DNA of 42,339 nucleotides. Origin: Eubacteriales bacterium (GTDB taxonomy: Bacteria > Bacillota > Clostridia > Oscillospirales > CAG-272). The position numbers and the translations under genes are program-made. This document shows, piece by piece, positions 1 through 42,339 of the stretch. Numbering within the stretch: the stretch's first letter is position 1; the number at the start of each line of letters is the position of its first letter. The notes beneath the pieces were generated by a model. It did not search any database, was not told the origin of the DNA, and was given only the letters and a program-made list of their open reading frames with translations. The stretch spans positions 1-42,339 of the forward strand of contig JAZNPQ010000009.1 in the NCBI GenBank assembly GCA_045589735.1. The letters are read 5' to 3'.

Positions 1-280
1 GAATGGCAACACACGAGCCGCGACTGCGGGAGCGAGAAGGCAGGGCGCCGATGCTGACTTCACTTTTTTGAAAGCCTCCGACCCTGCCGCGCAAAGCTCT
101 GTATAGAAATTCAACGGTTGCGACCGAGCAACCGTTGAAAGATAACCAAAAACCTAAGACATACCCCTTGTTTGAAGTTTTTTGAAGTTTCTTAAGGAAC
201 TTTTTGCAAAAAGTTCCTTAAGTGGGGTGTGGGGTGAAACCCCACATAAAGAATCAACCCACCGACAAATCAAAATTTGA
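1..280. mobile_element. MITE-like hairpin-array element, copy A (left part runs off the window)
   Basis: Right terminus caccgacaaatcaaaatttga (260-280) matches the termini of copies B and D. The interior shares modules with B and C: gagccgcgactgcg at 14-27, hairpin caacggttgc/gcaaccgttg at 112-137, a perfect 32-bp palindrome at 191-222 and a GGGG/CCCC hairpin. Confidence 0.7.
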
Positions 281-291
281 AGGGAAATTAC

Positions 292-885
292 TTAGAAAAT
301 CCCCTCAATGCTTTCAAGGATTTTAAAGCGGAGCTTGTACTTTGGGTCATCGGTCTCGGTGATTATTTTGTATTGCTCGGACGAAAGACCGACCTCAATA
401 AAGGCTTGCTCCGCGCCCTTTGCGCTTGAAAGGCAAAGCGTCGGAAAAAGCACGCACCACCAATTTTTACCGTCTGCGTCGCCTATTTTTATTTGAAGAG
501 AAGAGTATTCGCCGGCGGGAAAGCAGGCGGCTTCATAGCTTTTCGTGGGGTATTCTTCCTCACCGAGATATACCGAAACGGGATAATTGTATCCGTTTTC
601 CCGCACAGCTTTTTCTGCGACCGCCTGAATTTTGTCAAGCGACCCGTCTATTGCGGAAAGCGCAGCACCCTTGTCATTGCAATCCTCAAGCAGTGAGGGC
701 ATTTCGGCAAGTACAGCGTCACGAACCTTTAATTTTAAGGCTTGGTCGGTGTCGCTGTCGGAGTTCGCGATAACGTGAAGCCTTACGACACTGTCGTAAA
801 TTTGTTCCTCGCCGTGAACCGGAAGATAAGAGAGCAGCGAGATACACGCCGCAAAAACCAGAATGAGAATAAGTATTTTTTTCAT
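292..885 (-). CDS. spoIIR: Stage II sporulation protein R (SpoIIR)
   Basis: 197 aa with a signal peptide. Carries the SpoIIR signature VRLHVIANSDSDTDQALKLKVRDAVL. Confidence 0.85.
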   Translation of the reverse strand: MKKILILILVFAACISLLSYLPVHGEEQIYDSVVRLHVIANSDSDTDQALKLKVRDAVLAEMPSLLEDCNDKGAALSAIDGSLDKIQAVAEKAVRENGYNYPVSVYLGEEEYPTKSYEAACFPAGEYSSLQIKIGDADGKNWWCVLFPTLCLSSAKGAEQAFIEVGLSSEQYKIITETDDPKYKLRFKILESIEGIF

Positions 886-981
886 TTTTTTCCCCTTTCG
901 TAAAAAATATTACGCTTATATGGTGGACGCAAGAGCGAAAAAATATTCAATACAATAAACGGTTGATAATAAATTTGTAAG

Positions 982-1693
982 TCGAATTTTGATTTATCTG
1001 TGAGATTATGTGGGGCTCTGCCCCATACCCCGCCTAAGAAACTTTTTGCAAAAAGTTTCTTAGGAATCTTCAAAAAACTTCAAACAAGGGATATATTTTA
1101 ATTGTTTGTTTATCTTTCAACGGTTGCTCGAGCGCAACCGTTGAATTTTTGTACGGTTATTTGCGCGTCGAGGTCGAAAGTCTTACTTAAAGTAAAGTAC
1201 GGTTGCGGCGCCTCTGACTATCGGATATGCGCTTCGCGCAAATCCTGTTGAGTTTGCGCAAGGCGCAAACATCTCTCTGCCGCAGTCGCGGCTCGTGTGT
1301 TACCGTTCAGACACACTCACGACGCGACATTACGAAAATATTATTCAATCTAATTTATTGATTTTTGTTTTATTTTACTCTTTAATGTCGCGCAGTGAGA
1401 ACGCCGCAATGGCGAGCGTTTGAGCCCGCGACTGCGTTAGCGACGAGGAGTGCGCGTCGGTTGAAGATGTTGCTTTAAGGTGAATGCGCGCACTCCGTGA
1501 TAAGCTACGTGCTATCCCTCGCCGACCGCGTCCGAGCGGTCGCTGAAAGGTGAATAAATACCTTGAATAAACCATTTGATTTTGAAAGTTTTTGAAGATT
1601 CTTAAGGAACTTTTTTCCAAAAAGTTCCTTAAGTGGGGCGTGGGGCAACGCCCCACTTAAAAAACGAAACTCACCTATAAATCCCAATTTGTT
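982..1693. mobile_element. MITE-like hairpin-array element, copy B (complete, 712 bp)
   Basis: Termini are tcgaattttgatttatctgtg (982-1002) and cacctataaatcccaatttgtt (1672-1693). Read inward they fit CAAATTnnGATTTnnnGGTG. Two roughly 330-bp quasi-inverted arms surround an AT-rich centre. No credible ORF. Confidence 0.75.
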
Positions 1694-1710
1694 GGAGTAT
1701 TCAAGTTATA

Positions 1711-1740
1711 AAAAACAGACCGAAAAATATCGGTCTGTAA
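1711..1740 (-). terminator. Intrinsic terminator downstream of queT
   Basis: Hairpin cagaccg-aaaaata-cggtctg followed by a T-run on the minus strand. Confidence 0.7.
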
Positions 1741-1743
1741 TTT

Positions 1744-2244
1744 TTATTTAAATATCCGTTCTCTATACGGTTCAATCGCAAGAAGGAGCAGCATTCCAAG
1801 TACGCCCGCCGAGATAAGCTCGCCGATTCCGACGGTCAGCATCAAAAAGCCTATTCCATCTGGGAGGCTGTACGCGTATTTCAGCACAAACGGAATTATC
1901 AGCGTGTTTGATACGATAGGAGGCAGCGCAGCCAGAAATTTTCCTATCTTTATATTTCTCAAAAGATAAGTACCGACCGCACCGATAAGTGTCGCAAGCG
2001 TTCCGAAAATTATATCGAACGGACTTGTTCCCGCAACCGTGAGGTTTGAGATCAAACATCCGAGCGTCACTCCGGGGATCGCCGCAGGTGTAAAATACGG
2101 AAGTATGCATAGTGCTTCCGAGAATCTGCACTGTATCGCTCCCGACGAAAGTCCGAGCAAACTTGAAAGCATCGTCAGCGCAACGTACAGCGCGGCAATT
2201 ACAGCCGCCTTGCAGAGATAGAGAACCCTTTTTTTGCTTTTCAT
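1744..2244 (-). CDS. queT: QueT-family queuosine-precursor transporter (ECF S component)
   Basis: 166-aa polytopic membrane protein with RFSEALCILPYFTPAAIPG. A preQ1-I riboswitch lies directly upstream. Confidence 0.8.
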   Translation of the reverse strand: MKSKKRVLYLCKAAVIAALYVALTMLSSLLGLSSGAIQCRFSEALCILPYFTPAAIPGVTLGCLISNLTVAGTSPFDIIFGTLATLIGAVGTYLLRNIKIGKFLAALPPIVSNTLIIPFVLKYAYSLPDGIGFLMLTVGIGELISAGVLGMLLLLAIEPYRERIFK

Positions 2245-2251
2245 TTTGTTT

Positions 2252-2298
2252 TTCTCCTTAGTTTTTATTTAGGTGAGGATGGTTTCGAACTCACCGTT
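2252..2298 (-). promoter_or_regulatory. preQ1-I riboswitch
   Basis: The minus strand reads GGTGAG-TTCGAAACCATC-CTCACC-TAAATAAAAACTAAGGAG. This is a P1 hairpin plus an A-rich tail ending in the RBS, as in the B. subtilis queC aptamer (AGAGGUUCUAGCUACACCCUCUAUAAAAAACUAAGG). Confidence 0.8.
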
Positions 2299-2312
2299 AT
2301 TTAATTAAAAGA

Positions 2313-4127
2313 TTAAATCATAGAAAGTATCGCTTTTTTTACGTCACCGTACATATAAAGCGAGCCGAGTGCGATTATCGGTCTGCCTGTCTTATTTGCC
2401 CGTTTGAGTGCAGCTTCGACAGATTTTTTTATATCATCGTTTCCTTCTGCGTATATTCCACATTTTTTAAACTCTTCCGCATAAGAGACTGCGTCAAGCG
2501 AACGGGGATTATCGGGTTTCAAGGTAAACGCCGACTCGGCAATGACAGACAACTCACGCGCCATATCGGCGTAGTCCTTATCCTTCATAACACCGCTGAG
2601 CAGAATGACATTTTGATCTCCGAAAAGCTTTTTCACGCAATCGACCGCCGCCGCAATTCCCTCTGGATTATGCGAGCCGTCGATTATCACGAGCGGAGAA
2701 TCCGAAAGCTTTTCGAATCTTCCCTTCCATTCGGCGTTTCGAAGGCCCGTGACAAGTGCGTTTTCGTCGATATCAAGTCCTCTCTTACGCAAAATATCCA
2801 CAGCGCATATAACGTTCGCGGCATTGTGAGGCTGATAAGTTCCGAGTAATTTTATAGAATATTCTTTTCCGCACAGCTTAAAGACTGTTCCGCAAAGGTC
2901 AGTCTTTATTATTTCAAGCTCACTCTGCGGTGTTACAAAAAATTCCGAGCCTTTTTCCAGCGCGACCGTTTTTATTACCTCTGCGGCAGTATCATCCGTT
3001 CCGCCGTACAGTACAGGTGCGCCGTTTTTGATTATTCCCGCCTTTTCTGCGGCAATTTCGGCAACCGTATTTCCGAGAAACGCCGTATGGTCAAGTGAAA
3101 TCCCTGTTATTACCGACATTATCGGTTCTTTTATTATATTCGTTGCGTCAAGTCTGCCTCCCATACCGACCTCAAGCACAACGGGATCACAGGAATTACG
3201 CTCAAACGCCACCATCGCGACCGCAGTTATAAGCTCAAATTCGGTTGGCGCGTCCTCCATTTTATCGGCAAATTCACGCACATACGACGTAATCTCAGAC
3301 AGTTCAGTGTCTGATATGGGAGTTCCGTTTATTGTAATTCTTTCGTTGAACCGTTCAATATAAGGTGAGGTGTAAAGTCCTGTTTTATATCCCGCCTCAC
3401 GTAAAACCGAATCGCACATAGAGCAGAACGAGCCCTTGCCGTTCGTACCCGCGACGTGTATAAATCTAAGTCTATCCTGAGGGTCACCGAGCAGATGCAA
3501 CAGCTCGGTGATACGCTCAAGTCCCGGGCGGCTTCCCGTCCAGCTTACCTTATGTATATATGAAAGTGTTTCCTTGTAATTCATACGTTTGGAATTCCAG
3601 CCGAGGATCTTTCTGCAGCTTCGGTTTTTATATAAAAGGCATATAAGCACTATCTCGATAGGTGCAACGGCAAATAAATAAAGCGGTATTCTCCAAAGGA
3701 TCGACCAGTGATAAAAAGTAAAAAGACCTACTGATTTTATTATCACAGAGCCGAAAAGATGAGCAAATATACCCGAAACTATTATCTGCTTGTATCCGTT
3801 TTCTTTTATTATGAATTTTGACACGACACCCGGAATTACGCCCACAATAGCAGCACCAAACGTGACTATGAGGTTAGGCGGATAGACCTGAGGAGATAGC
3901 AGATAGCTTATAAGATCCGACGCAGCACCTATCATAGCTCCTCCGACAGGTCCTAAGATCATACCCGAAATTATTATCGGCAGATGCTCAAAGGTCACTC
4001 TGAACAGTCCCGCACCGAAATTTAAATAGCTTTTACAAAAAATACCGATAACGACGCTCATAGACGTAAGCATTGCGGCAAGCGTCAGCATTTTGATGCT
4101 TTTAAAGACAAACGAATGTTTTTTCAT
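2313..4127 (-). CDS. folC: Fusion of a folate ECF S component (FolT-like, N-terminal ~180 aa) with folylpolyglutamate/dihydrofolate synthase (FolC)
   Basis: One uninterrupted 604-aa ORF. The N-terminus is a membrane domain (RVTFEHLPIIISGMILGPVGGAMIGAASD). From MNYKETLSYI onward it is typical FolC (HVAGTNGKGS P-loop). The internal ATG has no good RBS. Confidence 0.8.
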   Translation of the reverse strand: MKKHSFVFKSIKMLTLAAMLTSMSVVIGIFCKSYLNFGAGLFRVTFEHLPIIISGMILGPVGGAMIGAASDLISYLLSPQVYPPNLIVTFGAAIVGVIPGVVSKFIIKENGYKQIIVSGIFAHLFGSVIIKSVGLFTFYHWSILWRIPLYLFAVAPIEIVLICLLYKNRSCRKILGWNSKRMNYKETLSYIHKVSWTGSRPGLERITELLHLLGDPQDRLRFIHVAGTNGKGSFCSMCDSVLREAGYKTGLYTSPYIERFNERITINGTPISDTELSEITSYVREFADKMEDAPTEFELITAVAMVAFERNSCDPVVLEVGMGGRLDATNIIKEPIMSVITGISLDHTAFLGNTVAEIAAEKAGIIKNGAPVLYGGTDDTAAEVIKTVALEKGSEFFVTPQSELEIIKTDLCGTVFKLCGKEYSIKLLGTYQPHNAANVICAVDILRKRGLDIDENALVTGLRNAEWKGRFEKLSDSPLVIIDGSHNPEGIAAAVDCVKKLFGDQNVILLSGVMKDKDYADMARELSVIAESAFTLKPDNPRSLDAVSYAEEFKKCGIYAEGNDDIKKSVEAALKRANKTGRPIIALGSLYMYGDVKKAILSMI

Positions 4128-4215
4128 ATAAAAATCCTCCTTTTCCCATACTCATATGGCAAAAAAGGAGGTAAATGTGCGTTATTCGCTACAGTTTGCC
4201 GTGACAAATTGCCGT

Positions 4216-4310
4216 ACAAAGCGGGATGCAGGCAACCGACCGCGCTACGCTTCGTCCGAATGACAACTCCCCGTCCACTCGTCACTTAACGCCGACTGCC
4301 TTACTCTTTT
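4216..4310 (-). promoter_or_regulatory. THF-I riboswitch
   Basis: The minus strand reads AGAGTAAGGCAGTCGGCGTTAAGTGACGAGTGGACGGGGAGTTGTCATTCGGACGAAGCGTAGCGCGGTCGGTTGCCTGCATCCCGCTTTG. This closely parallels the E. siraeum THF aptamer (GAGUAG..GCGUUAAGUG..GGGAUGUCGUCAC..ACGAAGCG..AGCGCGGU..UGCAUCCGCUC). A TATAAT box lies just upstream. An anti-SD segment (tacctcctttttt) lies downstream, opposite the RBS. Confidence 0.85.
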
Positions 4311-4429
4311 ACGAGTATATTATACCACACACAGGCAAAATGTCAATAGCGTTTTTCTGTTTTTTGGGGTTTTTTAAATATTTCACCATAAGCTCCCGCG
4401 GCGGCGGAGACCGCCGCGGGGTGGGAGAT

Positions 4430-5092
4430 TTATTGTGTGCTCTCTTGATTTATTATTTTTCTCACAGAAATACAGTACTCCGTATATTGTTGCAGTATGC
4501 TAAAATCGGGATCTTTTGTCAATACCAATTGAAAGTATAAATTTTCATTGATGACAACAACATATAAATGTGAATATTTCTCATGACAGAACAGTTCCGG
4601 TATATTCTCATGAGGCTTGTATGCGGCTTTATTGGGATCATAAGCCGAATCTGACATATTTAGATAAATAGCTTCACTCGAACCTTCAGAACGAGGTATT
4701 GATATTTCAAAGCTGCCGTACTCATTATCCCAATTTTTTTCTTTATATTCTTCATAAACATCAGGTGATAATTCGCGCATCCGATATGCTATATAGTTTA
4801 TCTTGAAAGGAAATTCCGAGAAAACCGTTTTTAAAATTTCTTTGCTTATATTCCCTCCCATAAATTCACAATCTTCGGGACATTGAGCAATTATCTCATC
4901 AATTGATGCTCCGGATATGGATGGCTGTATATAATCAACCCAGTCCTCGACGCTTGGTATCGTGCGGTTAGTTGTATCGGCTGTAGAATCCTGAAAGCAG
5001 TTTGTTGATTCTCTTTCATCCGTGTCACAGGATACAAACACTATTAAGAATATTAACAGAGCACACATCGAAACTAAAAAGATTTTTTTCAT
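4430..5092 (-). CDS. Hypothetical lipoprotein
   Basis: 220 aa. Signal peptide with a lipobox-like FVSC. RBS agagg. Starts 14 bp after the stop of the upstream gene. I recognise no family. Confidence 0.6.
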   Translation of the reverse strand: MKKIFLVSMCALLIFLIVFVSCDTDERESTNCFQDSTADTTNRTIPSVEDWVDYIQPSISGASIDEIIAQCPEDCEFMGGNISKEILKTVFSEFPFKINYIAYRMRELSPDVYEEYKEKNWDNEYGSFEISIPRSEGSSEAIYLNMSDSAYDPNKAAYKPHENIPELFCHEKYSHLYVVVINENLYFQLVLTKDPDFSILQQYTEYCISVRKIINQESTQ

Positions 5093-5106
5093 AAATGTCT
5101 ACCTCT

Positions 5107-8100
5107 TTAATATTTGTTTTTATTGGCGGCAATAGTATTGATACAGTTCTGACACCAATATGTACTGGGATCATTGATATCAACAGGGGCATATCTTTGT
5201 GGATCATTTTCCATAATACAAGTAATATCATCACTTGCTGCGTGATGCCCTATTATGCCATAAGTGTGTGATAATTCATGTGCCAAAACCAGCACGCATC
5301 TTTGCAGATTGTCGCTGTTTTGGCCATCTCTCATTGATATTATCGGATAATCATAATCTGACAATCCTGCTGTAGCGTAATTATGTCCATTAGAATCGCA
5401 CATACAAGAATAATGTCCGGTATATCCTATTCTGATAGTATTTGATGGGATTCCCACTATCAAATCGTTCCTATGTCTAATCATACTTTTGCAATGTGTA
5501 TCGTATTCAAATCCGTTCGTGGTATTATTTGTGTATGGAGAATGCCAATATTCCAATAAGCATTCATCGTCTGATATACAAGTACAAGGATTGTTTATTC
5601 CTGTGCTGGGACAGTTATCGGCAGCAGAAGTATAGTTAACCGCTACCGTTTGATTTGAAATTAAATGTATTCCGTGTATTTCTTCAAAAGCTGCCGCAAC
5701 TTTGGGGAAATATACATTTAAAATATTAGAAGAAATACGCGCTTTTGTAGTGACATCATCTTCTGTACCGATTTTATTTCTCGTAATAAATCCGTTATCA
5801 TAAAAGAAATCCACATAGACACTATACGGAATATCGACTGTTATGATATAATACCATATCCAAGGTGCATTTTGATATGTTATTCCTATTTTGAATTGCC
5901 CTGGCTTTAGTATTGTTAACAATCCCGTTTCACTGTTTATTGTTGCCTTATCTGTTGTATTATAATCGACACTTTTTACAGAGAATGTAACTGGACCATT
6001 TCTGCCAATAGTTGAACTATACATACCCGCCGAACAATAGTAAGAATTTCCGACCGATAGGGTTGCTGAAAAAGCATTTAAAAACGTGCCATCAATTGCC
6101 TCTCCGGTATAAGGTTCAAGAATCCATTTTCCGTAGCTGTTTGTTGCGGTAGGATTTGTAACCACCGCCGAGCCGTTTGTTGAATTTGACGGTGCAGTAA
6201 TGTAATTTCCGATATCATCAATTCCGTTTCGTATAGTATAATAATTTCCGGACACAGATATTATCCAAGACTGTCTGAATGCTATATCCGGAATTGCTTC
6301 GGTAAGTGAAATGCCCTCTGTAACAAGCGGAACTGAATTTCCTGACAGCGAGGATGTAATTCCTTGTCCCGAATTTGTCATTGGACGGATACTGTAGTGA
6401 TGCATATTATCAAACGTGTCAAGGTAGGTTAGCTTAAATAGCTGATTCCTGTTATTATCTGTCGCTGTTCCCGACCATTGCTGTATTGTGGTTCCGCTTG
6501 CCGTGTTTCCGTCGGTAACGTCAAGATACAGTCCGTTTGCTACGTTTTTGATCTTATATACTCCGTTCGCTATTCTCGGTTCTGTATAGGTTATGGTAAA
6601 ATACGGTCTGTAACTTGCCGATGATTCGTAAGAATTTAGTATAACGGACGCATTTGATCCCATCATATATTTTATGGCGATACCATAGTGATTATTTTCG
6701 GGTAAAGTGAAATATCCGTACCACGATTCGGCAGCATCTGTTATATCAAAGCTTATCCACTTAGGAGATGTTGAGTACGCACCCTCACTTCCTGATAGTA
6801 CAGCAGCCGACAGCAAAGTCGTTGACATGCTGAGGTTTGGCTCTTGATTTGCCCAATACCAAGTAAGAGTATTTTCGCCCCAAGCAGTTGTTACTTGGTA
6901 AGCTCCTGCAGAAATATATCCGGAAGTTACGTTGCTATAATAATAATATGACATATTAAGATTTACGGAAACAAGATCTGCATATGTAGGAAGTTCATAA
7001 TTATACATTTTTATAAAAATCGTCCTTGTGGAAGATAGCCATAGGGTTGTTGAGTTTCCGTAATTTTCTCCTACATTTTGCGAATCTACATAGGTATCTG
7101 CCGAACCTGAATTTTGTATAGTCGGATCTATTACGACAGGAAACGCTCTATCATCGCTGTTTATCCAATCTTTATCTGCCGTCACTGTGAGAATATATTT
7201 GTCTTCACCAGAAGATACAAGAGTATAACTTACATCATATGAAAAATTATGCTCGGCATCGTACATATACGGGGCGGGAATGCTGTATTTTTCTTCATTG
7301 CTTTCGGCATCAATTATGCTTATACTTCCATTCTCGTTCAGTATAGCATACAGTCCTGACAAAGTTATTTCAAATTTGTAAACATAGCTGCTCTCAGGGG
7401 CTTTTACGATTATGTTTTCCTTAACATCGTTACCGCTCAATACATATTCGATATCTGTATTACTTCTTACATTAGAATATGTTACGAAGGAATCATTGTT
7501 TACAAGCTTTGCTTCTTCTATTGTATCCCATAATATTTTTTCGTTTCTTGGCGTAGCATTATTGACCGAAGTGACCGCCTCAGATTCCGAATCGACAGTA
7601 GAATTTGTTGACAGTTCGGGAGTTATCGGAGTTATTTCCGATATAGTATCGTCAACAAAGGCCATTGATATTGAATATCCGTTTTCGTTTAAATTCCAGA
7701 GAGTGCTATTTGGCTTATATGTTTTGGAAAATGACACTCTAAGATCGTCAGTCACGTACATGGAATTATTTTTGACTGTTGACAAAGTAAGGGTATTGTC
7801 AATATCCTGCCATTTTCCGTTACTATCTTTTCTGTGAACGGCAGAGCTGTATATAATAGCTTGTACCGTTCCGTCGGGCATTATAAAATGCTTGACGTTT
7901 TCTTCTCTTCGCGAGGTCATTTCACGTATAGTCTCGTTTTGTTCAACATAGTCCTCCTTCGGTTGAATAGAATCGAACATTATTTCAGGGATGTTAGTGT
8001 TGGGAACTGTTGAAATCTCATTGCTTTGTGTAGCTGCTTGCGTGTCCGTCATATCTTGCGCTATTGCAGTTACGGGCATTGCCGTTAATACAAAAATAAC

Positions 8101-8142
8101 ACTGAGAATGATCGCGACAGTCTTTAAATACATCTTTTTCAT
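5107..8142 (-). CDS. Large secreted multidomain protein: DNRLRE-like domain, ricin-type beta-trefoil lectin, Ig-like domain and a C-terminal metzincin-like Zn peptidase
   Basis: 1011 aa with a signal peptide and a strong RBS (aaggagg). QxW lectin motif (TIQQWSG..NQLFKL). Zn-binding-like motif HELSHTYGIIGHH followed by CIME. Confidence 0.7.
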   Translation of the reverse strand: MKKMYLKTVAIILSVIFVLTAMPVTAIAQDMTDTQAATQSNEISTVPNTNIPEIMFDSIQPKEDYVEQNETIREMTSRREENVKHFIMPDGTVQAIIYSSAVHRKDSNGKWQDIDNTLTLSTVKNNSMYVTDDLRVSFSKTYKPNSTLWNLNENGYSISMAFVDDTISEITPITPELSTNSTVDSESEAVTSVNNATPRNEKILWDTIEEAKLVNNDSFVTYSNVRSNTDIEYVLSGNDVKENIIVKAPESSYVYKFEITLSGLYAILNENGSISIIDAESNEEKYSIPAPYMYDAEHNFSYDVSYTLVSSGEDKYILTVTADKDWINSDDRAFPVVIDPTIQNSGSADTYVDSQNVGENYGNSTTLWLSSTRTIFIKMYNYELPTYADLVSVNLNMSYYYYSNVTSGYISAGAYQVTTAWGENTLTWYWANQEPNLSMSTTLLSAAVLSGSEGAYSTSPKWISFDITDAAESWYGYFTLPENNHYGIAIKYMMGSNASVILNSYESSASYRPYFTITYTEPRIANGVYKIKNVANGLYLDVTDGNTASGTTIQQWSGTATDNNRNQLFKLTYLDTFDNMHHYSIRPMTNSGQGITSSLSGNSVPLVTEGISLTEAIPDIAFRQSWIISVSGNYYTIRNGIDDIGNYITAPSNSTNGSAVVTNPTATNSYGKWILEPYTGEAIDGTFLNAFSATLSVGNSYYCSAGMYSSTIGRNGPVTFSVKSVDYNTTDKATINSETGLLTILKPGQFKIGITYQNAPWIWYYIITVDIPYSVYVDFFYDNGFITRNKIGTEDDVTTKARISSNILNVYFPKVAAAFEEIHGIHLISNQTVAVNYTSAADNCPSTGINNPCTCISDDECLLEYWHSPYTNNTTNGFEYDTHCKSMIRHRNDLIVGIPSNTIRIGYTGHYSCMCDSNGHNYATAGLSDYDYPIISMRDGQNSDNLQRCVLVLAHELSHTYGIIGHHAASDDITCIMENDPQRYAPVDINDPSTYWCQNCINTIAANKNKY

Positions 8143-8461
8143 AATTTCCTCCTTAATAGACGTTTGTCGTGGTCGTTTATTGTGTTTTTTGTTCCTGCGC
8201 CGCGTATCGAAACAGCTTTTAATGCCTCGACAGGCGGCGTTTTATTTGTGTGTTCATAGTTATCTCCGCCTTTCTTTCGTGTTTTTCATAAAAAAGCACA
8301 CAGATGCCCTATAAGGTTTCTGTGTGCCGTTGGTTATTATATTTTATGTCTCTATTACCGCCGGCACGTATGTCGGGTGAGGTGTTGTCTCTTCTTTTGA
8401 CTTATTTTAGCATAATAAGGAATTTTTGTCAATATATTTTCGCATAAAAAATCTGAAAAAT

Positions 8462-8854
8462 TTATTTTTTCGGATTTTCAATCATATAAACGCTCTGATC
8501 GTCTATATTTATGTCGGGCAAAAATATCGGCGGTATATTTGCGCTGACGCTTATCGACGTCACAATAGCCTTAACGCGCGGGAACAGTATCTTATAAGTT
8601 GTCTTGTGAATATCGTCCTTCGGCGAATCGTCCTCACTTATAAAATCACCGACGACCTTGACCTTCAGTTTGAAGCTTTCGGGGTCTTGCTTATTAAATA
8701 TCTCGGAAACCATTTCGCCGCGGCAAAGTCGGTTCTGCGAAAAGCCGAGATTATACGAGCAACGGCTTGTCAGCTCAAATCGCTCCGTCTTTTTTAAATT
8801 ATTTTCAAAAACTATTTCGGTTGCCGAATAGTTGAGTAATCTTACCTTTGCCAT
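8462..8854 (-). CDS. SecB-like chaperone family protein
   Basis: 130 aa. The C-terminal segment ILFPRVKAIVTSISVSANIPPIFLPDINI resembles the SecB LFPYAREaIs..gFPPl.L.PiNF region. Confidence 0.5.
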   Translation of the reverse strand: MAKVRLLNYSATEIVFENNLKKTERFELTSRCSYNLGFSQNRLCRGEMVSEIFNKQDPESFKLKVKVVGDFISEDDSPKDDIHKTTYKILFPRVKAIVTSISVSANIPPIFLPDINIDDQSVYMIENPKK

Positions 8855-8958
8855 ACCGTTATTCCCCTTTTGACATCTTACTTCACAATATTATATCATA
8901 CCGCGAACGAAAAAGCAACAGAAATAATGAGGCGGAATAGTCTTAACGCCGCCGCTGA

Positions 8959-9694
8959 CAAAAATTAATGCCGTCGGTGGGATTGATATGTGGGGCTCTG
9001 CCCCATCCCCCGCCAAAGAAACTTTTTGCAAAAAGTTTCTTTGGAATCTTCAAAAAACTTTAAACAAGGGTTAATTTAAGGTTTTTATTTATCTTTCAAA
9101 GCTTGACCGTGTCAAGCTTTGAGGGTTTATACGGCACTTTACGCGGCAGTGGCCGCCGGATATGCGCTTCGCGCAAATCCTGGAGAGTTTGCGCAAAGCG
9201 CAAACTCTCAGGTCTTACTAAAAGTGAAGTCTGCATCGGCGCCCTGCCTTCTCGCTCCCGCAGTCGCGGCTCAAACGCACGCCATTGCGGCGTTCTCACT
9301 GCGCGACACGAAAGAACAATGTAAATTTTAAAATTTTTGAACAGATAATATCGCTATTATGTCGCGTCGTGAGTGTGTCCGTATGGCAACACACGAGCCG
9401 CGACTGCGATAGCGACAAGTCGGGGTGCCGTGGTGAACCTCACTTTTAGCAAGACCATCAGCCCCGACGTGCTAAATACCGTGCTATCCCTCACCTACCG
9501 CGACCGAGCGGTCGGTGAAAGCTGTATAAATACATAGGATAAATCATTTATTTTTGAAAGTTTTTGAAGATTATTGGGGCGAGATGTTTGCGCTCTGCGC
9601 AAACTCTCCAGGATTTGCGCGAAGCGCATATCCGATTCTTATGTGGGTGTGGGCAACGCCCACGAATCAACCGATCGTTAAATCCCAATTTGTT
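8959..9694. mobile_element. MITE-like hairpin-array element, copy C (736 bp, left terminus degenerate)
   Basis: The right terminus ttaaatcccaatttgtt ends at 9694. The left end is caaaaattaatgccgtcggtg. Outer arms are collinear with copy B, but the core (9259-9408) is inverted relative to B. Confidence 0.7.
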
Positions 9695-9705
9695 AACATA
9701 AAAAA

Positions 9706-9738
9706 GTGGTGAATCAAATGTATTTGACCCACCATATG
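9706..9738 (-). terminator. Intrinsic terminator after the spoVM-like ORF
   Basis: Minus strand: ggtgggtcaaatacatttgattcaccac followed by ttttttat. Confidence 0.65.
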
Positions 9739-9742
9739 CATA

Positions 9743-9832
9743 TCATTTTTTCTTTCTGTCTCCGTCACCGCGCATAAAAAGCCGCAGTATCGGTCGGAAT
9801 ATCCTCGGTGTCTTCCATACAACTATCTTCAT
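9743..9832 (-). CDS. spoVM: SpoVM-like 29-aa peptide
   Basis: MKIVVWKTPRIFRPILRLFMRGDGDRKKK aligns position by position with B. subtilis SpoVM (MKFYTIKLPKFLGGIVRAMLGSFRKD). RBS aaggggg. A terminator follows. Too short to appear in the ORF track. Confidence 0.55.
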   Translation of the reverse strand: MKIVVWKTPRIFRPILRLFMRGDGDRKKK

Positions 9833-9849
9833 AACGGTTCCCCCTTAGA

Positions 9850-10002
9850 TTATTTTTTTATAAGTATTATTCCCGCTGCCAAAAGCACCGCGGATTCTAT
9901 AAATGCTATCACAAATCCGGGAAGTATATACGCGGCAAGTATTCCTCCGCTGAAGCAGAGTGCCGCCGTTCCTATCAATACTCTTATCTTCCTCGCGCAC
10001 AT
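9850..10002 (-). CDS. Small hypothetical membrane protein (50 aa)
   Basis: MCARKIRVLIGTAALCFSGGILAAYILPGFVIAFIESAVLLAAGIILIKK. RBS AGGAGAGGA lies 7 nt upstream. It lies directly upstream of the spoVM-like ORF. It replaces the implausible 69-aa track ORF in another frame. Confidence 0.5.
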   Translation of the reverse strand: MCARKIRVLIGTAALCFSGGILAAYILPGFVIAFIESAVLLAAGIILIKK

Positions 10003-10123
10003 AATATCCTCTCCTTCTTTTATTCTCCTTAAAAGTATATGCCGAAACTAACATTTTGACATATACTTTTTCTTATTCATAAATAATTACGCGATTCTTG
10101 CAGAAAAAAGTTTAAAAAAGTCG

Positions 10124-10152
10124 TTGACAAGTCAACGTTTGCGTGTTATAAT
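10124..10152 (+). promoter_or_regulatory. Consensus sigma-A promoter overlapped by the palindrome CGTTGACAAGTCAACG
   Basis: TTGACA, a 17-nt spacer, then TATAAT. The -35 box sits inside a 16-bp palindrome. The half-site GTTGACAAGT repeats at 10160-10169. Confidence 0.7.
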
Positions 10153-10207
10153 ATGCTATGTTGACAAGTAAAATATATTAACGAAAATATTTAATAAGGA
10201 AAAAATT

Positions 10208-11899
10208 ATGAAAAACTATCCTTTTAATCCCACGTTTGACTATGCAAACGTAAGAGAGCTCGTTGAGGGCTCAGCAAAGCTTTACGGTGAAAAAATCGCC
10301 TTTTCTTTTAAGGCTCATCGCGCAAACAGCGTTACAAAAGTCTCATTCAATAAGCTCCGCGACGACGTTCGCGCCGCCGCAACGGGACTTCACGCAAAGC
10401 AGTTGTCCGGTAAACATATAGCAGTTATCAGCAAAATATCGTATAACTATGCCTGTGCGTATTTTTCGCTTCTTGCGTCGGGCTCGGTCATAGTTCCGCT
10501 CGACCCCGAATGGAGTGCCGCAGACCTTGCCGCAACCGTCGCAAGAGCCGAATGTGAATATGTTTTGTATGAATCTGATATTGCGGAGAAAATCGAAGCA
10601 ATACTCGCATACGACGGCACATCCGCAAAAGCAGCCTTCACTCTTGACGGCGACGGTGAGAATAGCTTTAACGGAATTATTGCTCACGGAAACGAATGCC
10701 TTAAAAACGGAGACAGCTCATATTTTGATTGCAGACTTAAGCCGAATGAGCTTTCCCTGCTCGTTTTCACGTCCGGAACTACAGGAAAAGGCAAGGGCGT
10801 TATGCTCTCGCAGACAAATATCATATCAAACGTACGAAATCTCATCAAGGTTATAACGGTAGGCGACAAAACGATAGCAGCACTTCCGCCTCATCATACA
10901 TTTGGCTCGACCGTAAACTTCCTCGGTCACGTAACTCTTGGGCGTGAGGTGTATCTCTCCGGCGGTCTTAAATACATTCAAAAGGAATTAAAAGAAGAAA
11001 AGCCCACGCACCTCGTACTTGTTCCGCTTTACCTTGAGACCTTCTACAGAAAAATCTGGGCAAACATCAAAAAGGAAGGCAAGGAAGAGCTTGTCAAGAA
11101 GATGATGAAGGCTTCAAACGCAATGCGCAAGGTCGGCGTCGATATGAGACGTACGCTTTTCTCGTCAATTCTCGCGGCATTCGGCGGAGAGGTCAGGCTC
11201 GTTATCTGCGGGGGCGCGCCTATCAGCCGTGAAATACTTGAAGCGTACGACGCATGGGGTATCACGGTACTCAACGGCTACGGCATCACAGAATGCTCCC
11301 CCGTTGTCGCGGTAAACAGAAATCTCGATAACCATCACGGCTCGGTCGGCAACGTCGTTCCCGAGGATAAGGTCATAATCCACAGACCTAACGAGCTTGG
11401 TGAGGGAGAGATTAGAGTCAAAGGTCCTAACGTAATGCTTGGATACTTTAAGGACGAAGAAGCTACAGCCGAGGCGTTCGACAAGAACGGTTACTTCAAA
11501 ACAGGTGACTACGGTAAGCTTGAAAACGATATTCTTACCATCACGGGACGCAAGAAAAATCTCATTATTCTCTCAAATGGTAAAAACGTATATCCCGAAG
11601 AGATCGAGAGCGAGCTGATAGCTGTTCCCGGTGTGCTTGATATCGTGGTATATGAAGGTCAGAGCCGAAGAGGAATCGAGCATAACGCGATAGTCGCTGA
11701 AATATACCCCGACAAAGAATTCCTTGAGAAAAATAATATCACCGACGTCAAGGAATACTTCAGACCGTTTATAAATGAGTATAACAAAAATGCGGTGACA
11801 TATAAAAAGATATCACTCCTCAAGGTACGAAAAGAAGAGTTCCCGAAGAATACGCTCCGTAAAATTATGCGCTTTAAAATAGATATGTCAATAGATTAA
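10208..11899 (+). CDS. AMP-binding long-chain acyl-CoA ligase family protein
   Basis: 563 aa. AMP-binding motif FTSGTTGKGKGVML, plus TGDYG and GRKKN motifs. Confidence 0.8.
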   Translation: MKNYPFNPTFDYANVRELVEGSAKLYGEKIAFSFKAHRANSVTKVSFNKLRDDVRAAATGLHAKQLSGKHIAVISKISYNYACAYFSLLASGSVIVPLDPEWSAADLAATVARAECEYVLYESDIAEKIEAILAYDGTSAKAAFTLDGDGENSFNGIIAHGNECLKNGDSSYFDCRLKPNELSLLVFTSGTTGKGKGVMLSQTNIISNVRNLIKVITVGDKTIAALPPHHTFGSTVNFLGHVTLGREVYLSGGLKYIQKELKEEKPTHLVLVPLYLETFYRKIWANIKKEGKEELVKKMMKASNAMRKVGVDMRRTLFSSILAAFGGEVRLVICGGAPISREILEAYDAWGITVLNGYGITECSPVVAVNRNLDNHHGSVGNVVPEDKVIIHRPNELGEGEIRVKGPNVMLGYFKDEEATAEAFDKNGYFKTGDYGKLENDILTITGRKKNLIILSNGKNVYPEEIESELIAVPGVLDIVVYEGQSRRGIEHNAIVAEIYPDKEFLEKNNITDVKEYFRPFINEYNKNAVTYKKISLLKVRKEEFPKNTLRKIMRFKIDMSID

Positions 11900-11903
11900 T
11901 AAT

Positions 11904-12069
11904 AAGGAGAACTAGCGTGAAAGTTTGTCATGCTGTTGAGAAAAGTTCACGGATCACGCTACCAAATTTAAACTAAAAATGGGGCCCAACCCATTTTTGT
12001 TTGCAAAGCAAACACGCTTAAATTTTATTATTTTTTGTGCCGCCGCATGGCGGCGGAATGGAGATTACA
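11904..12069 (+). repeat. 166-bp structured intergenic repeat, copy 1
   Basis: Homologous along its whole length to the reverse complement of 19231-19397. Runs from aaggaga-tagcgtgaaag to gtgccgccgcatggcggcggaatggagattaca. Contains 3-4 hairpins. Confidence 0.8.
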
Positions 12070-12543
12070 ATGAAACCCGAAAGATACAACGAATTTACAC
12101 TGCTCATTGAAGGAACACATAAGCTCATACAAAAAATAAAGCTCGACCGTTCAAAGGAATTCGGAATAAAGGGCGTTCACGTATTCTGGCTCTGCCGTCT
12201 GCTCGCACAGCCCGAGGGAATGACATCTGCAGAGCTTGCGGCGCAGAGAATGATAGACCGTTCTCTCGTTTCGCGTGAGATAGACGAGCTTCTTGACAAG
12301 GGCTACATACAGGTTGACAAAAAAGCGGTTGGAAAGAGACGAAGCTACAACAGCATTATAACCCTCACACCCGAAGGGATCAAGGTTGCAAAGAAAATAT
12401 CGGGAATGGCTATGGAGATACAGACCGAAGCCAACAAAGGCATACGTGAATCCGAGCTTGTTTCCTTCTACCGCACCCTGACAACGATATACAATAACCT
12501 TTACGACTATTCTGAGCAGTACGAGGAAGAGGTAAACGCATAA
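12070..12543 (+). CDS. MarR family transcriptional regulator
   Basis: Winged-helix region (MTSAELAAQRMIDRSLVSREIDELLDKGYI). Start placed at MKPERY, with GGAG 6 nt upstream. The track ORF starts at a GTG inside a hairpin. Confidence 0.75.
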   Translation: MKPERYNEFTLLIEGTHKLIQKIKLDRSKEFGIKGVHVFWLCRLLAQPEGMTSAELAAQRMIDRSLVSREIDELLDKGYIQVDKKAVGKRRSYNSIITLTPEGIKVAKKISGMAMEIQTEANKGIRESELVSFYRTLTTIYNNLYDYSEQYEEEVNA

Positions 12544-12645
12544 GGAATTATATCGCAAATATTGTTTGATTTTGAGATTAGGATTTAATGTTTTTGATAT
12601 TTATACATCATATTATCATTTTTTGTGATATAATAAATTGGTATG

Positions 12646-12690
12646 CAAAAAGCAACACCGTCAAGTATTATACTTGACGGTGTTGCTTTT
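12646..12690. terminator. Bidirectional terminator between convergent genes
   Basis: aaaaagcaacaccgtcaagta-tta-tacttgacggtgttgcttttt. Confidence 0.75.
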
Positions 12691-12704
12691 TATGTTATAC
12701 AATA

Positions 12705-13643
12705 TCACTCTGCATCAGCGGGTGCTTCGATGCGGTCTGACCAATAATGTCCGATCGCGCTTATGAATTTAAGTGCTTCGGGGCAAAGCTCCTTCGGCAT
12801 TACTCTATATATTCTGAAGGTCTCAAACGACAGCGTTCCTCTGTATCCAATTTCGCGAAGCGCCTCAATAAAGCCTTCCCAATCGCATACAAAGCCTTTA
12901 CCGTTTCCAAGACAAGAATACGGTATCATGTGACAGTCGAATATCGAGTTGTTATCGTGAAGGTGAAGTATAGTCAAGCGTTTACCTATAGTCAGAAGGT
13001 ACTTCTTTACGTTCTTCTTTGTAAGAAGCGCGTGACCGATGTCAAAGCAGAAGCCAAATATCTCCTCGCCCGCTTCTTCGTTAAGCTTATCTATATAACG
13101 GACAGCCTCCTCCGCGTCAGAGCAAGGTCCTTCATAGGTAATTGCGTTCACTGTCTTAAAAAGATTTTCAAGGCAAATTTTGACCTTATACTTCTTTGCA
13201 GCAGGCATAAGCTTTCTGTAAAGCATAAGATTTGTCTCTGTTTCGTCATTTTTGTCATCTCGCCCGACAGGATGCACAACTATAGCGGGACATCCGACGT
13301 ACTCGCACACGGCAAAGCACTTTTCAATAGCCATAATGATATGGTCGTTTATATCTTCTCTGCCCTCGATCCATATCGGGAACGGCGCGTGCATCTGCGA
13401 AAAATGAATTCCGTACTTTTCCGCCGCATTCTTTACTGGTGTAAAGTATTCAAGTATCTCCTCAACGCTCCTGTCAAAAAACGACGTGGGAGCGTCCTCG
13501 CTTTTTGCAAGCGTGCCAACCGGCAGGTAGTGGTCTATGTTGAAATCAACCGCATCAAATCCGCATGATTTAATAAAAGCAAAAGATGCGTCGGGATCTT
13601 CTTTGTTGTACCATCCACTTGACTGTACTCCGACCTTAAGCAT
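12705..13643 (-). CDS. Sugar phosphate isomerase/epimerase (xylose isomerase-like TIM barrel)
   Basis: Family-typical FDIGHA and HLHDN motifs. Start placed at MLKVGVQ, with AAGGAGA 8 nt upstream. The track start lies 21 nt further upstream. Confidence 0.75.
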   Translation of the reverse strand: MLKVGVQSSGWYNKEDPDASFAFIKSCGFDAVDFNIDHYLPVGTLAKSEDAPTSFFDRSVEEILEYFTPVKNAAEKYGIHFSQMHAPFPIWIEGREDINDHIIMAIEKCFAVCEYVGCPAIVVHPVGRDDKNDETETNLMLYRKLMPAAKKYKVKICLENLFKTVNAITYEGPCSDAEEAVRYIDKLNEEAGEEIFGFCFDIGHALLTKKNVKKYLLTIGKRLTILHLHDNNSIFDCHMIPYSCLGNGKGFVCDWEGFIEALREIGYRGTLSFETFRIYRVMPKELCPEALKFISAIGHYWSDRIEAPADAE

Positions 13644-13979
13644 AGTAAAAGTCTCCTTTTTCATAAATTATTTTTACAATTATTTAAGCTTTTGTGTATT
13701 ATACCCCCTAAAAAAGCTATTTGTCAAGTAATTTCTGAACTTTTGTATATGTTTTTTTCAAGTTAAATCCATACGATACTATCCGAAGCCTCCATAGTTT
13801 ACCGTTTTTTTACGATTCGTCGCTAGTATTATCAAAATTGTTATAAATTTTCTCAAATGTGTTATTGAAATCGCAAAAACATTGTGCTATAATGAAGCTA
13901 AATAATCGACCATTGATCACTTCGAACGCACATACAGAACTAAAGAATAGAGAATAGAGAATAGAGAAAGGAGAAAATA

Positions 13980-15878
13980 ATGAAAAATCAAATGTCAAAG
14001 CTTTTAGCTTTTCTGCTCGTATTTGCCACGGTCTTGGTTCCGATGGCTTCTTGCGGAAATGATACACCGGCTGACACAACGTCACAAACGATAGGCTTGG
14101 GTGAAGCGTCCGACAGCGCACCAAGTTCATCTACAGGAAATACAGAACCTTCAACTGTACTGGAGGATCTTTTTGACACTCCTGAAAGCTACACGATATC
14201 GAAGCAGGACTATTCTCTCAACGTTGAGATATCAAGATCGCAGAAATCCAAGTCGGGGGCTCTCGATATAGAAAAAGCACAATATCTTTCTATGTATATC
14301 TCGGATAAGCTCGGCGTATCTCCTGCTCTTACGACAGACTTCATGAAGGTAGAAGATTCCGAAAAATTTGAGATAATAGTCGGCGCGACCGACCATCCCG
14401 AGACCGATGCGCTTCTCACTTCAATGTCGTACGGTGACTATGCTGTACGCGGCATCGGAAACAAGATAATCGTTATGGCGTTTAGTGAGGAAGGCTATGA
14501 AAAGGCTGTAACCCACCTTATCACCGCTATAAACAACGGTCTTAACAAAAAAGATAAGACTATAACCCTTAACACCGCCGAATTAAATATAACCGAATCA
14601 TGCCATAAGCAGCTCGCTGCCCTTCCACGTTACGAAGGCGGAAGGTTCTTTGCGTCGTATGACGCGGGGCGTGTTACGGCATCAACCGACTGCGACCAGA
14701 TAATAGTAAGCTCTACCAACGCGACCGAATACGCAGAGTATCTTACAAAGCTTGAAGCAAACGGATATACAAAGTATACCTCGACTGAAATGGGAAGTAA
14801 TAAGTTTGCTATGTACACAAACGCTTCTTATACCGTAAACGTAGGTTATTATCCAAGTGCGAACGAAGCAAGAATACTTATCGAGCCGAAGGGCGCGCTT
14901 CCGACACGTGAGGAGGATAATAACACTGCTCAAAAGACCACCTCACAAATAACGATGCTCGGAGGTCAAGCCGATGAGAAAGGCAACTCGCTCGGTGTAC
15001 TTATACGCCTCGAGGACGGACGTTTTATCGTTATCGACGGAGGCAACGGTGGAAAAACCATTGTCGGAAACTTTATAAAAACAATAAAGAATCAATCCTT
15101 AACCGAAAAGCCTGTGATCGCCGCGTGGATAATAACGCACACGCACGGCGACCATACAAGACTGCTCTATGACGGCTACGAGGATATTAAAAATGCAGGC
15201 ATAACCGTGGAAAGCATAATAACCAACGAGCTGTCAAGATTCGAGGTTGACAGAGCTATAGCTTACGACATATCCGCCAATCAGCCCAACATATATGAAT
15301 TTCCCGAAGCTGATTACGGATACGCTATTAAAAAAATAATTGAAGAAATCGCCCCTTCTCTCGGAGCTGATCTTTACAAGCCTCACATAGGTCAGGTCTT
15401 CAATATCTCTAACTGTAAGATCGAGGTTTTGTATACTCTCGAAGGCTATGCCCCTAATATATGTAACACACAAAACACCACATCTGTGGTTATGAAAATG
15501 ACATTCACCGACAGTGCGAGCGGCAAGGTTACCACATTCCTCAGTACAGGTGACGCAACCGGATTTGCAATGAAGGTCACGACCGATTTCTTCGGAGACT
15601 ACCTAAAAGCCGATATTCTGACTGTAGCTCATCACGGTGCTATGACATGGGGTGACGATGCAGCGATGGTAGCGGCCTACAAAAAGATAAACGCCGCGCT
15701 TCTGCTCTGGCCGACAGATGAAAGATATTACGACGCCTCTACGGTTGCAACACAAAACAAACCGCTTTTCAGCAACCCGGGCTTTAAAGAGAGTTATCTT
15801 ATGGGTAAGATCGGCGAAGGCGTTATAATACCCCTTCCATACACGGTTGGAAACGTACGAACCGGCAAACTGTTTTGA
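13980..15878 (+). CDS. Lipoprotein with a C-terminal metallo-beta-lactamase fold domain
   Basis: 632 aa. Lipobox PMASC. HxHxDH motif ITHTHGDHT. Confidence 0.7.
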   Translation: MKNQMSKLLAFLLVFATVLVPMASCGNDTPADTTSQTIGLGEASDSAPSSSTGNTEPSTVLEDLFDTPESYTISKQDYSLNVEISRSQKSKSGALDIEKAQYLSMYISDKLGVSPALTTDFMKVEDSEKFEIIVGATDHPETDALLTSMSYGDYAVRGIGNKIIVMAFSEEGYEKAVTHLITAINNGLNKKDKTITLNTAELNITESCHKQLAALPRYEGGRFFASYDAGRVTASTDCDQIIVSSTNATEYAEYLTKLEANGYTKYTSTEMGSNKFAMYTNASYTVNVGYYPSANEARILIEPKGALPTREEDNNTAQKTTSQITMLGGQADEKGNSLGVLIRLEDGRFIVIDGGNGGKTIVGNFIKTIKNQSLTEKPVIAAWIITHTHGDHTRLLYDGYEDIKNAGITVESIITNELSRFEVDRAIAYDISANQPNIYEFPEADYGYAIKKIIEEIAPSLGADLYKPHIGQVFNISNCKIEVLYTLEGYAPNICNTQNTTSVVMKMTFTDSASGKVTTFLSTGDATGFAMKVTTDFFGDYLKADILTVAHHGAMTWGDDAAMVAAYKKINAALLLWPTDERYYDASTVATQNKPLFSNPGFKESYLMGKIGEGVIIPLPYTVGNVRTGKLF

Positions 15879-15976
15879 AATAATTGACGCTATCCGTACG
15901 GTATATTTGATTCCTAATGAATTGCGCCCTAAGATGCGTTAATATAATTTTTCAATTCTCTCTCTTGAAAACAGAT

Positions 15977-16016
15977 AAATAGGGTGAGTCAAATGCATTT
16001 TTGACTCACCCTATTT
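15977..16016 (+). terminator. Intrinsic terminator
   Basis: aaatagggtgagtcaa-atgcattt-ttgactcaccctattt. Confidence 0.7.
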
Positions 16017-16226
16017 ATAAAAAAGTTATAAAATTCGTTATAAAATCCGTCAAATACGTTATTGATTTTTCGGATATTTTATGGTAGAATAAGCTTACAA
16101 AACCATTAAATGCCGTAGGCGGCCGATCACTTACCGAGATTTGTGTGTCCTTTATATGTTTTCTTGGGTTCTCATGAGTACAAAAGAATCGCCGCCAAAC
16201 CGTGCAAATATATTGAGGTGAAGCAA

Positions 16227-17084
16227 ATGGCAGAAACAAGAAAAATAAGAATTGTAGCAGATTCGTCAGCCGACGTGCTTTCTTTAAACGGAATGGACTA
16301 CAGCGTCGCTCCGCTTAAAATAATAAGCTCCGATCAGGAATTTACTGACGATGCCTCGCTTGACATTGAATCAATGGTAAACTATTTTGATAGCTACAAA
16401 GGCAAATCAAAGACCTCCTGCCCGAACGTTTCCGACTGGATCGACGCCTTTGGAGACGCCGATGACGTTATCTGCGTTACTATAACGAGTGCCCTTTCGG
16501 GAAGCTATAATTCGGCTTGCAACGCAAAGCAGATATACGAATCCGAGCATGAGGGCAGACGCGTTTGTATTATAGATTCGCTTTCCGCGGGTCCGGAGCT
16601 TCGCTTGCTTATAGAAAAGCTCGGAGAATACGTAAAAAAAGGTCTTGATTACGAGGAAATCTCTGCCAAAGCAAAAAGATATCTCGGTCAGACAGGACTT
16701 ATCTTTATGCTCAAATCAATGAAAAACCTTGCAAATAACGGCAGAGTATCTAAGGCGAGCGCAAGGATAGCGGGATTCCTCGGAGTTCACGTTATCGGAA
16801 AGGCAAGCGACCACGGCACACTTGAACCGACAGACAAATGTCTTGGCGAGGAAAATGCGCTCAAAAAGCTGGTTTCAAGACTCAGCGAGCTTGGTTTTTC
16901 GGGTGGAAAGGTCAGAATATCGCACAGCCTTAACGAGCGCGCCGCAATGCTTCTCGAAAAGCTTATATTCGAAAAATTTTCGTCCGCTCAAATAGAGATA
17001 TATAAATGCCGCGGGCTTTGCAGCTTCTATGCAGAAAAAGGCGGGATGCTCATAGGCTTTGAAAAAAGCACTGTGTTAGCTTGA
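16227..17084 (+). CDS. DegV family fatty-acid-binding protein
   Basis: Starts MAETRKIRIVADSSADV, a DegV-type N-terminus. RBS gaggtg. Confidence 0.75.
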   Translation: MAETRKIRIVADSSADVLSLNGMDYSVAPLKIISSDQEFTDDASLDIESMVNYFDSYKGKSKTSCPNVSDWIDAFGDADDVICVTITSALSGSYNSACNAKQIYESEHEGRRVCIIDSLSAGPELRLLIEKLGEYVKKGLDYEEISAKAKRYLGQTGLIFMLKSMKNLANNGRVSKASARIAGFLGVHVIGKASDHGTLEPTDKCLGEENALKKLVSRLSELGFSGGKVRISHSLNERAAMLLEKLIFEKFSSAQIEIYKCRGLCSFYAEKGGMLIGFEKSTVLA

Positions 17085-17153
17085 TGTTTTACAAATAAAT
17101 TTAAATTTTAAAATATTTTTGCCACCTCTGTAGTGGAGAAATGGAGATTGATT

Positions 17154-18068
17154 ATGAAACTTTCGTTCGGTTCAGCTTTTCAACAAGCAGGAGAAAAACA
17201 CTCTCACCTTGAGCTTCTCAAGATAGCCAAGGAAATAGGCTTTGGATGTTATGACCTCGACCTCGGTCTTGCGGGAAGTATGACAGGTGAAGACAGAGAT
17301 TCCAATGCTGAGACTTGGAAAAATTTGTTTGAGGAGGCAGGGGTTTCGGTGACTCAAACTCACGCGCCAAAAAAATCGTTTGAGATCGTAACGGGATGTC
17401 TCTTTTTCTGCCAAAAGGCAGGCTTCCCAAACGTAATTGTCCACCCTATTGCCACCCCTAATAATACTCGCGACGAGTTCTGGGAAAAAAACATAACACG
17501 AATAAAATCTTTTATTCCGTACGTTGAAGAAACGGGTGTCGAGATACTCGTTGAAAATATCGGTCAGTATACAGACCCGTATTTCTTCTGGTCAGGCAAG
17601 GATCTGCGCGCTTTTCTTGACGAGATAGATCATCCGCTTATAAACGCTTGTTGGGATATAGGTCACGCCAACCACTTCTACTATATGCACGTCGGCGGAA
17701 GCCAGTACAATTCCATAATCACTCTCGGCGACAAACTCAAAGCGATCCATGCTCACGACAATATAGGATACTTCACGCACTACACGCAGGGGGTCATTGA
17801 TATGCATATGATGCCCTATGCGACAGGCGGTTGCTCCGTAAGCTGGGATGCTGTTCTGCAAGGTCTTAAGGATATAAACTATAAAGGCACGTTCAATTTT
17901 GAAACTCCCGGTGTATTCACATCAAAGAGGGCGGTAGATTTCGTTTATAACGGTGAGGTCGTAGACAGACTTAAGAAGCCTTCCTTTGAGGTTTGGAAGG
18001 CAAGCACGCAGCTTCTTCACGCAATAGGTAAATCTATGCTTGAAGAGTATGATATGTTTGAGGAATAA
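17154..18068 (+). CDS. Sugar phosphate isomerase/epimerase-like TIM-barrel protein (paralog 1)
   Basis: WDIGHANH and HAHDN motifs. Roughly two-thirds identical by eye to the next gene. Confidence 0.7.
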   Translation: MKLSFGSAFQQAGEKHSHLELLKIAKEIGFGCYDLDLGLAGSMTGEDRDSNAETWKNLFEEAGVSVTQTHAPKKSFEIVTGCLFFCQKAGFPNVIVHPIATPNNTRDEFWEKNITRIKSFIPYVEETGVEILVENIGQYTDPYFFWSGKDLRAFLDEIDHPLINACWDIGHANHFYYMHVGGSQYNSIITLGDKLKAIHAHDNIGYFTHYTQGVIDMHMMPYATGGCSVSWDAVLQGLKDINYKGTFNFETPGVFTSKRAVDFVYNGEVVDRLKKPSFEVWKASTQLLHAIGKSMLEEYDMFEE

Positions 18069-18101
18069 AGTAGTTTCAAAAAATAAAAAAGGAGATCGCT
18101 T

Positions 18102-19025
18102 ATGAAGCTTTCTTTAGGTTCGGCTTTTCAGCAGGCAGGAGAAAAGCACACACCGCTTGAGCTTTTGAAGCTTTGCTATGAAATCGGTTTCAGAGGCTAC
18201 GACCTCAGCATCTCTGCAAATATGGCAGCAGATGAGGATCGGAATGCTAAGGCGTCATATTGGAAAAGTTTGTTTGAAGAATCGGGGCTTGAAGTTACAC
18301 AGACTCACGCACCGTTCAAAAACAGTGAACCTATGTTTGACGCGGTCAGCGGTACTTTGTATTTTTGTGAAAAGGCAGGCTTTAAAAATACCGTTATTCA
18401 CCCTGTTGGATACGACGGAAACTCACGCGACGAATTTTTTGAAAACAATCTAAAATACGTACGCTCTCTTATCCCTCACGTTGAGGCGACCGGAACCGAG
18501 CTTCTCGTTGAAAATATCGGTCAGTATACAGACCCGTATTTCTTCTGGTCGGCCAAGGATATGCGTGAATTTCTTGATGAGGTCAACCATCCGCTTGTTA
18601 ACGCTTGTTGGGATATAGGTCACGCAAACCATTTCTACTATATGCACGTCGGCGGAAGTCCGTACGATTCGATAGTCACGCTCGGAGACAAACTTAAAGC
18701 AGTCCATGCGCATGACAACGTCGGATATTTCACCCACCACAAGCAGATAACCATCGATATGCACATGATGCCCTATGCCTCAGGCTTCTGCTCTGTTAAC
18801 TGGGATGCCGTTATGCAAGGGCTTAAGGACATAAACTACAAGGGTACGTTCAATTTCGAGACCGGTGGAGTATCATCTGTAAAGAAAAGACCTGAATTTG
18901 TATATGACGGAGAGGTGGTTCACACTTTGGAAACACCGTCGTTTGAGGTCTGGAGAGACGGCACACGTCTGCTTCACTCAATAGGTAAATCTATGCTTGA
19001 AGCATACGGTATGTACGAAGAATAA
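18102..19025 (+). CDS. Sugar phosphate isomerase/epimerase-like TIM-barrel protein (paralog 2)
   Basis: Tandem paralog of 17154-18068. Long identical blocks such as LVENIGQYTDPYFFWS and ACWDIGHANHFYYMHVGGS. Confidence 0.7.
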   Translation: MKLSLGSAFQQAGEKHTPLELLKLCYEIGFRGYDLSISANMAADEDRNAKASYWKSLFEESGLEVTQTHAPFKNSEPMFDAVSGTLYFCEKAGFKNTVIHPVGYDGNSRDEFFENNLKYVRSLIPHVEATGTELLVENIGQYTDPYFFWSAKDMREFLDEVNHPLVNACWDIGHANHFYYMHVGGSPYDSIVTLGDKLKAVHAHDNVGYFTHHKQITIDMHMMPYASGFCSVNWDAVMQGLKDINYKGTFNFETGGVSSVKKRPEFVYDGEVVHTLETPSFEVWRDGTRLLHSIGKSMLEAYGMYEE

Positions 19026-19035
19026 AATAATAAGA

Positions 19036-19060
19036 ATCTCGGAGCTGACAGCTCCGAGAT
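19036..19060. terminator. Bidirectional terminator
   Basis: atctcggagc-tgaca-gctccgagat flanked by A and T runs, between convergent genes. Confidence 0.7.
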
Positions 19061-19065
19061 TTTTA

Positions 19066-19230
19066 TTATTTTTTATCTTTCTTTTTCTTTGTTTTAAGTT
19101 GTCTCAATACCGAAAAATTTGCTATTACGTAGGTCGCCATTATAATGATTCCTATGATCAGAAATACGCCAAGCAGACCTATTCCCATATATTTGAGATT
19201 TTCAATAAAATTATAAGGTTCGAATATCAT
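19066..19230 (-). CDS. OadG-like small membrane subunit of a Na+-translocating decarboxylase
   Basis: 54 aa: MIFEPYNFIENLKYMGIGLLGVFLIIGIIIMATYVI. One TM helix and a basic tail. Downstream of oadB. Start placed at the ATG after the repeat-borne GGAG. Confidence 0.55.
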   Translation of the reverse strand: MIFEPYNFIENLKYMGIGLLGVFLIIGIIIMATYVIANFSVLRQLKTKKKKDKK

Positions 19231-19397
19231 AATAATCTCCATTCCGCCGCCATAGCGGCGGCACAACAAAATAATAAAATTCAAATGCGTTCGCTTTGCG
19301 AACAAAAATGGGTTCGGGTCCCATTTTTAATTTGAATTTGGTAGCGTGACAAGTGAATTTCACACACAGTATGATAATCTTTCACGCTAATCTCCTT
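19231..19397 (-). repeat. 166-bp structured intergenic repeat, copy 2
   Basis: Its reverse complement aligns with 11904-12069. It has the same polarity relative to the flanking genes. Confidence 0.8.
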
Positions 19398-19400
19398 TCA

Positions 19401-20546
19401 TTACGAGAAGAATCCAAGCACGAGTGCGCCCGCGATAACCGAGGCTATCTGTCCCGAAACGTTAACACCTATCGAATGCATAAGCAGGAAGTTCTGGTTG
19501 TCCTCTTCAAGTGCAAGCTTATGAACGATACGTCCGGACATCGGGAATGCCGAAATACCGGCAGCACCTATCATAGGATTGATAAGTGGCTTCTTAAGAA
19601 GCTTCATAATTACGTTATAGAGCTTTGCAAACAGTACGCCGCCGGCAGTATCGAAGATGAACGCAACGAGACCGAGTCCCATAATGAGAAGAGTTGCGGG
19701 AGCGAGGAACTGTTCGTAATGCATATTGAATGCTATAGTGATTCCGAGCAATATTGTTATAAGGTTTGCAAGCACCTTCTGCGCTGTCTCGGATATAGAA
19801 TCAAGGACTCCGCACTCACGGATAAGATTACCGAACATAAGGAATCCGATAAGAGATCCTGCCGCAGGAGCAAAGATACACGCTACTATAGAAATAATTA
19901 TCGGGAAAAGAATTCTCGTTGTCTTGGATACCGACTTCTGCTCGTACGGCATACGAATCATTCTTTCCTTCTTTGTTGTGAGCAGCTTGATAACCGGGGG
20001 CTGTATAATAGGAACGAGCGCCATATAAGAGTACGCCGCGACGGTAATCGCGCCTATATAATTAGAGCCGAGCGCGTTTGCAACAACGATTGAGGTTGGT
20101 CCGTCTGCCGCACCGATAATAGATATCGACGCCGCATCCTTTATTTCGGGGAAGAAAATTGAAGCCGTACAAAGTGTAAAGAATATACCAAACTGCGCGG
20201 CAGCTCCGAACAGCATAAGCTTAGGGTTGGTAAGCAGCGGTCCGAAGTCTATCATAGCCCCGATTCCTATAAACAAAAGCAGAGGAAACAGCTCGTTTGC
20301 AATACCCGCGTTATAAAGCGTTTCAAGAGGCTCTGCGATTCCGCCAAAATGCCTTACACCGTCAACGTAGGTAACGACACCCGGGAAGTTCATAAAAATT
20401 GCTCCGAAGCCGATAGGCAAAAGAAGCGTCGGTTCCATTTGCTTTTTGATAGCCAAAAAGATCAGTATTCCGCCAATCAGCCACATCAGCATCATTCTGA
20501 CGTCGAGCTGAGTTGCGGGTTCAAACAGTTTGATCAGTTCTCCCAT
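19401..20546 (-). CDS. Sodium ion-translocating decarboxylase beta subunit (OadB/GcdB/MmdB family)
   Basis: 381-aa polytopic protein with family-typical GIANELFPLLLFIGIGAMIDFGPLL. Confidence 0.8.
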   Translation of the reverse strand: MGELIKLFEPATQLDVRMMLMWLIGGILIFLAIKKQMEPTLLLPIGFGAIFMNFPGVVTYVDGVRHFGGIAEPLETLYNAGIANELFPLLLFIGIGAMIDFGPLLTNPKLMLFGAAAQFGIFFTLCTASIFFPEIKDAASISIIGAADGPTSIVVANALGSNYIGAITVAAYSYMALVPIIQPPVIKLLTTKKERMIRMPYEQKSVSKTTRILFPIIISIVACIFAPAAGSLIGFLMFGNLIRECGVLDSISETAQKVLANLITILLGITIAFNMHYEQFLAPATLLIMGLGLVAFIFDTAGGVLFAKLYNVIMKLLKKPLINPMIGAAGISAFPMSGRIVHKLALEEDNQNFLLMHSIGVNVSGQIASVIAGALVLGFFS

Positions 20547-20723
20547 TTTTTTACTCCTAAAAGATTAATTATACTTCCCATTCATTGTACTATGATAGCA
20601 CAAAAAAGTCAAGAAGCCTTTTGAAATTTATCATTTTTTGTTTACAATTATTACAACCTGCTTTCACAGTATGTATCTGTCGGTCATTTTTGGGAATAAT
20701 ACGTTCAGACTTATTATACCCAT

Positions 20724-21383
20724 TTAGAGCAGCTTAAAATAGTTTTTTGTGCTTTCAAGTATTCCCTCTCGCCTCAGCTTCGCTATCTCAGCCGAAAGTC
20801 CGCTTCTCTCAACCTCAAGATAGTCGGCAAGCTCCTGACGGTCAAACGGTATATTAAAGCCGTCGCTGCCCGCGCGTTTTGCGCACATCATAAGGTAAGT
20901 CATCAGCTTTTCCCTCGTCGTTCTTTTTGAGATAACCTCTATCTTTTGGTTAAATACTATCGTTTTTCTTGCAAGGTCCTTCATAAGATTAAATATAAGC
21001 TGCTTATGGAAGCCGCAGCTGTTTTCACAGGTGCTGAGTATATGCGATGCGTTTATGAGCATTATCTCGCTCGGCTCGTTGGCAATCACATTTACGGGAA
21101 CAGAATCCATTTCAGCGCAGGAAAAAGCCTCTCCGAACAGCTCAGACTCACCGACCTCTGCGAGTATGCTTCGGTTTCCGTAATAATCGGTGCGTATTAT
21201 CTGACAAGAGCCTGACAGCACGATACCGAGATATTTCGCAGGCGAGCCTTCCGCCATAACAGTGTATTTTTTGTCAAACGATTCCACCCTTGCGCCAAGA
21301 CAGACGAGCATTTTTTTGAGCTGTTCGTCGTTTATGTCGTCAAAAAGAGTGCATTTTCTGATAGAATTAAAATATTTTTTCAT
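20724..21383 (-). CDS. Crp/Fnr family transcriptional regulator
   Basis: 219 aa with a cNMP-binding-like N-terminus and a C-terminal HTH (RQELADYLEVERSGLSAEIAKL). Confidence 0.8.
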   Translation of the reverse strand: MKKYFNSIRKCTLFDDINDEQLKKMLVCLGARVESFDKKYTVMAEGSPAKYLGIVLSGSCQIIRTDYYGNRSILAEVGESELFGEAFSCAEMDSVPVNVIANEPSEIMLINASHILSTCENSCGFHKQLIFNLMKDLARKTIVFNQKIEVISKRTTREKLMTYLMMCAKRAGSDGFNIPFDRQELADYLEVERSGLSAEIAKLRREGILESTKNYFKLL

Positions 21384-21515
21384 GTTTTCCTCGATTTTGT
21401 TGAAAATTCAACATACTTTACGGATAGATTATACTATAATATGCTCATAAAAGCAAGAGCGCATCAAAAAATTCTGAAAATACATAAAATTTTATTTAGA
21501 GGATGTATTAGATAT

Positions 21516-22550
21516 ATGAAGGTTGCATTTTTTGACACAAAGCCGTATGACCGCGAGACCTTTGACAAATACGCGGAGCAAAACGGCATAAAATTCAAAT
21601 ACTACGAAACAAAGCTCAACCCCGACACCGTCGGCCTTGCACAAGGCTACGATGCCGTATGCGCTTTCGTCAACGATACGGTAAACGACACGGTCATAGA
21701 TAAGCTGAACGAATTCGGCGTCAATATTCTCGCGCTCAGATGCGCGGGCTTTAACAACGTGGATATGAAGCACGCCTACGGAAAGCTCCACGTGCTGCGA
21801 GTTCCCGCGTATTCACCGTATGCCGTCGCAGAGCATGCAATGGCATTGCTTCTAACCTCGATAAGACGTATTCACAAAGCGTATATACGCTCAAAGGATT
21901 TCAATTTCAGTCTGTCGGGTCTTACCGGCTTTGACCTTTACGGAAAAACGGTCGGCGTTGTAGGAACAGGTCGAATCGGTCGCGTATTTATCGACATCTG
22001 CCGCGGCTTTGGTATGAAGGTTTTAGCTTATGATAAATACCCCGCAAAAGAGCTTGATAACGGTGACACGGTACGCTACGTCGGTCTTGACGAGCTTTTT
22101 GATAGCTGTGACATAATCTCTCTGCACTGCCCTCTCACCGATGACACCTATCATATGATAAACGCAGAAGCTCTCGCAAAATGCCGCAAGGGCGTGGTTA
22201 TTATAAACACCTCACGCGGCGCTCTGGTTGATGCCGAGGCGCTTCTCGCCGCAATAAAATCACGTCAGGTCGGCGCCGCCTGCCTTGACGTTTACGAGGA
22301 AGAGTCCGATGTTTTCTTCGAGGACAATTCGGGTCACATTATGGAGGACGATACCCTTGCAAGACTTATTTCGATGCCTAACGTGATAGTTACATCGCAT
22401 CAGGCATTCCTTACGCGCGAGGCTCTCGAAAATATAGCCGACACCACTGTACGAAATCTTAAAGAGCTTACAGAAAACGGAGAATGCCCCAACGAGCTGT
22501 GCTTCAAATGCGGTTCGGTAGATGATTGCAAACACGGGAAATGCTTTTAA
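21516..22550 (+). CDS. ldhA: D-lactate dehydrogenase / D-2-hydroxyacid dehydrogenase
   Basis: Starts MKVAFFDTKPYD. NAD-binding motif GVVGTGRIG. Carries a short Cys-rich C-terminal tail (CPNELCFKCGSVDDCKHGKCF). Confidence 0.75.
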   Translation: MKVAFFDTKPYDRETFDKYAEQNGIKFKYYETKLNPDTVGLAQGYDAVCAFVNDTVNDTVIDKLNEFGVNILALRCAGFNNVDMKHAYGKLHVLRVPAYSPYAVAEHAMALLLTSIRRIHKAYIRSKDFNFSLSGLTGFDLYGKTVGVVGTGRIGRVFIDICRGFGMKVLAYDKYPAKELDNGDTVRYVGLDELFDSCDIISLHCPLTDDTYHMINAEALAKCRKGVVIINTSRGALVDAEALLAAIKSRQVGAACLDVYEEESDVFFEDNSGHIMEDDTLARLISMPNVIVTSHQAFLTREALENIADTTVRNLKELTENGECPNELCFKCGSVDDCKHGKCF

Positions 22551-22568
22551 ATAATAAGGAGAAAAACT

Positions 22569-23270
22569 ATGATAAGAAAAATAATCAACATCGACAAAGA
22601 AAAATGTAACGGCTGCGGCGCATGCGCCAAGGCGTGTCACGAGGGCGCTATCGAGATGATAGACGGCAAGGCAGAGCTGACTCGCGAGGACTACTGTGAC
22701 GGTCTCGGTGACTGTCTGCCCGCCTGCCCCACGGGCGCTATCACCTTCGAGGAAAGAGAAGCCCCCGAGTATGACGAAGCCGCAGTACTTCGGGCAAAAG
22801 CTCAAAAAATCGGCATAAAGCTCCCCTGCGGCTGTCCCGGCACGGCGGCTAAAGCAATAAAACGAAACGACGATAACATTCCGTCAGTTCGTCCGTCGGC
22901 ATCGGTCAGCCGTCTGTCTCAGTGGCCGTGTCAGATAAAGCTCGTGCCGCCTCACGCTCCGTATTTCGATAACGCAAACCTGCTTATCGCCGCTGACTGT
23001 ACGGCTTACGCCTACGGAAGCTTCCACGAGGATTTCATAAAAAATCACATAACTCTTATCGGCTGTCCGAAGCTCGACGTCGGTGACTATACCGAAAAGC
23101 TCACCGAGATTATACGTAACAATAATATAAAAAGCGTAAAGGTAGTTCGCATGGAGGTTCCCTGCTGCGGCGGTATCGAAAACGCTGTCAAGAACGCGCT
23201 TAGGTCAAGCGGTAAGTTTATACCTTGGCAGATAGTAACCGTATCTACCGATGGAAAAATTTTAGAATAA
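22569..23270 (+). CDS. 4Fe-4S dicluster domain-containing protein
   Basis: CNGCGACAKAC and CDGLGDCLPACP ferredoxin motifs, plus further Cys pairs. Confidence 0.7.
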   Translation: MIRKIINIDKEKCNGCGACAKACHEGAIEMIDGKAELTREDYCDGLGDCLPACPTGAITFEEREAPEYDEAAVLRAKAQKIGIKLPCGCPGTAAKAIKRNDDNIPSVRPSASVSRLSQWPCQIKLVPPHAPYFDNANLLIAADCTAYAYGSFHEDFIKNHITLIGCPKLDVGDYTEKLTEIIRNNNIKSVKVVRMEVPCCGGIENAVKNALRSSGKFIPWQIVTVSTDGKILE

Positions 23271-23346
23271 TTTTTTTTACTATTGTTTTTAAAGAAGATT
23301 TGTTGTATAATACATACTGAAGTACAAAAAAATCAAGAGGTGCAAA

Positions 23347-25137
23347 ATGAACATAACCAACGATATAAAGTATATCGGTGTCAATGACCGTAAGGTCGAT
23401 CTGTTTGAGGGTCAGTATGAGGTTCCGAACGGTATATCATATAACTCTTATGCCATAATCGATGACAAAATAGCAATTATGGACACTGTCGATGCGTCGT
23501 TCACTCACGAATGGCTCGACAATATCCAGAATACGCTCGGTTCAAGAAAGCCCGACTATCTTATCATTCAGCATATGGAGCCCGACCACTCGGCAAACAT
23601 CGTGAATTTCCTTAAGGCTTATCCGAATGCGCAGGTGGTCTCATCTGCAAAAGCATTTACAATGATGAAAAACTTTTTCGGCAAGGATTTATCTGAAAAC
23701 GGTATCGTTGTCGGCGAAGGCGACACACTCACACTCGGAAAACACACGCTTACCTTCGTGACGGCCCCTATGGTGCATTGGCCCGAGGTCATAGTCACAT
23801 ACGACAGCACCGATAAGGTTCTCTTCTCTGCCGACGGATTCGGTAAATTCGGCGCGCTTGACACCGACGAGGATTGGGCGTGCGAGGCAAGAAGATACTA
23901 TATAGGCATCGTCGGTAAATACGGCGCGCAGGTTCAGTCTCTTCTTAAAAAAGCGGCAGGACTTGACATAAAATATATCTGTCCGCTTCACGGTCCTGTG
24001 CTTGACGGCGACCTTGACTACTATATTGCAAAATATTACACGTGGTCGAGCTATCAGCCCGAGGACGAGGGTATAGTTATCGCTTATACCTCTGTATACG
24101 GCAATACCAAAAAAGCAGTGCTTCAGCTTGCAGACAAGCTAAAAGAAAAGGGATGTCCCAAGGTCACAGTCTACGACCTTGCAAGATGCGATATGGCAGA
24201 GGCGGTCGAGGATGCATTCAGATACAGTAAGCTCGTTCTTGCAACCACCACGTATAACGCAGGCATTTTCCCGTATATGCGTGAGTTTATAAATCACCTT
24301 ACAGAGCGTAATTTCTCAAACAGAACCGTCGCATTTATCGAAAACGGAAGCTGGGCACCTCTTGCAGCAAAGGTCATGAAGGGTATGCTCGAGGACTGCA
24401 AAAACATTACCTTTGCAGAAAATTCCGTAAAGATACTTTCCGCTTTGAACGAGGACAGCACAGCACAGCTGAACGCTCTTGCCGATGAGCTATGCCGCGA
24501 GTATCTTGCGCAGCAGGATTCAACAGCAAACAAGAACGACCTGACCGCTCTTTTCAATATCGGCTACGGTCTCTACGTTATCACCTCGAACGACGGCAAA
24601 AAGGACAACGGTCTTATTGTAAATACTGTAACACAGGTGACGAATACACCTAACAGGATCGCCGTTACCATCAATAAGGCAAATTACTCTCACCACATTA
24701 TTAAGCAGACAGGCAAGATGAATATCAACTGTCTCACAGTCGATGCTCCCTTCAAGGTGTTTGAGACGTTCGGCTTTGTCAGCGGAAGAAACGTAGACAA
24801 ATTTGCAGACTGCGAGCCGCTTCGTTCGGATAACGGTCTTGTATTCCTGCCGAGATATATCAATTCGTTTATGTCGCTTAAGGTCGAGCAATATATAGAC
24901 ATCGACACACACGGAATGTTCATCTGCTCGATAACCGAGTCGAGAGTTATCTCCGACAGAGAGACAATGACCTACACCTACTATCAGAACAACGTTAAGC
25001 CGAAGCCCAAGACCGACGGCAAGAAGGGGTATGTCTGCAAGATCTGCGGATACGTTTATGAGGGCGAAACGCTTCCCGAGGATTTCATCTGTCCTCTTTG
25101 CAAGCACGGCGCGTCCGATTTTGAAGAAATAAAATAA
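23347..25137 (+). CDS. Multidomain flavodiiron protein (MBL-like diiron + flavodoxin + flavin-reductase-like + C-terminal rubredoxin)
   Basis: 596 aa. FprA-type N-terminus (HMEPDHS), a flavodoxin-like segment (IAYTSVYGNTKK), an FMN split-barrel-like segment, and a CKICG...CPLC rubredoxin at the C-terminus. Confidence 0.8.
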   Translation: MNITNDIKYIGVNDRKVDLFEGQYEVPNGISYNSYAIIDDKIAIMDTVDASFTHEWLDNIQNTLGSRKPDYLIIQHMEPDHSANIVNFLKAYPNAQVVSSAKAFTMMKNFFGKDLSENGIVVGEGDTLTLGKHTLTFVTAPMVHWPEVIVTYDSTDKVLFSADGFGKFGALDTDEDWACEARRYYIGIVGKYGAQVQSLLKKAAGLDIKYICPLHGPVLDGDLDYYIAKYYTWSSYQPEDEGIVIAYTSVYGNTKKAVLQLADKLKEKGCPKVTVYDLARCDMAEAVEDAFRYSKLVLATTTYNAGIFPYMREFINHLTERNFSNRTVAFIENGSWAPLAAKVMKGMLEDCKNITFAENSVKILSALNEDSTAQLNALADELCREYLAQQDSTANKNDLTALFNIGYGLYVITSNDGKKDNGLIVNTVTQVTNTPNRIAVTINKANYSHHIIKQTGKMNINCLTVDAPFKVFETFGFVSGRNVDKFADCEPLRSDNGLVFLPRYINSFMSLKVEQYIDIDTHGMFICSITESRVISDRETMTYTYYQNNVKPKPKTDGKKGYVCKICGYVYEGETLPEDFICPLCKHGASDFEEIK

Positions 25138-25161
25138 TATAATCATAGAAGGAGAAAAATT

Positions 25162-25320
25162 ATGAAATACGTATGTGATGTATGCGGATGGGAATACGAC
25201 GAGGCAGTCGGTTCTCCCGATAACGGTATCGCTCCCGGAACAAAATTCGAGGATCTTCCCGAGGATTTTGAGTGTCCCCTTTGCGGTGTCGGCAAGGACA
25301 GCTTCAGCAAAGCAGAATAA
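25162..25320 (+). CDS. Rubredoxin
   Basis: 52 aa: [14 protein letters not shown]...[16 protein letters not shown] aaggag. Too short for the ORF track. Confidence 0.85.
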
Positions 25321-25335
25321 ATTAAGAAACTAACT

Positions 25336-25361
25336 ATCCGCTTGGTCTTAACCAAGCGGAT
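25336..25361 (+). terminator. Intrinsic terminator
   Basis: atccgcttggt-ctta-accaagcggat followed by ttgttt. Confidence 0.65.
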
Positions 25362-25574
25362 TTGTTTAGAATAACAGAAATACACAGACGGACCTGTAGC
25401 CGTTCTGAAAATTAAATTAGTTTGAATTATTGCTAAATGTTATTGACATTTTGATATAAGCAATGTACAATTAGTATGTGTTTTTATACAGAAAAAACAA
25501 ATACTCGCAAAAGAGCAACCAAGAAAGGAAGTCACTATGAAAAAATTAGTAAGCATATTGCATATCTGCGTACT

Positions 25575-26939
25575 ATGATATCTTGTGCGTCAGGTGGCGG
25601 CGATGAAACAACAGGAGCTGACGTTCAAACCACAGAGCCGCAAGACGGAACGACCACAGTCGGAGCGACAGACGAAACCTCTCAGCCTCAGGATGAAACG
25701 ACCACAAGCGGAGCGACAGACGAAACCACCGAAGCTGACAGCACGACCTCTCAGCCGCCCGAGAACAACAGTCCGTTTGGAATCAGTATGTCTGACCTTA
25801 ACGATATGATGCAACCGATCTTTTCCGGCGATACGGTAAAAAATGAGACCATTATGTTCATAGAAAAAGGTGAGGTCAAAAAGCTTTTGTTCCCAATATA
25901 TAGCGTGATTTCGGTTACGTCCTATGACGGCAAAAAAGTTTATAAGGAAGGCGTAGACTATTCTATAACAAACGGAAAGATCAAGGTCCTTGAAAATTCA
26001 TCTATCCCGTGTATCACTACCGCAAAATATTACGACTGCCCGGGAAGTAAGCTGAATACCCTGTACAACGGCGTATCAACTCCTACGTATTGGGGAGAAA
26101 ATAAGATGGACGAGTGGCAGGTCAACGTAAACTACACCCACTCAAAAAAATGGAGTGGTTTTGAACAGGATTGTCAGGCTGATATATTTGAGAATTTCAT
26201 AAAGAAGCTTCAGAACGGTGAAAACGTAACCGTGTTCTTCTACGGAGACTCTATCACCAACGGAGCAAACGCAAGCTTTTACGCTAATATTGAGCCTTAC
26301 CAGCACAGCTACCCGATGCTCTTCACCGAGGCTTTAGCGGACCTTTTTGGTTACACAGTAAAATATGTAGAAGTCAACGAACGTCTCAACGGAACCGCCC
26401 GCGTACCCGGTAGCAAATATGTTGGCGGTACAAACGGTACAATAACCTACGTTAACACAGCTGTCGGCGGCTGGAACACCAAGAACGGAGCCGATAACGT
26501 TAAGACATACGTTAATAATTTGGTGAAAACTTACGGTTGCGATCTGCTCGTTCTCGCTTACGGTATGAACGACGGCACAAACGCTCCCTCTTTTACGAGC
26601 AATAATCTCAAAGCAATTGTAGACAGTGTTCTTACCGACGCGCCCAATACAAGCGTTGCTTTGATAACTACTATGGTAAACAATCCGGCTGATACCGGAC
26701 GTTCTGCGACGGCTAAAGCAAATCAACGAGGCGCAATAGAGGATCTCGCAGAGAAATACGTTAAAGCCGGAATCCCCTGCGGAGTTTGCGATATGGGCTC
26801 CCTCAGCTTAGCTGTTTTGAAGCGTAAGGATTTCCACGACTACTCTGGAAATAACATTAATCACCCCAACGACTTCTTTGGCCGTGTTTACGCGCAAACC
26901 TTGCTCCAGACAGTTATCGGCTACGAAAACATGGGCTGA
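25575..26939 (+). CDS. SGNH/GDSL hydrolase family protein with a Thr/Asp/Glu-rich linker; the signal peptide appears split by a frameshift
   Basis: GDSL block FFYGDSITNG. The N-terminus MISCASGGG looks like the lipobox end of a signal peptide. Its n- and h-regions (MKKLVSILHICVL) are encoded in another frame at 25537-25575. Confidence 0.65.
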   Translation: MISCASGGGDETTGADVQTTEPQDGTTTVGATDETSQPQDETTTSGATDETTEADSTTSQPPENNSPFGISMSDLNDMMQPIFSGDTVKNETIMFIEKGEVKKLLFPIYSVISVTSYDGKKVYKEGVDYSITNGKIKVLENSSIPCITTAKYYDCPGSKLNTLYNGVSTPTYWGENKMDEWQVNVNYTHSKKWSGFEQDCQADIFENFIKKLQNGENVTVFFYGDSITNGANASFYANIEPYQHSYPMLFTEALADLFGYTVKYVEVNERLNGTARVPGSKYVGGTNGTITYVNTAVGGWNTKNGADNVKTYVNNLVKTYGCDLLVLAYGMNDGTNAPSFTSNNLKAIVDSVLTDAPNTSVALITTMVNNPADTGRSATAKANQRGAIEDLAEKYVKAGIPCGVCDMGSLSLAVLKRKDFHDYSGNNINHPNDFFGRVYAQTLLQTVIGYENMG

Positions 26940-27020
26940 TAATAAATGTTAATAAAAAAGACAAGAAATCAGTCCGAATCTTACGAAACGGACTGATTTT
27001 TTGTTTGAAGTTTTACATCT

Positions 27021-27062
27021 GACCAAAACAAAGCAGGATGCAAAAGCATCCTGCTTTGTTTT
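27021..27062. terminator. Bidirectional terminator
   Basis: aaaacaaagcaggatg-caaaa-gcatcctgctttgtttt, directly after the tRNA-Pro 3' fragment and downstream of the SGNH gene. Confidence 0.75.
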
Positions 27063-27107
27063 GGTCGGAGTGAGGTGATTCGAACACCCGACCTCTTGGT
27101 CCCGAAC
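27062..27107 (-). pseudogene. 3' half of a split tRNA-Pro(CGG), from the anticodon loop to CCA
   Basis: The minus strand reads GTTCGGGACCAAGAGGTCGGGTGTTCGAATCACCTCACTCCGACCA. The acceptor 3' strand CACTCCG pairs (one G-U) with the 5' strand CGGGGTG of the fragment at 33561-33599. Confidence 0.8.
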
Positions 27108-27215
27108 AAATACGCCATCGTTTTTTGACTACTATTGTTGACTTTTTGGTGCTTTTTAGTCCGAAAACGATGCTTTCCGATGCTCTCGTTCGCACTGTTT
27201 CCACGTAGTCCGAAG

Positions 27216-27244
27216 CCGTAGATGGTCAAAGATGTGGTCAAGCC
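27216..27244 (+). repeat. 29-bp sub-terminal direct repeat of the island (left copy)
   Basis: ccgtagatggtcaaagatgtggtcaagcc compared with 33429-33457 ctgtaagtggtcaaacatgtggtcaaacc gives 24/29 identical, same strand. Each copy contains the doublet TGGTCAA. Confidence 0.7.
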
Positions 27245-27388
27245 ACAATCCGAGCCACAAAACCAAACCGCGATTATAGCAAACTCATACCGTCAGGTGA
27301 CTAAACGGTTCACCCCGTGTCGAGTTTTTTCTTCTGCCGTTAGTATAGCATACTATCAAGAATTAGTCAAGCGCCTTCTCTCAACACT

Positions 27389-27422
27389 CAAAATTTGCAT
27401 CGCAGAAGTCAAAGAAAACGCC
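27389..27422 (+). repeat. 34-nt island motif, copy 1
   Basis: caaaatttgcatcgcagaagtcaaagaaaacgcc. It recurs at 28741-28774 and, more diverged, at 33269-33300. Confidence 0.75.
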
Positions 27423-27514
27423 GAGAGAAAAAACAATCTCTACAAGTGTTAACTGTGAGCGATTAAAAATCCCTCATTTTAGAAATAATATTGAGGGAAT
27501 ATTCCCTCAAACCG

Positions 27515-27543
27515 TTGACAATTCCCTTATATTGTGGTATTAT
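27515..27543 (+). promoter_or_regulatory. Promoter of the fic gene
   Basis: TTGACA, a 17-nt spacer, then TATTAT preceded by TG. The palindrome gagggaatattccctc lies just upstream. Confidence 0.6.
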
Positions 27544-27571
27544 TTAAGGGAACGAAAGCGAGGTTAAGGTT

Positions 27572-28618
27572 ATGAGAACATTTAACTACTCCAAAATTAA
27601 CGAACAAAAATGGGATTCGGAGCTTCTCAGCTTAATAGCGGCAATCTACAAAGAAGCCGGAAAGCAGGAGATGTATCTCAAACAACGTCCCGAAGAACTC
27701 GAAAAGCTTGTTGAGATTGCAAAAGTACAAAGCACGGAGAGTTCCAATGCTATTGAAGGTATCGTTACCACGAACACGAGAATCAGGCAGATCGTAGAGG
27801 ATAAGACAACTCCTAAAAACAGAGATGAGCAAGAAATTGCAGGCTACCGTGATGTGTTAAACATCATCCATGAGAGCTTTGATGCCATCCCTATTACGCC
27901 TAACTATATTCTGCAGCTCCATAAAATTCTGTATAGCCATATGAACAATCCTGCGGCTGGAAGAACCAAGAGCGTGCAGAATTATATCAGCGCGACTTAT
28001 CCCGACGGCAGTACAAGAACGCTATTCACTCCTCTCGATCCGTTTGAAACACCGACCGCACTCGAAAGCATCTGTAACGAGTTTAATCGTGTAATCGGTA
28101 ACAATGAATTAGAACCGTTGATTGCCATTCCAATATTCATTCACGACTTCCTTTGCATCCACCCATTCAATGACGGAAACGGAAGAATGAGCCGTTTGCT
28201 CACGACTCTGCTTCTTTACAGAAGTGGCTTCTACGTTGGAAAATATATATCGCTCGAAGCAAAGATCGCCAAGAATAAAGATTTGTACTATGATGCACTT
28301 GGCGAAGCGCAGAACGGTTGGCACGAAGGAAATGAGGATGCAGTTCCTTTCATCAAATATCTGCTTGGAACGATACTTGCAGCTTATAAGGATTTTGAAG
28401 ATAGGTTCAAACTTGTGGAAACCAAACTGCCAGCACTTGAAACTGTGCGTCGCGCAACGATGAATAAGATCGGCAGATTTTCCAAGCAAGACATCAGGGA
28501 GCTGTGTCCTTCGCTCAGTATAAGTTCTATTGAGGGCGCACTCCGAAAGATGGTTGCTGAAGGAGAGTTAAAGCGTGAAGGTAACGGAAAGAATATTCGT
28601 TATTTTAGACTCAAATAA
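27572..28618 (+). CDS. Fic family protein (AMPylase-type) with an N-terminal autoinhibitory motif and a C-terminal wHTH-like domain
   Basis: The Fic motif HPFNDGNGRMSRLL fits HxFx(D/E)GNGRxxR. SNAIEG fits (S/T)xxxE(G/N) and lies upstream of the core. Confidence 0.85.
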   Translation: MRTFNYSKINEQKWDSELLSLIAAIYKEAGKQEMYLKQRPEELEKLVEIAKVQSTESSNAIEGIVTTNTRIRQIVEDKTTPKNRDEQEIAGYRDVLNIIHESFDAIPITPNYILQLHKILYSHMNNPAAGRTKSVQNYISATYPDGSTRTLFTPLDPFETPTALESICNEFNRVIGNNELEPLIAIPIFIHDFLCIHPFNDGNGRMSRLLTTLLLYRSGFYVGKYISLEAKIAKNKDLYYDALGEAQNGWHEGNEDAVPFIKYLLGTILAAYKDFEDRFKLVETKLPALETVRRATMNKIGRFSKQDIRELCPSLSISSIEGALRKMVAEGELKREGNGKNIRYFRLK

Positions 28619-28740
28619 TAAAATGAAATTGGGGAACAGCGTATAACGACTATATTGCAAATGTTCCCCCAATGCATATTTTAGGATAGTTCAAAATTGT
28701 GATTATGCATATTTTCGGAAGGCAACCGTCAATCCATACG

Positions 28741-28774
28741 CAAAATTTGCTTCGCAGAAGTCAAAGAAAACGCC
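28741..28774 (+). repeat. 34-nt island motif, copy 2
   Basis: caaaatttgcttcgcagaagtcaaagaaaacgcc. Confidence 0.75.
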
Positions 28775-28865
28775 ACGTGAAAAAAGCCCAAATTTATTTT
28801 CGAAAAAGTGCTGGACTTCCTCTCTCTTCTGTGGTATGTTGTTGTGCTAACAGGAGGTGCAACCT

Positions 28866-29138
28866 ATGAAAAGTATGATAAAAGAGCTATGGCACGGAAA
28901 CATTATTCCGCAAGAGGACAGCAGAAACAACTCCAAGGAGATGAAGGAGCTACTCGGATACATGGCAAGGCATCACGAGGACTTGGAAAAGACCTTCACC
29001 GACGAGCAGAAGGAGATCTTCGAAAAGTTCCATAACTGCTGGGACGAGTACATAAGCCTTGCCGAAGCAACCATCTTCGAATATGCATTCCGCCTCGGAG
29101 CAAGGCTCACGATGGAGGTACAGTCAGATGGTGAGTAA
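28866..29138 (+). CDS. Small helical hypothetical protein
   Basis: MKSMIKELWHGNIIPQED...FEYAFRLGARLTMEV. AGGAGG lies 8 nt upstream. From memory it resembles small proteins seen in Firmicutes mobile-element cargo regions. I have not verified this. Confidence 0.6.
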   Translation: MKSMIKELWHGNIIPQEDSRNNSKEMKELLGYMARHHEDLEKTFTDEQKEIFEKFHNCWDEYISLAEATIFEYAFRLGARLTMEVQSDGE

Positions 29139-29187
29139 ATAATAGCTAAGGGCTGACGAAAACAATCGTCAGCCCTTAAGTTATTCA

Positions 29188-29559
29188 TCATTTTTTATAA
29201 TTCAAATAATGCTCCTTCACGGCAGCAAAAGATTTTTCGCTGATCACGTGTTCAATGCGGCAGGCATCCTCGGTGGCGGTTTCTTCATCAACGCCGAGAG
29301 CCATCAGCATATTGGTTAGAACGGTGTGACGTTCATACAGTTGTTCCGCCAAGGCTTCACCTTTGTGTGTCAGTGTAATGTATCCTTCGGAATCAACTAA
29401 GATATGCTCACTTTTCTTCAAAAGTCCAACGCCACGGCTTACGGAAGGCTTTGTATATCCAAGGTACGCGCCTACGTCTATGGCACGTATCTTATCATTC
29501 TTCCGTAATAAAACATAAATCGCTTCGAGATACATCTGTCCCGATTCGTGCATTGCCAT
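29188..29559 (-). CDS. DtxR/MntR family metal-dependent transcriptional regulator
   Basis: 123 aa. Family-typical N-terminus (SGQMYLEAIYVL...IRAIDVGAYLGYTKPSVSRGVGLLKK). Confidence 0.8.
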   Translation of the reverse strand: MAMHESGQMYLEAIYVLLRKNDKIRAIDVGAYLGYTKPSVSRGVGLLKKSEHILVDSEGYITLTHKGEALAEQLYERHTVLTNMLMALGVDEETATEDACRIEHVISEKSFAAVKEHYLNYKK

Positions 29560-29678
29560 ATGAGCCGCCCCCTTTCGATTGCTACTTGACTATTATAACA
29601 TAGGAAAGATAAAATTTCAAGCAAAAACCGCCAAAATTAGTGTAAACTAACAAATTTGTGCAAAACTTATTGTCAACG

Positions 29679-29696
29679 GGTTAGCAATCGCTAACC
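29679..29696. promoter_or_regulatory. Putative DtxR-type operator 1
   Basis: ggttagcaatcgctaacc, an 18-bp palindrome. Confidence 0.6.
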
Positions 29697-29776
29697 GAAT
29701 TGTACAACCATACGAATTTCAAAAAACGGTGCAAAAATGATTGACTTTGAAGGGAAAATGAAGTATAATATATGTA

Positions 29777-29794
29777 GGTTAGCAGTTGCTAACC
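29777..29794. promoter_or_regulatory. Putative DtxR-type operator 2
   Basis: ggttagcagttgctaacc, immediately after a TATAAT box (29764-29769) upstream of feoA. Confidence 0.6.
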
Positions 29795-29835
29795 ATGGTG
29801 AAACTACAAGCCGATATCGGAGAAAGGAGCTTACG

Positions 29836-30048
29836 ATGAACCTTCGTGAAGCACAAGACGGAAAAGAATACATCATAAGCAGAATTGAAACCGATGATGA
29901 GGAGCTCAATGCTTTTTTGTTCTCCCTTGGATGCTATAGCGGTGAGGCGATCACCGTAGTACGCCACCTTAAGGGTGGCCTCGTCGTTGCAATCAAGGAT
30001 GGAAGATATAATATTGATAATCAGCTTGCTGAAGCTATTATTATATAA
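29836..30048 (+). CDS. feoA: Ferrous iron transport protein A
   Basis: 70 aa (MNLREAQDGKEYIISRIE...) with an SH3-like FeoA pattern. RBS aaaggag. Precedes feoB. Confidence 0.8.
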   Translation: MNLREAQDGKEYIISRIETDDEELNAFLFSLGCYSGEAITVVRHLKGGLVVAIKDGRYNIDNQLAEAIII

Positions 30049-30108
30049 TTTTGTATGCCATGAAATTGTATGCCTCAAAACAGCAAGCTGATTATTTTTT
30101 TGGCATGC

Positions 30109-30126
30109 GGTTAGCAATTGCTAACC
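30109..30126. promoter_or_regulatory. Putative DtxR-type operator 3
   Basis: ggttagcaattgctaacc, a perfect 18-bp palindrome between feoA and feoB. Confidence 0.6.
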
Positions 30127-30182
30127 AACACTTAAGACTGTAATTTATATCCGAAAGGATTAAAATAAGGAGGAAATCCAAT

Positions 30183-32201
30183 ATGAGAATTGCTTTGGCG
30201 GGCAATCCCAACTCAGGTAAGACCACCATGTATAATGCTCTGACCGGACGCAGCGAAAAGGTCGGCAACTGGGCTGGTGATACCGTTGACAAGAAAGAAC
30301 ACCCCATTAAAAAGGCGTATGCATGTAGTGAACAGCTGATTGCTGTTGACCTTCCCGGAGCATACTCCATGTCACCCTTCACGAGCGAGGAAAGCATCAC
30401 AAGCTCCTACGTGAAAAAAGAAAATCCCGACGTTATCATCAACATCGTGGATGCTACCAACCTCAGCCGTAGCCTTTTCTTCACTACGCAGCTTTTAGAG
30501 CTTGGTATTCCCGTTGTCGTTGCTCTCAATAAGAGCGATATCAACGAAAAGAAGGAAACAAAAATTGACGTGGATGCCTTGAGCGCAAAGCTCGGTTGTC
30601 CCGTAATCACTACCGTTTCTACCTCAGCAAAAGGACTCAAGGCACTTGTCACCGCTGCCGCATCCTTGGCAGGTCAAACACAGAAAGCACCTTATCATCA
30701 GGGTGACATCGACCTTTCCGACAAAACCGTTGTTGAAGCCGCAGACCGTAAGCGCTTCGAGTTTGTAAACGGAATTGTAAAGACGGTTGAAACCCGTAAG
30801 GTATTCACAAAGGAAAGAAACATCGGGGACAAGATCGATGCCGTTCTTACAAATAAGTGGCTCGGTATTCCGATCTTCGCTCTCATAATGTGGGCGGTGT
30901 TCTGGATCTCGCAGTCCGGTCCCGGCTTGTGGCTTTCCGAAGGTCTCGACATTGGCGAAACTCACCTTTGGGGTCTCGTTGACTGTATCGGTTGGTTCAA
31001 GGGCATCGTTGAAGGTTGGCTCGGTGGAGCACATCATCTCATCCAAGCAATTATCCTTGAAGGTATTATCGAAGGCGTTGCAGCCGTTGTTGGCTTCTTG
31101 CCTCTGGTAATGGTTATGTACTTCCTTATCGCTCTTCTTGAGGATTGCGGTTATATGGCTCGTGCTACCGTCGTTCTTGATCCTATTTTCAAGAAGGTCG
31201 GTCTTTCCGGCAAATCCGTCATTCCTTTCATCATCGGTACAGGTTGTGCGATCCCCGGTATCATGGCTTGCCGTACCATCCGTATCGAGCGCGAGCGCAG
31301 ATCTACCGCTATGCTGACTCCCTTTATGCCTTGCGGCGCAAAGCTTCCCGTTATCGCTCTTTTTGCAGGTGCATTTTTCAGCGAATCCTCTTGGGTTGGC
31401 GTAACTATGTACTTTGTAGGTATCGTTTTGATCCTTCTTTGCGCACTGCTTATCAATGCGCTCAACGGTTACAAGGCAAGAAAGTCCTTCTTTATTATTG
31501 AGCTTCCCGAATACAAAGCGCCCTCCGTTAAGCTGGCATTCAAGTCGATGTGTCAGAGAGGTTGGTCTTACATAGTCAAGGCAGGAACGGTTATTCTCGT
31601 ATGTAACTTTGTCGTTTACATGATGCAGACCTATAGCTGGAGCTTCCAAGTGGTTGAAGATCCCGCGAACTCCATCCTCGCTTCTATCGCAACTCCTATT
31701 GGATACGTAATCGCTCCTATCGTTGGTGTGGCTCTTTGGCAGCTTGCCGCAGCGGCAGTTACCGGCTTTATCGCAAAGGAATGTGTTGTTTCCACTCTCG
31801 CAACCGTATTTATGTTCGAGCATCTCGTTGATATGGATGCACTTGAAGCAACGGGTGCAATCACAAGCGCAAACATGGGCGGCATCTCGATTGTTGCAGG
31901 TCTTGCATTTCTTATGTTCAACCTCTTTACTCCTCCATGCTTTGCGGCGCTCGGCGCAATGAACTCCGAGATCAAGAGCAAAAAGTGGTTCTGGGCAGGC
32001 GTTGGTCTTCAGTTCGCAGTTGGATACGTTGTCGCATTCCTTACGTTCTTCTTTGGAACGCTATTTACAACTCAGAATTTCGGCGCAGCTTGGATGCCTA
32101 TCCTTGGTTGGGCTATCACGCTTGCGATTGCCGCAGTCTTCACCTTCATGATTATCAGAAAGAACAAGCAGCTTAAGGCTGAATACGCTCTTAACGCATA
32201 A
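30183..32201 (+). CDS. feoB: Ferrous iron transporter B
   Basis: 672 aa. N-terminal GTPase (GNPNSGKTT, DLPG, NKSD) followed by a polytopic membrane domain. Confidence 0.9.
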   Translation: MRIALAGNPNSGKTTMYNALTGRSEKVGNWAGDTVDKKEHPIKKAYACSEQLIAVDLPGAYSMSPFTSEESITSSYVKKENPDVIINIVDATNLSRSLFFTTQLLELGIPVVVALNKSDINEKKETKIDVDALSAKLGCPVITTVSTSAKGLKALVTAAASLAGQTQKAPYHQGDIDLSDKTVVEAADRKRFEFVNGIVKTVETRKVFTKERNIGDKIDAVLTNKWLGIPIFALIMWAVFWISQSGPGLWLSEGLDIGETHLWGLVDCIGWFKGIVEGWLGGAHHLIQAIILEGIIEGVAAVVGFLPLVMVMYFLIALLEDCGYMARATVVLDPIFKKVGLSGKSVIPFIIGTGCAIPGIMACRTIRIERERRSTAMLTPFMPCGAKLPVIALFAGAFFSESSWVGVTMYFVGIVLILLCALLINALNGYKARKSFFIIELPEYKAPSVKLAFKSMCQRGWSYIVKAGTVILVCNFVVYMMQTYSWSFQVVEDPANSILASIATPIGYVIAPIVGVALWQLAAAAVTGFIAKECVVSTLATVFMFEHLVDMDALEATGAITSANMGGISIVAGLAFLMFNLFTPPCFAALGAMNSEIKSKKWFWAGVGLQFAVGYVVAFLTFFFGTLFTTQNFGAAWMPILGWAITLAIAAVFTFMIIRKNKQLKAEYALNA

Positions 32202-32203
32202 TT

Positions 32204-32392
32204 ATGAGTATCGTTGATTATATTGCAATCGCCGTAGTCGTGCTTACGCTAAGCGCAGCGGTATTCTATATCGTTCGCGCCAAGAAGCGCGGTGAAAAAT
32301 GTGTGGGATGCCCTTACGCAAAGCAATGCGGAGGAAATTGCAACGGTGGATGTGGTCACGCCGAGGCAGAAAAAGGCAACGATAAACAATAA
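32204..32392 (+). CDS. FeoB-associated Cys-rich membrane protein
   Basis: 62 aa with one TM helix, then CVGCPYAKQCGGNCNGGCGH. Starts directly after feoB. Confidence 0.75.
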   Translation: MSIVDYIAIAVVVLTLSAAVFYIVRAKKRGEKCVGCPYAKQCGGNCNGGCGHAEAEKGNDKQ

Positions 32393-32447
32393 TGTTAAGG
32401 GATGCGTACCGAGCGTCGCATCCCTTTTCAAAAATCGGAGGTTAGTC

Positions 32448-32834
32448 TTGGATAACAATGTGAAATTTACATTCGCACAAGTAAGATATATCGTTTGTTT
32501 GTATCGTTTATCACAGGGCGGATATGGAGTAAAGAACGTAGAGCTTGCGAGTGCCCTCGGTTTTAGCAAGCCGAGTGTACATAATATGCTGAAATCCCTT
32601 GCAGAACTTGGGATCGTTAAGCAAGAGATGTTTGGACTTGCCTTTTTCACCGACGAAGGACGTGCCTTGGCTCAGAAATATGTCGTTTGTTATGCAAAGC
32701 TCGAAAAAGAAATGACTGAAATATGTGGAAAGGGTGCGGCAAGTGAAAATGCAATTTGCGGTTTGCTTGCCGATATGCCGTATGATAGATTGAATGAGTT
32801 GTTTCACAGCAATCGCAACGGGAAAAGGGGATAA
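32448..32834 (+). CDS. DtxR-like/winged-helix transcriptional regulator
   Basis: HTH segment VELASALGFSKPSVHNMLKSLAELGIV. Start placed at an in-frame TTG, with GGAGG 6 nt upstream. The longer track ORF overlaps the previous gene and a terminator-like hairpin. Confidence 0.6.
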   Translation: MDNNVKFTFAQVRYIVCLYRLSQGGYGVKNVELASALGFSKPSVHNMLKSLAELGIVKQEMFGLAFFTDEGRALAQKYVVCYAKLEKEMTEICGKGAASENAICGLLADMPYDRLNELFHSNRNGKRG

Positions 32835-32835
32835 A

Positions 32836-33192
32836 ATGGAAAACTATATCATCATCGGAATGATTGCCGTCATCGTAGTTATTGCTGTTATTTCAAGCAT
32901 CAAGCACTTCAAGGGCGAGGGCGGTTGCTGTGGCGGTGGCAGCTACAAGCCGAAGCGTAAGAAGCTCTCGGGCATAAAATACACGAAAAAATTCAAGGTC
33001 GGCGGTATGCACTGCGAGCATTGTAAGAATAGGGTTGAAGAAGCCGTTAACGACATCAAAGGTGTTGCAGGCATAGTCGATCTCAAAAAAGGAGAACTGA
33101 CCGTGTCCTATGCCGAGGACGTTGACGATAAAATCATAAAGGCAAAGATCGAAAGAGCCGGATATACGGTTACAAGATTAATAAATCAATAA
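32836..33192 (+). CDS. Membrane-anchored heavy-metal-associated (HMA) domain protein
   Basis: N-terminal TM helix, a GGCCGGG segment, then an HMA fold with GMHCEHC. Confidence 0.75.
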   Translation: MENYIIIGMIAVIVVIAVISSIKHFKGEGGCCGGGSYKPKRKKLSGIKYTKKFKVGGMHCEHCKNRVEEAVNDIKGVAGIVDLKKGELTVSYAEDVDDKIIKAKIERAGYTVTRLINQ

Positions 33193-33268
33193 TTGCATCG
33201 CTGTAACCAAAGAAAATGCCCAACGAAAAAAGCTGAAATCGAAGGAGGTCTGTCCTACGGTCAGCCCT

Positions 33269-33300
33269 CAAAATTTGCATCGCAGTAGGCAAAGAAAAGG
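33269..33300 (+). repeat. 34-nt island motif, copy 3 (diverged)
   Basis: caaaatttgcatcgcagtaggcaaagaaaagg. Confidence 0.6.
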
Positions 33301-33326
33301 GCTCTGAGAAACACTTCTCAGAGCCA
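33299..33326 (-). terminator. Terminator after the island-borne tRNA-Pro
   Basis: Minus strand: ggctctgagaa-gtgt-ttctcagagcc followed by cttttc. Confidence 0.65.
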
Positions 33327-33329
33327 AAA

Positions 33330-33406
<77 letters not shown>

Positions 33407-33428
33407 AAGGTGGTATTTTTCAATTTTT

Positions 33429-33457
33429 CTGTAAGTGGTCAAACATGTGGTCAAACC
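33429..33457 (+). repeat. 29-bp sub-terminal direct repeat of the island (right copy)
   Basis: ctgtaagtggtcaaacatgtggtcaaacc. See 27216-27244. Confidence 0.7.
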
Positions 33458-33560
33458 GAGGAATTGATGATTTTTCGACATTCGGGAGAGCCGAAAAAGT
33501 CAGTGTTTTCAAGGGCTTTCGGCACTTTCCGAAAAATCTGCGCCGAGAACGGTGATTGAG

Positions 33561-33599
33561 TCCCGAACCAAGCGCTCTACCAAGCTGAGCCACACCCCG
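33561..33599 (-). pseudogene. 5' half of a split tRNA-Pro(CGG), from the acceptor stem to the anticodon loop
   Basis: The minus strand reads CGGGGTGTGGCTCAGCTTGGTAGAGCGCTTGGTTCGGGA, then non-tRNA sequence. It shares the 9-nt GTTCGGGAC with the 3' half at 27062-27107. Confidence 0.8.
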
Positions 33600-33614
33600 A
33601 ATTGATACCATAGT

Positions 33615-33643
33615 ATTATATCACGGCACATTCTAATTGTCAA
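33615..33643 (-). promoter_or_regulatory. Consensus promoter of the (now split) tRNA-Pro gene
   Basis: Minus strand: TTGACA, a 17-nt spacer, then TATAAT. It ends about 15 nt before the tRNA 5' end. Confidence 0.75.
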
Positions 33644-33678
33644 GTGTTTTTTGCAATTTTTTCGAAGTTACCGCGCAA

Positions 33679-33942
33679 CTTCAAGTATTGCTTCGCAAAA
33701 CTTGACAAAGTTACTTCGTAACTTTTGGGGTTCAAAACCTATCGTCCACCAACACGCAAAAAGCCCCCTCTCTTTTGAGAGGGAGCTTTTTGGTGCCGGA
33801 GACGGTGTTTCTTCAAGTATTGCTTCGCAAAACTTGACAAAGTTACTTCGTAACTTTTGGGGTTCAAAACCTATCGTCCACCAACACGCAAAAAGCCCCC
33901 TCTCTTTTGAGAGGGAGCTTTTTGGTGCCGGAGACGGGTTTC
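33679..33942. repeat. Tandem duplication, 2 x 132 bp, each unit ending in the 3'-terminal ~20 nt of tRNA-Leu
   Basis: The unit cttcaagtattgcttcgcaaaac...aaaaagccccctctcttttgagagggagctttttggtgccggagacgg occurs at 33679 and at 33811. Copy 2 continues into the intact tRNA-Leu. Confidence 0.85.
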
Positions 33943-34011
33943 GAACCCGTACGATATTTTCATATCACGGGATTTTAAGTCCCGGGCGTCTGCCTGTTCC
34001 GCCACTCCGGC
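33923..34011 (-). tRNA. tRNA-Leu (anticodon TAA), type II with a long variable arm, CCA encoded
   Basis: GCCGGAGTGGCGGAACAGGCAGACGCCCGGGACTTAAAATCCCGTGATATGAAAATATCGTACGGGTTCGAAACCCGTCTCCGGCACCA. Anticodon loop CTTAAAA. Confidence 0.85.
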
Positions 34012-34022
34012 GCACAAGTGTT

Positions 34023-34051
34023 ATTATACACTCAATACTATGTTTTGTCAA
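34023..34051 (-). promoter_or_regulatory. Consensus promoter of tRNA-Leu
   Basis: Minus strand: TTGACA, a 17-nt spacer, then TATAAT. It ends about 11 nt before the tRNA 5' end. Confidence 0.75.
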
Positions 34052-34081
34052 GAGATTTAAGAGAAAAAACGCAATCCGCCG

Positions 34082-35053
34082 TCAATACTCGCGTGTTGCG
34101 TTTTTTCCCTGATACGTACCTCTTCGGTACATCTCTTTATCAATATTGTTAAGCACCGCTGTTTTGCGTCTGCTCCATTCGGGAGCAAGTAAGCTGTCTC
34201 CTGCACCGTCACCGGTAAGTCTGCCTATAACCGTATCTGTCGGCAAAAGCTCAAGCGCGTCACAGACGGTCGAAATATAATCCTCTTCACTCATCGGAGT
34301 GTACTCACCGTTTTCATACATTTCGGCAAGTCTTGTGCCTTTTATGACATAAAGCAGGTGTATCTTAACCTGTTCGGGATTCAGCGCTGCGACCTTTTTT
34401 ACAGTTTCGAGCATCTCTTCCCTGCTTTCGCCCGGTAAACCGAATATTATATGAACACATATACCTATCTTTTCACTCGCCGCGCGGAGCTTTTCATATC
34501 CTTCCGTAAAATCCGCAAAGCTATGCCCTCTGTTTATGATTTCTGCTGTTTTATCGTTCGAGGTCTGAAGTCCAAGCTCAACCGTCAGCACTGTTCGCTC
34601 AGCAAGAGACGCAAGATATTCAACCGTTTCATCTTCAAGACAGTCTGCTCTCGTTGCGATATTCAGACCGACAACGCCTTCCTCACAAAGTGCCGTCTCG
34701 AATTTTTCACGAAGCACAGAAATCGGTGCATAGGTGTTTGTGTGCGCCTGAAAATACGCTATTTTTCTTGAAGTATCCCATTTGTTTCCGAGTAGCTTTA
34801 TACCCTCTTTGAACTGCTCCGAAATACTTTTGTCGGGAGTTCCCGCGAAATCACCCGATCCGCGACCCGAGCAATAAATACAGCCGCCGTATCCGCACCG
34901 TCCATCTATATTCGGGCAGGTGAAGCCTGCGTCTATAGGTATTTTTACGCATCTACCGCCGAATTTTTTACGCAAATAGTATTCGTAGGTCTGATATCGC
35001 TTGTTACTGTCGCTGTGTCGGTACGGATTTGTTTCTCTTTGCGTCTTTTTCAT
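34082..35053 (-). CDS. TIGR01212-family radical SAM protein
   Basis: 323 aa. CPNIDGRCGYGGCIYCS cluster motif and the family-typical layout. Confidence 0.8.
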   Translation of the reverse strand: MKKTQRETNPYRHSDSNKRYQTYEYYLRKKFGGRCVKIPIDAGFTCPNIDGRCGYGGCIYCSGRGSGDFAGTPDKSISEQFKEGIKLLGNKWDTSRKIAYFQAHTNTYAPISVLREKFETALCEEGVVGLNIATRADCLEDETVEYLASLAERTVLTVELGLQTSNDKTAEIINRGHSFADFTEGYEKLRAASEKIGICVHIIFGLPGESREEMLETVKKVAALNPEQVKIHLLYVIKGTRLAEMYENGEYTPMSEEDYISTVCDALELLPTDTVIGRLTGDGAGDSLLAPEWSRRKTAVLNNIDKEMYRRGTYQGKNATREY

Positions 35054-35640
35054 AATCCAAAGGAGAGGATTCCATAGGATTCGAGTACGTTATAAACACC
35101 TATGAGTATAAGAATACAACCACCTGCAAACTCTGCCTTTTTCTCATACTTAGAGCCAAAAATATTTCCTATCTTAACACCGATCATAGAAAGTGTAAAG
35201 GTCATAACTCCAATGATAAGCACAGCGATAAACACACTCATCTGAAGCCCCTCTGCCGCCATCGAAACGCCTGTTGCAAGTGCGTCTATACTTGTCGCTA
35301 TTGCCAGCATCAGCATATTACCGAACTTAAGCGAATCGTCATGCTCCTCACAGCAATCGCATTTTTTAAGCGACTCGCGTATCATATTTGCGCCGATGAT
35401 CACGAGAAGCACAAGCGCTATCCAAGGGCAAAAAGCATCTATATTTATCAGCTTACGAAGAACGGCAAACAAAAAATATCCTATAAGCGGCATAATTGCC
35501 TGAAAAACACCAAACCACGCGCCGACGGTTGTAGCTTTTCCGAAGGTCAGCTTTTTCATTGCAAGTCCCTTGCATATAGCGACGGCAAAAGCGTCCATAG
35601 AAAGCGCTATAGCCATTAAAATTACTGTTACGTATCCCAT
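35050..35640 (-). CDS. mntP: Manganese efflux pump MntP
   Basis: 196 aa. LSMDAFAVAI and ATSIDALATG repeat motifs. Its stop overlaps the downstream start (ATGA). Confidence 0.8.
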   Translation of the reverse strand: MGYVTVILMAIALSMDAFAVAICKGLAMKKLTFGKATTVGAWFGVFQAIMPLIGYFLFAVLRKLINIDAFCPWIALVLLVIIGANMIRESLKKCDCCEEHDDSLKFGNMLMLAIATSIDALATGVSMAAEGLQMSVFIAVLIIGVMTFTLSMIGVKIGNIFGSKYEKKAEFAGGCILILIGVYNVLESYGILSFGL

Positions 35641-35656
35641 ATTTCTCCTTACATTA

Positions 35657-35695
35657 AAAGGTGACCTTGACTAATCTATCAGGGTCACCGTTTTT
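35657..35695 (-). terminator. Intrinsic terminator after the aminotransferase gene
   Basis: Minus strand: aaaaacggtgaccctgatagattagtcaaggtcacctttt. Confidence 0.65.
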
Positions 35696-35697
35696 AA

Positions 35698-36975
35698 TTA
35701 CGCTAAAAGTTTTTCTACTGCCGCAAGTCTTGCGCAACAGGTAAGAACGCTCATAGCCTCTTTAAGCTCAGAGTCCGACGGATAGGTCGGTGCGATTCTT
35801 ATGTTACTGTCCTTGGGGTCGTTTCCGTAGGGGTATGTAGCGCCTACGTTTGTAAGCACGACACCCGCCTCCTTGCAAAGCTGATATGTTCTCTTTGCCG
35901 TTCCGTCAAGCACATAAAGGCTTACGAAATAACCACCGAGCGGCTTTGTCCAACGTGCTGTTCCGGTTGGAGCAAGGTCGAGTGAAAGTGTTTCCTCGAC
36001 TATCTCAAACTTGGGTCTGATTATCTCGGCAAGCTCCTTCATGTGTCCGAGAATTCCTTCTGCCGACTGGAAATATCTGACGTGACGTATCTGATTTATT
36101 TTATCAAATCCGATAGTCTGAACGCTCATTATAGGCTTTATCTGCGCAAGATTTCTGTCGGATGCCGCAAAGATGGCAACGCCCGAGCCGGGGAAGCTTA
36201 TCTTTGACGTTGAGGCAAAGTAAAATACCATATCCTCGCTTCCGCACTTTTCACATTCCGCAAATATATCAAGCAGCTCGTCTCGCTCGTCATCGTAAAG
36301 GTCGTGTACTGCGTATGCGTTGTCCCAGAAGATTCTGAAATCCTTTGCTTTGGGCTTAAGCGCGGCAAAGCGTTTTACAGTTTCGTCCGAATACGTGATT
36401 CCGTCGGGGTTCGAATATTTAGGACAGCACCAGATACCCTTGATGCTCGCGTCGGTCGATACAAGACGCTCAACCGTATCCATATCGGGACCTGTGGGTG
36501 TCATATCCACGGGTATGAGCTTTATACCGAGCGATTCGCATATAGCAAAATGTCTGTCATATCCCGGACACGGACAGAGGAATTTTACCTCTTCCTCGCG
36601 TCCCCACGGACGCTCACTTCCGACAACACCGTACAGCATTGCGCGTGCAACCGAGTCGTACATTATATTAAGCGACGAGTTTCCGCAAACTACAATATTC
36701 TTTTCGGGAATACCGTAAAGGTCGGAAAACATCTTCTTGGCTTCGGGAATACCGTCAAGTATACCGTAGTTACGGCAGTCACCTGCTGTCGAGCGGCAGT
36801 CCTTTGCATTCGATATGATACCGAGAATTCCCGCCAGCATATCAAGCTGCTCTGTTCCGGGCTTACCTCTTGAAAGGTCAAGCTTCAGATTTTTATCAAC
36901 ATAGCTCTTATAAAGAGCCTCAAGCGCGTTTTTTTCGTTAAGCAGGTCTTCCCTGCTCATTTGTGCATACTGCAT
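35698..36975 (-). CDS. PLP-dependent aminotransferase (aspartate-aminotransferase-like, class I/II fold)
   Basis: 425 aa. [16 protein letters not shown]-terminal motif. [11 protein letters not shown] contains the likely PLP lysine. Confidence 0.7.
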
Positions 36976-36996
36976 ATTTACCTCAAAATAATCAAA

Positions 36997-38391
36997 TTAG
37001 AAATCTGCGTTTCCTGTCGTACGCGGGAACGCTTCTACGTCACGGATATTCTGGATTCCCGTGATGTACATGATAAGACGCTCAAAGCCGAGACCGTAGC
37101 CTGCGTGCTTTGTTCCGCCGTATTTGCGAAGATCGGTGTACCACCAATAATCCTCTGCGTTGAGTCCGAAGCGGTCTATCGCTTCAAGCAGACGGTCGTA
37201 TCTTTCCTCACGCTGTGAGCCGCCGATAAGCTCTCCGACACCCGGAACAAGCATATCCGCCGCCGCGACTGTCTTTCCGTCGTCGTTCTGTCTCATATAG
37301 AACGCCTTTATCTCCTTCGGATAATCTGTTACGAAAACAGGCTTGCCGAATATCTGCTCGGTGAGATATCTCTCATGCTCTGTCTGCATATCCATACCCC
37401 AAAATACGGGATACTCAAACTCGTGACCGCACTCTTTGAGCTTTTCAACCGCGTCGGTGTAGGAAATACGTCCGAAATCGCTTGAAACAAGACCGTTAAG
37501 TCTGTCAAGCAGTCCCTTATCTATAAATTTATTGAAAAATTCAAGCTCACGGGGACATTCAGCCATTACGTACTTGATAACGTACTTTATCATAGCCTCA
37601 GCGGTGTCCATATAGTCGTTAAGGTCGGCGAAAGCCATCTCGGGCTCTACCATCCAGAACTCTGCCGCATGACGCTGTGTATTCGATTTTTCGGCGCGGA
37701 AGGTAGGACCAAAGGTATATACCTTACCGAACGCCATTGCAAAGGTCTCAACGTTAAGCTGACCCGAAACGGTAAGTCCCGCGTGCTTTCCGAAGAAATC
37801 CTTCGAGAAATCGACCTCTCCGTCCTCTGTCAGAGGCGGGTCCTTGGGATCTAGTGTCGTTACTCTGAACATCTCGCCTGCCCCCTCACAGTCAGAGCCT
37901 GTGATAAGAGGCGTGTGAACATATACGAATCCGTTTTCGTTAAAGAATTTGTGAAGTGCAAAAGCCGCTACCGAGCGTACGCGGAAGACCGCATTGAAGG
38001 TGTTTGAACGCGGACGAAGGTGTGCTATCGTACGAAGGTATTCAAGGCTATGACGCTTTTTCTGAAGCGGATAGTCGGGGGTGGAGCTTCCTTCGACATC
38101 TATCGACTCCGCCTTTATCTCAAAGGGCTGAGGAGCGTTCGGAGTCAGCTCGATAACACCCGTTACAACGAGTGAGCAGCCGATATTCTGTTTTGCTATC
38201 TCTTTATAATTTGAGAGCTTATTATCCTCAAACACGACCTGCAGATTCGAAAAATAGCTACCGTCATTCAGCTCGATAAAGCCGAACGCATTGCTGGCAC
38301 GGATATTTCTCGCCCAACCTGCTACGGTTATTGTCTTGCCCGAAAATTTTTCCGGCTCTGCGAAAAGCTCCTTGATAAAAACTCTTTTCAT
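36997..38391 (-). CDS. asnS: Asparagine--tRNA ligase
   Basis: 464 aa. OB-fold N-terminus and class II motifs ([19 protein letters not shown]). Confidence 0.9.
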
Positions 38392-38498
38392 TTCTCTTTG
38401 TCCTTTTCCCTTATTTTTAACTATTTTAGTATTATATCACATATTACGCAAAAATGCAAGATATAATCTTTAATTTGCAAAAAAATGTGTGAATTTTT

Positions 38499-40922
38499 TC
38501 ATTTATTCGATTTTTTCCAAAATCTTCGCGCGATTTCTGCAAGAGACGACGGATTTCCAGCAAATTTGAGACCGTTCCACTGTTCGGGAAAAAGTCTTGT
38601 GTATGCGGGAGTTCCATAGCGTTCGTCAATAAGCACGACTATGCCCCTATCGTCATCGCGGCGTATAACGCGACCTGCCGCCTGAAGCACCGCGTTCATT
38701 CCGGGATAGGTATATGCATAGTCGTAGCCGTTCTGCTCGGTAACGAGATCATAGTAGTCTCTCAGTATGTTCCGCTCATTCGATATTCCGGGTGCACCGA
38801 CCCCCACGATGATACTTCCTATAAGTCGCTTACCCGGCAGGTCAACGCCCTCGGAAAAACTTCCGCCAAGCACACAAAAGCCTATACGAAGCACGCCCGA
38901 ATCGTCCTTGAACGACGCTAAGAATTCTTCTTTTTGCGCGTACGTCATTCCACGCTTTTGCACGACCGTCACAACTTCGGGGTATTTCTTTTTGAACTCG
39001 TCAAGCACCTTTTCCATATATTCGTACGACGGGAAATAACATATATAATTTCCTGCCTTAGCGCTGACGGTTGCCGCTATGTATATCGCGATCTTTCGGC
39101 AGTTTTTGTCGTTTCTGTCCTCTTTTTTTGTGCTTACCGTATCGACAGCCGCAATACAGAGATTGTCGCTGTCAAACGGTGACGGAAGGTCAACGGTAAA
39201 TGCGCCCGACGTGCCGCAAAGCTCTGTAAAATAGTCAAGAGGTGTCAGAGTTGCAGAGAACAAAATTGCAGAGCGTGCCCTCGAAAGTCTTTCACCGAGT
39301 ACGCCCGACGGATCGAGACAGAACACACGTACTCTCGTGTCGTTTCCGAGTATTTCTATGTAAGTTAGGAACTTTTCGTCATAGTAATCGTTTATGAGTA
39401 TATATTTTTTCACGGCGTAAAGCAGCTCCGAGACCGCAGGATACAACGGATGGTCGCGCCTTGAATGTCTCCACTCGTCTGCCGATTCCGCAAAATCGTG
39501 CAATGCCTCGTAAAGTCCCTTGATGCGTGAACGCGTCATATAAAATCCACGCTCACCGTCGGGCGTTTTTACGAGACTGTCACGGCAAAGCTTTCGTAGC
39601 CCTCGAAGATACATTATTATCTTTTCAAGCGCCGCATCAAGCTCGGGCTCTCCGTTCCCCGACGAAATATAGACCGACTCAAACGCCGAACGTCTGAGTG
39701 TTGTGGAGTACATATCGCGTACGCGGTCGGGCAGGTTATGTGCCTCATCTATTAAAAATACGTTGTCACCGCCGATGGCGTTTTCAGAGAAATAACGTCT
39801 GAAATAAACTGCAGGGTCAAATGCGTAATTGTAGTCGCAAATAATTATGTCGCAAAGCTCTGAAAGATCGAGAGAAAGCTCATACGGACATACGGAAAAC
39901 TCTTTTGCAACCGATTCTATTGCCGAACGAGAGAAACCGTTACAGCGTTCAAGCAGAGCCGTAATGGCAAAATTCACCCTGTCGTAATATCCTCTCGCAT
40001 ATTCGCAATCCTTTGGATTGCAGTATGATGAAACACGCCCCGAAAGCTTTGCCGCTTCACATAAACAGCACTGGTCACGTGCGGTTATTACACACGTACG
40101 AAGTTTTGCTCCATGCTCAAAAAGCTTTTTTGCTGCCGAAAAAGCCTCGCGTCTCGTGCTTGCCTTTGCGGTCAGATAGAAAATTCTGTCACAATGTCCT
40201 TCGGCAAGCGCTCTGACTGCGGGATAGAGTGCAGACAGCGTTTTTCCTGTTCCCGTCGGTGCTTGCGCAAACAGACGTTTGCCTGCTTTAATGGCTCTAT
40301 AGCCTTCTGTTATGAGTGTTTCCTGACCCGAACGAAGCTCACCGAAAGGAAATACCGAATTTTCCTTCACGCTCGGCAAAAGCGTTTCGTATCTGTAAAC
40401 GTATTGCTTTGCTATCGGATGAACTGACGCGAGCATTGCTTCAATGTGCGCGAAAAGTGTTTCCTCGGTCTCGTAATAATCGAACGAATCGCGCGACATA
40501 TCCGACGCGTTTATGTACGTGAGCCGTAATTTTACGGTGTCAAGTGATTTTTGCTTTAAAATAAAATAGCCGTATATACGTAGCTGTGCCAGATGAACGG
40601 CGATCGGCTCACGCGGAATTTTGTGTGAAACCGTTTTTATTTCTTCAACGACGGTATTTTCTCCGTCTGTATAAAAGCAATCGGCAGAGCCGATAATACG
40701 GAACTTTACACCGCAAAGCTCGGCTCTTCCGTCAATGTGATACTCGGAAACGAATCTGGAATATTTTTCGGCATATTCCGACTGAAGATTCCGATGAAGC
40801 TCTCCACCAAGGGTCAGGCGTGACACGGAAACGGTATTGCGACCGCCAAGGTCTCCGCCTCGAAGCGCAGACTCACCGAGTTCTCTTGCCGACATAACTA
40901 TTTCACCGTCACGGTAACGCAC
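38499..40922 (-). CDS. XPD/DinG-family Fe-S DNA helicase with an N-terminal PD-(D/E)xK nuclease-like domain
   Basis: APTGTGKT Walker A and a DEAH box (LIDEAHNL). A Cys cluster lies between them (CCLC...C...C). The N-terminus has GSAD...EEIK...QLRIY, a RecB/Cas4-like pattern. Start placed at GTG, with AAGGAGG 7 nt upstream. The track start at 40976 is also possible. Confidence 0.75.
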   Translation of the reverse strand: MRYRDGEIVMSARELGESALRGGDLGGRNTVSVSRLTLGGELHRNLQSEYAEKYSRFVSEYHIDGRAELCGVKFRIIGSADCFYTDGENTVVEEIKTVSHKIPREPIAVHLAQLRIYGYFILKQKSLDTVKLRLTYINASDMSRDSFDYYETEETLFAHIEAMLASVHPIAKQYVYRYETLLPSVKENSVFPFGELRSGQETLITEGYRAIKAGKRLFAQAPTGTGKTLSALYPAVRALAEGHCDRIFYLTAKASTRREAFSAAKKLFEHGAKLRTCVITARDQCCLCEAAKLSGRVSSYCNPKDCEYARGYYDRVNFAITALLERCNGFSRSAIESVAKEFSVCPYELSLDLSELCDIIICDYNYAFDPAVYFRRYFSENAIGGDNVFLIDEAHNLPDRVRDMYSTTLRRSAFESVYISSGNGEPELDAALEKIIMYLRGLRKLCRDSLVKTPDGERGFYMTRSRIKGLYEALHDFAESADEWRHSRRDHPLYPAVSELLYAVKKYILINDYYDEKFLTYIEILGNDTRVRVFCLDPSGVLGERLSRARSAILFSATLTPLDYFTELCGTSGAFTVDLPSPFDSDNLCIAAVDTVSTKKEDRNDKNCRKIAIYIAATVSAKAGNYICYFPSYEYMEKVLDEFKKKYPEVVTVVQKRGMTYAQKEEFLASFKDDSGVLRIGFCVLGGSFSEGVDLPGKRLIGSIIVGVGAPGISNERNILRDYYDLVTEQNGYDYAYTYPGMNAVLQAAGRVIRRDDDRGIVVLIDERYGTPAYTRLFPEQWNGLKFAGNPSSLAEIARRFWKKSNK

Positions 40923-41063
40923 AAAACCGCCTCCTTTCAAAAGAATATATATAGTCATTATACCACACTTATGCACCTGCCGTCAACCGCAAAATTACCA
41001 TATTTTTTGGGGTTACATTTTGTCTCATAATGTATTATAATATTATAAAGAAAGGAGTCATAT

Positions 41064-41630
41064 ATGGAACTCATACTGATAAACAGCGAAAAGCTGAAAA
41101 TCATGATGTCGCGCGACGACATGGCGGAATATGATATAAGCTGTGAGAGTGCCGACTACAAAAACACCGAAACACGCCGCGCCTTCTGGAGTATTCTTGA
41201 CAGAGCCAAAAAGAGCACGGGGTTTGACGCGGCAAGCGACAAGATATACATACAGATGTATCCCTCAAAGGAGGGCGGATGCGAAATGTACGTCACAAAG
41301 CTCGGATTTTCGGAAAAAGATAAAGAAACAAAAAGCGCAAACGAAGTCGAGCCGCAAATATACCGATTTGACAGTCTCGGAACACTTCTCAAGGTCTGCA
41401 TGGAGCTTGATCGCCTCGGATATTCGAAATTCGGTCGTACATATACCGACAAAAGCGGATTTTTTCTCTGTCTTGAAAGCGAAGTCATAAAAAAGAACGC
41501 CGACCGAACCGCATTTCTTGCCGAATTCGGCGAAAAATGGGACGGTGACGTGTTCTTTACATATGTAAACGAATATTGCACACCTATATGTGAGCACGCC
41601 TCAGTCGGACTGCTCGCGGCATTAAAGTAA
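41064..41630 (+). CDS. mecA: Adaptor protein MecA
   Basis: 188 aa. MELILINSEKLKIMMSRDDMAEYDI is a MecA-type N-terminus. The protein is shorter than Bacillus MecA. Confidence 0.7.
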   Translation: MELILINSEKLKIMMSRDDMAEYDISCESADYKNTETRRAFWSILDRAKKSTGFDAASDKIYIQMYPSKEGGCEMYVTKLGFSEKDKETKSANEVEPQIYRFDSLGTLLKVCMELDRLGYSKFGRTYTDKSGFFLCLESEVIKKNADRTAFLAEFGEKWDGDVFFTYVNEYCTPICEHASVGLLAALK

Positions 41631-41638
41631 AAGCACTC

Positions 41639-42077
41639 ACAAATTGGGATTTAAGGGTGCGATTATACACAGAACAACGGTAGGGCGGGGGCTTGCTCCC
41701 GCCGAAACGAACAATTAAGACAAATAATATTTCTATAGACCGAATAAACCTTAAAAATTGTAGGGACAGGCGTCCTCGACTGTCCGCTTCTTTGATATAC
41801 CGCAAATAATATTTTTTGTAATTAAAAATAATTGTTTTTTTATAGAAATAAAATCAAACCAAAGGCATCGCCACGGACAGTCGAGGAGGCCTGTCCCTAC
41901 AGATTTATTTTAATTGTTTGTTTTATTACAGAAATTTTATTTGTCTTAACCGCTCATTTTCGGGCGACCAATGGTCGCCCGAAAGAAAAACGCATAAATA
42001 AACGGGAGACACAATGTTCGCCCCTACAGTGTAATTAAAATAATCCATAAATAACACACCGACAAATCAAAATTTGA
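41639..42077. mobile_element. MITE-like element, copy D (439 bp, same termini, different interior, opposite orientation to B and C)
   Basis: Termini are acaaattgggatttaagggtg (41639-41659) and caccgacaaatcaaaatttga (42057-42077). The interior has its own inverted arms (tgtagggacaggcgtcctcgactgtccg / cggacagtcgaggaggcctgtccctaca) and GC hairpins. Confidence 0.7.
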
Positions 42078-42092
42078 GGCAGACGTAAAAAT

Positions 42093-42122
42093 CCCCCCTC
42101 GCGGTTTTTTTGCGAGGGGGGG
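42093..42122 (-). terminator. Strong intrinsic terminator
   Basis: cccccctcgc-ggttttttt-gcgagggggg, with a T-run on the minus strand. Confidence 0.8.
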
Positions 42123-42159
42123 TCGATTTAATCCCGAGATTATATTCGATCAGAGTCTA

Positions 42160-42279
42160 TCAGTCGAGAAGAGTGGGAGTAAGATCCGGGTCGTTCTCAG
42201 CGATAAGGCTTGCCGTAATAATATCGGCAGCATTCAGCTTGATTATCTCAATTTCGGGAAGTATGTAATTCTTTTTCAT
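42160..42279 (-). CDS. 39-aa stand-alone small peptide
   Basis: MKKNYILPEIEIIKLNAADIITASLIAENDPDLTPTLLD. AAGGAGG lies 9 nt upstream. A strong terminator lies about 40 nt downstream. Confidence 0.5.
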   Translation of the reverse strand: MKKNYILPEIEIIKLNAADIITASLIAENDPDLTPTLLD

Positions 42280-42339
42280 TATATATACCTCCTTATTTGC
42301 TGTAGATATATGCGCCATCGCATATCTTGATGTAGGCTT

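Follow-up and report, generated by a model that had tools for sequence, protein, structure and literature searches.

Several stretches of non-coding DNA with matching ends lie between the ordinary genes of an uncultured Clostridial genome, and the question that they raise is what kind of element they are and by what means they spread. The window analysed here is an entire NCBI contig of 42,339 bp, and it contains four such elements with paired ends, about one per 10 kb. A preliminary description, made from the letters of the contig, had called them MITE-like, had expected a high copy number with further copies elsewhere and with termini that mark the boundary of homology, and had proposed a search for target-site duplications, for empty sites and for an autonomous partner. 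The classical MITE model predicts both a target-site duplication and an autonomous partner with the same ends, and these predictions provide a direct way to examine the name.

Four intergenic elements with two types of end

The four elements in the window, and one internal segment that distinguishes two of them, are as follows.

Positions 1 to 281, minus strand: copy 1, cut by the contig start, with end A at 260-281
Positions 982 to 1692, plus strand: copy 2, with a degenerate end A at 982-1002 (TCGAATTTTGATTTATCTGTG), end B at 1672-1692 and a hairpin-mosaic interior
Positions 1269 to 1426, no strand assigned: central segment of copy 2, found in the opposite orientation in copy 3 (9268-9420) relative to the shared arms
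Positions 8959 to 9693, plus strand: copy 3, with its left end at 8959-8979 and end B at 9673-9693 with two mismatches
Positions 41639 to 42077, minus strand: copy 4, with end B at 41639-41659 and end A at 42057-42077

That there are four dispersed, non-coding copies in the window, as first described, is supported by the frequency of their termini. The pattern CAAATTKKGATTTNNNGGTG, with up to three mismatches allowed, matches six times (260-279 minus, 983-1002 plus, 1672-1691 minus, 9673-9692 minus, 41640-41659 plus and 42057-42076 minus), far above the expectation from dinucleotide-preserving shuffles, which gave a mean of 0.62 matches and in 0 of 100 cases reached six. The original coordinates of copy 4 are unchanged, and those of the other three are here corrected to 1-281, 982-1692 and 8959-9693. 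Because the window is the whole contig, the truncation of copy 1 is an assembly break; the surviving end A of this copy reads TTCAAATTTTGATTTGTCGGTG on the minus strand and lies 12 nt past the spoIIR stop codon. Copy 2 has two substitutions in its left end, and the left end of copy 3, CAAAAATTAATGCCGTCGGTG, is badly degenerate, almost destroyed; we located it solely through the homology of the adjoining interior to copy 2, which appears as three direct matches in the repeat table. Copies 1 to 3 have interior modules in common (80-94% over 50-190 nt). Specifically, segment 57-249 of copy 1 is 80% complementary to 1006-1198 of copy 2, and the central 158 bp of copy 2 are inverted in copy 3, the matches on either side being direct. 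The interior of copy 4 is unrelated to these three, and the ends alone are held in common.

The preliminary description assumed a single type of shared terminus, but comparison across loci separates two, A and B, with one of each per complete copy. End A is TTCAAATTTTGATTTRTCGGTG, with an extended form TTCAAATTTTGATTTRTCGGTG.GTT, and end B is YAAATTG-NNN-TTTRTCGGKG, also written YAAATTGGGATTTANNGGTG. Both point inward and are identical to each other at 15-17 of 20 positions in inverted orientation, and 62 of the 68 convergent end pairs within 900 bp consist of an A plus a B. End A is almost invariant across all MAGs; positions 7-10 of end B vary by lineage, with the following tetranucleotides.

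GATG: JAZLBM01 and JBGVFO01
GGGA: JAGAPH01, JAZQYP01 and the window
GCGR: other MAGs

At position 7, A ends invariably have T and B ends have G. Within elements we found no covariation between A and B at the variable positions, which speaks against a required A/B stem; because the two do not covary, the ends look conserved as sequence, that is, as putative protein-binding sites, and not as a stem. Unoccupied TTCAAATTT sites occur only at about chance level, so this motif is part of the element and not a pre-existing target site. From end to end, elements measure 102-501 bp in related loci and 439-735 bp for the complete copies in the window.

The absence of a credible ORF from all four elements, also claimed at the outset, holds when ORFs of at least 80 aa are considered: the sole frame of this length inside any copy has 93 aa and a GTG start (1375..1656, minus strand). 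Likewise all four copies are indeed intergenic, and the flanking genes are ordinary ones, encoding SpoIIR, a QueT transporter, an AMP-binding enzyme and a MecA-like protein.

Distribution of the family and the MITE model

To see how far the family extends, we scanned one genome per species for WCAAATTKKGATTTRWNGGTG, which returned at least 115 stretches. Among the matches listed, all but five belong to some 27 MAGs that bear the label Eubacteriales, Clostridia or Oscillospiraceae and that come mostly from animal gut or rumen; the five in other phyla have no hairpin interiors and are apparently due to chance. The exact A end occurs in 93 further stretches in metagenome assemblies and has no match in viral contigs, where the degenerate terminus gives 29 single matches inside coding sequence, consistent with chance. 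When copies 2 and 4 were compared by BLAST with 72,556 plasmids, there was no match. At the gathering threshold of Rfam 15 there was no match on the window elements or on 15 related loci, and the sub-threshold matches are generic long hairpins. A full-text literature search with the terminus sequence returned unrelated primer matches only, and nothing relevant on REPs or MITEs in these taxa was present within the library searched. Thus, in Rfam, plasmids and literature text alike, the termini match no named family, in agreement with the preliminary description. The family is apparently undescribed, real and widespread, and as far as sampled it is confined to one clade of uncultured Clostridia from gut and rumen.

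The boundaries of the elements are sharp. Sequence outside the ends is unique at every locus, and in logos of the A ends (158 distinct sequences) and the B ends (117 distinct sequences) the information falls to zero immediately outside TTCAAATT and YAAATTG, with no fixed target tetra- or pentanucleotide outside TTCAAATT; it drops again about 24 nt inward. MAG JAZLBM01 contains four copies of about 173 bp that are near-identical from TTCAAATT to CAATTTA and have unrelated flanks, their match running exactly end to end, and the termini do therefore mark the boundary of homology. The genomic copy number must be high, as had been proposed: 84 of 265 ends lie less than 200 nt from the edge of a contig, the distances peaking at 119-122 nt in k141 assemblies, and contig breaks inside elements are expected for a high copy number. 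Several MAGs show one 90-nt interior beside many different flanks.

The two predictions of the MITE model were not borne out. No target-site duplication was found in 61 complete elements (offsets -4 to +4, lengths 2-5) or in the four near-identical JAZLBM01 copies, and the only direct-repeat signal at element edges comes from a TT that belongs to the element itself. The DNA surrounding roughly 350 ends, about 1.1 Mb in all, contained no autonomous partner with the same termini, and no recurring transposase was found among the 854 clustered ORFs of all loci, the largest cluster being ABC-transporter ATPases. Larger end pairs were considered as gene-carrying elements, but these flank the housekeeping genes for LepA or MurI and each consists of two separate elements. 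No orphan end leading into a transposase was found. An orphan A end in L052 with a 475-aa ORF was rejected as a partner, as the ORF is a sulfatase-like lipoprotein gene; the A-like sequence there provides the last codons and the stop of the upstream gene. Flank-joining BLAST recovered no clean empty site or insertion polymorphism; neither L034 versus L094 nor the region upstream of spoIIR gives a clean alignment, and the window's flanking proteins led to no same-species contigs in the collections searched. Hence the term MITE-like stands insofar as the elements are dispersed, non-coding and multi-copy with inverted-repeat-like ends, and it fails with respect to the duplication and the partner.

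In a strict MITE model, A and B would be the TIRs of a DDE-type IS, a full-length copy elsewhere would mobilise the short ones, and the hairpins would be passengers. The ends fit this description in that they are inverted, 15-17/20 identical and conserved as sequence without covariation, as expected of transposase-binding sites. The lineage-specific tetranucleotide of end B suggests co-evolution with a lineage-specific protein, and the sampling covered only about 1% of each MAG. However, besides the missing duplication in 61 elements and in four near-identical copies, there is no ORF-bearing element among about 350 ends, and the ends are consistently asymmetric. A DDE-type MITE with an unsampled partner is the main rival to the reading that we develop below, and we consider it unlikely. 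Because the target-site duplication is missing, a cut-and-paste DDE transposase is disfavoured; because there is neither a duplication nor a partner, a trans-acting single-strand (HUH) enzyme or a site-specific enzyme is likelier.

Known bacterial MITEs such as the Neisseria Correia elements, pneumococcal RUP and ERIC are short, non-coding and intergenic, have TIRs of about 20-26 bp and form hairpins when transcribed; the Correia elements have two end variants, which are comparable to A and B. Unlike those families, the elements described here have no TA or other duplication, always combine one A with one B, and have interiors that are unrelated between subfamilies. We know of no sequence similarity between them and the Correia, RUP or ERIC families.

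Hairpin modules, their rearrangement and RAYT genes

Each element is an imperfect palindrome along its whole length, and as single-stranded DNA copy 2 is predicted to fold end to end at -170 kcal/mol (z = -16.7) and copy 4 at -90.5 kcal/mol (z = -10.8). Inside, GC-rich hairpins are combined into mosaics, which vary from subfamily to subfamily even in one genome. In the commonest layout, end A is followed by a 15-35-nt spacer, a GTAGGG-hairpin-CCG module, a 0-57-nt centre, a CGG-hairpin-CCCTAC module, a spacer and end B. A convergent GTAGGG...CCCTAC pair is present in 28 of 62 complete elements, and 20 short elements, of 157-214 bp, show a GTAG hairpin that is followed by a centre and then by the inverted hairpin; in these 20, all under about 220 bp, GTAGGG begins 39-58 nt from the A end. 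These sites are about twelve-fold enriched inside elements, and a perfect stem of at least 6 bp is found at 142 of 354 distinct GTAGGG sites versus 10 of 354 after shuffling. By definition, a REP is a palindrome, imperfect and with GTAG conserved at its 5′ side (PMC3333891), 20-40 nt long and with a 5′ GT[AG]G foot (PMC3333891, PMC6006769), and a REPIN or BIME-1 is a convergent REP pair with a linker (PMC2817692, PMC3337134). The convergent GTAG hairpin pair with its linker is this same layout wrapped in TIR-like ends.

Within the window, copy 4 displays this organization with four REP-like modules.

Positions 41680 to 41704, plus strand: REP-like module GTAGGGCGGGGGCTTGCTCCCGCCG, a 5′ GTAG foot followed by a GC-rich hairpin
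Positions 41760 to 41786, plus strand: REP-like module GTAGGGACAGGCGTCCTCGACTGTCCG
Positions 41874 to 41900, minus strand: iREP, the inverted partner of 41760-41786, 91% complementary
Positions 42003 to 42027, minus strand: inverted REP-like module, reading GTAGGGGCGAACATTGTGTCTCCCG on the minus strand

The first of these recurs in L071, L085, L091 and L104; the second is identical in the water-deer MAG RGIG8650 and is related to the REP inside the RAYT genes described below. Copies 1 to 3 contain GTGG-footed GC hairpins that fit the REP definition only loosely. Under a strict stem criterion, a GTAG- or GTGG-footed hairpin is present at two of seven window ends tested, the B ends of copy 2 (GTGG foot) and copy 4, and no REP-like hairpin is present at the ends of copies 1 or 3. 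About half of the complete elements are without a canonical GTAG hairpin, which weighs against a REPIN/BIME reading. Other elements have a two-hairpin module, AGCC-TTCCC..GGGAA-GG-hairpin-GGATGAGG, and variants of it, with clear compensatory changes between copies; no Rfam family matches this module. A hammerhead-like CTGATGAG in the double-hairpin modules was rejected by eye, the motif not being conserved and having no GAAA core.

Comparison of orthologous sites shows that these interiors are hypervariable. Downstream of spoIIR, four related genomes have the A end at a distance of 12-16 nt from the stop codon and the interiors are unrelated, with one hairpin set in the window, another in L145 and only a 40-bp A+B ‘mini’ form in L146-148; the A ends at this site in L145 and L146 are visibly decaying. 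L145, a related MAG contig, also has an element at the position of copy 2, oriented as in the window. A more distant relative, whose SpoIIR is 69% identical, has the same interior modules on the flanks of spoIIR and no recognisable ends; because of this, modules and ends must be regarded as separable. Downstream of rplL, the elements of L055 and L094 have the same orientation and different interiors. At a finer scale, strains with 99.8% identity in the flanks differ by the inversion of a 156-bp segment between two hairpins, and of two 95%-identical genomes only one has an 89-bp hairpin module, which lies exactly at the outer edge of an A end. L216 contains a nested junction with a new A end joined directly 3′ of a REP, and there are tandem arrays of elements with 2-3-nt spacers. 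The orientation of whole elements is the same in three orthologous comparisons, inversion being seen for internal sub-segments only.

The spoIIR site can be read either as an old insertion with a rapidly remodelled interior or as cassette exchange at resident sites. If the latter, A and B would be two non-identical recombinase sites, possibly folded like attC, between which cassettes are swapped while the ends stay. The constant distance of the A end from the spoIIR stop codon with unrelated interiors, the 40-bp form of L146, and the rplL-downstream elements that are alike in orientation and not in interior all fit such an exchange, and the T in A versus G in B at position 7 would prevent A x B recombination. 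We nevertheless consider it quite improbable: near-identical whole units with both ends at unrelated loci imply that the ends move with the interior, the ends lack the internal symmetry of core sites for tyrosine or serine recombinases, the 854 clustered ORFs include no recombinase gene associated with the family, and the decay of the L145 and L146 A ends is as expected of old neutral copies. The likeness to integron attC sites extends to imperfect palindromes of variable length and sequence in which only the outer parts are conserved, and to a folded stem with an obligatory mismatch bubble. Unlike attC sites, however, the elements are not gene cassettes, have no integrase nearby, are much longer and show no covariation for a required stem.

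The same comparisons bear on two readings in which the elements serve a function where they lie. One is that they are host-serving structures under selection and homogenised by recombination, such as terminators or insulators, mRNA-stabilising hairpins, or sites for nucleoid proteins or gyrase. They are strictly intergenic and often adjoin gene ends or terminators, copies 1 and 2 contain terminator-like hairpins, some positions are kept across species, and E. coli REPs and BIMEs have such secondary roles (PMC2817692, PMC3333891). As an account of the family we find this very unlikely, given that the unrelated interiors imply that no common structure is selected, that orientation relative to neighbouring genes is inconsistent, and that recent bursts of identical copies at unrelated loci require a copying mechanism; the host-serving reading is compatible with, and not exclusive of, a mobile element. 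The other is that they are structured non-coding RNA genes, or invertible promoter switches (invertons) between inverted repeats. The predicted structure is very strong, inverted repeats surround 100-700 bp of intergenic DNA as in gut invertons, and internal segments are indeed found inverted. We give this little credence, as neither the window elements nor the 15 related loci match an Rfam family at threshold, the interiors are unconserved between copies, the interior is itself palindromic and flipping it would alter little, and a single orientation is seen in the three orthologous comparisons.

Given the REP-like modules, a candidate enzyme can be sought among the RAYTs. Using tblastn with an approximate E. 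coli RAYT query, we identified a 174-aa homologue in the element-rich MAG L143. This protein scores 69 bits against NCBIfam REP_Tyr_transpos (E = 3e-19), just below the 80-bit cutoff, and has no match in Pfam at 0.01. Its family comprises 5016 proteins at E ≤ 1e-10; the best 120 of these are 57-80% identical to it, and the few among the best 120 that have a source name are from Clostridia or Ruminococcaceae MAGs. Two matches are named RayT by their source, and some members of the family are named RayT or carry PF01797. In the well-sampled case, ordinary genes surround it on 23 contigs, the majority of which have the same neighbourhood. A second, partial RAYT is found at the extreme start of contig L115, the break of this contig falling at the internal repeat of the gene.

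The RAYT genes have a class of module in common with the elements. In every homologue examined, a GTAGGGGGCGACGTCCTCGACGCCCCG module and its reverse complement lie inside the RAYT coding sequence, where they encode the conserved peptides VGGDVLDAP and GASRTSPPT, the former being in tandem in some proteins; in L173 a REP pair is also present 60 nt upstream of RAYT. The class to which the internal modules belong, GTAGGG..GGCGTCCTCGAC..CC, is the commonest module in the elements, and its loop is conserved while the stem changes are compensatory, as for example at 41760-41786 in the window. Two observations do not fit. Among the RAYTs examined, none is flanked by ends A or B, which weighs against a RAYT model, and we know of nothing about RAYTs that accounts for the strictly conserved 22-nt ends. 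A conserved neighbour gene of RAYT was considered as a source of an end-binding protein and rejected, the neighbours not being homologous.

In E. coli, TnpA-REP binds the GTAG hairpin and cleaves single-stranded DNA between C and T in inverted REPs and linkers; it recombines the cleaved sites, and this has been proposed as the cause of BIME diversification and of strain-variable BIME numbers (PMC3333891). RAYTs belonging to a different subclass have in some cases been noted to ‘carry a REP sequence insertion’ (PMC6006769), and RAYT group 1 has been reported from Clostridia without associated REP families (10.1101/119735).

A possible mechanism and its implications

Taken with whole-length palindromy, swappable hairpins and GTAG pairs, the presence of RAYT in related MAGs leads us to prefer a REPIN/BIME-type element over a DDE-derived MITE. 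We propose, with about even confidence, that the elements are REPIN/BIME-like non-autonomous units, mobilised in trans on single-stranded DNA, to which TIR-like ends have been added. We infer that a RAYT is the mobilising enzyme, this being the sole candidate found, with its gene in the related MAGs L143 and, in part, L115. The unit multiplies within genomes exactly end to end, without its own transposase and without target-site duplication, and the likeliest engine would be a trans-acting single-strand DNA enzyme that acts on the folded hairpin form, for which the conserved single-copy RAYT (REP-associated Y1/HUH transposase) is the candidate. Cleavage and rejoining next to hairpins could then give rise to module swapping, tandem arrays, nested junctions and local inversions. 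The ends themselves may define an independent carrier, with REPs and other hairpins inserted into its centre.

The resemblance to the REPINs and BIME-1 of Proteobacteria is broad. Both are non-coding, intergenic and high in copy number; both have two inverted GTAG-footed hairpins and a linker, here in 28 of 62 complete elements, the whole unit folding into a long hairpin; both are without target-site duplication or a transposase of their own; both occur in clusters and vary from locus to locus; and a single-copy RAYT homologue in the host, here seen in the related MAGs L143 and, in part, L115, may be common to both. In contrast to the Proteobacterial elements, the REPs here are internal and wrapped in conserved, asymmetric 22-24-bp TIR-like ends that are absent beside RAYT, about half of the elements carry other hairpin modules in place of GTAG REPs, a REP pair lies inside the RAYT coding sequence and not only beside the gene, and the host belongs to the Clostridia.

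IS200/IS605-derived palindromes and TIRYTs provide a second point of comparison, as they too are hairpin-rich with asymmetric ends and no duplication, with a Y1/HUH enzyme in their hosts and, probably, a single-strand mechanism in common with the elements here. Unlike IS200/IS605, there is no conserved target tetranucleotide outside the left end, and with respect to the coding strand neither orientation of the elements is significantly preferred (40:55, p = 0.15); the lack of strand bias weighs against a single-strand reading. TIRYTs are Y1 transposases associated with terminal inverted repeats of consensus GGGG[AT][CG]A[CG] (PMC6006769). This consensus is unrelated to A or B, and, unlike TIRYTs, the RAYT genes here are not bounded by A and B.

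A bolder proposal, which is possible but which we hold only tentatively and think rather doubtful, is that A and B are themselves the recognition or cleavage sites of a single-strand recombination system, comprising RAYT and a partner or else a new enzyme. This system would insert, swap and flip cassettes, and RAYT would be wired into it through its own REP pair.

Whatever the mechanism, these repeats break up the metagenome assemblies of uncultured Clostridia from gut and rumen, a large group in which many contigs end 120 nt inside an element, and they generate spurious small ORFs; their recognition would improve assembly, binning and annotation. If the elements are REPIN/BIME-like units, they would extend to the Clostridia the REP/RAYT-type repeats that are well studied only in Proteobacteria, with two unusual additions, namely that conserved asymmetric ends enclose the REP doublet and that the cognate REP pair lies within the RAYT coding sequence itself. 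Their sharp boundaries, strictly conserved 22-nt end and small conserved candidate enzyme may make them a test system for how REPINs and BIMEs are cut, moved and diversified. Were A and B to prove the sites of a single-strand recombination system, the family would be a Clostridial counterpart of REP/BIME with a sequence-specific layer not seen in Proteobacteria, and the REP pair inside RAYT could serve self-regulation or self-targeted rearrangement.

REP-like hairpin pairs within RAYT-like genes

In the related Clostridia studied here, genes resembling those for RAYTs (REP-associated tyrosine transposases) contain, within the coding sequence itself, two copies of their cognate REP-like hairpin in inverted orientation to each other. 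We found this arrangement in four sequence stretches from related Clostridia:

L143, 3239-3763: RAYT-like gene with internal REP-like pair
L159, 2501-3016: RAYT-like gene with internal REP-like pair
L165, 542-1120: RAYT-like gene with internal REP-like pair
L173, 227-745: RAYT-like gene with internal REP-like pair

The forward copy, GTAGGGGGCGACGTCCTCGACGCCCCG, encodes the peptide VGGDVLDAP, and its reverse complement lies 190-250 nt further 3′ and encodes GASRTSPPT, such that the two copies frame the HUH motif. In four homologous proteins (P0122, P0124, P0139 and P0154), VGGDVLDAP occurs in 2-5 tandem repeats.

An inverted segment and the spoIIR neighbourhood

Comparison of two metagenome contigs, L149 and L154, revealed a 156-bp segment that is inverted between them (L149:3305-3460 versus L154:98-253; 94.9% identity in reverse orientation) and is bounded by two CCTTCCCCnnGGGGAAGG hairpins. 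The flanks are 99.8% identical and the SpoIIR protein is the same in both contigs. Judged from these sequences, the inversion is a very recent flip. Hairpin clusters also flank spoIIR in L149, and their centres contain short tandem repeats of the AATGCACAGTGCAC / AATGCAGAATGCAGAG type (4690-4790 and 3480-3600).

In one well-sampled species, a RAYT gene lies two genes away from spoIIR (L159:2501-4476). The window’s own spoIIR is at the contig edge with an element on each side; given this position, it is conceivable that a RAYT gene lies directly beyond the contig start.

Modules and ends of the elements

Interiors adjoining the A ends, one of the two conserved types of element end, share a recurrent two-hairpin module (L038, L053, L068, L082, L085, L113, L116 and others). 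It begins with AGCC-TTCCC..GGGAA-GG, continues with another GC hairpin and closes with either GGATGAGG or TGAGGGAG; its stems show compensatory changes among copies. The 3′ tail repeats the 3′ arm of the first hairpin, and thus alternative pairing is possible. The module matched no family in Rfam.

An isolated A-like end, TTCAAATTTTGATTTGGCGGTG, occurs at L052:1741-1765, where it forms the last three codons and stop (TTC AAA TTT TGA) of a 305-aa gene; neither a B end (the other type) nor a hairpin interior was found after it.

Other repeats and structured RNAs of the window

The window contains several further features:

4217-4310, minus strand: THF riboswitch (71 bits)
11943-12081 and 19219-19360: hairpin-containing inverted repeats of ~140 bp, 80-86% complementary
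27374-27433, 28726-28785, 33172-33231 and 33254-33313: 60-nt direct-repeat motif, 67-83% identity
33333-33406, minus strand: tRNA
33560-33601: partial copy (42 nt) of this tRNA, adjoining region
33679-33805 and 33811-33937: exact 127-nt repeat, period 132 bp
33926-34011: second tRNA, its end included in the 127-nt repeat

The riboswitch lies upstream of a 604-aa ORF (2313-4127) that encodes an ECF-transporter S component fused to a Mur-ligase/FolC-like domain. The ~140-bp inverted repeats are without A and B ends, and the 7.2-kb block between them holds three tandem paralogous ORFs of ~310 aa (16143-19025). The 60-nt motif, with the core CAAAATTTGCATCGCAGAAGTCAAAGAAAACGCC, may be a common regulatory or leader sequence, and the partial tRNA copy and 127-nt repeats (33333-34011) may represent traces that an integrating element left behind.

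Follow-up and report, generated by a model that had tools for sequence, protein, structure and literature searches.

The window analyzed here is the whole 42,339-nt stretch of a contig from an Eubacteriales bacterium. Near its left end, spoIIR (292-885) was bracketed by two inverted copies, A and B, of a foldback element, with an arm of type II toward the gene on either side (193 nt, 80% complementary). If A and B recombined, spoIIR would be inverted. A third copy, C, was found farther downstream, and a foldback element of a different internal family, D, close to the right end. The elements were mapped as follows:

1..287, plus strand: copy A, cut by the window start; it comprises the last 14 nt of the GTGTGT..ACACAC hairpin (hp1), the 14-bp repeat (15-28) and an arm of type II ending in AAATCAAAATTTGA
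977..1699, no strand: copy B, complete element, with its core (1281-1436) in the opposite state to C; hp1 adjoins arm II, and the AACGC..GCGTT hairpin (hp2) adjoins arm I
8965..9698, no strand: copy C, complete foldback element; arm II with an AAA-type end and a degenerate terminus, then the core, then arm I with a CCC-type end
9157..9209, plus strand: M, a palindromic insert of ~53-56 bp in arm II of copy C; also at 9581-9636 (inverted, arm I) and at 1220-1275 (arm II of B)
41639..42077, no strand: element D, a 440-bp foldback with a CCC-type terminus on the left and an AAA-type terminus on the right

The core of copy C was bounded by a perfect 14-bp inverted repeat, CGCAGTCGCGGCTC on the left and its exact reverse complement GAGCCGCGACTGCG on the right. 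Its parts were:

9259..9272, plus strand: left 14-bp inverted repeat CGCAGTCGCGGCTC, read directly and kept in all aligned half-units
9273..9294, plus strand: hp2, here on the complementary strand; recognized from the sequence and from compensatory changes at alignment pairs 20-25/39-44
9295..9308, plus strand: left arm of the inner inverted repeat (IR2), CTCACTGCGCGACA; its invariant stem corresponds to pairs 8-13/50-55
9309..9359, no strand: asymmetric AT-rich center of 51 nt, ending in TGCTATTAT, an extended -10-like motif directed to hp1
9360..9372, plus strand: right arm of IR2, TGTCGCGTCGTGA, recognized from the sequence and the half-unit alignment
9373..9394, plus strand: hp1, recognized from the sequence
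9395..9408, plus strand: right 14-bp inverted repeat GAGCCGCGACTGCG; crossover mapped to GCGACTGCG and the 2 nt that follow

Further copies were searched with a key of 20 nt, the hp1-based junction between hairpin and repeat, in one genome per species. The scan returned 14 loci, all in one MAG (Eubacteriales, JAZODV01), plus one chance match. This MAG was ~92% identical to the window in shared genes, and carried the element at no fewer than 14 loci, compared with the three copies (A, B and C) of the window. When metagenomes were scanned with a degenerate core pattern, only one chance match was obtained (L016, in a high-GC coding region), and viral contigs gave no match, so the family was seen in two genomes only. 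Nor did copy B find a BLAST match among plasmids and phages. All copies outside the window came from this one MAG, whose repeats were assembled from short reads, so that some of the joins could be chimeric.

A complete copy was a foldback element of 660-730 bp, with two half-units of ~305 nt placed head to head around the AT-rich center. The half-unit profile was made from one side of copy B and starts a few bases inside the center; the profile-mapped half-units therefore lay ~40-45 nt apart, the center itself measuring 51-57 nt. In copy C, nhmmer placed the left half at 9314-9209 plus 9156-8965 (minus strand) and the right half at 9354-9572 plus 9636-9698. Paired divergent halves were found in all full copies, and solo half-units at two loci (L007 and L010). 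From the center outwards, the half-unit consisted of TGTCGCG[YM]GTGAG, then either hp1 or hp2, and then GAGCC(C)GCGACTGCG, which is the 14-bp repeat already recognized in the sequence-only reading. The outer part had a variable stem-loop, a second hairpin, a conserved TTTGAAAGTTTTTGAAGAT block and the perfect palindrome AAGRAACTTTTT/AAAAAGTTYCTT, and its distal end a G-rich hairpin followed by a sharply bounded terminus.

Save for an extra C or single substitutions, the 14-bp repeat was invariant in 31 of 31 aligned half-units from the two genomes, and is no chance match. For 23 half-units RNAalifold predicted 61 pairs, 22 of them with compensatory changes. The GTCGCG/CGCGAC stem never varied in this set, and the other stems covaried. 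In this stem, the CGCGAC of CTCACTGCGCGACA is able to pair with the GTCGCG of the outer repeat in the same half. The elements had no conserved ORF and gave no Rfam match at gathering score; at E ≤ 1, positions 886-1743 gave only sub-threshold matches, far below the gathering score of each family. A function as RNA was considered and dropped after a strand test with a weak outcome: the consensus fold had -65 kcal/mol outward vs -54 inward, and the single-sequence energies were equal (-113 vs -110).

Two arm types were recognized, each with its own diagnostic internal blocks. Type I ended in AAATCCCAATTT (CCC-type), which forms the right terminus of copy C at 9680, and type II in AAATCAAAATTTGA (AAA-type). 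The termini were ~22 nt long, with the pattern ..CACCGAYAAATC(AAA|CCC)AATTT(G/A), and flank similarity ended within a few bases. One arm of each type was present in 12 of the 13 loci with a complete element, which gives the element a left-right polarity independent of the core.

Against this polarity, the orientation of the core can be read. The sequence-only reading had stated that the core of copy C is reversed relative to copy B, with collinear arms, and our comparison confirmed it. Copy B had CGCAGTCGCGGCTC at 1281-1294 and GAGCCCGCGACTGCG, with one extra C, at 1422-1436. Between these repeats, its parts came in the reverse order of those in copy C, where hp2 is followed by the inner repeat, the AT-rich center, the inner repeat partner and hp1. 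The interior of B (1295-1421) was 77.1% identical to the reverse complement of the interior of C (9273-9394), compared with 56.8% on the same strand. Each of the two interiors matched its own reverse complement at 56-57%, so the same-strand value is at the level of the palindromic background. For the left arms, identity was 74.4% between B and C, vs 60.0% between the left arm of B and the reverse complement of the right arm of C. For the right arms, the corresponding values were 68.5% and 64.1% (the latter for B-right against the reverse complement of C-left). The direct repeats D5 and D6 between the outer arms of B and C were 83% and 94% identical. By identity alone the collinearity of the arms is modest, because the entire element is palindromic. 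It became firm once the arms were typed by their diagnostic blocks and their differing termini (AAATCAAAATTTGA vs AAATCCCAATTT).

Copy A, as also claimed earlier, was in the same state as B, its GTGTGT hairpin being joined to the same arm type. Its arm was identical to the left arm of C at 52 of 53 positions, up to and through the 14-bp repeat. Beyond the repeat, copy A runs into the GTGTGT hairpin and copy C into the AACGC hairpin. The two configurations correspond to the inversion of a fixed unit (hp2, center, hp1) relative to distinguishable arms, with the exchange in the 14-bp repeat or within ~2 nt of it.

The same holds across the family. All 14 complete copies had one hp1 half and one hp2 half, and none had hp1 on both sides, although the search was keyed on hp1; the core thus behaves as a fixed unit. 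Hp1 was joined to arm I, and hp2 to arm II, at nine loci (copy C with its ortholog L014, L002, L003, L004, L005, L008, L011, L013 and L015). The other state, with hp1 on arm II and hp2 on arm I, was found at three loci (copy B, L001 and L012), or four when the visible half of copy A is counted. L009 had type I arms on both sides.

The place of the exchange could be narrowed down with two markers. The extra C in GAGCC[C]GCGAC goes with hp2, and AGCGA[G/C], just outside the repeat, goes with the arm type, which puts the exchange within GCGACTGCG plus about 2 nt. Arm I of L003 (with hp1) was 99% identical to arm I of L012 and of L009 (both with hp2), and arm II of L012 (with hp1) was 94% identical to arm II of L008 (with hp2). 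Since almost the same proximal arm can be joined to either hairpin, a single event does not suffice. As a past event the inversion is real, and it is localized to the 14-bp repeat.

Tabulating the core orientation over all copies, as had been recommended, bore out the two states, but the orientation followed the core subfamily. Subfamily Y had seven cores, 92-100% identical and all in one state; under a random 50:50 assignment, this has a chance of about 1.6%. In subfamily X (93-99% identical), both copies with two arm types were in the other state than Y, the third member being L009. One locus could be compared between the genomes: copy C and its ortholog L014 had the same orientation and an identical core (150 of 150 positions), with neighboring genes ~8% different. 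Loci A and B were occupied in the MAG by other element types. As far as the sequences tell, orientation tracks the core subfamily and does not vary among close copies.

Stretches of 94-100% identity are common to the copies, and several MAG contigs end inside elements. Both would be in line with an assembly artefact, in which a short-read assembler joined the arms and cores of different copies and so created false states. However, B and C, in opposite states, lie in one 42-kb contig, each within unique flanks, and the independent MAG assembly of locus C shows it in the same state, its core identical. Nor would random chimeras produce a correlation of state with core subfamily. We regard an artefact as extremely improbable.

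In our best reading, a transposon-like foldback repeat without coding capacity is dispersed between the genes of one Clostridia lineage, and the segment forms its central tip. We lean toward a MITE-like foldback repeat whose center was occasionally inverted by recombination at its inverted repeats. Recombination at the inverted GAGCCGCGACTGCG copies would flip the core relative to the arms, either by intramolecular inversion, or by gene conversion, with the repeats as anchors and another copy, in inverted register, as the donor. Flips would have been few in the history of the family, and the resulting states would then have been inherited and amplified. The two states look like old recombination products, not like a regulated on/off switch, and we infer that the cores are not flipping at present. 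Several points count against this reading. The 14-bp and inner repeats are invariant while the other stems covary, which fits a protein recognition site. The crossover fell within ~11 nt, with longer conserved blocks available more distally in the arms, and general homologous recombination would not obviously produce such a narrow crossover pattern. Finally, 14 bp is short for RecA-dependent exchange.

The perfect, invariant repeats next to stems that vary with compensation, and the confined crossover, also speak for an active site-specific switch. Here, a recombinase encoded elsewhere in the genome would recognize CGCAGTCGCGGCTC and reversibly flip the ~150-bp core at many loci, redirecting an outward promoter. 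Both states exist, with near-identical arms joined to either hairpin, and the size and the AT-rich center are typical of invertible promoters. In 10 of 14 cores, an extended -10-like motif, TGnTAT(T/A)AT, lies directly next to hp1. It would be a better promoter candidate than the weak one proposed earlier, TTGATT-17-TTTAAT, which is indeed present in copy B (1358-1386), but occurs only in subfamily X. The promoter scan called no sigma-70-type site in the core. TGnTAT(T/A)AT, likewise uncalled, had no -35 partner, and a transcript starting from it would need to cross ~300 nt of hairpins. The hp1 side could drive only three of 11 neighboring genes, those pointing away from the element, the other eight having their 3' end toward it. 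Taking both sides, 14 of 22 element flanks faced the 3' end of a gene, and the arms carried terminator-like hairpins placed for incoming transcription. An IHF-like site, AATCAATAAATTA, was noted by eye in the center, in subfamily X only, and was dropped as unconserved.

Further evidence weighs against a switch that is active today. A serine or tyrosine invertase had been suggested as a search target; with Pfam, no recombinase or transposase domain was found in the 29 ORFs covering the 42-kb window. Within subfamilies Y (7/7) and X (2/2) only one orientation each was found, and copy C agreed with its ortholog. All 12 MAG cores were assembled straight through both repeats, with the contig breaks in the arms and none at a repeat. 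For a dispersed repeat with subfamily-bound orientation, with the same state at L014 and with no recombinase in the window, the earlier idea of a promoter-carrying phase switch is unsupported, and we consider an active switch unlikely. It is slightly less likely still that one recombinase elsewhere flips the cores of at least 12 dispersed copies of a mobile foldback element. If this were true, a transposable repeat would seed the chromosome with portable invertible switches, and the uniform orientation of the subfamilies would be a biased resting state, with flipping still present. Should the cores flip today, this uncultured lineage of gut Clostridia would have in the family a mobile vehicle for phase-variable elements, for which the inversion of Correia elements in Neisseria would be the nearest precedent reported.

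Known invertons include E. coli fimS, Salmonella hin, the polysaccharide promoters of Bacteroides fragilis (Mpi) and the flgB/cwpV switches of Clostridioides difficile (RecV). In gut bacteria, one recombinase, such as Mpi or RecV, controls several dispersed switches. The core resembles them as a short AT-rich segment found in two orientations and bounded by short inverted repeats, which were present in all copies (perfect at 9259-9272/9395-9408 in C, with an extra C in B). Unlike invertons, it is a near-identical repeat at 14 or more loci, located inside a mobile-looking element, and its orientation is fixed within subfamilies and at one orthologous locus. Also unlike invertons, it had no nearby recombinase (in the window), no clear promoter and no consistent downstream gene.

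The terminal hairpins of parvoviruses and AAV exist in flip and flop forms, which are exact inversions between the arms of an outer palindrome, and which arise as a by-product when the end of a linear single-stranded genome is replicated. A similar process could act at each copying of the element: a single-stranded foldback hairpin would be nicked and unfolded, its unpaired tip inverted, and each new copy given a random orientation. The geometry is the same, with two unlike small hairpins occurring in both orders within a larger palindrome, and the entire element can fold back on itself. In L004, L009 and L015, moreover, one stem-loop variant was present in both arms, which suggests that one arm served as template for the other. 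However, the element is chromosomal and internal, unlike the viral ends, and its orientation was not randomized among close copies, where this process predicts mixed states (subfamily Y, 7/7 alike). Arms that are 60-62% identical within an element are poor for a clean hairpin, and although the unpaired sequence begins at the inner repeat, the flipped unit extends to the 14-bp repeat. Flip-flop at copying is quite improbable in our view.

Very unlikely, finally, is a reading of the 150-bp core as a small transposon in its own right, with the 14-bp repeats as its termini, that inserted either way into a preferred target in an older palindromic repeat. Its size and terminal repeats resemble Correia-type elements, and nested insertion is known in the family, M being found at three arm positions. 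However, neither genome had a core outside the arm context, and no core-less arm pair was seen. The solo half-units (L007, L010) keep half a core on their arm, and are broken at the center, not at the 14-bp repeat. The bases flanking the core repeats are inverted and not direct, so the core has no target-site duplication. An independent small transposon was rejected as an explanation of the core.

The mobility of the whole element, as assumed in the favored reading of a MITE-like repeat with an occasionally inverted center, was assessed at orthologous sites. These were reached by homology searches from SpoIIR and a 130-aa protein. From the AMP-ligase gene to the 130-aa gene, there were 1353 nt in the window, and 575 nt without an element in L023, with similar distances in L024 and L029; these sites came from a related species and several metagenome assemblies. 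The flanks of spoIIR in L018, L020 and L021 had only remnants of 40-65 bp, made of the two termini. As in MITEs, there were terminal inverted repeats, dispersed small non-coding copies, and presence or absence at orthologous sites. No target-site duplication was found in the copies inspected, where several termini are degenerate and a very short duplication could be missed. An autonomous partner was not found in viral contigs, plasmids or phages.

The ends of the element were also found around other sequences. A relative of element D was present upstream of spoIIR in the MAG (L017), with a third type, E, downstream of the gene. An E-type element occupied locus C in a strain 90% identical. A common pair of ~22-nt termini was found in three or more foldback families that are unrelated inside (the hairpin type, D and E), and these replaced one another at the same chromosomal sites across genomes. 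Elements of these families were positioned at 41639-42077 in the window, at 1372-1680 and 2380-2669 in L017, at about 1-290 in L031 and at 4623-5020 in L010. This pattern suggests a cassette-like turnover between conserved ends.

The insert M was found in three copies, at 94-100% identity, all within the window (blastn), and at three different positions of the half-unit profile. It was internally palindromic (CGGATATGCGCTTCGCGCAAATCCTG..GAGTTTGCGCAAAGCGCAAAC), and was seen neither at the orthologous locus L014 nor at any of the 15 MAG loci. M looks like a very small, recently active nested insert.

Correia elements (CREE/NEMIS) of Neisseria have promoter-like sequences and a central AT-rich site for protein binding (PMC2649163). 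Their inversion is reported, and discussed as a route to phase variation, in the work of Elbeyioglu et al. (2017), as cited in PMC10969869. Like them, the core is a non-coding unit bounded by inverted repeats (~105-155 bp in CREE/NEMIS) with a directional interior, multi-copy, mostly intergenic and with two end-sequence variants. The differences are that there is no sequence similarity, that the repeats are 14 bp long vs 26 bp, and that Correia elements have a TA duplication and a Neisseria host, while the present family had no duplication found and a Clostridia host. Furthermore, the flipped unit is nested in a foldback element of 660-730 bp, with different terminal repeats of its own, larger than the 104-204 bp of Correia elements. 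The Correia element is the closest described system; with no common sequence, and its defining features lacking in the present family, the relation is one of analogy and not of membership.

Mosaic intergenic repeats are known as REP/BIME and REPINs in proteobacteria, and as BOX, RUP and SPRITE in Streptococcus pneumoniae (PMC10969869). Chains of hairpin modules that reassort between copies, a location at the 3' ends of genes, terminator-like hairpins and elements inserted into one another are common to them and to the family described here. Unlike these repeats, the present element is much longer, being a head-to-head doublet of ~305-nt units, and has sharp terminal repeats common to at least three internally unrelated families. 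If the two states are only historical, the family would be a well-resolved case of the evolution of a palindromic bacterial repeat, in which hairpin modules reassort, internal families swap between conserved termini at the same sites, and the center occasionally inverts at a short repeat. As a practical warning, scans for inverted repeats with two orientations will flag such repeat families as switches.

The window also had several features outside the foldback elements. A THF (tetrahydrofolate) riboswitch (4217-4310, minus strand, 71 bits) was detected upstream of the gene at 2313-4127. The latter encoded a 604-aa protein in which an ECF-transporter S component is fused to a folylpolyglutamate-synthase-like Mur ligase; in relatives, the two parts are separate genes (8067-8603 and 8618-9892 in L023). 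A segment of ~4 kb (4373-8463) was missing in the MAG (L014) and in the strain L031, whose orthologous regions keep both flanks collinear. The segment codes for a secreted protein of 1011 aa, which has a ricin-type lectin domain, and for a protein of 220 aa without a Pfam match.

Another repeat family was represented by an inverted pair of ~140 nt (11943-12081 and 19219-19360), 78-86% complementary and with a AAAAATGGG..CCCATTTTT hairpin. The pair brackets a 7.2-kb block with MarR, two to three paralogs similar to TIM-barrel sugar isomerases, and DegV. This repeat was also found beside spoIIR in L021 (1-152), a more remote relative. Tandem paralogs at 17133-18068 and 18102-19025 encoded xylose-isomerase-like TIM-barrel proteins of 311 and 307 aa, with 300-nt stretches at 81% nucleotide identity.

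In the tRNA region, a direct repeat of 127 nt with 100% identity (33679-33805 and 33811-33937, copies 132 nt apart) abutted tRNA-Leu (33923-34011). A partial copy of tRNA-Pro, 42 nt long and 93% identical, lay 193 nt from the gene (33367-33408 and 33560-33601). Both are local duplications. A 60-nt intergenic motif was present in four copies (27374-27433, 28726-28785, 33172-33231 and 33254-33313), 67-83% identical and with the pattern ..CAAAATTTGCATCGCAGAAGTCAAAGAAAACGCC..GAAAAAA. Its CAAAATTTG resembles the AAA-type terminus of the foldback elements.

Follow-up and report, generated by a model that had tools for sequence, protein, structure and literature searches.

Two intergenic segments of a 42,339-nt contig (JAZNPQ010000009.1, in the following the window) from the Eubacteriales bacterium assembly GCA_045589735.1 are copies of one element of about 155 bp. 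This element is very probably a non-autonomous, MITE-like miniature of an insertion sequence (IS) of the IS110 group, that is, a mobile element that keeps the recombination ends but has neither a recombinase gene nor its own target guide; a regulatory RNA is far less probable. Judged from orthologous loci, both copies were inserted recently between the native Shine-Dalgarno sequence (SD) and the start codon of a host gene, and the GGAG that now stands six bases before the ATG was brought by the element itself. This IS110-family identity, which lies in the termini and the geometry of insertion, was not visible to an earlier note on this DNA that was made from the letters of the window alone.

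Copies of the element and the sites they occupy

The earlier note had claimed that the two segments align end to end and share their polarity relative to transcription, and both claims hold. Positions 11880-12100 (+) and the reverse complement of 19200-19420 align over their full length with three 1-nt indels and a mean column identity of 86 % including flanks; the repeat proper reads TA-GCGTG...GGAGAT-TA in both copies, which also have the 3' end ...GGCGGCGGAATGGAGATTAnnATG in common. According to Pfam, copy A is preceded by the gene of an AMP-binding ligase (10208-11899) and followed by that of a MarR protein (start 12070), and copy B lies between an OAD_beta gene (oadB; 20546-19401, minus strand) and the gene of a 54-aa hydrophobic protein (start 19230). 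Exact-protein look-ups found neither the OadB nor the MarR of the window on record. Both copies are matched at E 1e-45 to 1e-48 by an nhmmer profile built from 11 copies, and a repeat finder recovers the pair as three pieces; the 42-kb window contains no further full copy (Table 1).

Table 1. Features of the two miniature elements and their surroundings in the window (RE and LE, right and left end in the element's own orientation).
Feature	Position	Strand	Remarks
Copy A, probable miniature IS110-family element	11913..12067	+	155 bp, TA-GCGTGAAAG...GGAATGGAGAT-TA
Ends of copy A, element's own orientation	RE at 11913, LE at 12067	+	
Copy B, probable miniature element	19233..19389	-	157 bp, between oadB and the 54-aa membrane-protein gene
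Native SD of marR (AAGGAGAAC)	11904..11912	+	host flank, now parted from its start codon
Native SD of the small 54-aa gene (AAAGGAGAT)	19390..19398	-	host flank of copy B
Element-borne SD GGAG (12060-12063), 6-nt spacer, marR start (12070-12072)	12060..12072	+	last 2 nt of the spacer are host flank
Element-borne SD GGAG (19240-19237), spacer, start codon of the 54-aa gene (19230-19228)	19228..19240	-	
GTG-initiated short ORF, 19 codons	11917..11976	+	7 nt behind the orphaned native SD
P1, AGCGTGA (11914-11920) with TCACGCT (11954-11960)	11914..11960	+	internal inverted copy of the RE terminus, interior variable
Three-way junction	11964..12026	+	P2 = 11964-11971 with 12019-12026
P3, AAAAATGGG/CCCATTTTT hairpin	11975-11998	+	part of the three-way junction
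P4, GTTTGC/GCAAAC	11999-12013	+	part of the three-way junction
LE-homologous module	12020..12067	+	AT-rich stretch, GC hairpin P5 (12037-12058), AATGGAGAT-TA
Possible relic, isolated LE-terminus-like module	17085..17153	+	nhmmer E=0.001, profile positions 96-156

The isolated module listed last in Table 1 consists of an AT-rich stretch, a short hairpin, and AAATGGAGATTGATT-ATG, and stands before a gene that starts at 17154, whereas its tandem paralogue at 18102 is preceded by an ordinary SD.

Beyond the window pair, nine further distinct copies were found in Oscillospiraceae and Eubacteriales MAGs and in one metagenome, giving 11 distinct copies that were aligned. A genome scan with an internal 18-base pattern led to four loci: in the MAG 'Eubacteriales bacterium SGB_2197' (JAZODV01; same or closely related species), an orthologue of copy A with 97.7 % identity (L019), a copy between xylA and an unknown gene (L014), and one between an MBOAT and a GNAT gene (L018); in an Oscillospiraceae MAG, a copy between glmM and glmS (L022). 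A metagenome scan with a different internal pattern added six more copies in one assembly (L025, L026, L027, L028, L031, and L033), and a search with a 5'-end pattern gave only chance matches of an SD plus GTG. Every one of the 11 copies starts with (A/T)TAGCGTGA, ends with ..CGGA(A)TGGAG(A/G)(T/A)T followed by three bases and ATG, and lies in sense orientation to the following gene with a GGAG-N6-ATG arrangement, which extends the constant polarity noted for the window pair to 11/11 in the genome and metagenome search.

The genes downstream of these copies are functionally unrelated (marR, a small membrane protein, glmS, GNAT, argG, a trpB-like gene, and a pseudouridine synthase). In L022, the ATG after the element is the obligatory start of glmS (MCGI; MCGIIGY), and in both L018 and L022 the stop codon of the upstream gene is formed by the first three bases of the element, TAG; in L027, the ATG opens an ORF of 10 codons only. 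The earlier note had placed the repeat between the genes of operons and had named copies elsewhere as evidence against its reading. While both window copies are indeed situated in this way, L033 lies in a divergent intergenic region before argG, with TGTATAAT just upstream, and in L025 and L026 the previous gene is 350-550 nt away, so that these three copies are found outside operon interiors, in 5' leaders. What they refute is only an operon-specific device.

The boundaries of the element are evident from the 11-copy alignment, in which identity rises from 0.27 in the upstream flank to 0.95 in the first 11 nt of the element and amounts to 0.53 in the P1 interior, 0.90 in the three-way junction, 0.81 in the GC hairpin, and 0.90 in the SD segment, with the values for the 3' strand of P1 and for P3-P4 being inflated because the scan patterns demanded exact matches there. 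TA is present at the RE junction in 11/11 copies and at the LE junction in 9/11 (L018 has GA and L026 has CA). All 11 copies furthermore adjoin CATNN, and the five different half-sites among them (CATTG, CATAA, CATAT, CATTT, and CATTA) speak against the IS110 reading in so far as they require either several guide variants or mismatch tolerance.

Orthologous loci that lack the element have spacers of only 13-18 nt with a different, native SD. At the ligase-marR junction, the element is present in L019 and absent from L034 (ligase identity 93 %; TAA-AAAGGGAGGAAATTTTT-ATGAAACCCGAAAGA), L035 (72 %; TAA-TCCTTGGAGGTACATT-ATG), and L036 (72 %; TAA-AGTAAAGGAGATCTAAAA-ATG), where spacers of 16-18 nt carry their own SD immediately behind the stop of the ligase gene. 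At the oadB junction, no insertion is found in JAZODV01 (OadB 99 % identical; 13-nt spacer, TAA-GGAGGTAAATATA-ATG) or in L051, a 90 % relative (15-nt spacer, GAAAGGGGAAACGTC-ATG); copy B thus varies in presence between the window and this closely related MAG, which may belong to the same species. With such short spacers at the loci that lack it, one of them in that MAG, the element is a recent insertion between the native SD and the start codon, by which the native SD was parted from its ATG by ~155 nt. As the compared empty and filled sites are no isogenic pair and differ in sequence, we infer the duplication of TA rather than read it off.

This comparison also decides which bases belong to the repeat. 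According to the earlier note, it starts with aaggaga-tagcgtgaaag; TAGCGTG is indeed part of the element, whereas the preceding AAGGAGA is the native host SD, because identity in the flank is far below that of the element's first bases and the SD is kept at empty sites. The proposal that the GGAG and the start context of the downstream gene derive from the repeat is borne out by the different SD of the empty sites. A target-site duplication of the whole SD (GGAGATTA as a direct repeat at both ends) was considered as well and rejected, since neither the sequence of the 5' SD nor its distance is constant and L018 has none.

Full-length relatives and their putative guide segments

IS110-family elements of 1.65 kb that occupy equivalent positions in the same orientation have an RE and an LE whose termini match both ends of the miniature (TAGCGTGAAAG... 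and ...hairpin-GGAATGGAGATTA). The last ~57 nt of the miniature (AT-rich stretch, GC hairpin, and AATGGAGATTA) also stand alone in viral contigs and on the Roseburia plasmid NZ_CP135163, in whose element an 'IS110 family transposase' is annotated. In L007 and in the plasmid locus L037, this module lies ~290 nt upstream of such a transposase gene on the opposite strand, and the L007 protein has DEDD_Tnp_IS110 and Transposase_20 domains. Past the transposase stop, the conserved sequence ends with ...CTTTCACACTA, which on the host-gene strand reads TAGTGTGAAAG... and differs in a single base from the 5' terminus of the repeat in the window. Twelve related viral-contig loci yielded eight complete elements of 1647-1669 bp with the same two termini and with flanks that diverge immediately outside; read on the host-gene strand, the plasmid and viral-contig elements of this length extend from TAGTGTGAAAG... 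to ...GCCGCC-loop-GGCGGCGGAATGGAGATTA, directly followed by nnATG.

The long LE (~290 nt) and short RE (~95 nt) of the full-length family correspond to the layout of the IS110 group (PMC11208160). GC hairpin P5 is common to the miniature and the LE terminus of the full-length elements, which also show the GGAG-N6-ATG arrangement. With nhmmer, positions ~100-161 of the miniature profile match the LE terminus of L003-L007, L037-L045, L063-L066, and L069 at E 1e-5 to 1e-10, the homology covering the outer ~50-57 nt; at the RE it is short (11-12 nt), which is a point against a miniature of IS110 type. In the more distant L044, L048, and L069, the final bases are (C/T)TTTCACGCTA, as in the miniatures, and L069 matches the latter at 11/11 RE bases (CTTTCACGCTA) and shares the LE start, the L038 type differing by 1 nt; a search with the RE-variant pattern CTACTTNCTTTCACGCTA gave 0 hits. 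Full-length elements also occur between co-directional genes (mutL, IS, miaA; SBP, IS, permease), and they lie directly before real ORF starts in 5/8 of the viral or plasmid elements and in most places of a Hungatella-type element. The lineage comprises 7992 protein clusters in gut Clostridia at E<1e-60. Neither the 155-bp copies nor the 42-kb window contain a transposase or DEDD recombinase gene, and an autonomous partner, none having been identified in the same genome, is postulated only from the relatives in other gut Clostridia and in viral contigs. Since the central ~100 nt of the miniature (P1 interior and three-way junction) have no counterpart in the full-length elements examined, a simple internal deletion does not explain its origin.

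About 140 nt into the LE, the full-length elements contain GACAGCAUA-NN-AAUCAGUG (GCAUA-NN-AAUC), which matches the left flank CATA-NN-AATC(TCC) in 8/8 loci with five NN values. Guide and half-site are shared in the independent insertions L038/L043, L039/L040, and L042/L045, and the Hungatella-type element, found in ten places, always adjoins CATAC-TA and has the guide CAUACUAAUC. The same correspondence between an internal segment and the flank plus LE start is seen in L068 (CAUACUAACC with CATAC-TA-ACC), L067 (CAUUUUAACA with CATTT-TA-ACT), and L069 (UAUAUUAAUC with CATAT-TA-ATC). A second internal segment, located further 3' than the one that follows the flank, tracks the RE end instead: ACACUA with CACACTA in the L038 type, ACGCUA with CACGCTA in L044, L048, and L069, CAGAUUA with CAGATTA in L068, and CAACCUA with CAACCTA in L067. 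For IS621, an LTG/LDG arrangement has been described in which each guide has top-strand sense and includes the core (PMC11208160). By their pattern of covariation, the two LE segments correspond to the left target guide and the left donor guide of this model, and the TA core and the complement of the start codon thus appear to be built into the target guide of the full-length lineage.

Like the miniatures, all full-length elements adjoin CATNN; their core is mostly TA, with the LE side reading AA in L039, L040, L042, and L045, and the other half of the target is usually CTCC, CCTCC, or TCTCC at a distance of 0-4 nt, that is, the complement of the host SD. Right-side guides (RTG/RDG) were looked for in the full-length LE as well; a GGAGG-rich segment there varies, but not in register with the flank. 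When the 11 miniature sequences were compared by eye, no segment covarying with the CATNN flank was found, which is why the miniature is taken to be without a target guide of its own.

Internal structure and rival readings

The conserved interior could suggest that the repeat is a structured cis-regulatory RNA (a leader, an attenuator, a riboswitch-like or a processing element) that is conserved for its function in the mRNA and seems repeated only through its use in several operons. The folds of both window copies are better than those of shuffled sequences (z -3.6 and -4.5), 97.9 % of the cells are paired in a structure check on the alignment, compensatory changes occur in P1, P2 (2 sequences), and P4 (3 sequences), identity in the three-way junction amounts to 90 % between genomes, and the element always lies in sense and in a transcribed position. 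The compensatory pair pointed out in the earlier note (GTTTGC/GCAAAC versus GTTCGC/GCGAAC) is real. However, the covariation analysis that it had proposed finds compensatory change in only 3 of the 39 pairs and 29 that never vary, and support for the internal hairpins is modest; the search patterns, moreover, in part imposed the high conservation seen in P3-P4 and in the 3' strand of P1. A search of both copies and the phage left-end region against Rfam returned no family at gathering score or at E<=10 but noise only, and no conserved promoter was found within the element. The terminator-like hairpin reported earlier (aaaaatggg..cccattttt) exists as P3 (A5-GGG/CCC-T5), but the scan tool scored it as terminator-like only in the direction opposite to the host genes. 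The unrelated genes downstream, which do not form one gene family, the differing presence and absence between genomes that are 93-99 % identical at the neighbouring gene, and two termini that are IS110-type recombination ends make a cis-regulatory RNA quite improbable. The earlier note had favoured RNA structure or a mobile intergenic cassette over a peptide; the inserted mobile cassette stands, whereas structured RNA is weakly supported. A peptide gene was rejected because both the GTG ORF and an MGP... ORF change frame between copies. As had been noted before, the GTG ORF is not conserved in frame; its length varies, too (6 codons in five copies), and it sits 4-9 nt behind the orphaned native SD, with the first 8 nt of the element, TAGCGTGA, supplying TAG and TGA stops in the two other frames.

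Another reading, which takes the repeat for a host REP-like sequence and IS110 target and the full-length 'IS' for a smaller IS inside it, so that the shared ends would belong to the target, can draw on the tendency of IS110-family members to target repeats such as REP sequences (PMC11208160) and on the occurrence of the 3' module alone by IS110 transposases and in phage contigs. We consider it very improbable: the target guide covaries with sequence outside the shared termini (CATNN-TA/ATCTCC) and the donor guide with the outermost RE bases, and as this covariation is located at the outer junctions, the recombination junctions are the outer boundaries. The central region of the miniature is furthermore found on neither side of the full-length elements, and in 8 loci the flanks diverge right beyond the shared termini. 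Insertion of an IS into a pre-existing repeat was rejected on account of this outer-junction covariation and because the RE-side flank of L007 lacks the 5' part of the miniature. The least probable reading is a MITE of another class, derived from TA-duplicating IS630/Tc1-mariner elements or representing an IS200/IS605 (PATE) or REP/RAYT-type hairpin element. TA at both junctions in 9/11 copies, hairpins near the ends, and the lack of coding capacity would suit it, but the miniature has no terminal inverted repeats (TAGCGTGAAAG versus TAATCTCCATT) and its end hairpins are unlike each other, for which reasons IS630-type and IS200/605-type MITEs were rejected; in addition, it has the very termini and insertion site of elements in which a DEDD_Tnp_IS110 protein is encoded. 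Where classical DDE-derived MITEs have terminal inverted repeats and a target-site duplication of fixed length, only the TA dinucleotide is found at the junctions.

Within a miniature of IS110 type, the central three-way junction may still be a functional RNA module, since it is absent from every full-length IS examined (the central module also had 0 hits in viral contigs) and is nearly invariant across genomes. As a portable 'stop-restart' insulator between cistrons, it could make the translation or stability of one independent of its neighbour; alternatively, it could be an antisense sRNA, ending at the terminator-like P3 hairpin, that disturbs the recombinase/bridge-RNA system or turns it to its own use, which has been proposed for Ssr9 of MITEPpu9. 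We regard such a role as unlikely.

Proposed mobilisation and relation to known systems

As the window copies contain neither a recombinase nor a matching guide, they must be moved in trans. Presumably, a co-resident full-length element of the L069 or L044 type would supply the DEDD recombinase and the bridge RNA, whose donor guide would recognise the RE (..CTTTCACGC-TA) and LE (TA-ATCTCCATT..) of the miniature and whose target guide would recognise CATNN-TA, that is, the complement of the start codon, two upstream bases, and the TA core. Integration would then occur at the TA between SD and ATG, always so that the host gene is in sense and the missing recombinase in antisense; what probably fixes this orientation is that the target guide corresponds to the start codon's complement. 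On the host-gene strand, the left-end terminus, ...GGAATGGAGAT-TA, restores a GGAG at a distance of exactly 6 nt from the host ATG. Because this terminus mimics the SD half of the target, translation initiation of the host gene would be preserved by the element-borne SD, and the left junction would regenerate a near-copy of the original site. Ribosomes that arrive from upstream or start wrongly may be released at the TAGCGTGA stops or by the short GTG ORF behind the orphaned SD. Mobilisation of the miniatures in trans is supported by published work on minimal donors, in which a 22-bp donor works with bridge RNA supplied in trans (PMC11208160) and a mini-IS can likewise be moved in trans (PMC11187229).

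Targeting of SD and start codon (IS900-type), bridge RNAs, and an IS110-family MITE (MITEPpu9) were already known. New are an abundant lineage of gut Clostridia with the complement of the start codon in its guide, the SD-mimicking left end, and a transposase-less derivative of ~155 bp with a conserved core of its own. In the older literature, IS900 is described as inserting between the ribosome binding site and the start codon and as carrying the ORF hed (host-expression-dependent) on the complementary strand. The mycobacterial IS900, IS901, and IS902 insert, like the present elements, in a site- and orientation-specific manner into the inverse of an SD plus start codon, have no terminal inverted repeats, and lie antisense to the target gene. 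The target motif of IS900 is CATGNNNNNNTCTCCTT, the inverse of an SD plus start codon (PMC8141618); that of the present elements, CATNN-TA-N(0-4)-(T)CTCC, is essentially the same motif (CATG N6 TCTCCTT), common ancestry being left aside. In contrast to the IS900 group, the hosts here are gut Clostridia, and thus members of another phylum, as well as phage contigs and plasmids, the left end carries an outward-facing SD mimic exactly 6 nt from the host ATG, and the window copies are only ~155 bp in length and lack a recombinase gene.

With IS621 and the IS110/IS1111 elements with seekRNA (PMC11208160, PMC11187229), the full-length relatives share a DEDD recombinase, a long LE, a short RE, and a 2-nt core at both junctions. 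The likeness to IS621 extends to two internal LE segments that agree in sense with the left target and the left donor, each including the core, and, as presumed for the miniatures, to minimal donors movable in trans (PMC11208160). The present core, however, is TA where IS621 has CT, a translation-initiation region takes the place of a REP sequence as the target, and the system is known here from sequence alone. MITEPpu9 (ssr9) of Pseudomonas putida, a MITE-like element tied to ISPpu9 of the IS110 family, resembles the miniature in being short and non-autonomous, in having IS110-like ends, in occupying sites without a transposase gene, and in its presumed mobilisation in trans, but it carries an sRNA gene and inserts in REP sequences (PMC12288879), whereas the miniature goes in between SD and ATG and substitutes an SD of its own. 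A MIRU-like coupling ORF is not present in the miniature, as the stop of the GTG ORF falls at different points within the element and no ORF reaches the downstream ATG consistently. ERIC, BOX, Correia (NEMIS), and mycobacterial MIRU are short, structured multi-copy elements in transcription units that can alter the expression of neighbouring cistrons; ERIC and Correia occur in both orientations, and MIRUs are polar relative to the genes beside them and work via overlapping small ORFs. We know of no IS110-type ends or fixed 6-nt SD-ATG geometry in any of them.

In practical terms, these elements mark strain-level polymorphisms and give rise to annotation artefacts in the form of in-frame N-terminal extensions (...GGGMEI(T/I/N)M...) and shifted start calls, and an end that regenerates an SD could be of use when bridge-recombinase donors are designed for insertion directly before genes. 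The miniatures represent a natural example of a cargo-less mini-donor that is apparently moved in trans by a bridge-RNA recombinase. The IS110 lineage to which they very probably belong is very abundant in gut Clostridia and in their phages and plasmids, where two variable guide bases beside the complement of the start codon retarget the element. With a left end that mimics an SD, insertion between SD and ATG probably leaves the host gene translatable, which is a plausible route to low-cost spread inside operons.

Left ends without a recombinase and copies in mixed flanks

In one of the loci matching the left-end (LE) terminus of the mini, i.e., the transposase-less IS110-family element of ~155 bp, a full-length LE of ~280 nt comprising the bridge-RNA region is present without any recombinase gene (L006, see the table). 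It is located in a phage tail-gene module, 3' of the tape-measure gene and immediately before the start of a phage gene, and its guide, the internal segment expected to match the flank, reads GUAUG against TTATG in its own flank and thus differs by one base. The same kind of complete, recombinase-less LE occurs at two further loci (L003 and L005).

The LE-terminus module is also found alone in the window, as a diverged copy placed between degV and a gene with its start at 17154, whereas a tandem paralogue of this gene at 18102 is preceded by an ordinary Shine-Dalgarno (SD) sequence. This module may be what is left of an older element, either a mini or a full one.

Around identical copies of one Hungatella-type IS (L053-L062), left and right flanks occur in mixed pairings, for example, SBP / IS / miaA and mutL / IS / permease. 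Either IS copies have recombined with one another, or the metagenome assembly has produced chimeras across the repeat.

Features and their positions (window coordinates unless a locus is named)
Feature	Position	Strand	Remark
Full-length LE	L006, 470-747
LE-terminus-like module	17085-17153		AT-rich stretch, short hairpin, AAATGGAGATTGATT-ATG in that order
Dense repeats	1-1700; 8987-9700
THF riboswitch	4217-4310	-	71 bits
Fused ECF-S-component/Mur-ligase gene (folC-like)	2313-4127		downstream of THF riboswitch
60-nt motif (..CAAAATTTGCATCGCAGAAGTCAAAGAAAA..), four copies	27374-27433; 28726-28785; 33172-33231; 33254-33313
tRNA-region repeats	33367-33601; 33679-33937
Tandem duplication	33679-33805 + 33811-33937		127 nt, perfect
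In-frame GTG/ATG codons	12037-12072
oadB to small-gene junction	L052, 2647-2800		different insert, ~125 nt

Other repeats in the window

The densely packed repeats, some direct and others inverted, form blocks of 50-190 nt that share 73-98% identity; they contain palindromes such as AAGAAACTTTTTGCAAAAAGTTTCTT and TTCAACGGTTGC..GCAACCGTTGAA and are a family distinct from the mini. They enclose a segment of ~8 kb that carries the folC/ECF gene under control of the THF riboswitch and also encodes a lectin-domain protein of 1011 aa. Copies of the 60-nt motif share 67-83% identity; two precede genes on the plus strand, and the other two are next to tRNA-Pro. In the tRNA region, the tandem duplication abuts tRNA-Leu, a 42-nt 3' fragment of tRNA-Pro recurs 193 nt away, and only two intact tRNAs were called.

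Start codons and a second insert type

As the spacing between element and gene is fixed, GTG and ATG codons within the GC hairpin and SD are in frame with the host gene, at the same position in every mini copy, and ORF callers therefore produce artefactual N-terminal extensions (MPPHGGGMEITM... or M.RR.GGGMEI.M...). On a Roseburia plasmid, annotation places the start 14 codons 3' of the ATG that adjoins the IS.

The insert at the oadB junction of an 89% relative (L052) is unrelated in sequence to the mini and is bordered by an SD-like GAAAG(A)GGGAA present in duplicate. The site between oadB and the small gene seems to be a target for small insertions of different kinds.
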